DNA from: Amphiscolops sp. MND2022
Taxonomy: Eukaryota
Direction: 5' to 3'
Assembly: GCA_964187785.1 (NCBI GenBank)
Contig: OZ076409.1
Location: 31,188,001 to 31,252,000 of the forward strand
Length of the DNA stretch: 64,000 nucleotides
Part shown: piece after piece, positions 1 through 64,000 of the stretch
How the letters are laid out: each line of letters opens with the position of its first letter
How positions within the stretch are numbered: the stretch's first letter is position 1
Notes under the pieces: model-generated
What the model saw: the letters and a program-made list of their open reading frames with translations, nothing else
What the model was told of the DNA's origin: nothing
Databases searched by the model: none
Program-made: the position numbers and the translations under genes

Positions 1-61
1 ACGCGATCGGTCCACTTTTTTTGTTCATTTGTTCAACCTCTTGGCCGACTAATTTTCTGAT

Positions 62-101
62 GTCTGAGAAGCAGGAAGGCGTGGGTTCGATTCTCGCACC
101 A
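62..101 (+). mobile_element. tRNA-derived (SINE-like) fragment with Pol III B-box; copies at ~1828-1867 and ~5594-5633
   Basis: GGCGTGGGTTCGATTCTCGCACCA resembles a T-arm/B-box (GGTTCGANNC) followed by CCA. No intact D-arm or acceptor stem. Confidence 0.5.
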
Positions 102-2145
102 AATCACAATTTTTTTCCTTCAAAAGTATAGTCAAGACCAAAGGGTCCCCCATTTGCGGTTTTTTCGGCACTATGCGACATTTTTCCGAAAAAATTTTCA
201 ATTTTATCAAAGCGTACCCCCTTGAGTATTTTGAAGTTTTCGGTTTGTAAAAAACGTTTTTCTGCACCTAAAAGGTCTCTTTTTTGGGGTTTGCGATTTT
301 TTTTACCAAATACTTTTTTTGAAAAACAAATTTTCCAAATATTTTCAATTGTTGTTCCTTGAATATTTTTGAGCCGTAGACATTACGATACATATGCCGC
401 TAAAGGGGAAATTATCATTAAGTGTAAAGTGTATTTTCTGTAAAACGAGAACGAACCGTATTCTAGTCAAAAAGTGCATCGTGTTCATCGCAAGTTGTGA
501 TGCACAGTGTGATCAGAAATTGCGGATTGTGATCATTGAGCGTAATTAGAGAGAAAAGTGGAAACCAGTAAAGATTTTTGGTATACACCGTGAGTAAGAA
601 TGGCTCCAAACGATGCTTCCATTCGTGTGTGAAGTGGAAACCAGTCACAGTACGTAATTGTAGAGATTACAAAGCCAAGATTTTCTTTGAAAACAAAGGG
701 GGTTCCCTTTGACGAAATTGGAGTTTTTCATTGCATAGTGCCGATGAAACCGTAAGTCCTTCGCATAGGTGATGAGAAAACTCTCATCAGTCTCACAGTT
801 CAAAACATTACCGAGTATGTCATCCCTAAGGCTTGGAAAAAGCCGAACCGAAATTATCAAATAACGGAAATTTAGTTGAAAAAACTTTCACCTTTTTCAA
901 TGTCTTCGTTAAGTTGCATAAGTTGACTAAACTTCTAAGGAGACCTCAATTGTTTCAGAACAATGTTTCTGTTAAGCTATCAAGGGGGCAATTCAGATGT
1001 TCCGAGAAAAAGTCAAGAAAGTTGCAAAAAAACTGAAAAACCCCAATGGGTTTTCCTCTACCATTGCAAGCGTATTCAAAATTTTACCAAAAAAGTTTCA
1101 GAGTGCCAAAAAACGCAGAAGAGGGGACCTTTTGGGTTTTTTTTGTCCAGTTGGGCGGAGAAAATCAAAATACCCAACGAGGGAACATCAAAACACCTTT
1201 CGCGACATCAAAAAGTTTCTGAAAAAAAGTCTCCCAATGCCGAAAAAAACAGTAAAGCCCAACCTCCTGAGCTGTATAGTAAAGAAATCGGTATCAACTA
1301 ATACCCATTGGTGGAAAATTTGGAAGCACTCGAGAGTGCTGTTTGGTCAGGTAGGAAGGACTATGTATTCTGAAATTCTAATAAAATTTTGAAATATATA
1401 TAAATTCAAATGAGCCCCGATTTCCGGGCTGGCTTTTATCAAAACCCATGTAGCTTTAAACATTGGAGGTTGAACTCGGAATGGAGAATCCATCCAAAAA
1501 TCTGGTGCCTAAACTTTAAACACTGGTTACGGACTTTGCGCCGAAACTTCGCACGCATTGTGCCTGTGACTGCATTCCAGCATGTTTCAAAACATGCTTG
1601 AGTCTCTTTCACCCAATCGTGTCCCCAGTGGGATAAAGAAGCCACACAAGAAAACAAAAAAACGGAAATTTTACTCTCATATTTTTGATGTTCTGGTCCC
1701 GTTATTAGTCGGTGTTTTCGAAGAAAATCCCGACTCTCACAGTGGCTAGTTTTTTTCGTCAGTTCAACGCGATCGGTCCACTTTTTTTGTTCATTTGTTC
1801 AACTTCTTGGCCGACTAATTTTCTGATGTCTGAGAAGCAGGAAGGCGTGGGTTCGATTCTCGCACCAAATCACAATTTTTTTCCTTCAAAAGTATAGTCG
1901 AGACCAAAGGGTCCCCCATTTGCGGTTTTTTCGGCACTATGCGACATTTTTCCGAAAAAATTTTCAATTTTATCAAAGCGTACCCCCTTGAGATTTTTGA
2001 AGTTTTCGGTTTGTAAAAAACGTTTTTCTGCACCTAAAAGGTCTCTTTTTTGGGGTTTGCGACTTTTTTACCAAATACTTTTTTTGAAAAACAAATTTTC
2101 CAAATATTTTCAATTGTTGTTCCTTGAATATTTTTGAGCCGTAGA

Positions 2146-2596
2146 CATTACGATACATATGCCGCTAAAGGGGAAATTATCATTAAGTGTAAAGTGTATT
2201 TTCTGTAAAACGAGAACGAACCGTATTCTAGTCAAAAAGTGCATCGTGTTCATCGCAAATTGTTATGCACAGTGTAATCAGAAATTGCGGATTGTGATCA
2301 TTGAGCGTAATTAGAGAGAAAAGTGGAAACCAGTAAAGATTTTTGGTATACACTGTGAGTAAGAATGGCTCCAAACGATGCTTCCATTTGTGTGTGAAGT
2401 GGAAACCAGTCACGTTACGTAATTGTAGAGAGTGTACACTAGTCGTTTACTGCATTTTGATCACTACGCGTAACGCCAAATCACAGTGTAACGAGCAAAA
2501 CACGTAACGCGTATTTGAACTAAGAACGCGTTTTTATTGGCTGTTAATCGAACTAGCAAGATCTTGCTAGTTCGTTGCGGCATACGTATCGTAATG
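2146..2596. mobile_element. Non-autonomous TIR element (MITE), CATTACG termini, possible 2-bp TSD (EnSpm/CACTA-like)
   Basis: Left end CATTACGATACATATGCCGC and right end GCGGCATACGTATCGTAATG form a 20-bp TIR with 1 mismatch, flanked by GA on both sides. A related repeat at ~3215-3270 lacks the insert. Truncated copies start at ~380 and ~5921. Confidence 0.75.
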
Positions 2597-4149
2597 GAGC
2601 TGGGCTGTTACCGGCTTGTTCGATTTTGGAGACACCCAGTCAACAATCTGTGAAAATGCGTTCAATGCGATGTAATAATGCCTGAAAATCATATTCAAGA
2701 GTTTTCTTTACCATACGGTTAGCTTGTGCCTTTGGAAGTTTGCAGATCTTAAGTGGTGCAAAAACGTACCACGATGGTAGTTAGTGTTAAATGTCTCGAA
2801 AGGGTCCCCCTTCAAAATTTTTGACAGTTCGCAACAGAATACATGTTGAAAAATCCGAAAAAGTCTCTTTCTAACGCCCCAGGGGCTCGCGTTAGCGGTA
2901 CCCCGGCGCCCCAATTCAGTTGAACGTTTGGGGTTTTCAATAACTGTAAAAGAGATTACTTGACCTTTTGCCTCTGCAATTTTTGAACCTCAGATATGAC
3001 GCCAACTTATGCCGTTTCCGGCTTGTTGATCTGCTCATGGCAAGCTTTCTCACACCAGAGTCCGGATTTTGGTGAGAACTCACTATCGCACCTTTTTTAC
3101 GCACTTGTGCCTCATTTTCATTGTCACGCACCAAATTCATTTTATGCGCACATTTCAGGTAATTGTGCTAGCCCTAAGTTTTGTTCAAATGTTTTCAATT
3201 GTTCTACCTTGAATATTTTTGACCCTTAGATATGGCGCCGGCTAGGGCCGTTCCCGGTTTGTTCGATTTTGGAGACATCCACTCAACAATCTGTGAAAAT
3301 GTGTGCAATGCGATGTAATTTTGCCTGAAAATCTTATTCAAGAGTTTTCTTTACCATACGGTCAGCTGGTGCCTTTAGAAGTTTGCAAATCTTAAGTGGT
3401 GCAAATAAATACCACGATGGTAATTAGGGTTAAGTGTCTCGGAATGGTCCCCCTTCAATATTTTTGACAGTTCGCAACAGAATGGATGTTGAAAAATCCG
3501 AAAGTGTCTCTCTTTATAGCGCGCCAGGGGCCCGCATTAGCGGTACCCCGGCGCGCCAATTCAGTCCAACGTTTGGGGTTTTCGATAACTGTAAAATAGA
3601 TTTCTTGACACCTTGCCTCTGCAATTTTTGAGCCTCAGATATGGCGCCAACTCATGCCGTTTCCGGCTTGTTGATCTGCTCGTGGACAGCTTTCTCACAC
3701 CGGAGTCCGGATTATGGTGAGAACTCACTTTCTCACCTTTTTCACGCACTTTTGCCTCATTGTCAATTTCACGCACCAAATTCATTTTATGCGCGCATTT
3801 CAGGTAATTTATGGCGGGAAAATAGATGAAAGCCATTGTTCAGCATCAAAAATGAAAATAGATGTAAGCTTTCGTTTGCTTTTCCTAAAGAGGACGCAAT
3901 AATTTACCGTCATTATTAGAGGACCTTCATTATTGAATTTCCTTCGCTGGTTTTGTTTGCATTGTTGATAATAATGCCTAAACAGAAATATTCTGGAAAT
4001 TTTTGATAAAACTCGACTGGTGGCGAGAGTGTATGGAAGTATAGACTGCTAAAAATGACGTATTTTGTAAATTATGATGTATTGCTTTCAATTACGATGA
4101 TTCTAATGTAAAATGGCAATGCGACAGACACTCCACTCGAGAAAAACAC

Positions 4150-4455
4150 GTGAAACAAGTTCGTTTGAACGCGAAAAAACAGCAGACTCTTTCATTTGCA
4201 GCCAATTTGGTCAGTAAAAACCCTTTTTTTACTGATCTTGCAGAGGCGTTTGTTTGTGCTAATTTTCCGTTCGAAAAGTTGCAAAACCCAGTTTTTAAAG
4301 CTTTTTTAGAAAATAATACTGCCAAATCAGCACCTGATGAGTGTACCGCACGAAAATCTTACCTGCCATCACTTTCTAAGAATAATTTGGATATAGTAAA
4401 GGACAACATTGGCGATGCCGAATATTTTGTAATGGTGGATGAAGCTATTGATGGT
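4150..4455 (+). pseudogene. hAT-superfamily (CGGBP1/DUF659-like) transposase fragment
   Basis: FFTDLAEAFVCANFPFEKLQNPVFKAFLE...PDECTARKSYL...YFVMVDEAID matches the hAT N-terminal dimerisation region up to the first catalytic Asp (xDETTD). It is truncated by another repeat at ~4452. Confidence 0.7.
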
Positions 4456-6183
4456 TTTTCCTCTACCATTGCAAGCGTATTCAAAAGTTTACCAAAAAAG
4501 TTTCACTGTGCCAAAAAACGCAATAGAGAGGACCTTTGGGTTTTTTTCATTGTCCAGTTGGGCACAGAATATCAAAATACTCAAAGAGGGAACATCAAAA
4601 ATCCTTTCGCGACATCAAAAAGTTTCGGGAAAAATGTCTCCTAATGCCGAAAAAAAACAGTAAAACCCAACCTTCAGAGCTGTTTAGTAACGAAATCGTT
4701 GTTAACTATGGTACCCATTGGTGACACCCTTGGGAAGCACCCGAGAGTGCTGTTTGGTCAGGTAGGAAGGACTATATATTCTAAATTTCTAATGAATTTT
4801 AAAATATATAAAAATTCAAATGAGCCCCGATTCCCGGGCTGGCTTTTATCAAAACCCATGTAGCATTTCGTTTATTTTACATTGTAGTAAAATTTGGAAT
4901 TAGCGCTTAGTCTTTGCTGGTGTTGTTCCATCTATCTCGCGACTGACTCAATACGAATGAATTGATTTCTGGGGGCGAATAATTCAGCCTTGTGTCACTA
5001 GGGTGAAAACGGGAAAATCTTTTCACGCTAGCTTCTAGGAAACTTGCTTTACTTGAGGGTCGGCAGAGTACGGATTGATGACTGTAGTGTACCAGATCGT
5101 TATTTTTCTCTAACTTTACTGCAAATTTGATGGGGGGTTGAAGCGAACGAGTGTTAATCATTCGTTCGCTGAGAACTTCGCCTGCATTCAAATGCTAAGG
5201 CGAAACTTCGTCCACGCTTAGTGGTTATGTTACTGTTATGAGAAGAATTAACTCGGATTGGAGGTTGAACTCGGAATGGAGGATCCATCCAAAAATCTGG
5301 TGCTTAAACTTTAAACACTGGCTACGGACTTTGCGCCGAAACTTCGCACGCATTGTGCCTGTGACTGCATTCCAGCATGTTTCAAAACATGCTTGTCTCT
5401 CTTTCATCCAATCGTGTCCCCAGTGGGATAAAGAGGCCACACAAGAAAACAGGAAAAACGGAAATTTTACTCTGATATACTTTTTCGAAGAAAATCCCGA
5501 CTCTTACAGTGGCTAGATTTTTTCGTCAGTTCAACGCGATCGGTCCACTTTTTTGTTCATTTGTTCAACTTCTTGGCCGACTAATTTTCTGATGTCTGAG
5601 AAGCAGGAAGGCGTGGGTTCGATTCTCGCACTAAAACACATTTTTTTGCTTCAAAAGTATAGTCGAGACCAAAGGGTCCCCCGTTTGCGGTTTTTTTTCG
5701 GCACTATGCGACATTTTTACCAAAAGTTTTGAAAATTTTATCAAAGCGCACCCCTTTGAGATTTTTGAAGTTTTCGGTTTGTAAAAAACGTTTTTGAGCC
5801 TAAAGGATTTCTTTTTGGGGTTTTCGGCAATATGCGACTTTTTTTACCAATTTTTTTTTTGAAAAACAAGTTTTCCAAATATTTTCAATTGTGGTTCCTT
5901 GAATATTTTTGAGCCTTAGACATTACGATACATATGCCGCAAAAGTGGAATTTATCATCAAGTGTAAAGTGTATTTTCTGTAAAACGAGAACGAACCGTA
6001 TTCTAGTCAAAAAGTGCATCGTGTTCATCGCAAATTGTTATGCACAGTGTAATCAGAAATTGCGGATTGTGATCATTGAGCGTAATTAGAGAGAAAAGTG
6101 GAAACCAGTAAAGATTTTTGGTAGACACCGTGAGTAAGAATGACTCTAAACGATGCGCCCATTCGTTTAGAGTCATTCTTACT

Positions 6184-9100
6184 GTGCAAAAAACGCGTTT
6201 TTAGCATGCGATAACACGTTTTAGAGCATCTATTGTTGTTTTGGCGGAAAAACGCGTTTAAACGCGGAGAAGTGATTGTTTTTGCGTTAACTAACCTAAT
6301 TCTACATTGTTCAACATGTTTGCTTGAGTGCCAGCGCCTTCATTGTATTGCGTTAGAACAGTTAGTGTGCAAAACGTGCGTTTTTAGAGCGCAATACCGC
6401 GTTTTAGAGCATCTAACGTTGTTTCCGAGGAAATGCGCGTTTAAAACCGGGGATTCAATTGTTTTTACGTTAACTAACCTAATTCTACATGGTTCAACGT
6501 GTTTGCTTGCGTGGCAGCGCTTCCATCGAGTTGAAACAATTAGTGTGCAAAAAACGCCTTTTAGCACGCAACACCGCGTTTTAGCGCATGTAACATTGTT
6601 TTCGCGTAAACACGGGGAATCGCTTGTTTTTGCCCTAAATGACCTAATTATGCATAATTCAACATGTTTGCTTGTGTGGCAGCACTTTAATCGCGTTGAA
6701 ACAGTTAGTGTGCAAAAAACGCGTTTTCAGCACGCATTAACGCGTTTTAGCGCATCTAACGTTCATCTCGCTGAAAAACGTGGTAAAACGCAGGAAATTG
6801 CTTTTCTGTGTAAAATAACCTGATTCTGCATAGTTCAACATGTTTGCTTGCGTGGCAGCACTTTAATCGCGTCGAAACATTTAGTGTGCAAAAACGCGTT
6901 TTTTTTCTAAACAGTGTTTTCCTTGTGTTGCGTTGGAACAGTTAGTGTGCAAAAAATGCGTTTTTATAGCGCAATAACACGTTTTAGACCATCTAACGTT
7001 GTTTTTGCTCAAAAATGCATTCAAGCGCCGGAAATCGCTTGTGTTTGCGTTAACTAAGATAACCTCGCCTATTTCAACTTGTTTGCATGCGTGGCAGCGC
7101 TCCCTTTGCGTTAGGGCTCTCAGTGTGCAAAAACGTTTTTTCTGGCACGCAGTACCGCGTTTTAGCGCATGTAACAATGTTTTCGCGTGAAAACGCGTTT
7201 AAACACGGGGAATCGCTTGTTTTTGCGTTAAATAGCCTAATTATGCAGTGTTCAACATGTTTGCTTGCGTGGCAGCGTTTTAATTGTGTTGAACAGTTAG
7301 TGTATAAATTGCTTTTCAGCGCAAAATACCACGTTTTAGCGCATCTAACCTCGTTTTTGCTGAAAAACGCGGTTAAACTCAGGAAATTGCTTTTCTGTGA
7401 TAAATAACCTGATTCTGAATAGATCAAATTGTTTGCATGCGCGGCAGCGTTTTCATTGCGTTAAAACAGTTAGTGTGCAGAAAACGTTTTTTTTAAGCAC
7501 GCACAAACTCGTTTTAGAGCATCTAACAATGTTTTTGCGGAGAAGCGCGTTTAAACGCGGGGAAATGCTTGTTTTTGTGTTTACTAACCTAATCCTACAT
7601 TGTTGAACATGTTTGCTTGCGTGGCAGCACTTTAATTGCGTTGAAACAGTTAGTGTGCAAAAAGCGCGTTTTCAGCACGCATTTAAGCGTTTTAGAGCAT
7701 CTAACGTTGTTTTCGGGAAAAAGCGCGTTTGAAACCGGGGAGTCGCTTGTTTTTGCAAAAAATAACCTAACACTACCTTGTTCAACATGTTTGTTTGCGT
7801 GGCAGCGCCTTCGCTGCGTTAAAACAGTTGGTGTGCAAAAAACATGTTTTTAGCGCGAAATACCGCAGGTTAACGCATCTAACGCATCTAACGGTGTTTT
7901 GACTAAAAAAAGCGTTTAAACGCGGGGAATTGCTTGTTTTTGCGTTAACTAACCTAATTCTACATTGTTCAACATGTTTGCATGCGCGGCAGGGCTTTCA
8001 TTGCGTAAAAACCGTTAGTGTGCAAAAAACACGTTTTCAGCACGCATCAACGCGTTTCACCGCATCTAACGTTAATTTCGCTGAAAAACGTGGTAAAACA
8101 CAGGAAATTGCTTTTCTGTGTAAAATAACCTAATTGTGCATAGTTTAAAATGATTGCATGCGCGGCAGCGCTTTCGTTGCGTTGAAACAGTTAGTGTGCA
8201 AAAATTGCGATTTTAGCGCGAAATGAAGGTTGGTTAACGCATCTAACGTTCTTTTCTTTGAAAAACGCGTTTAAACGAGGATAATTGCTTGTTTTTGTTT
8301 TAAGTACCCTAATTTTGCATAGTTCAACTTCTTTGCATGCGTGGCTGCGCTTCGATTGCGTTTGAACAGTTAGTGTGCAGAAAACGCTTCGTTTAGCACG
8401 CAATAACTCGTTTTGGAGCATGTAACAATGTTTCCGCCTACAAACGCGTTTAAACACGGGGAATCGCTTGTTTTTGCGTTAGATAACCTAAACAAGCATA
8501 TTTCAACATGTTTGTTTGCGTGGCAGCGCCTAAGTTGGGTTGAAACAGTTAGTGTGCAAATTTTTTTTAGCTTGAAATAGCGCGTTTTAGCGCATCTGAC
8601 CATGTTTTCGGTGAAAAACGCAGTTAAACTCAGGAAATCATTTTTCTGTTAATTTTCTGTGTTAAGTAATTTAATTCTGTATGGTTCAATTTGTTTGCAT
8701 GCGCGGCAGGGCTTTCGTTGCGGTAAAACAGTTAGTGTGCAAAAAACGCGTTTTTAGCACGCAATAACAGAGCATCTAACGTCGTTTTCGCGGAAAAGCG
8801 CGTTTAAACGCAGGGAATTGCTTGTTTTTGCGTTAACTAACCTAATTTAACAATCTTCAACATGTTTGCTGGCGTGGCAGTGCTTTCATTGTGTTGCGTT
8901 AGAACAGTTCGTGTGCAAAAATGCGTTTTTAGAGCGCAATAACACGTTTTAGCCCATCTAACGTTGTTTTGCGGAAAAATGAGTCTGAACGCAGGACATC
9001 GCTTGTTTTGGCGTTAACTAAGATAACTTTGCATAGTTCAATTTGTTTACATGCGTGCCAGCGCTTTCTTCGCTTTAAAACAATTAGTGGACAAAAAACT

Positions 9101-12100
9101 CGTTTTAGCACGCAACACCGCGTTTTAGCGCATATAACTTTGTTTTGGCAAAAAATGCGTTTAAACACGGGGAATCGCTTGTTTTCGCCTTGAATAACCT
9201 AATTCTGCAGTGTTCAACATGTTTGCTTGCGTGGCAGCGTTTTAATTGTGTTGAACAGTTAGTGTATAAAATGCTTTTTAGCGCAAAATACCACGTTTTA
9301 GCGCATCTAACCTCGTTTTTGCTGAAAAACGCGGTTAAACCCAGGAAATTGTTTTTCTGTGTTAAGTAACCTAATTCTGAATAGATCAAAATGTTTGCAT
9401 GCGCGGCAGTGTTTTCATGGCGTTAAAACAGTTAGTGTGCAGAAAACGTTTTTTTAAGCACGCGCAAACTCGTTTTAGAGCATCTAACAATGCGGAGAAG
9501 CAAGTTTTTGCGGAGAAAGCAAGTTTTTGCGGAGAAGCAAGTTTAAACGCGGGGAAATGCTTGTTTTTGTGTTTACTAACCTAATCCTACATTGTTGAAC
9601 ATGTTTGCTTGAGTGGCAGCGCTTTCATTGTGTTGCGTTAGAACAGTTAGCGTGCAAAGCGTGCGTTTTTAGAGCGCAATAACGCGTTTTAGCTCATCTA
9701 ACGTTGTTTTGCGGAAAAATGCGTTTAAACGCCGGACATCGCTTGTTTTTGCGGTAACTAAGATAATTTTGCATAGTTCAATTTGTTTGCATGCGTGGCA
9801 GCGCTTTCTTTGCGTTAAGACAATCAGTGTGCAAAAAACGCCTTTTTTAGCACGCAATGCCACGTTGTAGCGCATGTAACATTGTTTTTGCGTAAAAACG
9901 CGTTCGAACACGGGGAATCACTGGGTTTTGCCCTAAAAACCCTAATTATACATAGTGCAACATGTTTGCTTGCGTGGTAGAACTTTAATCGCGTTGAAAC
10001 AGTTAGTGTGCAAAAAGCGCGTTTTCAGCACGCATTTACGCGTTTTAGAGCATCTAACGTTGTTTTCGGGAAAAAGCGCGTTTGAAACCGGGGAGTCGCT
10101 TGTTTTTGCAATAAATCACCTAACACTACCTTGTTCAACATGTTTGCGTGGCAGCGCTTTCGCTGCGTTAAAACAGTTAGTGTGCAAAAAACGCGTTTTT
10201 AGGCGCGAAATACCGCTGGTTAACGCATCTAACGCATCTAACGTTGTTTTGACCAAAAAAAGCGTTTAAACGCGGGGAATTGCTTGTTTTTGCGTTAACT
10301 AACCTAATTCTACATTGTTCAACATGTTTGCATGCGCGGCAGGGCTTTCATTGCGTAAAAACCGTTAGTGTGCAAAAAACACGTTTTCAGCACGCATTAA
10401 CGCGTTTTACCGCATCTAACGTTAATTTCGCTGAAAAACGTGGTAAAACACAGGAAATTGTTTTCTGTGTAAAACAACCTAATTCTGCATAGTTTAAAAT
10501 GATTGCATGCGCGGCAGCGCTTTCGTTGCGTTAAAACAGTTAGCGTGCAAAAATTACCCTCAATTTGCATAGTTCAACTTCTTTGCATGCGTGGCTGCGC
10601 TTCGATTGCGTTTAAACACTTAGTGTGCAGAAAACGCTTCGTTTAGCACGCAATAACTCGTTTTGGAGCATGTAACATTGTTTCCGCCTACAAACGCGTT
10701 TAAACACGGGGGACCGCTTGTTTTTGCGTTAGATAACCTAAATAAGCATATTTCAACATGTTTGTTTGCCTGGCAGCGCTTAAGTTGGGTTGAAACAGTT
10801 AGTGTGCAAAATTGTTTTTTAGCGCGAAATAGCGCGTTTTAGCGCATCTAACCATGTTTTCGCTGAAAAACGCAATTGAACGCAGGAAATGAATTTTCTG
10901 TTAATTAACCTAATTCCGCATAGTTCAAAAGGTCTGCATGCGCGGCAGCGCTTTCATCGCGTTAAAACAATTAGTGTACAAAAAACGCGTTTTAGCGCAT
11001 GTAACATTGTTTTCGAGCAAAAATGCGTTTAAACACGGGGAATCGCTTGTTTTTGTCTTAAAAAACCTAATTATGCATAGTTCAACATGTTAGCTTGCGT
11101 GGCAGCGCTTTCTTTGCGTCAAAACAATTAGTGTGCAAAAAACGCGTTTTTAGCACCCATTAACTCGTTTTAGAGCATCTAACGTTGTTTTTGCGGAAAA
11201 GCGCCTTTAAACGCACGTAATGGCTTGTTTTTGCGTTAACTAACCTAATTTCACAATGTTCAACATGTTTGCTGGCGTGGCAGTGCTTTCATTGTGTTGC
11301 GTTAGAGCAGTTCGTGTGCAAAAAATGCGTTTGTAGAGCGCATTAACGCGTTCTAGCCCATCTAACGTTGTTTTGCGGAAAAATGTGAGCGAACGCCGGA
11401 CATCGCTTGTGTTTGCGTTAACTAAGATAACTTTGCCTATTTCAACTTGTTTGCATGCGTGGCAGCGCTCTCTTTGCGTTAGGGCTATCAGTGTGCAGTA
11501 AACGTTTTTTCTAGCACGCAAAACCGCGGTTTAGCGCCTGTAACATTGTTTTTGCGTGAAAACGCGTTTAAACACAGGGAATCGCTTGTTTGTGCGTTAA
11601 ATAACCCAATTATGCATAGTTCAACATGTTTGCTTGCGCGGCAGTGCTTCAATTGGGTTGAAACAGTTAGTATATAAAATGCTTCTTAGAACAAAATAAC
11701 GCGTTTTAGCGCCTCTAACCTCGTTTTTGCTGAAAAACGCGGTTAAACGCAGGAATTTGTTTTTCTGTGTTAAGTAACCTACTTCTAAATAGATCAAATA
11801 GTTTGCATGAGCGGCAGCGTTTTCATTGCGTTAAAACAGTTAGTGTGCAGAAAACGTTTCTTTTAGGACGCACAAACTCGTTTTAGAGCATCAAACATTG
11901 TTTTTGCGGAGAAGCGCGCTTGAAACCGGGGAGCCGCTTGTTTTTGCGTTAACTGACCTAATTTTACTTTGTTCAACATGTTTGTTTGCGTGGCAGCGCC
12001 TTGATTGCGTTAAAACAGTTAGTGTGCAAAAAACGCGTTTTTAGCGCGAAATCCGCCGGTTAACGCATCTAACGTTGTTTTCACTAAAAAATGCGTTTAA

Positions 12101-15100
12101 ACGCCGGGAATTGCTTTTTCTGCGTTAACTAACCTAATTCTACCTTGTTCAACATGTTTGCAAGCGCGGCAGCGCTTCGATTGTGTTAAAACAGTTAGTG
12201 TGCAGAAAATGCGTTTTAGCGCATGTAACATTCTTTTTGCGTAAAAACGCGTTTAAACACTGGCAATCGCTTGTTTTTGCCTTAAACAACCTAATTATGC
12301 ATAGTTCAACATGTTAGCTTGCGTGGCAGCGCTTTCTTTGCGTTAAAACAATTAGTGTGCGAAAAAAAGCGTTTTTAGCACGCAATAACTCGTTTTAGAG
12401 CATTTAACGTTGTTTTCGCAGAAAAGCGCGTTTAAACGCGGAGAATCGCTTGTTTTCGCGTCAACTAACTTAGTCTTACATTGCTGAACATGTTTGTTTG
12501 AGCTGAACATGTTTGTTTGTTTTGAGCGCTTTCATTGCGTTGCGTTAGAACAGTTAGTGTGCAAAACATGCGTTTTTAGAGCACAATAACGCGTTTTAGG
12601 TCATCTAACGTTGTTTTGCGTAAAAATGAGTTTAAACGCCGGACATCGCTGGTGTTTGCGGTAACTAATAATTTTGCATAGTTCAACTTGTTTGCATGCG
12701 TGGAAGCGCTTTCTTTGCGTTAAAACAATTAGTGGACAAAAAACGCGTTTTAGCACGCATTTACGCGTTTCAGAGCATCTAACGTTGTTTTCGCGGAAAG
12801 CGCGTTTGAAAACGGGGAGTCGCGTGTTTTTGCGTTAACTTACCTAATTCTACCTTGATCAACATGTTTGTTTGCGTGGCAGCGCCTTCGCTGCGTTAAA
12901 ACAGTTAGTGTGCAAAAAACACGTTTTCAGCACGCATTAACGCGTTTTAGCGCATCTAACGTCAGTTTCGCTAAAAAACGCGTTAAAACGCAGGAAATTG
13001 CTTTTCTGTGTAAAATAATTGAATTCTGCATAGTTCAAAATGATTGCATGCGCGGCAGCGCTTTCGTTGCGTTAAAACAATTAGTGTGCAAAAATTTCAG
13101 CGCGAAGTACCGCTGGTTAACGCATCTATTGTTCTTCTCTTTGAAAAACGCGTTTAAACGAGGAGAATTGCTTGTTTTTGTGTTAAGTACCTTAATTTTG
13201 CATAGTTCAACTTCTTTGCGAGCGTGACTGCGCTTCGATTGCGTCAAAACAGTTAGTGTGCAGAAAACGCTTTTTTTAGCACGCAATAACTCGTTTTGGA
13301 GCATGTAACATTGTTTCCGCCTACAAACGCGTTTAAACACGGGGAATCGCTTGTTTTTGCGTTAGATAACCGAAATAAGCATATTTCAACATGTTTGGTT
13401 GCGTGGCAGCGCTTAAGTTGGATTGAAACAGTTAGTGTGCAAAATTCTAGTTTTAGCGTGAAATAGCGCGTTTTAGCGCATCTAACCATGTTTTCGCTGA
13501 AAAACGCAGTTAAACGCGGGAAATAGTTTTTCTGTTTTTTACCTAATTCTGGCAGCACTTTAATCTCGTTGAAACAGTTAGTGTGCAAAAAACGCGTTTT
13601 TAGCGCGAGAAACCGCTGGTTAACGCATCTAACGTTGTTTTCACTAAAAAATGCTTTTAAACGCGGGGAATTGCTTGTTTTTGCGTTAACTAACCTAATT
13701 CTACATTGTTCATCATGTTTGCATGCGCGGCAGGGCTTTCATTGCGTAAAAACCGTTAGTGTGCAAAAAACACGTTTTCAGCACGCATTAACGCGTTTTA
13801 CCGCATCTAACGTTAATTTCGCTGAAAAACGTGGTAAAACACAGGAAATTGTTTTCTGTGTAAAACAACCTAATTCTGCATAGTTTAAAATGATTGCATG
13901 CGCGGCAGCGCTTCGATTGTGTTAAAACAGTTAGTGTGCAGAAAACGCTTTTTTAGCATGCAAAAACTCGTTTTAGGACATCTAACGTTGTTTTCGCAAA
14001 GAGCGCGTTTAAACGCGGGAATCGCTTGTTTTCGCGTCAACTAATCTAATCCTACATTGCTGAACATGTTTGCTTGAGTAACAGCGCTTTCATTTTGCTG
14101 CGTTCGAACAGTTAGTGTGCAAAACATGCGTTTTTAGAGCGCAATAACGCGTTTTAGCTCATCTAACGTTGTTTTGCGGAAAAATAAGTCTAAACGCCGG
14201 ACAACGCTTGTGTTTGCGTTAACTAAGATAGTTTTGCATAGTTAATTCTGTTTGCATGCGTGGCAGCGCTTTCTTTGCGTTAAAACAATTAGTGGACAAA
14301 AAACGCGTTTTAGCACGCAACGCCGCGTTTTAGCGCATGCAACATTGTTTTTGCGTTAAAACGCGTTTAAACACGGGGAATTGCTTGTTTTTGCCCTAAA
14401 TAACCTTATTATGCATAGTTCAACATGTTTGCTTGCGTGGCAGCATTTTAATCGCGTTGAAACAGTTGGTGTGCAAACAACGTGTTTTTTGCACGCAATA
14501 ACTCGTTTTAGAGCATCTAACGTTGTTTTCGCGTAAAAGCGAGTTTGAAACCGGGGAATGGTATGTTTTTGCGTTAACGGACCTAATTTTACATTGTTCA
14601 ACATGTTTGTTTGCGTGGCATCGCCTTCATTGCGTTAAAACAGTTAGTGTGCAAAAAACGCGTTTTTGGCGCGATCTACCGCTGGTTAACGCATCAAACG
14701 TTGTTTTCCCTAAAAATGCGTTTAAACGCTGGGAATTGCTTTTTTTGCCTTAACTAACCTTATTTTACAAAGCTGAACATGTTTGCTTGAGTAGCAGCGC
14801 TTTCATTGTGTTGCGTTAGAACAGTTAGTGTGCAAAACATGCGTTTTTAGAGCGCAATACCGCGTTTTAGCTCATCTAACGTTGTTTTGCGGAAAAAGGA
14901 GTATAAACGCCGGACATCGCTTGTATTTGCGATACCTAAGATAGTTTTGCATAGTTAATTCTGGTTGCATGCGTGGCAGCGCTTTCTTTGCGCTAAAACA
15001 ATTAGAGGACAAAAAACGCGTTTTAGCACGCAACACCGCGTTTTAGCGCATGTAACATTGTTTTTGCGTTAAAACGCGTTTAAACACGGGGAATTGCTTG

Positions 15101-18100
15101 TTTTTGCCCTAAATAACCTTATTATGCATAGTTCAACATGTTTGCTTGCGTGGCAGCATTTTAATCGCGTTGAAACAGTTGGTGTGCAAACAACGCGTTT
15201 TTTGCACGCAATAACTCGTTTTAGAGCATCTAACGTTGTTTTCGCGTAAAAGCGAGTTTGAAACCGGGGAATGGTATGTTTTTGCGTTAACGGACCTAAT
15301 TCTACATTGTTCAACATGTTTGTTTGCGTGGCATCGCCTTTATTGCGTTAAAACAGTTAGTGTGCAAAAAACGCGTTTTTGGCGCGATCTACCGCTGGTT
15401 AACGCATCAAACGTTGTTTTCCCTAAAAATGCGTTTAAACGCTGGGAATTGCTTTTTTTGCCTTAACTAACCTTATCTTACAAAGCTGAACATGTTTGCT
15501 TGAGTAGCAGCGCCTTCATTGTGTTGCGTTAGAACAGTTAGTGTGCAAAACATGCGTTTTTAGAGCGCAATACCGCGTTTTAGCTCACCTAACGTTGTTT
15601 TGCGGAAAAAGGAGTATAAACGCCGGACATCGCTTGTGTTTGCGTTACCTAAGATAGTTTTGCATAGTTAATTCTGTTTGCATGCGTGGCAGCGCTTTCT
15701 TTGCGCTAAAACAATTAGAGGACAAAAAACGCGTTTTAGCACGCAACACCGCGTTTTAGCGCATGTAACATTGTTTTTGCGTTAAAACGCGTTTAAACAC
15801 GGGGAATCGCTTGTTTTCGCCCTAAATAACTTTATTATGCATAGTTCAACATGTTTGCTTGCGAGGCAGCATTTTAATCGCGTTGAAACAGTTAGTGTGC
15901 AAACAACGCGTTTTTTGCACGCAATAACTCGTTTTAGAGCATCTAACGTTGTTTTCGCGAAAAAGCGAGTTTGAAACCGGGGAATGGTATGTTTTTGCGT
16001 TAACGGACCTAAATCTACATTGTTCAACTTGTTTGTTTGCGTGGCATCGCCTTCATTGCGTTAAAACAGTTAGTGTGCAAAAAACGCGTTTTTGGCGCGA
16101 TCTACCGCTGGTTAACGCATCAAACGTTGTTTTCCCTAAAAATGCGCTTAAACGCTGGGAATTGCTTTTTTGCCTTAACTAACCTAATCTTACAAAGCTG
16201 AACATGTTTGCTTGAGTAGCAGCGCTTTCATTGTGTTGCGTTAGAACAGTTAGTGTGCAAAACATGCGTTTTTAGAGCGCAATACCGCGTTTTAGCTCAT
16301 CTAACGTTGTTTTGCGGAAAAAGGAGTATAAACGCCGGACATCGCTTGTATTTGCGATACCTAAGATAGTTTTGCATAGTTAATTCTGTTTGCATGCGTG
16401 GCAGCGCTTTCTTTGCGCTAAAACAATTAGAGGACAAAAAACGCGTTTTAGCACGCAACACCGCGTTTTAGCGCATGTAACATTGTTTTTGCGTTAAAAC
16501 GCGTTTAAACACGGGGAATTGCTTGTTTTTGCCCTAAATAACCTTATTATGCATAGTTCAACATGTTTGCTTGCGTGGCAGCATTTTAATCGCGTTGAAA
16601 CAGTTGGTGTGCAAACAACGCGTTTTTTGCACGCAATAACTCGTTTTAGAGCATCTAACGTTGTTTTCGCGTAAAAGCGAGTTTGAAACCGGGGAATGGT
16701 ATGTTTTTGCGTTAACGGACCTAATTCTACATTGTTCAACATGTTTGTTTGCGTGGCATCGCCTTTATTGCGTTAAAACAGTTAGTGTGCAAAAAACGCG
16801 TTTTTGGCGCGATCTACCGCTGGTTAACGCATCAAACGTTGTTTTCCCTAAAAATGCGTTTAAACGCTGGGAATTGCTTTTTTTGCCTTAACTAACCTTA
16901 TCTTACAAAGCTGAACATGTTTGCTTGAGTAGCAGCGCCTTCATTGTGTTGCGTTAGAACAGTTAGTGTGCAAAACATGCGTTTTTAGAGCGCAATACCG
17001 CGTTTTAGCTCACCTAACGTTGTTTTGCGGAAAAAGGAGTATAAACGCCGGACATCGCTTGTGTTTGCGTTACCTAAGATAGTTTTGCATAGTTAATTCT
17101 GTTTGCATGCGTGGCAGCGCTTTCTTTGCGCTAAAACAATTAGAGGACAAAAAACGCGTTTTAGCACGCAACACCGCGTTTTAGCGCATGTAACATTGTT
17201 TTTGCGTTAAAACGCGTTTAAACACGGGGAATCGCTTGTTTTCGCCCTAAATAACTTTATTATGCATAGTTCAACATGTTTGCTTGCGAGGCAGCATTTT
17301 AATCGCGTTGAAACAGTTAGTGTGCAAACAACGCGTTTTTTGCACGCAATAACTCGTTTTAGAGCATCTAACGTTGTTTTCGCGAAAAAGCGAGTTTGAA
17401 ACCGGGGAATGGTATGTTTTTGCGTTAACGGACCTAAATCTACATTGTTCAACTTGTTTGTTTGCGTGGCATCGCCTTCATTGCGTTAAAACAGTTAGTG
17501 TGCAAAAAACGCGTTTTTGGCGCGATCTACCGCTGGTTAACGCATCAAACGTTGTTTTCCCTAAAAATGCGCTTAAACGCTGGGAATTGCTTTTTTGCCT
17601 TAACTAACCTAATCTTACAAAGCTGAACATGTTTGCTTGAGTAGCAGCGCTTTCATTGTGTTGCGTTAGAACAGTTAGTGAGCAAAACATGCGTTTTTAG
17701 AGCGCAATACCGCGTTTTAGCTCATCTAACGTTGTTTTGCAGAAAAATGAGTATAAACGACGGACATCGCTTGTGTTTGCGTTAACTAAGATGATTTTGC
17801 ATAGTTCAACTTGATTGCATGCGTGGCAGCACTTTCTTTGCTTTAAAACAATTAGTGGACAAAAAACGCGTTTTAGGACGCAACACCGTGTTTTAGCGCA
17901 TGTAACATTGTTTTCGCGGAAAAACGCGTTTAAACACGGGGAATTGCTTGTTTTTGCCCTAAATAACCTAATTATGCATAGTTCAACATGTTTGTTTGCG
18001 TGGCAGCACTTTAATCGCGTTGAAACAGTTAGTGTGCAAAAAACGAGTTTTTAGCACGCAATAACTCGTTTTAGAGCATCTAATGTTGTTTTCGCGAAAA

Positions 18101-21100
18101 AACGCGGTTGATAGCAAGGAGTCGCTTGTTTTTGCGTTAACTAACCTATTTTCACATAGTTTAACATGTTTGTTTGCGTGACAGCGCCTTCATTGCGTTA
18201 AAACAGTTGGTGTGCAAAAAACGCATTTTCAGCGCGAAATACAGCTGGTTAACGCATCTAACGTTGTTTTTACTGAAAAATGCGTTTAAACGCGGGGAAT
18301 GGCTTGTTTTTGCGTTAACTAACCTAATTCTACATTGTAAGTGTCCAAAAAAGGCATCTAACGTTCTTTTTTTAAAAAAACGCGTTTAAACACAGAAAAT
18401 TGCTTGTTTTTGTGTTGAGTACCCCAATTTTGCATAGTTCAACTTGTTTGCATGCGTGGCAGCGCTCCGGTTATGTAAAAACAATTTGTGTGCAAAAAAC
18501 GCTTTTTTAGCACGCAATAACTTGTTTTAGAGCATCTAACGTTGTTTTCGCGGAAAAGCGCGTTTAAACGCGGGGAATTGTTTGTTTATGCCGTAACTAA
18601 CCTAATCCAACGTTTTTGAACATGTTTGCTTGAGTGCCAGCGCTTCCATTGTATTGCGTTAGAACAGTTAGTGTGCAAAACGTGCGTTTTTAGAGCGCAA
18701 TAACGCGTTTTAGAGCTTCTAACGTTGTTTTCGCGGAAAAGCGCGTTTGAAACCGGGGAGTCGCTTGTTTTTGCGTTAACTAACCTAATTCTACATGGCT
18801 CAACATGTTTGCATGCGCGACAGCGCTTTCATTGCGTTAAAACAGATGGTGTCCAAAAAAGGCATCTAACGTTCTTTTCTCTAAACAACGCGTTTAAAGG
18901 CAGAGAATTGCTTGTTTTTGTGTTGAGTACCGTAATTTTGCATAGTTCAACTTGTTTGCATGCGTGGCAGCCCTTCGGTTATGTTAAAACAGTTTGTGTG
19001 CAGAAAACGCTTTTTTAGCACGCAATAACGCGTTTTAGAGCATCTAACGTTGTTTCCGCGGAAAAGCGCGTTTGAATCCAGGGATTCGCTTGTTTTTATG
19101 TTAACTAAACTAATTCTACATGGTTCAACGTGTTTGCTTGCGTGGCAGCGCTTCCATCGCGTTAAAACAAATATTGTGCAAAAAACGCGTTTTAGCACGC
19201 AACACCGCGTTTTAGCGCATGTAACATTGTTTTTGCGTAAAAACGCGTTTAAACACGGGGAATTGCTTGTTTTTGCCATAAATGACCTAATTATGCATAA
19301 TTCAACATGTTTGCTTGCATGACAGCACTTTAATCGCGTTGAAACAGTTTGTGTGCAAAAAATTTTTTTTTGCACGCAATAACTCGTTTTAAAGCATCTA
19401 ACGTTGTTTTTGCGGAAAAGCGCGTTTGAAACCGGGGATCGCTCGTTTTTGCGTTAACTAACCTAATTCTACTTGGTTCAACATGTTTGCATGCGCGACA
19501 GCGCTTTCATTGCGTTAAAACAGTTAGTGTCCAAAAAAGGCATCTAACGTTCTTTTCTCGAAAAAACGCGTTTAAACGCGGAAAATTGCTTGTTTTGTGT
19601 TGAGTACCCTAATTTTCCATAGTTCAACTTGTTTGCATGCGTGGCAGCGCTTCGGCTTTGTTAAAACAGCTTGTCTGCAGAAAACGCTTTTTTAGCACGC
19701 AATAACTTGTTTTAGAGCATCTAACGTTGTTTTCGCGGAAAAGCGCGTTTAAACGCGGGGAATTGTTTGTTTTTGCAGTAACTAATCCAATCCAACGTTG
19801 TTGAACATGTTTGCTTGAGTGCCAGCGCTTTCATTGTATTGCGTTAGAACAGTTAGTGTGCAAAACGTGCATTTTTATAGCGCAATAACGCGTTTTAGAG
19901 CATCTAACGTTGTTTCCGCGGAAAAGCGCGTTTGAATCCAGGGATTCGCTTATTTTTACGTTACCTAAACTAATTCTACATGGTTCAACGTGTTTGCTTG
20001 CGTGGCAGCGCTTCCATCGCGTTAAAACAAATAGTGTGCAAAAAACGCGTTTTAGCACGCAACACCGCGTTTTAGCGCATGTAACATTGTTTTTGCGTAA
20101 AAACGCGTTTAAACACGGGGAATTGCTTGTTTTTGCCATAAATGACCTAATTATGCATAATTCAACATGTTTGCTTGCATGACAGCACTTTAATCGCGTT
20201 GAAACAGTTAGTGTGCAAAAAATTTTTTTAGCACGCAATAACTCGTTTTAGAGCATCTAACGTTGTTTTTGCGGAAAAGCGCGTTTGAAACCGGGGAGTC
20301 GCTCGTTTTTGCGTTAACTAACCTAATTCTACTTGGTTCAACATGTTTGCATGCGCGACAGCGCTTTCATTGCGTTAAAACAGTTAGTGTCCAAAAAAGG
20401 CATCTAACGTTCTTTTCTCTAAAAAACGCGTTTAAACGCGGAAAATTGCTTGTTTTTGTGTTGAGTACCCTAATTTTCCATAGTTCAACTTGTTTGCATG
20501 CGTGGCAGCGCTTCGGCTTTGTTAAAACAGCTTGTCTGCAGAAAACGCTTTTTTAGCACGCAATAACTTGTTTTAGAGCATCTAACGTTGTTTTCGCGGA
20601 AAAGCGCGTTTAAACGCGGGGAATTGTTTGTTTTTGCGGTAACTAATCCAATCCAACGTTGTTCAACATGTTTGCTTGAGTGCCAGCGCTTTCATTGTAT
20701 TGCGTTAGAACAGTTAGTGTGCAAAACGTGCGTTTTTAGAGCGCAATAACGCGTTTTAGAGCATCTAACGTTGTTTCCGCGGAAAAGCGCGTTTGAATCC
20801 AGGGATTCGCTTGTTTTTACGTTAACTAAACTATTTCTACATGGTTCAACGTGTTTGCTTGCGTGGCAGCGCTTCCATCGCGTTGAAACAATTAGTGTGC
20901 AAAAAACGCGTTTTAGCACGCAACACCGCGTTTTAGCGCATTTAATATTGTTTTCGCGTAAACACGGGGAATCGCTTGTTTTTGCCCCAAATGACCTAAT
21001 TATGCATAATTCAACATGTTTGCTTGTGTGGCAGCACTTTAATCGCGTTGAAACAGTTAGTGTGCAAAAAACGCGTTTTCAGCACGCATTAACGCGTTTT

Positions 21101-24100
21101 AGCGCATCTAACGTTCATCTCGCTGAAAATCGTGGTAAAACGCAGGAAATTGCTTTTCTGTGTAAAATAACCTGATTCTGCATAGTTCAACATGTTTGCT
21201 TGCGTGGCAGCACTTTAATCGCGTTGAAACAGTTAGTGTGCAAAAAACGCGTTTTCAGCACGCTTTTACGCGCTTTAGAGCATCTAACGTTGTTTTCGCG
21301 GAAATGCGCGTTTGAAACCGCCGGGGAGTCGCTTGTTTTTGCGTTAACTACTCTAATTCTACATTGTTCAACATGTTTGCTTGCGTGGCAGCACTTTAAT
21401 TGCGTTGAAACAGTTAGTGTGCAAAAAACGCGTTTTCAGCATCCATTTACGCGCTTAAAGCATCTAACGTTGTTTTCGCGGAAAAGCGCGTTCAAACGCG
21501 GGGAATTGTTTTTGCGGTAACTAACCTAATCCAACGTTGTTGAACATGTTTGCTTGAGTGCCAGCGCCTTCATTGTATTGCGTTAGAACAGTTAGTGTGC
21601 AAAACGTGCGTTTGTAGAGCGCAATAACGCGTTTTTGAGCATCTAACGTTGTTTCCGAGGAAAAGCGCGTTTAAAACCGGGGATTCGCTTGTTTTTACGT
21701 TAACTAACCTAATTCTGCATGGTTCAACGTGTTTGCTTGCGTGGCAGCGCTTCCATCGCGTTGAAACAATTAGTGTGCAAAAAACGCGTTTTAGCACGCA
21801 ACACCGCGTTTTAGCGCATTTAACATTGTTTTCGCGTAAACACGGGGAATCGCTTGTTTTTGCCCCAAATGACCTAATTATGCATAATTCAACATGTTTG
21901 CTTGTGTGGCAGCACTTTAATCGCGTTGAAACAGTTAGTGTGCAAAAAAGCGTTTTCAGCACGCATTAACGCGTTTTAGCGCATCTAACGTTCATCTCGC
22001 TGAAAAACGTGGTAAAACGCAAGAAATTGCTTTTCTGTGTGAAATAATCTGGTTCTGCAAAATTCAACATGTTTGCTTGCGTGGCAGCACTTTAATCGCG
22101 TTGAAACAGTTAGTGTACAAAAAACGCGTTTTCAGCACGCATTTAGGCGCTTTAGAGCATCTAACGTTGTTTTCGCGGAAATGCGCGTTTGAAACCGCCG
22201 GGGAGTCGCTTGTTTTTGCGTTAACTACTCTAATTCTACATTGTTCAACATGTTTGCTTGCGTGGCAGCACTTTAATTGCGTTGAAACAGTTAGTGTGCA
22301 AAAAACGCGTTTTCAGCATCCATTTACGCGCTTTAGAGCATCTAACGTTGTTTTCGCGGAAAAGCGCGTTCAAACGCGGGGAATTGTTTGTTTTTGCGGT
22401 AACTAACCTAATCCAACGTTGTTGAACATGTTTGCTTGAGTGCCAGCGCCTTCATTGTATTGCGTTAGAACAGTTAGTGTGCAAAACGTGCGTTTTTAGA
22501 GCGCAATAACGCGTTTTAGAGCATCTAACGTTGTTTCCGAGGAAAAGCGCGTTTAAAACCGGGGATTCGCTTGTTTTTACGTTAACTAACCTAATTCTAC
22601 ATGGTTCAACGTGTTTGCTTGCGTGGCAGCGCTTCCATCGCGTTGAAACAATTAGTGTGCAAAAAACGCGTTTTAGCACGCAACACCGCGTTTTAGCGCA
22701 TTTAATTTTGTTTTCGCGTAAACACGGGGAATCGCTTGTTTTTGCCCCAAATGACCTAATTATGCATAATTCAACATGTTTGCTTGTTTTTGCGTTAACT
22801 AACTATTTCAACGCGATTAAAGTGCTGTCACGCAAGCAAACATGTTGAGCTATGCATAATTAGGTTTATTAGGGCAAAAACAAGTGATTCCCCGTTTTTA
22901 AACGCGTTTTTACGCGAAAACAATGTTACCTGCGCTAAAACGCGGTGTTGCGTGCTAAAACGCGTTTTTTGCACACTGATTGTTTTACCGCGATGAAAGC
23001 GCTGCCGCGCATGCAAACTTTTTGAACTATGCAGATTTAGGTTAATTAACAGAAAAATCATTTCCTGCGATTAACTGCGTTTTTCAGTGAAAACTTGTTT
23101 TTTCATTGTTCAACATGTTTGTTTGCGTGGCAGCGCCTCCATTGCGTTGAAACAGTTAGTGTGCAAAAAACGCCTTTTTAGCGCAAAATACCGTTGGTTA
23201 ATGCATCTGACGCATCTAACGTTGTTTTCACTAAAAAACGCTTTTAATCGCGGGGAATTGCTTGTTTTTGCGATAACTAACCTAACTCTACATTGTTCAA
23301 AATGTTTGCATGCGCAGCAGCGCTTTCATTGCGTTAAAACAGTTAGTGTGCAAAAAACGCGTTTTCAGCACGCATTAACGCGTTTTAGTGCATCTAACGT
23401 TAATTTCGCTGAAAAACGTGGTAAAATGCAGGAAATTGCCTTTCTGTGTAACAACCTAATTCTGCATAGTTCAAAATGATTGCATGCGCGGCAGCGCTTT
23501 CGTTGCGCTAAAACAGTTAGTGTGCAAAAAACGCGTTTTTAGCGCGAAATACCGCTGGTTACCGCATCTAAAGTTCTTTTCTCTAAAAAACGCGTTCAAA
23601 CGCGGAGAATTGCTTGTTTTTGTGTTAAGTACTCTAATTTTCTTTAGTTCAACTTGTTTGCATGCGTGGCAGCACTTCGATTGCGTTGAAACAGTTAGTG
23701 TGCAGAAAACGCTTTTTTAGCACGCAATAACTCGTTTTAGAGCATCTTACGTTGTTTTCGAGGAAAAGCGCAATTAAACGCAAGTAATTGCTTGTTTTTG
23801 CGTTACATAACCTAATCCTACATTGGGTTGGATGGCTGCGCTTTCATTGTGTTACGTTAGAACAGACTGTGTGCAAAACATGCGTATTTAGAGCGCAATA
23901 ACACGTTTTAGCCCATCTAACGTTGTTTTGCGGAAAAATGAGTATGAACGCAGGACATCGCTTGTTTTGGCGTTAACTAAGATAACTTTGCATTGATCAG
24001 TTTGTTTGCATTCGTGGCAGCGCTTTCTTCGCGTTAAGACAATCAGTGTGCAAAAAACGCCTTTTTAAAGACGCAATGCCGCGTTTTAGCGCATGTAACA

Positions 24101-27100
24101 ATATTTTTGCTGACAAACGCAGTTAAACGCAGGAAAATACTTTTCTGTTAATTAAACTAATTCTGCATAGTTCAAAATATTTGCATGCGCGACAGCGCTT
24201 TCATCGCGTTAAAACAATTAGTGTGCAAAAAACGCGTTTTAGCATGCAACACCGCGTTTTAGCGCATGTAAGATTGTTTTCGCGTAAAAACCCGTTTAAA
24301 CACGGGGAATTGCTTGTTTTTGCCAAAAATAACCTAATTCTGCATAGTTCAAAATAATTGCATGTGTGGCAGTACTTTAATCGCGTTGAAACAGTTAGTG
24401 TGCAAAAAACACGTTTTAAGTCCGCAATAACGCGTTTTTGAGCATCTAACGTTGTTTTCGTGGAAAATCGCTTTTGAAACCGGGGAGTCGTTTGTTTTTG
24501 CGTTAACCAACCTGATTTTACATTGTTTAGCATGTTTGTTTGCGCGGCAGCGCTTTCGTTGCGTTAAATCAGTTAGTGTGCAAAAAACGCATTGTCAGCA
24601 CGCATTAACGCGTTTTAGCGCATCTAACGTTGATCTCGCTGAAAAACGTGACAAAACGCAGGAAATTGATTTCTGTGTAAAATAACCTGATTCTGCATAG
24701 TTCAAAATGATTGCATGCGCGGCAGCGCTTTCGTTGCGTTAAAACAGTTAGAGTGCAAAAATTGTGTTTTTAGCGCGAAATACCGCTGGTTATTGCATCC
24801 AACGATCTTTTCTATAAAAAGCGCATTTAAACGCGGAGAATTGCTTGTTTTTGTGTTAAGTACCCTAATTTTGCATAGTTCAACATGTTTGTTTGCGTGG
24901 CAGCGCTTTAATTGGGTTGAAACAGTTGGTGTGCAAAATTCTTTTTAGCGCGAAAGAGCGCGTTTTAGCGCATCTAACCATATTTTCGCTGAAAAACGCA
25001 GTAAATCGCAGGAAATGATTTTTCTGTTAAGTAACCTAATTCTGCATAGTTCAAAAGGCTTGCATGCGCGGCAGCGCTTTCATCGCGGTAAAACAATTAG
25101 TGTGCAAAAAACGCGTTTTAGCACGGAACACCGCGTTTTAGCGCATGTAACATTGTTTTCGCGTAAAAACGCGTTTAAAAACGGGGAATCACCTGTTTTT
25201 GCGTTAACTAACCTGATTTTACATTGTTTACCATGTTTGTTTGCGCGGCAGCGCTTTAATCGCGTTGAAACAGTTAGTGTGCAAAAAACGCGTTTTCAGC
25301 ACGCATTTACGCGCTTTAGAGCATCTAACGCTGTTTTCGCGGAAAAGCGCGTTTGAAACTGGGGAGTCGCTTGTTTTTGCGTTAACTAACCTAATTCTAC
25401 ATTCTTCAACATGTTTGTTTGCGTGGCAGCGCCTTCATTGCGTTGAAACAGTGTGCAAAAAACGCGTTTTTAGCGCGAAACATCGCTGGTTAACGCATCT
25501 AATGCATCTAACGTTGTTTTCACTAAAAAAACGTTTTCAAACGCGAGGAAATTGCATCTTTTTGCGTTAACCAACCTAATTCTACATTGTTCAACATGTT
25601 TGCATGCGCGGCAGCGCTTTCATTGCGTTAAAACAGTTAGTTTGCAAAAAACGCCTTTTCAGCACGCATTAACGCGTTTTAGCGCATCTAACGTTGATCT
25701 CGCTGAAAAACGTGGTAAAACGCAGGATATTGCTTTTCTGTGTAAAATAACCTGATTCTGCATAGTTCAACATGTTTGCTTGCGTGGCAGCACTTTAAGA
25801 TCATTGAAAAAGTTAGTGTGCAAAAAACGCGTTTTCAGCACGCATTTACGCGCTTTAGAGCATCTAACGTTGTTTTCGCGGAAAAACGCGTTTGAAACCG
25901 CCAGGGAGTCGCTTATTTTTGCGTTAACTAACCTAATTCTACATTGTTCAACATGTTTGCATGCGCGGCAGCGCTTTCGTTGCGTTAAAACCGTTAGTGT
26001 GCAAAAAACGCGTTTTCAGCACGCATTAACGCGTTTTAGCGCATCTAACGTTGATCTCGCTGGAAAACGTGGTAAAACGCAGGATATTGCTTTTCTGTGT
26101 AAAACAACCTGATTCTGCATAGTTCAACATGTTTGCTTGCGTGGCAGCACTTTAAGCGCATTGAAAAAGTTAGTGTGCAAAAAACGCGTTTTCAGCACGC
26201 ATTTACGCGCTTTAGAGCATCTAACGTTGTTTTCGCGGAAAAGCGCGTTTGAAACCGCCGGGGAGTTGCTTGTTTTTGCGTTAACTAACCTAATTCTACA
26301 TTGTTCAACATGTTTGCATGCGCGGCAGCGCTTTCGTTGCGTTAAAACCGTTAGTGTGCAAAAAACGCGTTTTCAGCACGCATTAACGCGTTTTAGCGCA
26401 TTTAACGTTAATCTCGCTGAAAAACATGATAAAACGCAGGAAATTGTTTTCCTGTGTAAAACAACTTGATTCTGCATAGTTCAAAATGATTGCATGCGCG
26501 GCAGCGCTTTCGTTGCGTTAAAACACTTAGAGTGCAAAAATTGCGTTTTTAGCGCGAAATACCGCTGGTTATTGCATCTAACGTTCTTTTCTATAAAAAA
26601 CGCATTTCAACGCGGAGAATTGCTTGTTTTTGTGTTAAGTACCCTAATTTCGCATAGTTCAACATGTTTGTTTGCGTGACAGCGCCTTAATTGGGTTGAA
26701 ACAGTTAGTGTGCAAAATTCGTTTTAGCGCGAAAGAGCGCGTTTTAGCGCATCTAACCATATTGTCGCTGAACTACGCAGTAAATCGCAGGAAATGATTT
26801 TTCTGTTAAATAACCTAATTCTGCATAGTTCAAAAGGCTTGCATGCGCGGCAGCGCTTTCATCGCGGTAAAACAATTAGTGTACAAAAAACGCGTTTTAG
26901 CACGGAACACCGCGTTTTAGCGCATGTAACATTGTTTTCGCGTGAAAACGCGTTTAAAAACGGGGAATCACCTGTTTTTGACTTAATAAACCTGATTCTG
27001 CTTAGTTCAACATATTTGCTTGCGTGGCAGCACTTTAATCGCATTGAAAAAGTAAGTGTGCAAAAAACGCGTTTTCAGCACGCATTTACGCGCTTTAGAG

Positions 27101-30100
27101 CATCCAACGTTGTTTTCGCGGAAAAACGCGTTTGAAACCGCCGGGGAGTCGCTTGTTTTTGCGTTAACTAACCTAATTCTACATTGTTCAACTTGTTTGC
27201 ATGCGCGGCAGCGCTTTCGTTGCGTTAAAACCGTTAGTGTGCAAAAAACGCGTTTTCAGCACGCATTAACGCGTTTTAGCGCATTTAACGTTAATCTCGC
27301 TGAAAAACGTGATAAAATGCAGGAAATTGTTTTATTGTGTAAAACAACTTGATTTTGCATAGTTCAAAATGAATGCATGCGCGGCAGCGCTTTCGTTGCG
27401 TTAAAACAGTTAGAGTGCAAAAATTGCGTTTTTAGCAAAAAATACCGCTGGTTATTGCATCTAACGTTCTCTTCTATAAAAAACGCATTTAAACGCGGAG
27501 AATTGCTTGTTTTTGTGTTAAGTACCCTAATTTTGAATAGTTCAACATGTTTGTTTGCGTGGCAGCGCTTTAATTGGGTTGAAACAGTCAGTGTGCAAAA
27601 TTCTTTTTAGCGCGAAAGAGCGCGTTTTAGCGCATCTAACCATGTTTTCGCTGAAAAACGCAGTAAATCGCAGGAAATGATTTTTCTGTTAAGTAACCTA
27701 ATTCTGCATAGTTCAAAAGGCTTGCATGCGCGGCAGCGCTTTCATCGCGGTAAAACAATTAGTGTGCGAAAAACGCGTTTTAGCACGGAACACCGCCTTT
27801 TAGCGCATGTAACATTGTTTTCGCGTAAAAACTTGTTTAAAAACGGGGAATCACCTGTTTTTGACTTAATAAACTTGATTTTGCATAGTTCAACATGTTT
27901 GCTTGCGTGGCAGCACTTTAATCGCATTGAAAAAATTAGTGTGCAAAAAACGCGTTTTCAGCACGCATTTACGCGCTTTAGAGCATCTAACGTTGTTTTC
28001 GCGGAAAAACGCATTTGAAACCGCCGGGGAGTCGCTTGTTTTTGCGTTAACTAACCTAATTCTACATTGTTCAACTTGTTTGCATGCGCGGCAGCGCTTT
28101 CGTTGCGTTAAAACCGTTAGTGTGCAAAAAACGCGTTTTCAGCACGCATTAACGCGTTTTAGCGCATTTAACGTTAATCTCGCTGAAAAACGTGATAAAA
28201 TGCAGGAAATTGTTTTCCTGTGTAAAACAACTTGATTTTGCATAGTTCAAAACGATTGCATGCGCGGCAGCGCTTTCGTTGCGTTAAAACAGTTAGAGTG
28301 CAAAAATTGCGTTTTAAGCGAAAAATACCGCTGGTTATTGCATCTAACGTTCTCTTCTATAAAAAACGCATTTAAACGCGGAGAATTGCTTGTTTTTGTG
28401 TTAAGTACCCTAATTTTGCATAGTTCAACATGTTTGTTTGCGTGGCAGCGCTTTAATTGGGTTGAAACAGTTGGTGTGCAAAATTCTTTCTAGCGCGAAA
28501 GAGCGCGTTTTAGCGCATCTAACCATGTTTTCGCTGAAAAACGCAGTAAATCGCAGGAAATGATTTTTCTGTTAAGTAACCTAATTCTGCATAGTTCAAA
28601 AGGCTTGCATGCGCGGCAGCGCTTTCATCGCGGTAAAACAATTAGTGTGCAAAAACGCGTTTTAGCACGGAACACCGCGTTTTAGCGCATGTAACATTGT
28701 TTTCGCGTAAAAACGCGTTTTAAAACGGGGAATCACCTGTTTTTGACTTAATAAACCTGATTCTGCATAGTTCAACATGTTTGCTTGCGTGGCAGCACTT
28801 TAATCGCATTGAAAAAGTTAGTGTGCAAAAAACGCGTTTTCAGCACGCATTTACGCGCTTTAGAGCATCTAACAATGTTTTCGCGGAAAAACGCGTTTGA
28901 AACCGCCGGGGAGTTGCTTGTTTTTGCGTTAACTAACTCAATTCTACATTGTTCAACTTGTTTGCATGCGCGGCAGCGCTTTCGTTGCGTTAAAACCGTT
29001 AGTGTGCAAAAAACGCGTTTTCAGCACGCATTAACGCGTTTTAGCGCATTTAACGTTAATCTCGCTGAAAAACGTGATAAAATGCAGGAAATTGTTTTCC
29101 TGTGTAAAACAACTTGATTTTGCATAGTTCAAAACGATTGCATGCGCGGCAGCGCTTTCGTTGCGTTAAAACAGTTAGAGTGCAAAAATTGCGTTTTAAG
29201 CGAAAAATACCGCTGGTTATTGCATCTAACGTTCTCTTCTATAAAAAACGCATTTAAACGCGGAGAATTGCTTGTTTTTGTGTTAAGTACCCTAATTTTG
29301 CATAGTTCAACATGTTTGTTTGCGTGGCAGCGCTTTAATTGGGTTGAAACAGTTGGTGTGCAAAATTCTTTTTAGCGCGAAAGAGCGCGTTTTAGCGCAT
29401 CTAACCATGTTTTCGCTGAAAAACGCAGTAAATCGCAGGAAATGATTTTTCTGTTAAGTAACCTAGTTCTGCATAGTTCAAAAGGCTTGCATGCGCGGCA
29501 GCGCTTTCATCGCGGTAAAACAATTAGTGTGCAAAAAACGCGTTTTAGCACGGAACACCGCGTTTTAGCGCATGTAACATTGTTTTCGCGTAAAAACGCG
29601 TTTAAAAACGGGGAATCACCTGTTTTTGACTTAATAAACCTGATTCTGCATAGTTCAACATGTTTGCTTGCGTGGCAGCACTTTAATCGCATTGAAAAAG
29701 TTAGTGTGCAAAAAACGCGTTTTCAGCACGCATTTACGCGCTTTAGAGCATCTAACAATGTTTTCGCGGAAAAACGCGTTTGAAACCGCCGGGGAGTTGC
29801 TTGTTTTTGCGTTAACCAACCTAATTCTACATTGTTAAACTTGTTTGCATGCGCGGCAGCGCTTTCGTTGCGTTAAAACCGTTAGTGTGCAAAAAACGCG
29901 TTTTCAGCACGCATTAACGCGTTTTAGCGCATTTAACGTTAATCTCGCTGAAAAACGTGATAAAATGCAGGAAATTGTTTTCCTGTGTAAACAACTTGAT
30001 TTTGCATAGTTCAAAATGATTGCATGCGCGGCAGCGCTTTCGTTGCGTTAAAACAGTTAGAGTGCAAAAATTGCGTTTTTAGCAAAAAATACCGCTGGTT

Positions 30101-31490
30101 ATTGCATCTAACGTTCTTTTCTATAAAAAACGCATTCAAACGCGGAGAATTGCTTGTTTTTGTGTTAAGTACCCTAATTTTGCATAGTTCAACATGTTTG
30201 TTTGCGTGGCAGCGCTTTAATTGGGTTGAAACAGTTAGTGTGCAAAATTCTTTTTAGCGCGAAAGAGCGCGTTTTAGCGCATCTAACCATGTTTTCGCTG
30301 AAAAACGCAGTAAATCGCAGGAAATGATTTTTCTGTTAAGTAACCTAATTCTGCATAGTTCAAAAGGTTTGCATGCGCGGCAGCGTTTTCATCGCGGTAA
30401 AACAATTAGTGTGCAAAAAACGCGTTTTAGCACGGAACACCGCGTTTTAGCGCATGTAACATTGTTTTCGCGTAAAAACGCGTTTAAAAACGGGGAATCA
30501 CCTGTTTTTGACCTAATAAACCTAATTATGCATTGTTCAACATGTTTGCACGCGCGGCAGCGCTTTCATTGCGTTAAAACAGTTAGTGTGCAAAAAAACG
30601 CGTTTTCAGCACGCATTAACGCGTTTTAGCGCATCTAACGTTAATTTCGCTGAAAAACGTGGTAAAACGCAGGAAATTGCCTTTCTGTGTAACAACCTAA
30701 TTCTGCCTAGTTCAAAATGATTGCATGCGCGGCAGCGCTTTCGTTGCGTTAAAACAGTTAGTGTGCAAAAAACGCGTTTTTAGCGCGAAATACCGCTGGT
30801 TACCGCATCTAAAGTTCTTCTCTCAAAAAAAGGCGTTTAAACGCGAAAAATTGCTTGTTTTTGTGTTAAGTACTCTATTTTTCCACGGTTCAACTTATTC
30901 GCATGCGTGGCAGCGCTTCGATTGCGTTGAAACAGTTAGTGTGCAGAAAACGCTTTTTTTAGCACGCAACAACTCGTTTTAGAGCATCGTACGTTGTTTT
31001 TGCGGAAAAGCGCGTTTGAAACCGCCGGGGAGTCGCTTGTTTCTGCGTTAACTAATCTAATTCTACATTGTTCAACATGTTTGATTGCGTGGCAGCAGTT
31101 TAATTGCGTTGAAAAAGTTAGTGTGCAAAAAACGCGTTTTCAGGAACCATTTACGCGCTTTAGAGCATCTAACGTTGTTTTCGTGGAAAAGCGCGTTTGA
31201 AACCGGGGTGTCGCTTGTTTTTGCGTTAGCTAACCTGATTTTACAGTGTTTAACATAATTGTTTGCGCGGCGCTTTCATTGCGTTAAAACAGTTAGTGCG
31301 CGAAAAACGCGTTTTTAGCGCAAAATACCGCTGACTAACGCATCTAACGTTGTTTTCACTAGGAAACGCGTTTAAACGCGGGGAACTGCTTCTTTTTGTG
31401 TTAACTAACGTAAATCAACATTGTTCAACATGTTTGCCTGCGTGGCAGCGCTTTCATTGCGTTGCGTTAGAACAGTTAGTGTGCGAAAAA
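6184..31490 (+). repeat. ~178-bp monomer satellite DNA array (~140 monomers) with higher-order repeats
   Basis: Monomer consensus ttgcttgcgtggcagcgctttcattgcgttaaaacagttagtgtgcaaaaaacgcg...cctaattctacattgttcaacatgt (~178 bp) repeats head-to-tail. Offsets between recurring ORFs give periods of 713, 1425, 860-883 and 357 bp. Confidence 0.97.
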
Positions 31491-33269
31491 TGACTGACGT
31501 CCTAGAGGAATGGAATTTGGTGGAATCGTAGTACAGGCGTCTATTGGTGAAAGTTCTCCAGGTTCAAAAACTTTATTTCGGTTGCTCCAAATTTTGTGTG
31601 CAATCATTTGCAAGTATTACTACTAGCCTTCTGCAACTAGGGGTGTGCTTTTGTACCCATTTAATGCGAAAAAAGTGCGTTTTATCATGTATTTTCGGCA
31701 AAAAGTGCCTATTTTGGCCATTTCGATGCAAAAGACCTACGTGAGCGCGAGCGCTCTTGGTGCTAGCAGAAGAAAGGAATAGCTCAGAATCCCTGTGGAT
31801 TCGTGCGAAATGCGTGGATACACTCAAGGTTCCCTATCAGAGCACTTAGAGTAGAATTTGTGAGAAAAAATCCCGTTTTTTAAAAATTGAGCACAACTGG
31901 CGCCAAAATTTTTTGGGGAACATGTCTAGGGATTCTTGAACATCCCCGAATGGCTACTATTATTTTGAGGTACACTTCGTAATACCAAATACAATTCATT
32001 CTAGCCCTTACTACTTTCCGAGAAAAAGTACAAAAACTGCGATTTTGAGGTTTTTCGGAAGTATTACTAAGTGAAACCTAGATTGACTACTGACTACTCC
32101 TCCTACATGTAATATAGCCCCCGGGCTATTGTTTTCAGTTACTACATAAGTTTTTACGATCTGTGGCGAAAACCGCATACAAAAACTCCTTTTCAGTGTT
32201 GAGAAAAATTAGAAAACACACTGAAAAACCCAAATTTTTCATAATCTCGGACTGTCTCTGAGTTGGGGTCGAATCATTAATTCTGGAACCTTAACCAAAA
32301 CGTGGTTGTATTTTAGTAGCCACCACCAAAAAAAACGCTAGTGCCAAAATTTTGGTGGGCGTAACGTTCACCAAAGTCGAGCAAACTCTCTGACGTTTCG
32401 ACCTCAGAAAGCCGAAAAAGAGCTGAAAAAATCCAAAACTGGACGATTGTCGGTGCCTATTACCTAACGGAAACGGTCAATTGGAGGTCTACCCCAGTGC
32501 TACGAACAGCAGGGCTACACGTTGATTTCATTTTGCAAGCCGTACCACTTCTTGAGGTGACCTTCTTAGCCAATTTGAAAAAAAATAGTCAATATTCAAT
32601 ATTTGCTAGTACACATTGCTCACATGGGGTTGAATATTTAATTAGGCGTCCGCGCTTAAACTGAAACATGCCTGTGGCCTTGTGGACGGCTGTTGGTATC
32701 GGTTATTGAGTTTGGTACGAAATTTTGCATTTTTTTGTTGAGAAATTGACGAATTTAAACTGCATAGAAAAGCGAACTGAAAGACAATTTTTCTGAAAAC
32801 TATCCAAGTGAACCCGGCACCTAAATTGAAAAGTGAAACCTTATCGCTACTTACCATCGTAATTGGTGCTAGTAAACGCGTTGTTGTAGGAAATTGGATC
32901 CTTCTAGCTTTTGTCATTGTCTCGCAATTTGGAAGTAAGCATGGAAAACAGTAACCTAAGTAGTATAGGGTACCGCACGTCCAAATTGACATCAATCTTG
33001 AAATAAGTACTTCAGTTCAAATCAAATCTTACACTAGTGTTGTTAACCCATCACAAGAGTGTGTGGTCAATTTTAAAACGTATCCGACGTTTTGACGCTG
33101 AGTACGAGCAACTTTAGTGTTTTTGAAGAAATATTTGAAAACTCGAAAATCGTCTAAAAACTTAACGACGCGCGAACTAACGGTTCAATAGGCCCCGAAC
33201 GCACGTTTTTTAACCCCACGCATCCGTACCAACACGTTGTGCAGTTTTTGTGTCACTACGACTCCTAGA

Positions 33270-34928
33270 TCTATATTTTTTGAGACGCGAAAAGCACGAT
33301 GCGACCGAGAGCATCAAGCGATAGTTGAAGAAATTGAACCTGTCCAAAGTGAACTACGATCTTCAACTAAGCGAGGGGAACAAGGGCAAGAGATCCAAAC
33401 TGCGCGGATGGATGCTATGGACTATCGAATGGCGGAAATGAAAGATTTACAGGCGCAAAGAGAGGTTCGCATAGAGGCCCAAAGGAAAGAAGTGTGCATT
33501 CAAATTCAGGCGATGGGGACTATGCTCAAAAATATCCAACCCCGACCGACCGGTAGTACCATCAAAGACCTGTTGCAGGACACTGAAATATCGCTGCAAA
33601 AATCCACGAAGAATGTCACTCTCAAACCCATGGAGGATGCAATGATCGTAGCAAAACTTTTCGGTTCGAGGCACCTTTTGACGAAATATCCGCCTCAGCA
33701 TCCACTCCACTCAACCAGCGTAGAACCAGCATCGACGAGCAAGCTTATTCCGCTAACGGCAGAACCTAGCAAGAAGGAACCTATCAATGACGTAATAACC
33801 ATTGAGACCTGGAGCTTGGGTATGACCGGCTTGGGAGAGCCAACATATACTGTGGACCTGAGAGAGCCCACAAGTACCGGCAGGCCGACCGATGCTGTGT
33901 GTCCTTTTCAAACTGCGAATGCAACCCAAGGGGAAACAACTGCTGAATACCATACTGCGGACAACGGGTTGCCCCCGGGCAACCCCCGTGCCAGCTGCAC
34001 CAGACGTAAAGAAGCAACGATCCCAGAAACCCTGGCGACTCTATCAATTCTACACGGGGTAGTAGCCTCCTACCGCCCGCTGCCAACGAAAAGACATATA
34101 TATCCCCGGAACAACTTAGATTCATCGAGGCGATATACAAGGCCATGTCGTAGGAGCTTGCACCACTGATTGCCAACTGGGACCAAACAAGGATCCGACC
34201 TACCATTTACAAGGGCACTAAGGATGGCACAAATGATGGCTGGCTTCCCCTTATGAAGCGATTTCTTGAGAGGGTGCACTCTAAATCGACTAAAATTGAT
34301 AAGACTTGGGCAATCATTGACCGCCTGGAAGGAGAAGCAAGGAATTATATCATCAATAAGTCCGATGCCGAGAGGGACGAACCAGACAAAGTCTTCGCCC
34401 TGCTAGCTAGTCGATTTGGGACGGGAGGCAATCGCATGCAAGTGTGACAATCCTTCATGGCTCGCATCCAACTACAGGAGGAAGACTGGATGCAATTTCT
34501 GGATGCTCTGGAAGGCTTGCGCACCCAAAGCTTCCCGGACGAGCCCATCACCACGGGTCGTTACGGAATCCTGCAACGTTTCATCGATGGCGTTAGCAAC
34601 CCAACGCTGCAACAGGAGCTGTCCGTAGTATACGCAGCAGAAAGTTGTGGTATCTGACCGACCCACCCACGGTAGAGTCCTTGAGGTTTACGACGCGGCA
34701 ACTTCGACGACATCGGCCTGCAACATCCAAACCCTAAGATACCAGGTATGCAATGCGGTCAAGGCCTCATCCTTTCGTGCCAGGAAAGATAGTCGATCCG
34801 GCACCAGGCCTACCACAGAATGTGCTACCACCAAACCCGGGACAGCGGGATGCAAAGCAATCCCCGATTATACCACCAGGTCCAGCGATAGGTGAGGACG
34901 AGGTTCGGGTGAAACAAGCGCCAGTGCC
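33270..34928 (+). pseudogene. Decayed Ty3/gypsy-like LTR retrotransposon gag
   Basis: Coiled-coil N-terminal part, then capsid-like KTWAIIDRLEGEARNYI...VFALLASRFG...RIQLQEEDWMQFLDALEGL...LQRFIDGV (major-homology-region-like QxxxExxxxFxxxL) and a Pro-rich tail. Frameshifts and an in-frame TGA at 34445. Truncated at 34929. Confidence 0.75.
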
Positions 34929-35240
34929 CATTACGATACACGTACCGGTAAGCTGCTGTCAGTCAAGCTGCGTAATCTGAGTAAAATGGTAAAATGGTCA
35001 TTCAGCGTAAGTTAGTCAAGACGGTCTATGCTTCAACGGTGTAGCAAAATCAACGCGCGTAATGGAAAATTGTGTAAGTTAGTCAAAACACGTAATTAGA
35101 AAAAAGCGGAAGTTAGTCCAAAAATATTCTTTTTCGTAAGTCAGTCAAAACGTTGACTAACTTCCACTTTTTGCAAATTGAGGGACTCCTATACTTCCGA
35201 AAAGTGGAATGTGGTCAAAGTTTTGACTAACTTACACCAT
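34929..35240 (+). mobile_element. CACTA/EnSpm-like transposon terminus with subterminal repeats (candidate left end of a large element)
   Basis: Begins CATTACGATAC, the same terminal 11 bp as the 2146 MITE, exactly where gag coding stops. AAGTTAGTCAA recurs at ~35009, 35076, 35109, 35138 and inverted at ~35153 and 35223. Confidence 0.6.
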
Positions 35241-35997
35241 CTTTATATGCATTCAAAACTCAGTGTTCATTTTAATTCTAATTCATACCACAGCATCATA
35301 AACCAGTCAAAGTAAACAATGATTCAATAAATAATTAGTTAACATTACTGAGCTCTACCGTGCATAGTACGTATAAACTGCATTCAATGCAAGTTGCACA
35401 CGTGAACACGTGTGTTTCATCCACGCATTTACGTGCAAATAAAATACCTTGTAGCTTCTAATTAGTACAATTGATTGATCTGTGAACAGATTTCCTATTT
35501 TAACAAAACAATTTCAAAGCAGCCCTCATTAATAGTTGCCTAACTAATTTTAATTTTGGTCCCTGTCGTGAGCACAGTCACCGGAATGATTGGTTAACTT
35601 GTTATTTTGGTCTGGGTATTTTGAGCCAGGGTATTGGCAAGGATCTATTTTGATCCCTGTCGTGAGCAACATCAAGAAAAGTTGTAACAAATAATCTATA
35701 CGAAGTTGAAACTTTATCAAACCGAAAACAGTAGTATATGGAATACCGATCTTGAATTATTGAACTAAAAACGAAGTTTGGACCATGTGCCTTATCCTCC
35801 CTCAGATAAATACTGTTTCTTATCCAACAACACCCCCCCCCATCCTTCAATTGGTCAAATGGAAAAGAGGATGAGAGAATTGATTTCAAAATTGAATTAC
35901 TTTGTATCATGGTTAAGCATTAAATTGAATTGAACGTTACATATACGGTACATGTATGTTTTAAAAGTTTATGAATGTGTGCAAAGCAGCGGCAAGT

Positions 35998-36703
35998 GGG
36001 GATGTTGGCGCGGTGGATAAGTCCATCGGATGTGACTGTTAGTCACTGAGTACCACAGGATCGATCCCAGCCATTAGCACACTGGCGAATCGATACATAC
36101 AACTCTTACAAAGATACCCTTCATATTTGGCAGCTCATGTCTCCGAATATTCCACATTGAAGGTATCAGCACCGCTGCAACATCCTTTTTGATGAGAGGA
36201 ACTCCAAGGTTTGACCTTGTTCTGTGCCGCAACTTTGTGTGCCCCACAAATGATGCAATGATGATTGCTAATGATTGCAATGATTAGAGATGGCGAGATA
36301 CTAGTATCCAAATTCTGGCACCCATTCCTGGCTGCCGATGATATTCATAAAACTCTCACAAAGACACCCTTCCTATTCGGCGTCTCATGTTGCCGAATTT
36401 TCCACATTGATGGTATTAACACCGCCGAAATATCCTTTTTGATGAGAGGAACTTTGATGGTGAATTCCCAAATAACATAAGAGCAAATAACATAAAAACG
36501 AAATTAGTTTCAAATAACATAAAAATGAAATGAGTTTGACTAAACATAAAAATAAAGTTGTTTACGAGAAGGTTTTAGCTGTCAAAAGCATTCACAATTC
36601 AAAAGATTCACTCAAAAAAGTATGAAAATTACAAATAAAATTTCGTGAGTTCGATTACTTAACCGGGTATTCGGTTTTATTTTTGTTATTTGAACCTAAT
36701 TTT

Positions 36704-36773
<70 letters not shown>

Positions 36774-36900
36774 AAAATCCCACATTGAAGGTATCAACAC
36801 CGCTGTAACATCCTTGTAGTAGTAGTATTAATAGTAGAAAATCCCACATTGAAGGTATTAACACCGCTGTAACATCCTTGTTGATGAGAGGAACTCTTGA
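35998..36900 (+). mobile_element. tRNA-derived SINE-like element with duplicated body segments
   Basis: A-box-like TGGCGCGGTGG, hairpin GTGAC-TGTTA-GTCAC and B-box-like GGATCGATCCC. The segment ccacattgaaggtatcaacaccgctg...gatgagaggaact recurs at ~36152, 36402, 36779 and 36844. Confidence 0.55.
36704..36773. repeat. (GTA)n microsatellite, ~23 units
   Basis: Perfect trinucleotide run, the same motif as the large TAC tracts but on the opposite strand. Confidence 0.97.
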
Positions 36901-39167
36901 ATGTAAACTTCCTTAAAAAGTTTAGACCGGTCCGATTAACTGTTTAAACTGATTGATTACGCAAAAATAGTGTGAAGAATGTTTGTATCTCAAATTGAGA
37001 TTCTCAATTCCAAACTCTCACTTTGAAAAAAAATTAAATTTATGGTTTCTAGTTTGTATTCAACTTGAATACAACTAGAAACCATCAATTTAATTTTTTT
37101 CAAAGTGAGAGTTTGGAATTGAGATACAAACATTCTTTTTTTGAAATCTTCTGATCTTTTTTTGATACCTGTCGTGAGCTTCAGCAAAAACTGTTCCGAA
37201 AAATTGTTTTTTCGATTAACTGTACTCTTTTGTACGAAAGAAAGGAAAGTAAAGACAAGATTAAAAAGCCATTAGTGTAAAAGTAACCCGCTTTTGAGTT
37301 TTGTAAACGAACGATTTTCATAAATCAGGGAAGTTTACAGAAGTGTAGTTCCAAACTGAACGAACTGTTTCATTCTTTTGTTTACCATTCATCAATCAAA
37401 TTTTAAGTTGTTACAGCTACTCATGGTTTTCTTTAAAGATGCGAATAAGTCCTACCTTATAAGGTAACGAAAGTTTCACTCATCATGAGTGATGATCAGC
37501 TCTCATTTCCTTATAAGGTACGCGCTGTCCCATTTCTCTGAAAAAGCTACCTTATTACCTTATTTGGTCAATACGGTGATTCATCGTTGACGAACAAGCG
37601 TGCGCGTACTACCTTATTTGGTCAGTAAGTGCCTGCTTTAAAGTATTTCAAGTTTGATCGCGGTAAAATTCCAATTAAATTGGCGGTTATCAGATCTTCT
37701 CGAAGAGACCAATTTCCCTTATGAGTAGGCATTGGATTTATTTGGAAATTACAGTAGTAGCAGAAGCATACAAAAAAAAATGGATACCATTTGGTTGATG
37801 GCTGGACAATACGGAAAAAAAATACGGAAGAAGCGTTGAATATGTGAAAGTAAAAACAGTCTTTACTTCTGAGTCAGAAATAAATACTGTTTTTATTTTC
37901 ACATATTCAACGCTTCTTCCGTATTCTGAGAAGTACTGAGATTAGTGATTGTTAATCGTGTCGCTTCTCAGAAACGTCAGTTTAGCTAAGTATTGAATAA
38001 TTTCTATCAAAATAGATATAAACTTATGTAAGGCGAAATATGGAGAAACATGACATTTGGATACAAATAAATCCTAAGCCTACTCATGATTGTTCGCTAT
38101 GGATGAATCAAATGAAGATGTTTGGAATTTGGCAGTCAGAATTTGTAACAGACAGCAATATCATTGACTTGTTGGTAAATATGAACGCCAATGCGAATTC
38201 TAAAATTGATGATTGACACTTCAATAGTGATTCTTTCTCACCACTGTTACAATACGCTTCTGACAGCAGAAAGTGGTTCGCAATACTAGCCCCGAGAAGA
38301 AAAGTTTAGCTCCGAAATTTATCATTACTAGAAAAGCAAAACGGTTGACCGTTGAATCCTCTCCCTTTACAGAAGTTTCAACAGTGTTAGTAGGTAAGAT
38401 ATTGATAGTTTTGTTTCCTTTCCGTAGTATTCAGCTATCTAAAAATTTATTCTCTTCACTAAAAGCTTTAAATATAGTATATCTTCAAACAAACGCCGGT
38501 TTCACCTCCTTTGGAAAAACGAATAATTCTTCTATATTGAATCTGAATCAGTTACTAAGGAACTGGATATAAGTTGAGTCGGACACTTTTCAATGTCCCT
38601 CATATTATCGTCACGGCTGTGATCACGCTCACGGCAGGGACCAAAGTTCAGAAATTTGATTGAGAGTAAAAACATTTATGGTAAACAAGGTAACTCAGTA
38701 ACAAACAAAATCCTGAAATTTGGTCCCTGTCGTGAGCGCAATGTTATTAAACAATTCATTAACTTGTCAGCATAACAACAAATACTGTCTGCCAGACAAC
38801 AGTGGCCGACAATAGTTGACAAATTGTTTAATGCGTAAATTTAATCATTAAATTTACGCATTAAACAATTTATCAATTATTGTCGGCCAGACAGTGATGA
38901 TGAATTGTTTAATGATAAATTGTTTAAACTGAGTTGCAGCTAATTTTGGTCCCTGGTGTAAGCGCCTGATGTAATAAAACGTTCCTATGACTAAAATGAC
39001 TCCGATGACTTCTGATCAAGGAAAACGCTAATTTGAAAATTCCATTTTGTAATTTTTGTATTTATGATACTTTTATTAAAAAAAATGCAATAATCATGAT
39101 CGTAATCATTTGAGGATCACACCATTTGAATATCATGAGAAAAGTTACATGACAAATGAAGTTGAAA

Positions 39168-41178
39168 TTAGGAGCAATGTTCCTTTACGTGCATCCTATA
39201 ATTTTCCATTGTCTTGAAATTAACATTGGATACGAGTGTCGCGTGAACATAAATGTTGCTGTTGAAGTTTAGAGTTGATGTTTTGTCAACTTTGAATTTC
39301 AGGGACGTAATGACAGCTGTTCCATCCGCAACTTTGTCCCATTCGTTGCCCAATATGTGGTCCCATGCTGATGTTGAAAAAGGGCCGTCGTCTTCTTTGA
39401 TGGAGAATGTCACTGGGCCATTTGTGACACCGAACGCGTGAATCGTCGCATCAGTGCAAGGGGCAAAATCTTGCTTGATGTCTTTGACTCTGCTGCGTCC
39501 ACTGAGGGAATTCATCAGCAAGTTTTTCAGGTTAGAATATGCCCAATACACTAACGCATGGTCGTCGTATAACGGCGCGCCAGGTGCGTTTTCAACTGCT
39601 CCCAGTCTTTTTTTACAGTTACTTACAGGGACTGTTGCGTTAAAGGAAGGATCGTCCTGTTTTTCGACTTCTACGAGAAGTTTCGTCTTTAAATAGTAAA
39701 TAGAATTAATCTTCCAATCGCAGCCCAAAATTTCAACAATGTCTCCCTTGATGACGACTCCGGTGCTGATGGGGACACAAACTAGTTCTTTTCGTTCAAG
39801 TGGGGTACTTTTGAAACTCTGGGAAGGTCCACCAAATATGGCCTGGGATGGTATTGCATCAGGATTACCGAATAATTTATCGTAGTCACTATTCCAAAGT
39901 TAAAAAAATATTAGAAAAATGTTTGAAAAGTACTACAACTAACCCATTGAACCTATTTTGGTTGGTGATATGCGAATGATAATAGGTATTTTTGCCAAAA
40001 TTGAGAACTCAATTCGCTTCGGAAAAACTGAGGATAAAGCTCTTCGGAAACTTTTCCTAGTAGTATTGTCAAAAACATTTATGTATTCTACAAGAAAAAT
40101 CAAATCAACTGTACGTGCTCTTTCTCGGGAGGCTGCCAACAACTTGCAACGTTAAACTTGCAATCATTCAACCCTCATAGTCTAGCTAAAAAATAGTTGT
40201 ACCTCTTTTAAAAAAAATATTGAAGTAGTATTTTCGGTAAGCCTGCTTTACATCAGTTTTAGTCTTCTTTTTAGGCATCTTGGCGGGGATCGTGGCCTCT
40301 ATTCCGCGGGTCACCAACACCGTGACTTTTTTGCCACCAAACACCGTCTTTTTGTCGCATCTTGAAGTAACGTGTTCTTCGTCAGATTCATCCGAGGACT
40401 CGGAGTCCTCGGGTTCTTCGAATTTCACTTTTTTGAAAACGGATGCTGCCTTTTGTGACGATTCGCATCGAAGCTGGTAGTATTTGATGGGTACCAAATT
40501 CACATTTTCCAGCTGTTCTTCGAAAAAAACGTTTTCCTCTATTGGTATCACAACTGGCGATATCAACATTTCTTTACGGAAGGGATCGTTTTTCATTACG
40601 AAACCTTCTTCGATGTCCCCTATGTGTCGGACGCCGTCTTTAGCATGGGCCAGTGTGTAATGAACTTTATCGTTTCTAACACGTTTTTCTTTTATGTAGC
40701 CCAGAACATCAAGGCTCAGTGTCAGTTCAACGCTACGGCTGTAGCTTGGAATTGGCGTTTCGTTCTTTCGGATGGGCCATTTCTCTGGAAAGTCGTGGAA
40801 TTTTGGGGGTGTTCTAACGACTCCTGCTGCATGTTTTGAGTTGTAATCTAACCATTTGACTTTCGCCTGGAAACAAAAACGTTTTAAAATGTAACTCCTT
40901 GAACAAAATTCATTAGCAGTAGTGATATTTCTGAAAGCAACAAATGGCAAGTCTGAAAATCGAATATCTCTAAAACAACAGCGATTTCTGAAAAAAAATT
41001 TAGAGGATGAAAGTTTCTTAGATTTTTATGTATGTTTATTTGAAGAATAAGGATGAAAATTTAATACCTCATGAGTTCGGTGAAATTCGGTGACGTAGGC
41101 TGATCGCCAAAGTCCACATTCTTCCTCGAAACATTGCAGGAGTTCTCCGACTTTGAAATTTTTGGAGAATGTCTGCAT
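39168..41178 (-). CDS. Intron-containing gene (or two genes) with N-terminal Tudor/chromo-barrel (Royal family)-like domain
   Basis: Exon 41178-41068 (MQTFSKNFKVGELLQCFEEECGLWRSAYVTEFHRTHE, GT donor) splices in phase 0 to the AG acceptor before 40866 (AKVKWLDYNSKH...). This gives the FxVGExxxC...W..A.V.....VxW..Y pattern of Tudor-knot domains. An acidic patch and KKKTK follow. A further open exon runs ~39888-39168, but its join to exon 2 is unresolved. Confidence 0.55.
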
Positions 41179-42011
41179 TGTCTGTTTCGCACTCGGTTCA
41201 AGACTCGGTACTAGTAGTGGGTTTAAGAGGACTAAATTCAGTGTCTTTGTAGTGAAATGAGACTAATATTATGTTGCTCTAAGCAAGCTAAGTTAGCAAA
41301 AAGACTTCAACTTGAACTGACTTCAACAAAAAGTAGAATAACTTCAACTTAAACTTGTCACAGCCACAAAACCAAATTGTGTTAAATTGGTCCAGAATGA
41401 TATACCGGCCCTCGGGCGTTAATTTGAACCAATATGGTCAAAACTTAGATTTTCGGATAATCAGTTGAATTGCACAATGGAAAAATTAGTCTATTTAATG
41501 ATGCTATTCATTACTATCCAATTTATAGTAATGAATGATGCCTCCTATGATGGGGATGACCATCATTACAAGGCCCACTTCATCCAATATTCAATCTTGG
41601 TTGAAACCTAAACCACAAAACCAAATTGGGGTAAATTGTTCCAGAGTATTTTGCCGGCCCGGGGGCGTTAATTTGAACTTGATTTTCGAATAATGATAAT
41701 TATGAAGTGATTAGATAATGATGCCCTGTCCTGGCTGACTTCAAGTCACGCTGATAAGTCACGCTGATAAGTCACGCTTTAAGTTACGCTGATTGACCAT
41801 CTTACGCTGCATGACTGAAATCCATTCTACCGGGAAGTGTCTCGTAATTACATCGTAAAATCGAAAAGGGAAAAAGTTTTTGAATTCATCATTTGAAATC
41901 AATTCCTCGTCAAGTTCAGACCTCAATTTTATTCAAACTTCTCAACTATATTGTTGCAACAACCAGTTTACTAATCTCTTGAATTCGAGAATCAAACTGA
42001 AATTTTCCAAA

Positions 42012-45829
<3,818 letters not shown>

Positions 45830-46096
45830 GAGAAGCCAAATTGCATTATTTTCTAGAAATATCGAGTCCATTTTGCAGGAGGCCCGGAGGCCAATTTGCA
45901 CAGCTGAGGCCAAATTGCACAAGAGGAGGCCAAATTGCAGAGGATCTATTATTGTGCGTTTTGGAGTCTTTGCCATAGAGAGAGCATCGAGAAACCGTTT
46001 TGCACTTTTTTCGAAACGGTGCATTTGGCACCCGACAATTGTCAATAGGTCAACATGCCACGAAAATTCAAATTGGTCTCTCTACAGATAAGCCAT

Positions 46097-47075
46097 TTCG
46101 CAGACTCGAGAATCCATTTTGCACTTCTTACGTAATCATGGCTAAGCCAAATTTCATTTCGTAGTTTGCATTCGGGAATCCAATCTGCACAATCATTTTC
46201 AATACTTCAACCCAACCAAGCTCAAAAAAAGGGAAATGCAAATTGGCTTCCCTACAGATAATCCCGATGTGCTCCTTGGCTTCTCGACTCTATCCACAGC
46301 CGTTTCACACACTCGAGAATCCATTTTGCACTTCTTACGTAATCATCGCTAAGCCAAATTGCATTTCGTAGTTTGCATTCGGGAATCCAATCTGCACAAT
46401 CATTTTCATTACTTCAACCCAACTAAACTCGAAAAGGGAAATGCAAATTGGCTTCCCTACAGATAACCTCGATGTGCTCTCTGGCTTCTCGACTCTATCC
46501 ACAGGGGTGCAGTTTGGATTCTCGACGTTTCACACACTCGAGAATCCATTTTGCACTTCTTACGTAATCATGGCTAAGCCAAACTGCATTTCGTAGTTTT
46601 CATTCGAGAAGCCAATCTGCACAATCATTTTCAATACTTCAACCCAACTAAGCTCAAAAAAGGGAAATGCAAATTGGCTTCCCTACTGATAATCCCGATG
46701 TGCTCCTTGGCTTTTCAACTCTATCCACAGGGGTGCAATTTGGATTCTCGTCGTTTCGCAGACTCGAGAATCCATTTTGCACTTCTTACGTAATCGTCGC
46801 TAAGCCAAATTGCATTTCGTAGTTTGCATTCGGGAATCCAATCTGCACAATCATTTTCATTACTTCAACCCAACTAAACTGGAAAAAAGAAATGCAAAAT
46901 GGCTTCCCTACAGATAACCTCGATGTGCTCTCTGGCTTCTCTACTCTATCCACTGGGGTGCAATTTGGATTCTCGTCGTTTCGCAGACTCGAGAATCCAT
47001 TTTAAACTTCTTCCGTAATCGTGGCTAAGCCAATTTGCACTTAATAATTTGAATACGAGAATCCAATCTGCACAA
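46097..47075 (+). repeat. ~225-bp tandem repeat (~4.4 copies) containing copies of the element's TIR motif
   Basis: Units start at ~46097, 46302, 46527, 46753 and 46978. Most junctions read GTGCAATTTGGATTCTCG-spacer-CGAGAATCCATTTTGCAC. Confidence 0.9.
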
Positions 47076-47080
47076 CCATT

Positions 47081-47478
47081 GGTCACGGAATAACTGTTTC
47101 GACGTTAGTCATGGCATTTGGAACTTGGTCACGGTATCCCTTTTTCGAAGTTATTCACGGTATCGCTTTTTCGAACTTAGTCACGGGATCGCTGTTTCGA
47201 ACTTGGTCACGGTATCCCTTTTTCGAATTTATTCACGGTATCGTTTTTTCGAACTTAGTCACGGTATCCCGTTTTCGAAGTTATTCACGGTATCGCTTTT
47301 TCGAACTTAGTCACGGGATCGCTGTTTCGAACTTGTTCACGGTATCCCTTTTTCGAACTTAGTCACGGGATCGCTGTTTCGAACTTGGTCACGGTATCCC
47401 TTTTTCGAATTTATTCACGGTATCGCTTTTTCGAACTTAGTCACGGCATCCCGTTTTCGAACTTAGTCACGGGATCAC
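47081..47478 (+). repeat. ~26-bp minisatellite
   Basis: Unit approximately gtcacggtatcgctttttcgaactta, repeated ~15 times. Confidence 0.92.
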
Positions 47479-50141
47479 TGCATTCTATATCAAATTTAAT
47501 TTATAGTGCAAGTACATGTATTACATGCATCCAAATTGCATAAGCCCGTCGATTCCAGTTTGCACAACTACTTTAAGTATTGATTTCAATGACATTTTGA
47601 AGTCCTTGTAGTAGTTGGTAGTATGCCGTTAAAAAGGTTCAAGGACAAAATAAAATGGACCTGAATTTAAATGGTCATTTTCGGGAAAAACTGGTAGTAA
47701 AGAAAAATGTCGGGCTAAAGTGTAGGTTATGATAGAAAATCACAACCTTGAAACACTGACACCCATTATAATGTATTTTTAAAGAGGCTCTCAGTTAGGG
47801 GATCACATAGTATCGCCCATAACAAGACCCACGCCGAGAACGTGGCCTCTGAAGGGTCTCACAGTGTAAATTAAGAAACTAATAGAAATATACAAAATAA
47901 CTACATATTCACAAATTCTAACTACAATACATTATCAACTGGTAATCTACAGTAAGGACATCTAACTAATTCTGCATTCGCTAAACTATCTAAATACTGT
48001 CTAACACAGTCTCTACAAAATAAGTGTAATCTATGTGATACATGTGAACTCTGTAAATCTACTATTCTAGTTAGTTTTCTAGATTAATTATTTTTTCGAC
48101 AAATAATTCTAACTCCTTTGAGAAGCAGCAGCTTCCTTTATGCAATGGGCAAGATTTACAGAGATTGATTCAGCTATTTTCTAGTATAATTATGCACATT
48201 AATTAAAATATAATCATGTATTTAATAGAAGACTCAAATTTGATTGGCTGCCTGTTTCACCAATGACTTCACAGTTAAACACTTGCGATGAAAAACATGA
48301 CTGCAGGTACTTAAAAGTTTGAAAAGACTGAAGATTATAACAAGATTGCAGAAAAACGATGAATTGGTGTACATACCTTCATACGTCATTTTTAATTCAA
48401 ACATTTTGTAGGCGAAACATGTTTTGTTTGAAACCCATGATGAACATTACAAACAAAGAACATTTTCTTTTGATTGGGGGGATCAAATAATGGGTTGGTT
48501 AATTCTTGTTTCCCCATCAGCTACAGCTTGTTACAATTTCACCCAATTCCAGGAGTATAAATCACAGAAATTTCCTAATAAAACTTTTAACTACATATGT
48601 TTAATATTCAGGATGTTTGGTGAAAGTATTGATGGTTATAAATACAGTCCAAGTGTACATACGAAATACGAAATCTTTGTTCGAACAATAAACTTTTTGT
48701 CAAACAATAATGAGACAAAATTATATTATATAATATTAAAAAATTACTTTTAAGGACAGTAAATATAAAAAAAACTAATTTTGATGACAGTAAATATAAT
48801 AAAAAATTACTTTTAATGACAGTAAATAAATAAAATGTGATTTACTTGATTGATCATTTTACTTTAATGATTTTTTACTTCCTAAATTGAGAAGCTAAAT
48901 TTCAGCACTCGAAGTTGTTTAGTTGTTTGTTGACAAATATTTGGCATTTTGACTACCAAAATAATAATTAAGTACCAAGAATCAGAATAACATCATGTAC
49001 CAGAACTAAAATGTAAAAGTTTATTATATCCTAATTCTATATCTATTTATATATTTTCTAGATTTAATTTACATACAAGAGGAATAAGTTATTCATATCT
49101 ACCCGGGAATTACATCGTATATAATAAAATAATATAACATCTCTTTAAAAAAATCAAATTCTTGCTTTGATAAGACTTTCAATGCATTTTTTTAAAAAAA
49201 AATATTAGACCTTACTTTGCTCAGAGTAGCCTTATTCTGATAAAAAATAATCTAATCCAATAATGTCATTTTTTTTAACAAAAATGTATCGAAACTTCTG
49301 TGGCGACAATCGTTCAATTTTGCATTATTTTCGAAATTATTCGTAAAAAGATAACAATAATTGATTGTACTTTCTGCAGTTTTCTATTATATTGTTGATG
49401 AAAAAACACGTAAATCTAATTTGCAGTTGAAGAAATAAAAAATATTCAACCAAATAACTAACTTTAATCAGTTTCTAGGAACTTAATTTTTGGATTTCTT
49501 TTCATTCTTTTTAACGAAATTGTTAAGATCATTTGGAATTTAAAATAATTCAAAACTTGATAAGTCAAAATCGATTGGAACAAATTCAATTTCAAGGTTA
49601 CCTAAACTATACTATTTAATTATTTATCTTTGATAATAAAACAATATTATAACAATAACGTAGAACTGTATTATACTATTTGAATATATTCAAAGTTCCA
49701 AGTGAAAACAGTAAGCATTCAAATAAAATGTAAATGGAGGAACTAAGTTGAAAGGGAATGACGTAAATTTGAAAGTGAATGACAAGTTATTCAATTTTGA
49801 ACAAGAGGAAATTCACCGAAATTCAATATGCAGTGAGTGTATGCAGTGGTGGTGACGTCAACCACGTGTTCAGTTCAGCGCCACACACACGCGCGCGACT
49901 GTACTTATTACACGTTGAGTGCGAAGTACGTGTATTACGTACACAATGTAGCTGACCAGCACTGTCTGAGCAGTGGTAGAAAGTACCGTAGTACTTTTCA
50001 GTTTAACTCAGCCATTATTCATCTTCTGTGAAGTATACATTTTCATTTTCATTTGAGTGTAAAATTAAAAAGATTTTATTTCATTTATCAAGAATATTTG
50101 TACCATTAATTAAAACAACATCCTGTGCCAGGGAATAAACG

Positions 50142-50437
50142 TAAATCGTAAACGAAGAGAGTTAGAAGATTTTTATTGTCATATTTGGACTCGTATAGAA
50201 GTTGATTCGGGAGGAGTGCGGCTGCACAATCTCCACTTGGGTCGACGTTGTTGCCCCCCAAGCCCCCATTGCCCAACTGCAGTAGTGACGTCACTCCTGT
50301 AATTGAGCAGTTGGGCCTCGAGGGTCAACAACGTCGACCCAAGTGGAGATTGTGCAGCCGCACTCCTCCCGAATCAACTTCTATACGAATCCAAATATGT
50401 CATTAAAAATCTTCTATCTCTCTTCGTTTCCGATTTA
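50142..50437. repeat. ~300-bp imperfect palindrome (foldback/MITE-like)
   Basis: Arms 50142-50253 and 50326-50437 are near-perfect reverse complements. The symmetry axis lies in AGTGAC|GTCACT. Confidence 0.9.
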
Positions 50438-51718
50438 GATATAATTAATATTTTTATATTTAATACAAATATATTTGAAATAATATATTATATATTATAA
50501 ATTAAATAAAAAAAAAAAGTTTTACATGTATTTCATTAGATCGGTCGGATATATAAAAGTTCGAATATAACGTTTTACTGAATAGAACTTTTGGTCTCAC
50601 ACAATTTTGGACAAAACTTTTATTATGCTTATTTCTAGTCAGCAACAAATATATTTATTTTTATAGAAACAACACAACATTTTTGGAAATATATCTTTTT
50701 TCCCTCCCGAAATACACCTTTTTTTGTATCATCTCAACCCCCCCCCCCAATACGAAAGGTTTTCTGTCTTATAAACCTTATAAACCCAACTCTGTCTTAT
50801 ATTAATAACATAACCTTCTTACAGATGAAATTTGTAGTTGAAATTTGACTGTCTATCAAGCTGAACTGAATTTAACTGGTGGAACTCTCGGCCAATAAGA
50901 AAGCGCCATTGTGCAGGTTATCATAAATGCATCGAATTATTTCATATTTATAATTCAATATTTATAGACAACATGAGCCGATTCCATTTCTAGTTACTAT
51001 TTGATCCTCAAACTGAGAACCTCTCGAAAAATACCTTATACTTGAATTATAAGTCGTTAATAAAAATATAAATTACTTTATTAAATTATTATAGGATTTG
51101 AATTTACAATTTACAATTGGTTTTTTATGAAGTACCTGCAATGGCAAAACTGTCTATTTATAAAATGGCAATAAAATTGCAAAAAATCATCTACATAATA
51201 TATTAATAACATAATATAATTGTAAAATAAAATAATACAATTGTATATTGATACAAATATACAGTTCCAAATGATTATAGCAACAAACCCACCTCCCAAA
51301 TATATTGGATATAAAACTGAATTTCCATCTTTGAGCAACAAATTTACAACTTTCGAGAATACCACCAGGAAGTAAATATGAAATTAAAGCCAGCCAGTGT
51401 TTTCTTTCCTACAACTTCGGTAACAATAATTTGATGTGCAAACTGGCCTCTTTCTCAACTAGCCGGGGTGGTGCAATTTGGCTTCGACGTTCTGAACTCG
51501 ACGGCGAGTCGCTAAAGATGGGTTAAAAAAAGTCGATTTTTTTTCACGAATGGACGTTTTTTGGGCGTTTTGCATGTTTGGTAAAAAATTTTTCTCCAAC
51601 TCTTTCGGGAAGATGCTTAAATCATGGATGCCAAATTGCACGGCCAATTTGCAGGGGGGTTTTGTGCAAATCGGACTGTCGATTGAAATCAAGGGGTGCA
51701 ATTTGGATTCTCGGAGTA

Positions 51719-54399
<2,681 letters not shown>

Positions 54400-55053
54400 G
54401 TAACTCTCAAGTGACCGAGACGCCTGAAAGTCCTACCCTCTTTTGAAACTTGAAGTGTAATCATTAGTGAAGATGATCTTAGTACAGTAGCGTGATTTTA
54501 AAAAAATGCCCGGCCTGCCTCTACACTGAGCGTTATCATAATTGATCGATTGCATATTTGCTCAATTTCAACTGATTATATATTTTCAACACTTTCAACT
54601 GATATCATATTTCAACATATTTTCAACTAATAACTCTTTTTCAAATAGTTTTTTTTTACCGAAGACAGTATTTTTCTTCCTTACATGACGATGATACGTA
54701 TGATACTAGTGGAGTCTCTCATAAATTAAAAAAATGTTTTCAGGACATCCAAAGAAGTTTTTTTTGAATTTTTGAATTACGTTTCGAGTTACTTGGTTTT
54801 TTTTCTCTGGGGTTAACGCTTTATCGCATAACGAGACAAACCGGTAAAATAGGTTTCAGGCACGCAGCTGTATGATCTCGGACATTTCAAAAAGTCTGTC
54901 GGAAGTTTGCAATTTGTTTTTTCTTCTTCTACCGTGACGGTCACTTCTGGTGGCAATCATAACTTTTGAAATTGTTTTCATAATCATTAAGCCAGTATCA
55001 TCGTTTTTGTGATTTGTTGCTGGTTTCTTGCTTAAACAGGTTTTGTATTTCAG

Positions 55054-58000
55054 ATCGAAATGATACAAAAACCAATCATCACTTATGCTGGCATCAATTA
55101 CGTGAAACTCACATTCCTGAACGTCTTGTTCCCGAATGTGTTCCTGCTGGAAAGCAATGACTGCCTTCTTCCCAATGATCGCAGAAAGGCTACAGATTTC
55201 CTCAAGAAGCATTTAAAAGGTTTATTTTCTTTCCTTTTTTAATCAAAAACATAACTAGAGATCGTAAACGTAATCGTCCAAAACGTGGTTGTGAGATGTA
55301 AGGAATGCACTTGAGCATAGCATTGTAGTTAATCGTTCGTGGCACGTTTTGATTCATGATTGTTGCAGGACTGAACGTAAACTTCTCTGATGTATACAAG
55401 CCCCATGGATTCAAAGAAAGGTGTCCTTTGTTGCGCGAAGACGTATTCGATTTATTGATAATATCTGCACCTCCATCATTGATTCCCTGGACGACTGAAA
55501 GAGTTGGCTATATACGACAATTTTTCCCTTCGTTGCCCATTCCAGACTCAACCTCTTTTTTAACAATTCAAGTTGACGCTATTTTTTCACAACAGTCATT
55601 GGAAACAGGCGTTTCGCTGCAGAATTTTTGGAGCTCTTCTTTGAAGACTATATCAGAATCAGAAATTGCATTGGGTCATTTTATTGAAACTCTCAAGCAG
55701 TTTTTCACAAGTCAAACTTTGAAAATCAAGAAAAAAACACCTTAGTTCATAAACTTCTTCATCTATTTCTGCCAAACTTGTTTTGCCTTGAAAGGGAAGA
55801 CATTCAAATGGAGATTCAATGCCTACTTACTCTCAGTAATCCTCAGGATCTTTTAGTCAAAATACGTCGACTTATACAATGCCCTTTCATCAAATCCACC
55901 ATTCTCCCTTCAAGACGTGAACTTCAAGCAATCACAAATAAATTGAACGAAGATTTCAGATTAATACTTACTCCCAGAAGAACCCCCACTGGGTTCCGTG
56001 TTAATCTTGTTACATTTGTCAGATTCGTTGCCTGCAATTTGTATAACAAGACCAGCTTAGTCGGCTTGAGAGTCGACATTTATGGTGATGCAATGTCTCG
56101 GGGAAAAAAGACGTCGTACGAATGGCCTTCCGAATTTTGCAAAGCGGCATCGAAACTGAGCAATCCTCAACCCATGTCTTCACGTTTGCTGTGTTTCAGG
56201 TGAGTCGTTCAAGTTTTAATCTAATTTTAACTTTATTAACTTGATTTTAACTTCATTCTAACTTGATTTCTATTGTGAGCTACATCAAAATGTTTATTGA
56301 GAACCTAATTTTGGTCCCTGTTGTGAGCTACACTTAATAGTTTAGTGGTCACCACCACTAAAAACTCTGAGAACATTCGTGCGTTACGGTAACGCAAATC
56401 TAAATTTGGTCCCTGTCGTGAGTTACACTTAAATGATTACTTAGTAGTTGGAAAACCAATTTGGTCCGTCTTGAGCAGCACTCAAATGTTTTGTTGATAT
56501 AATTCTAAATTTTTCCCTGTTGTGAGAAACTGGAAGTTGAAATATGAATTTTTGGAATGTTTCCCAGGGTAAAGATGTGCGAATCAACCTGGAATACAAT
56601 CTCGCCATGTCAGAAGTGCTTGGACGCCCTGGATGGCTATACAACGAAACAAAGGCCTTGCATGATGAAGGTGCTATACTGAGTTGCTCGGGTGATTCAC
56701 CATTCCAACTGCGTCTTTTAAAAGGTGTTAGCAGTGATGTCTCTTGTCCGTCAGAGATGTGTCTTTATGTCAGTGATCCTGCACATATTTCGAATCCACC
56801 AGTGAAACAGACAAAAAAAGACACCGCTGAATATAAGAAAGAAATGGAAGGAAGGGGGGTGATTCTTCCGTCAACTGTCGATTATGCTACTGGCCGAAGA
56901 ACAGAACTGATCATTGACATCAACGAATGCATCCCAAAAGACTCTCTCATTTTTCTCAAATCCACTTTCAATACATGCCCTGATTTGCTGCATATGGTTG
57001 TCCGTTCAGTCGAAAGTGACTTGAAGTTGCATGTGGACTCGATGTTGCTGTTGAAAGACCATGCAGCAATATGTAGACTCGAATGTAACATAACGGAACG
57101 AAATGTGAAACCGCCGAGATTCAAGTTTGAGATCGTTGAAAAACTCTGCAAGGCTGTATCTCTCAGTTTCAGAGACGCCGAAGTCATAATATCCGACTGC
57201 AACAGAATCAGCGACTATGGCCGATCAGACTGCCCAATTTTTGAAGGTGTGTATTCATTCGAAACACCTCATGTCTACAAAGCTGACCAAACAACCTCTA
57301 CAACGTCTTATAACGTGTTGATATCATTGGTTGATGGGTTGGAGACATCTTTCACAAAAGGAGTGGGTATTTCTGTTCGGAAACTGGCTGACCTCCAATT
57401 CCAATCTCTTTACCAGTTACTTGATTTGCTTCCACAGAGAGAATTCAAAGACATTTCAAAGTGTAAAGATCTCTATGAGATTTATTACCAGTCAACTTTA
57501 TGTCTTTTCGGTGATCGTGCGTTGACGCCATACAAATTGAAACTGGATATTTTACTCAGACTTTTTGAGAAGGGTGAGCTTCTGTCTCCATTTTATTACA
57601 TGACAGAAGGAACTGAAAAAAGCCACCACACGGCAGCCAAAGACTACAATACGAAGACAATGCGTGATGGTGGCAATGATGCTTGGAACATGTCATCCAG
57701 TTATCTCGATATTCAGTTTTCCTTCTACCGTGCAATTGATTTATGTTCTTCAAAGTCTTCGACACTTGAATCTTACCGGAAGTTGTATGGAAAAACCGAC
57801 GTGACAAAGACGTATCTTGAAATTTGCTGTGAACCCATTCCAGAATCTGAACTTGACTATCTTAGAACTGAAGACATGTTTAGAGGTATGCACTTTGTCA
57901 TTCTTGGAACATATGGTCACCTGAAAGAAACTCAAGCGAGTCTTGAGAAGAAGATCACTGAAAATGGAGGAAATGTTGTTTCCAATGTAGACATCATCAA

Positions 58001-58394
58001 CAGAAGCAAGCTGAATTTTTTGAGCCATCACTATTGCATTTTACCAAATCGAAATTGTATCGACGCATTCATTAAAGGTCAACAAGGTAAAGAAAAAGCT
58101 GCAACGAAAGCGCTTTCCAATACGATACTCGGTAACTGGATTTACTTGAACGCTGAATTTGTAATCGCTTGTGTACAGAAGAAGTCTTTGATTGAACCCA
58201 AAGGCTATGTTTTTGAAGTAGATGAGTCTGCGAGAGCCAAATTCAAAACGATGAAGTACATATCTATGGCCCCACAATTACAACGTCAATCAAACCCCCT
58301 ACGACATGGTTCATTAACTTACCACACAGCAATGCGGAAGTACAAGAACGCACTAAAAAAGGCCACATTGAAGAGAAAACTAGACGACGTTTAA
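55054..58394 (+). CDS. RAG1/Transib/CMC-type DDE transposase with C-terminal BRCT domain (5' end unresolved; two 1-nt shifts in A-runs)
   Basis: Exons ~55054-55219, 55369-56199 and 56568-58394 have phase-compatible GT-AG introns. Motifs are VDIYGDAM (D1, 56087), CSGDSPF (D2, 56694), CPDLLHMVVR (DxxH) and LTPY...YMTEGTEKSHH...KTMRDGG (E, 57615), paralleling RAG1 CDGM / GYDEK / IDALH / ITNY...ASEGNES. The BRCT-like part is FRGMHFVILG...LEKKITENGGNV...YLNAEFVIACVQKKSLIEPKGY. Confidence 0.8.
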
Positions 58395-58725
58395 TACCTA
58401 AAAACTTACTTATTTTATTACTAATTCAGTAGACAAGGTCCCTTTGACCGCTTCATTGTCAATTCAGTGCTATCTACTAGGTGAACCAAAGAAAATGGAA
58501 TGTACAAAAATTTTTCGAGTTTACATTCCCCCTGTTACCTTATTTACTATTGAATGATCTATGACAGTTGTCTCAGGAATGATCTATGAGGACGTGTGAC
58601 TTCCTGGAATAGCGTGACTTGTTGTGAGTTGTTGGATGTATATATTTGACAATCATTTTATAGTTAATTTCATACAATATTGAATGGTGTATAACTTATG
58701 AGCGAATTTTTTCAGTTGATATTAA

Positions 58726-61700
58726 ATGGCAACACTGACGACCACGCCATCAACGTCTCGTCGAACGACACCAGCGAAAGTCCCATGCGGCCAAGGTTCG
58801 ATAACAATTTTTTTGTGATCAAGCTGTAACGTAATCAAGCTGTAACTTTTTTTTCACGGAAAAGTTTAATCTGACATATGGCATTCCTTTTAGGCACTTG
58901 TGAACATATGGCATTCCTTTTAGGCACTTGTGACGTTGTGGACAAGCTGTCCAACATCCTACGCCACCGCAAAGTCTGTCCCCGAATGCCACGAGAGCAG
59001 TTCAAGCTCATGGAGAGAACGTGCCAGCTCTGCGGCCAGATCATTTCCGCCAAAAAACTGCTGAAGAAGCACTACAATACAAAGTATTGTAAGGAGCAGC
59101 AAAAGCGGGAAGCAGAAGGCCTGCCTACCCGAATGTACCAGTACGGTTAGTCATTACAATGTATGTTAAAAATTGATCAACCTGTAACATTTGAAACTCA
59201 ATGATTTTGAAAAAAAAGTCTAGGTCTCAAACAAAAAGTGTGTTTTTATTCATGTAACTTCTATGTTACAGCAGCTGCAAAAGGCTTGACGCGGAGGCCT
59301 AACTTATGCTACGGCAGAGGTTGTGGCAAGTCATATGTTTACCCTTATGACTTGCGCGTGCACCTTTTGAAGAATCCTCAATGCCAGGAAGGAGCGAATG
59401 TGAGTGCCTGTCCTATTTTTTCTCTTTAAGAACACATGTTGAATGATTTGATTGACCATTTGATTCTCGAAACGCCGTGTTTTAAACGGTGACAATGTGA
59501 CTGGAACTCCGAATGAGTCATTTTATCGTGGCAACTGTTTAGGCTGCAGTATCTTTGGGCTCCGATTCGTCTACTAGTAGCAACACTGACGAGCGATTCA
59601 GGCCAGAAGATTTCAACCACATTCCTTCTGATGTGTTTGGGTCTGATGGATTTTTCAAGTTCGCGATGGAAGTGCCCCTCGACTACAAGTTTCCTGTAGC
59701 TCAATGGGAAGGCAACGTTGACGACCATGTCGTCAAATTCAATTCCCTGATGAGACACAGTGTGCCTCTGTTGTGGCGTGGAGGTGTCAACCATTGCCAT
59801 GGTTTGAAGCTGCCTCAAGTGGAAGAACTCGCTTTCACTGAAGTTGTCCAAGAGCTTCTAGTCCCCCAGAAGCTACAAGCAAGTGCAGCAACCATCAATG
59901 TCAAGTCGGCAAAACTTGGAGAAGTAAGTCTTTGGGAGAATTACTTTCAATTTGAAGCTTGTATTTTTCGTAAAATATCTGGAACAACTGCAAATTGATC
60001 CCTGGCGTGAGCTCATTTTCCAACTTGGACAAGTCTTTGGTAGAATTACTTTCAATTTCAAATTTTCAAGTAATGCTTCAAGTTGAAGCTTGTATTTTTC
60101 GTAAAATATCTGGAACAACTGCAATTTGATCCCTGTCGTGAGCTCATTCTCCAACTTGGGCAAGTTGAATTTGTCGAACAACTGCATTTGAACTATTCTA
60201 ACAATGAGAAAGTTGTCCGCCTTATTCCCGTCTTAGTCACTTTATGATCATTTCATTTCAGAGTCGTGACCTCAGTCTCGACGAGTTCAAGCAGGAGCTC
60301 ATCAACGCCGACAGAAGCAGCGTTTACTATCCTTTAAACGCTATAGACATCGCCATGCAGCCAAAGGTAAACAACATTGAATGAGCTCCTTTGATTTGAT
60401 GGAAAACGCAAATCCACTGAAAAACGACTTTTCTTTTTCTGTTTTTCCCCAACCCCCTGTTTGCTAGTAGTTGCGTACAAATTGGACTTTGAGGATTTTA
60501 TTCAACATAATGCACATTGTTTTGAAACAACTTCAACTTATATTGATTTTTTTGTCTTTTCAGTCCATCTACAGCGTGCCAACGATGATAAAAAAGTCGT
60601 CAGTGAACCACCTTGTGGACGAGCTGGTCAGTAAGTCAGCAGAACCGTTCTCAGTAGCGACTTCATACTACTTGCTGATCTCCAACGATGGTTGTCAAAC
60701 AACTTGGCACACGGACTTCAGTTCAACATCTGTCTTTTATACAATCTTGACTGGGTCCAAGACCTTCTTTCTGGTTGCGCCAACTGAAAACAACATGAAG
60801 TTGTTCAATGCCTGGTCCAAACAAGAATGCGACGACATGTAAGTTGAATTTTTTCACCAAGGAATTTCAGCTTTTGTGTTCATCTATTTTTGTATTTTTT
60901 GCATCATTTTGCATCACGGGCCATCATTTCCGTACGTGTTTTCATTGTATTTGCGAAATTTTCAATTTTCAATGCACTATATTGTTTTTGCATCGCCGAA
61001 TATTTTAAGAATAGTCGCTTAGAGTTCCAACAGTTTTCGTTTTAGGCCAACATTTTTTGGATGCCACAAAAGACTGGAGGGGGGTTGCCTCAGGGTTACT
61101 CTTAATCCGGGCGACGTTTTCGCCATGCCGTCTCAGTACATCCATACAGTCCTCACAAGTGGAGACTCTGTGGCAATAAGGACGAATTTCCTTTCAGAAG
61201 GTCATTCGAACCAGTTCATAAAGGCGATCATTGAAGAAGACTCCACCAGGGAGCATGAGAAGTTTCCGGGCATGTTGGAAATGCTAGCTATTTTGATGCT
61301 CAAAGCATCAGAGAGATGCATGATAACTCCGGACTTCCTTCGTCTTCACAGAGCCATTGAGAATCGATATCAAGAAAGTGAAGCTGTTGCTGTGAGTTGT
61401 ATTTTTTAGTTCACAATCGTTTAGAATCAAACTAAGTTATCGAATTAAGTATTTGTATAATGGAGCCGTGTTGTGACTCACAACAGGGACCGAAACTAAA
61501 ATTGGTAATCATCATGAATAATGTTGATGATGACGTTGTGGCTCACGACAGGGACCAAAATTAAAGGTAGTAATGATTACCAATTTTAATTTCGGTCCCT
61601 GTCGTGAGCCACAAGGTCATCATCAACATTATTTGTTGATGATCAACAAAGTTGATCAAATAGCTTGGTGAGTTATCACGAGTTTTGTTTCAGATTTGCC

Positions 61701-62325
61701 CCGAATTCAGCAAGGAGAGACTCGTTTACAATATTTGCTCGCGCAAAGACTTCGTAAACGATGTTTGTGTCAGCGCTTTCACGGAAACGGCCTCAAAAAG
61801 GGCATATCTTCTTTGCCCCAAGCCTTGCTTCAGAAGGAGGAACTGGTTTACAAACGAGGACGGCGTGAGGGTCCCGAAGGAAGCAATTTCTGAGGAGCGC
61901 CTCACTTTCTTTTGCCGAAGACCTGATGTTGACGAGCCGAATCGTGATATTTTAATCAGCTATGAGGAAGCCATCACGTATGTTCACCCGCGACCGTCAC
62001 AAACTGTCAGAGGTTTGCACAAAATGCCGAAAAGAAAAACCCTCGTTCAAGACCGTGGTAAGTTTGCTTATTTCAGTTACATCCTGGTTGTTTCGTCTTA
62101 ATATACATAGTGGTAATGTAAGTGATAATATTCAACTCAAAACTGGTCACCTGGTTGAACATCCGTAAGGCTTACATTTGATTTTCGTATTTCCTAAAAA
62201 GACTTCAAAATGAAATTAATGGAGTGGTAATCGAATTCAATGTTTTTGTTTCAGAATTCAGACCATCTACTGATCGTTACGTTGCTTCGATCATGAGCCA
62301 CCATGTCCCTGCATACAGCTTGTAG
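58726..62325 (+). CDS. Zinc-finger + JmjC histone demethylase-like protein (KDM2/KDM7-PHF8 type), 9 exons, ~653 aa
   Basis: Exons 58726-58795, 58924-59145, 59272-59399, 59543-59923, 60262-60366, 60564-60838, 61046-61391, 61694-62057 and 62255-62325 are all GT-AG, phase-consistent and stop-free. JmjC motifs are YLLIS..GCQTTWHTDFSSTSVFY...GSKTFFLVAPT..N and GDVFAMPSQYIHTVLT...TNFL. Three N-terminal C2HC-type fingers precede them. Confidence 0.9.
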
Positions 62326-62493
62326 TTGCGTACAGACTGAGTTGTGCTTAAAAAGTTCTCGATCATTGTTAACTTAACATGTAGAACTTTCTTGTCTCCG
62401 AGTTATTTGTTGTGCTCAGTAAGTTGTACACTGTGGCTCGGTATAAACTTGTAGCTTGAAAAACTGCTCTGGATTTTTCGAATGACCGTCAAC

Positions 62494-62853
62494 CAGGGGT
62501 GTTAAATATTGCATTGCAATACTATTGCAATACTAATAAAACAATCTTTTGTTATTCTGAATTTTGTTGAAACAATAATTGCAATTATTGTGTCTATGAA
62601 AAAGATTGTTTGAAAAACCAATCAAATCAATTTGTTGATCAAATTAACAACCGAAAATTGTTCGTTGATCATTATTAGTTTGACTGAAAAGTCCACCAAA
62701 TTGGAAGTATTTGGTACCCAACTCATGTCTCCGAATTCTTTCCTTATTGTGAAAAATCAACAATGTATTGTATTTGATAACGTTCTGAAAATAATTATTG
62801 TTTACAATTTTATTGCAATTATTGTGACCTAGAATAATTTTTTAACACCCCTG
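62494..62853. mobile_element. hAT-type MITE, 360 bp
   Basis: TIR CAGGGGTGTTAAA / TTTAACACCCCTG, with an exact 8-bp TSD CCGTCAAC at 62486-62493 and 62854-62861. Confidence 0.92.
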
Positions 62854-64000
62854 CCGTCAACAACCTGGTATTTTTTGTTCATAGCAAATTCAGCAAAACA
62901 TTCAGCAAATTATTACGGCAAAGTCCAATTACCTCATAGTCTAGTTAAAATCATTATTTTAACTAATAATTTCACGGTAAAAAAATTGTTGTTGACCATT
63001 ATTCAATTATTAGGTTACTATTCATTCAATAAGCTAATGTGTACAATTTACCTTCGATTTATAGTGCATTCAAAGTTTGTACAGCCTTGATCGTTTGTAA
63101 GTTTGTAATGTTCTGAATTGTATCAACTGTGTTTTGGACAATTACTGTCGGAAATGTCGAGTAGTTGTTCCCAAAAAAAGAGGGACATCTACCGTCGGAA
63201 ATATCGGGTGGTTGTTTTCAAAAAAAAATATCAAATACCGTCAAAATCAATCATTGATGGCCGCCGGAAATCATCGGGTCATCGGAAGGGAGTTTCCAAT
63301 TAACTTCGCCTTTGTGCTCCCTTGCATCGTATGTTTTCTCTTTCAGTACATGCCGAGTATGAATAATAGAAGCAAAAGCCTCTTTGTTAAGGAGAAAAAC
63401 AGTGTTTAAGGTTGTTTAAGAATAGAAAAACGGTCAAACGTCCCAATTCAGATTCAGTTGTCTGTAACTTTTTCAATTTTCGTCTGAAAAATTTCAAAGT
63501 TAAACTAATGTAAACTAGAAGAAAATTTAAGAATAGTTTCCTTCTGACAATTTTACAAATTTTCAATCGATTCCGAAAAAATCGAGCCTGAAAATGCTCG
63601 GGGGGTGTTTTCCTAATCACAGTACTAGAGCTCTCAACCAATGAAATGAACATGTGGGCATCAATTAGCCAGTGATATCTACTCGTTCGTTCCGCCGGCG
63701 GCTGCTGTTTTTCAAAAGTTGATAAAAGTACTTCAAGTTGACTCAAGTTTGTTATGTTTGCTATAGACCAAGACTCAAGTTATTTTACTTATTCTTGACT
63801 CAGCTCGGAGAAGCAACATAAATACAGGTGACCTTTTGATCCGTCGTGAGCAAATATAAAACAGAGTTGCTAAACCATATTTTAAGTTAAGTACCAGCTC
63901 TGAGAAACTGTCTCTGTTTTCAACCACAGTATCCTTCTTTTCTTAGGATGTGTTTTCAGAAAGAAAACAACTTTCATTGAATATTGTATTTTGAATACAA

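Follow-up and report, generated by a model that had tools for sequence, protein, structure and literature searches.

A multicopy KDM2/7-type JmjC gene with C2HC zinc fingers as probable cargo of a giant DNA transposon

The JmjC gene found in the window (the whole 64-kb stretch of DNA analysed) is one copy of a multicopy, KDM2/7-derived gene with C2HC zinc fingers, and it is best read as a chromatin modifier carried as cargo by a giant DNA transposon, probably serving anti-silencing. In the reading that we favor, at a probability of about 0.55, the gene is carried by the transposon, and those copies that encode glycine at position 439 would remove methyl groups from repressive histone lysines in the element's own chromatin.

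An earlier note, made from the sequence alone, had described a nine-exon ORF, and this description was borne out. All introns are GT-AG, splicing yields 1962 nt that encode 653 amino acids and a stop codon, and there are no internal stops (Table 1). A 30-bp duplication (58874-58933) creates a second in-frame acceptor for exon 2, located 30 nt upstream and inside finger 1. This duplication, an arginine at position 439, the neighboring transposase and SET genes, and the high copy number were absent from the earlier note.

Table 1 Features of the JmjC gene and its surroundings in the window
Feature	Position	Strand	Details
Candidate left end	43964..44055	+	92 bp beginning CATTACGATAC; 97% identical to 34929-35020
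SET8/KMT5A-like gene	44364..54444	+	SET domain about 44850-45200
RAG1/Transib-like DDE transposase gene	55060..58394	+	C-terminal BRCT; inferred exons 55060-55219, 55369-56199, 56568-58394
TTTGGTCCCTGTCGTGAGC-like motif, seven copies	56310..61609	.	At 56310, 56405, 59994, 60125, 61476, 61541, 61591; introns of transposase and JmjC genes
JmjC gene exon 1	58726..58795	+	Initiation codon and the first finger-1 Cys
JmjC gene exon 2	58924..59145	+	Remainder of finger 1, finger 2
JmjC gene exon 3	59272..59399	+	Finger 3, Kruppel-like
JmjC gene exon 4	59543..59923	+	Linker; N-terminal extension of KDM2/7-type JmjC
JmjC gene exon 5	60262..60366	+	Segment ahead of JmjC; the intronless relatives P0199 and P0261 are colinear
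JmjC gene exon 6	60564..60838	+	T348, H351, D353, Y361, K368
JmjC gene exon 7	61046..61391	+	H427, R439 (Gly in sister copies), N441, post-JmjC helices
JmjC gene exon 8	61694..62057	+	Cys-containing domain without family match; basic PKRK stretch at its end
JmjC gene exon 9	62255..62325	+	Ends in stop codon

The residues H351, D353, and H427, together with T348, K368, Y361, and N441, occur at a spacing equal to that of H212, D214, H284, T209, K229, Y222, and N298 of KDM2A (numbering as given in an excerpt of PMC11168414), confirming that the Fe(II) triad and the 2-oxoglutarate-binding Thr and Lys are retained. Among solved structures, exon 6 matched KDM2A (E 7e-10), PHF8 (3e-9), and KDM7A (1.5e-8). 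A Pfam scan of exons 2-8 at E 0.1 gave no CXXC, PHD, F-box, LRR, or JHD match, and the same domain library does detect CXXC, PHD, F-box, and LRR domains in P0221 and P0184. In exons 2-3, where an N-terminal PHD finger of the KDM7 kind was sought, only weak zf-C2H2 and unrelated weak matches were obtained. These results support the proposal that C2HC fingers replace PHD and CXXC in a KDM2/7-derived JmjC protein. The window protein thus shares the JmjC subtype of KDM2A/B (FBXL11/10), KDM7A/PHF8/PHF2, and yeast Jhd1, including the spacing of the methyl-lysine contacts, but differs from them in its reader domains, in the altered loop after HxD, in a C-terminal domain without a family match, and in being encoded by a multicopy gene beside a transposase gene.

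The catalytic residues are also conserved across 77 divergent relatives at 30-60% identity, which form clusters of 1-6 members: H351 is kept in 76/77, D353 in 74/77, T348 in 72/77, and K368 in 70/73, and at positions outside the query exon H427 is kept in 21/22 and N441 in 15/18. On sequence grounds, the window JmjC is a member of a divergent radiation that retains its catalytic residues. This conservation suggests that the family likely demethylates lysines in an Fe(II)/2-oxoglutarate-dependent manner; its substrate would be, as a guess, H3K9me2 or H3K27me2, with H3K36me2 or H4K20me1 also possible.

The three N-terminal fingers follow C-C-H-C patterns that match those quoted in the earlier note (finger 1, C21/C26/H38/C42; finger 2, C57/C60/H73/C79; finger 3, C110/C115/H128/C135). 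They are separated by 14 and 30 residues, all three end in Cys, and the C-x2/4-C-x12-H core has x12 in fingers 2 and 3 and x11 in finger 1. In a Pfam scan that ran exon by exon, the zf-C2H2 scores of 19 bits for exon 3 and 14.3 bits for exon 2 were below the 25.2-bit cut-off, and finger 1, which is split by an intron, was covered in part. Cys-ending fingers such as those of FOG/U-shaped can bind proteins rather than DNA. The top PDB matches of finger 3 were ZNF410, YY1, GLI, REF6 (E 0.004), and TFIIIA. That the finger exons are joined to the JmjC exons in the gene appears indirectly supported by the relatives P0132, P0261, and P0262, in which a single ORF holds both a C-x2-C-x12-H-x5-C finger and the first, N-terminal half of JmjC.

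A repeated motif offers a candidate site for these fingers. It occurs 17 times in the window at up to three mismatches, compared to 0.14 copies expected. All seven copies within 55060-62325 are intronic, though 66% of this span is coding, and the seven represent only three clusters; read-through of the intron-7 motif is present in three sister proteins. The remaining ten copies lie between 35555 and 44251, three of them adjoining the candidate left end. The intronic location of the GGTCCCTGTCGTGAGC motif would be consistent with its predicted recognition by the fingers, and reading 16 contiguous bases is poorly suited to three fingers set so far apart. Guidance of the demethylase by its fingers to the intronic motif, by analogy with VANC and REF6 and their motifs, is proposed only tentatively. 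VANC is an anti-silencing factor encoded by VANDAL elements, Arabidopsis Mutator elements that have amassed short motifs in their introns and elsewhere in their non-coding sequence (excerpt of PMC5735166), and the accumulation of the motif in non-coding parts of the window element is a VANC-like trait. The transposase superfamily differs, and the anti-silencing activity of VANC is experimental, whereas that of the window system is proposed from sequence. VANC, which does not belong to the JmjC enzymes, leads to DNA methylation being lost.

The non-canonical spacing and sub-threshold scores of the fingers are also what would be expected if the gene were cargo that does not act on the chromatin of its own element by way of the motif. 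The targets of the fingers would then be proteins or different DNA, the enzyme would be broad in specificity or act on non-histone substrates, and the motif would serve the transposase or another element protein. The upstream position of 10/17 motif copies favors this alternative, as do changes in the pocket loop of the relatives compared to host enzymes (G355 to S or T in 74/77; G440 to T, V, I, or A). However, the best PDB matches of finger 3 are DNA-binding Kruppel-type fingers, and the intronic motif copies resemble VANC sites as described in the same excerpt (PMC5735166). We consider this alternative unlikely, though it is the strongest of those weighed.

The C-terminal Cys-containing domain, noted earlier as unrecognised, indeed matched no Pfam or PHROGs family. 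Exon 8 had no match in the ESM Atlas, and its single-sequence AlphaFold model had a pLDDT of 38.8. A similarity search with exon 8 yielded one match among 100 candidates, a frameshifted sister, and no further match was present among the proteins gathered in the analysis.

The earlier note had called the gene intact. The ORF and the catalytic residues are kept, but this label needs a caveat for the window copy because of Arg439. Position 439, twelve residues past the third Fe ligand, is Gly in 22/23 sister clusters, in 47/51 canonical proteins, and in 19/21 divergent relatives. Arg439 could possibly block the pocket, and the window copy would be impaired unless this base is a read error. Arg439 is also consistent with a passively captured host gene fragment that was amplified as a passenger, without benefit to the element, and is now decaying; many sister copies are degenerate, sister copy P0001 is frameshifted, and H427, kept in 16/19 sister clusters, is lost in 3/19. 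Conservation of the catalytic residues across the 30-60%-identity relatives, also outside the search query, speaks against such decay, as do exon-7 relatives at 57-80% identity that retain H427, G439, and N441. A decaying passenger is accordingly judged quite unlikely.

The transposase gene ends 331 bp upstream of the start of the JmjC gene and contains two frameshifts in the window sequence, at A-runs near 55730 and 56105. Its ORF cluster has 216 members, with additional subfamilies at 64-73%. The D, D, and E motifs and a D-x-x-H motif are conserved among relatives that are approximately 30% identical, and the three conserved D/D/E residues would be catalytic. The predicted fold of last-exon residues 52-354 resembled BbRAGL (Z 8.6, rmsd 3.6, 156 aligned), HzTransib (Z 8.3, rmsd 4.2, 151 aligned), and four RAG1 chains (Z 7.0-7.6), where the fold-search tool itself rates a Z near 8 as borderline. 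These six accounted for 6/8 of the rows outside BRCT-region matches among the 50 listed. The ESM Atlas pointed to RAG1 families at 0.82-0.86, which is a lead only; at the sequence level no RAG1 match was found in PDB or Pfam, and among the matches listed Foldseek gave BRCT alone. With moderate confidence, the neighboring gene combines the DDE triad and predicted RAG1-like fold of Transib/RAG1L (CMCT) transposases. CMCT transposases carry C(2)C and H(3-4)H motifs in the stretch from the second D to the E (excerpt of PMC12730594), and these are not conserved in the alignment of the window transposase. It further differs from Transib/ProtoRAG in its C-terminal BRCT domain, and no RAG2-like partner was seen in the window.

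Upstream of the transposase and JmjC genes, on the same strand, lies the SET8-like gene, in whose inferred tail an (ACT)n array is split by a 5.9-kb TIR insertion (45829-51713). The region is repeat-dense. A 92-bp repeat that starts with CA and has unrelated flanks precedes the SET gene and is a candidate for the left end of an element, putatively that of this transposase. Transib/RAGL transposons have CAC-starting terminal inverted repeats and a 5-bp target-site duplication (PMC7204232), whereas the candidate end begins CATTACG. No right end was found within the 64-kb window; a CACTGTG heptamer at 62429 was rejected as likely due to chance, because 11 such heptamers occur in the window. A single transposon of at least 20 kb would very probably carry both the JmjC gene and the SET8-like gene.

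The exon-4 ORF cluster has 58 members and at least 117 contig occurrences, and its copies are 91-100% identical. The 15 members listed account for 74 contig occurrences, one sequence being present on 42 contigs. A search with exon 7 recovered 25 clusters from 25 candidates; 20 of these clusters, with 81 member sequences, lie on contigs at least 14.9 kb long. Exact look-ups in the protein clusters found 3/9 guessed ORFs, and 0/2 window ORFs were found in this way. Since contigs of 197112 and 197114 bp differ by only 2 bp, multiple assembly versions are suggested to inflate the copy counts. Six of the 14 listed non-window exon-4 members sit on contigs exactly equal in size to transposase-bearing ones, and 1/20 exon-7 representatives likewise shares an exact contig size with the 27 listed transposase contigs. 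These cluster data show that the JmjC gene and the transposase share contigs, although a shared contig is not adjacency, which was seen in this window only. A JmjC neighbor was present at 0/12 loci of distant transposase relatives, loci that are only 1.1-6.9 kb long.

A host gene cluster, comprising the JmjC gene and a domesticated RAG1-like gene, could also have been amplified by segmental duplication or by another mobile element. Consistent with this, neither a definite element end nor a target-site duplication was found for the unit in the window, the C(2)C/H(3-4)H zinc motifs of CMCT transposases are not conserved, and repeats abound. Near-identical copies across many contigs, the coexistence of several transposase subfamilies with conserved DDE motifs, and the CA-starting repeat with unrelated flanks ahead of the SET gene argue against a host cluster and make it improbable. 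An endogenous virus was rejected as the carrier, as no viral gene was found. Relatives with DNA context were absent from the viral contigs and prokaryote genomes searched, and the single viral motif match, L013, shares no other similarity with the window.

In the careful tree, 23 canonical proteins lie on one side of a branch that excludes the window JmjC (support 100/99), which groups with four divergent relatives (100/100); this tree of 50 rows (27 non-canonical, including the window, and 23 of the 36 eligible canonical proteins) has no root, contains long branches, has labels that were in part assigned by motif, and has animal KDM7 unconfirmed among its rows. We relied on it because the quick tree (141/151 rows) was not the best tree, a constrained tree having scored 32 log units higher. 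That the gene represents the only KDM2 or KDM7 orthologue of the organism, its reader domains having changed, can be practically dismissed: KDM2A, PHF8, and KDM7A are its best solved-structure matches and the AU test applied to the quick tree does not reject a canonical placement (p 0.74), but the gene falls outside the canonical proteins in the careful tree and has no PHD, CXXC, F-box, or JHD match. It is also multicopy, so the sole host orthologue considered in the earlier note does not hold.

The preferred reading, of transposon cargo acting on its own chromatin, has partial precedents. Arabidopsis REF6/JMJ12 is a JmjC demethylase directed to a DNA motif by its own zinc fingers (excerpts of PMC6497721 and PMC7105484). 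REF6 is encoded by the host and bears four C2H2 fingers, whereas the window fingers are N-terminal, spaced, of the C2HC type, and putative DNA binders. The fingers of REF6 are C-terminal, and REF6 belongs to another JmjC subfamily. Plants, fungi, oomycetes, and red algae are already known to have transposons with chromatin enzymes. SET or 2-oxoglutarate oxygenase accessory genes are carried by large DNA transposons, including some CMCT elements, and examples include fungal TET/JBP elements, HarbingerS SET, and red-algal Plavaka PAG2/PAG3; in the excerpts of these sources, the oxygenases described are TET/JBP or unspecified 2-oxoglutarate enzymes and not KDM2/7-type JmjC proteins with fingers (PMC12730594, 10.1101/2025.02.11.637652). 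In a giant endogenous virus of Amoebidium, KDM4-like, intron-bearing, host-derived JmjC genes were amplified, with a proposed role in anti-silencing; as excerpted, these differ in having a viral carrier, in belonging to the KDM4 subfamily, and in consisting of the JmjC domain only (PMC11244446). No cut-and-paste transposon with a zinc-finger-fused JmjC histone demethylase was found in the literature searched, which lay outside Repbase and subscription journals.

If the preferred reading is correct, an enzyme, a reader, and a candidate site would be united in one recently amplified element, and histone-level anti-silencing would therefore be directly testable. More speculatively, and with some doubt, this may be a so far undescribed giant RAG1-related transposon lineage with its own histone writer (SET8-like) and eraser (KDM2/7-derived), the fingers of which read the intron motif so that copies of the element undergo sequence-specific histone demethylation, and the 77 JmjC relatives may be the trace of an arms race across many eukaryote genomes. 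The preferred reading would further bring to light a lineage of RAG1-related transposases that have a BRCT tail and lack the usual zinc ligands, and would provide a pool of divergent demethylases, possibly with new specificities.

When the nine exons of the JmjC gene were joined at their GT-AG sites, the window sequence encoded a protein of 653 residues with no internal stop, as the earlier note had proposed. The splice model is independently backed, because an intronless database relative (P0199) aligns without a break to residues 193-505 (exons 4-7) and another relative (P0261) to residues 172-388. The best PDB matches of exon 6 were KDM2A (E 7e-10), PHF8 (3e-9) and KDM7A (1.5e-8), and exon 7 also matched KDM2A (E 3e-4). 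The Fe(II) triad (H351/D353/H427) and the 2-oxoglutarate residues T348 and K368, which had been read as retained, have the spacing of KDM2A H212/D214/H284, T209 and K229, as Y361 and N441 have that of Y222 and N298 (roles of the KDM2A residues from an excerpt of PMC11168414). The C-terminal domain had been called unrecognised, and exon 8 indeed obtained no identity by any of five methods. A 131-bp duplication in intron 4, which doubles one motif copy, appears specific to the window copy; most sister ORFs end before this point.

A search with exon 6 against 1.84 billion representatives returned 879 hits, and among the best 150 the top ranks were mostly unfamiliar proteins in which HxDF[ST][GA]T[SA]V replaced HxDFGGTSV. 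Catalytic residues were retained in the 77 divergent relatives (H351 in 76/77, D353 in 74/77, T348 in 72/77, K368 in 70/73), including residues beyond the exon-6 query (H427 in 21/22, N441 in 15/18). The JmjC family is probably catalytically active. In a careful tree of 50 rows, unrooted and long-branched, 23 canonical proteins (100/99) stood apart from the window protein and its four nearest relatives (100/100), although a grouping of the window protein with canonical proteins survived an AU test on a weaker quick tree. The direction of descent is therefore provisional.

The description of the window copy as an intact demethylase held for its reading frame and catalytic residues but needs a caveat at residue 439. 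This copy has Arg there, whereas 22 of 23 sister clusters, 19 of 21 divergent relatives and 47 of 51 canonical proteins have Gly. Arg439 sits two residues N-terminal of N441, and we take position 439 to be equivalent to KDM4A Ser288. The KDM2A Asn equivalent to N441 contacts the methyl-ammonium group (excerpt of PMC11168414), and KDM4A Ser288 influences substrate specificity (excerpt of PMC13632499). With Arg439 the pocket would probably be blocked, but the codon lies at the boundary of an A/G run, so the residue may instead stem from a read error.

The exon-4 ORF falls in a 58-member cluster (90% clustering) of copies 91-100% identical. The 15 listed members represent 74 contig occurrences, one sequence alone lying on 42 contigs, and the total for the cluster is at least 117. 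An exon-7 search gave 25 candidates that led to 25 clusters, 20 of them on contigs of at least 14.9 kb and holding 81 sequences. Read errors and the presence of several assembly versions may have swollen these counts, yet they are not reducible to one gene. By domain content and copy number the JmjC gene is neither a KDM2 nor a KDM7 orthologue, and its many copies contradict the reading as a sole host orthologue.

The neighbouring ORF, a predicted transposase, ends 331 bp upstream of the JmjC start codon and belongs to a cluster of 216 members, with subfamilies at 64-73% identity and distant relatives at 31-34%. Alignment of the transposase, including two upstream exons, revealed conserved DIxGD, SGDxP, DxxH and ExxEKSxH motifs, and a BRCT domain lies at the C-terminus. 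In a fold search of 48,161 chains, residues 52-354 of a structure model (mean pLDDT 56.6) matched BbRAGL (Z 8.6), HzTransib (Z 8.3) and four RAG1 chains (Z 7.0-7.6). An Atlas search gave RAG1 families at 0.82-0.86, which we treat as a lead, and no RAG1 match was found at the sequence level. The C(2)C and H(3-4)H motifs of CMCT transposases (excerpt of PMC12730594) were not conserved in the alignment. By motifs and modelled fold the gene looks RAG1/Transib-like, and we do not call it a family member. Two A-runs shift the reading frame of the window copy. At the first of these the 10 sister proteins examined differ from one another, and four of them read through, which fits long-read error as the source. 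Twelve metagenome contigs (L001-L012) encode distant relatives (best segments 29-45%) of this BRCT-tailed RAG1-like transposase, indicating that this lineage is wider than the present genome; no JmjC neighbour was present at these loci, which span only 1.1-6.9 kb. Six of 14 listed exon-4 members lie on contigs of exactly equal size to those of listed transposase members. We estimate a probability of roughly 85% that the JmjC gene is carried within one transposon.

Matches in Pfam (E 2e-10) and the PDB (E 1e-6) mark an upstream gene on the same strand as SET8/KMT5A-like. Its frame continues into an (ACT)n array, where the ACT frame stops about 600 bp upstream of the transposase; the gene presumably runs across the array, and the activity of its protein is uncertain. 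The (TAC)n arrays apparently represent one array divided by a 5.9-kb insertion, which has 17-bp inverted ends and carries 225-bp and 26-bp tandem repeats. A 92-bp sequence beginning CATTACGATAC occurs twice and is an unproven candidate for the left end of a unit with this transposase. Downstream, the 64-kb window holds no matching right end, which would make the unit 20 kb or longer. The multi-exon minus-strand gene may be further cargo, because motif copies lie on either side; its first exon is, we presume by eye, Tudor/Agenet-like. CMCT elements typically have CA...TG termini (excerpt of PMC12730594).

Features of the window (coordinates are window positions)
Feature	Position	Strand	Remarks
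451-bp element	2146-2596		the 11 bases CATTACGATAC make both ends
178-bp satellite array	6179-31490		higher-order periods ~713 and ~883 bp
Broken ORF	33192-34928		presumably retrotransposon gag-like (by eye); ends where CATTACGATAC sequence begins
92-bp sequence	34929; 43964		candidate left ends
Multi-exon gene	39168-41175	-	no Pfam or PHROGs match
ORFs	41859-42326; 42972-43942	+	no family match; between candidate left ends
SET8-like domain	44364-45305	+	Asn-Tyr versus Asn-His of human SETD8 in cofactor-binding motif
(TAC)n arrays	45310-54399		173 and 894 units
Palindrome	50142-50437		in 5.9-kb insertion; 148-bp arms, 90% complementary, spacer-free
Predicted transposase ORF	56544-58394	+	
JmjC gene	58726-62325	+	
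Intron-4 duplication	59946-60165		
Small element	62495-62853		presumably hAT-like; CAGGGGTGTTAAA inverted ends; 8-bp direct repeat CCGTCAAC each side; 170 bp past JmjC stop

The three C2HC finger patterns reported earlier do occur in the protein, although Pfam scores them weakly (19 and 14.3 bits; cut-off 25.2), finger 1 being split by an intron and not scanned whole. The best solved-structure matches of finger 3 were ZNF410, YY1, GLI, REF6 and TFIIIA. Three database relatives (P0132, P0261 and P0262) carry an N-terminal finger of the finger-2 pattern (E 3e-4 in a comparison of the fingers) followed by the N-terminal half of the JmjC domain in one ORF, a layout that supports a finger-JmjC fusion and is no substitute for a transcript. 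The repeated motif attributed to the element region was confirmed, with 17 copies versus 0.14 expected, all within 35555-61609. Within the transposase and JmjC genes all seven copies fall in introns, in a span that is 66% coding. This placement has modest statistical weight because the seven form only three clusters and satellite makes up much of the window's motif-free part. Three sister proteins reveal the intron-7 copies when translated in read-through.

KDM2 acts on H3K36me2, a possible alternative substrate. The KDM7 substrates H3K9me1/2, H3K27me1/2 and H4K20me1 (excerpt of PMC13632499) would fit an anti-silencing role. The literature searches brought up no JmjC histone demethylase on a DNA transposon, and the element might already be covered by an entry in Repbase. 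As far as excerpts of these sources describe them, the element resembles transposons carrying TET, SET or 2OG-oxygenase genes (PMC12730594, 10.1101/2025.02.11.637652), the JmjC gene resembles KDM4-like genes of Amoebidium endogenous viruses (PMC11244446), and the proposed working mode of the protein would be like that of REF6 (PMC6497721, PMC7105484) and VANC (PMC5735166). Most likely, the element carries a demethylase to protect its own copies from repressive chromatin. Binding to the element would be the task of the fingers, perhaps at the intronic motif, though self-targeting through this motif is rather doubtful, and the JmjC domain would strip methyl groups from nearby histone lysines, which would permit transposase expression.
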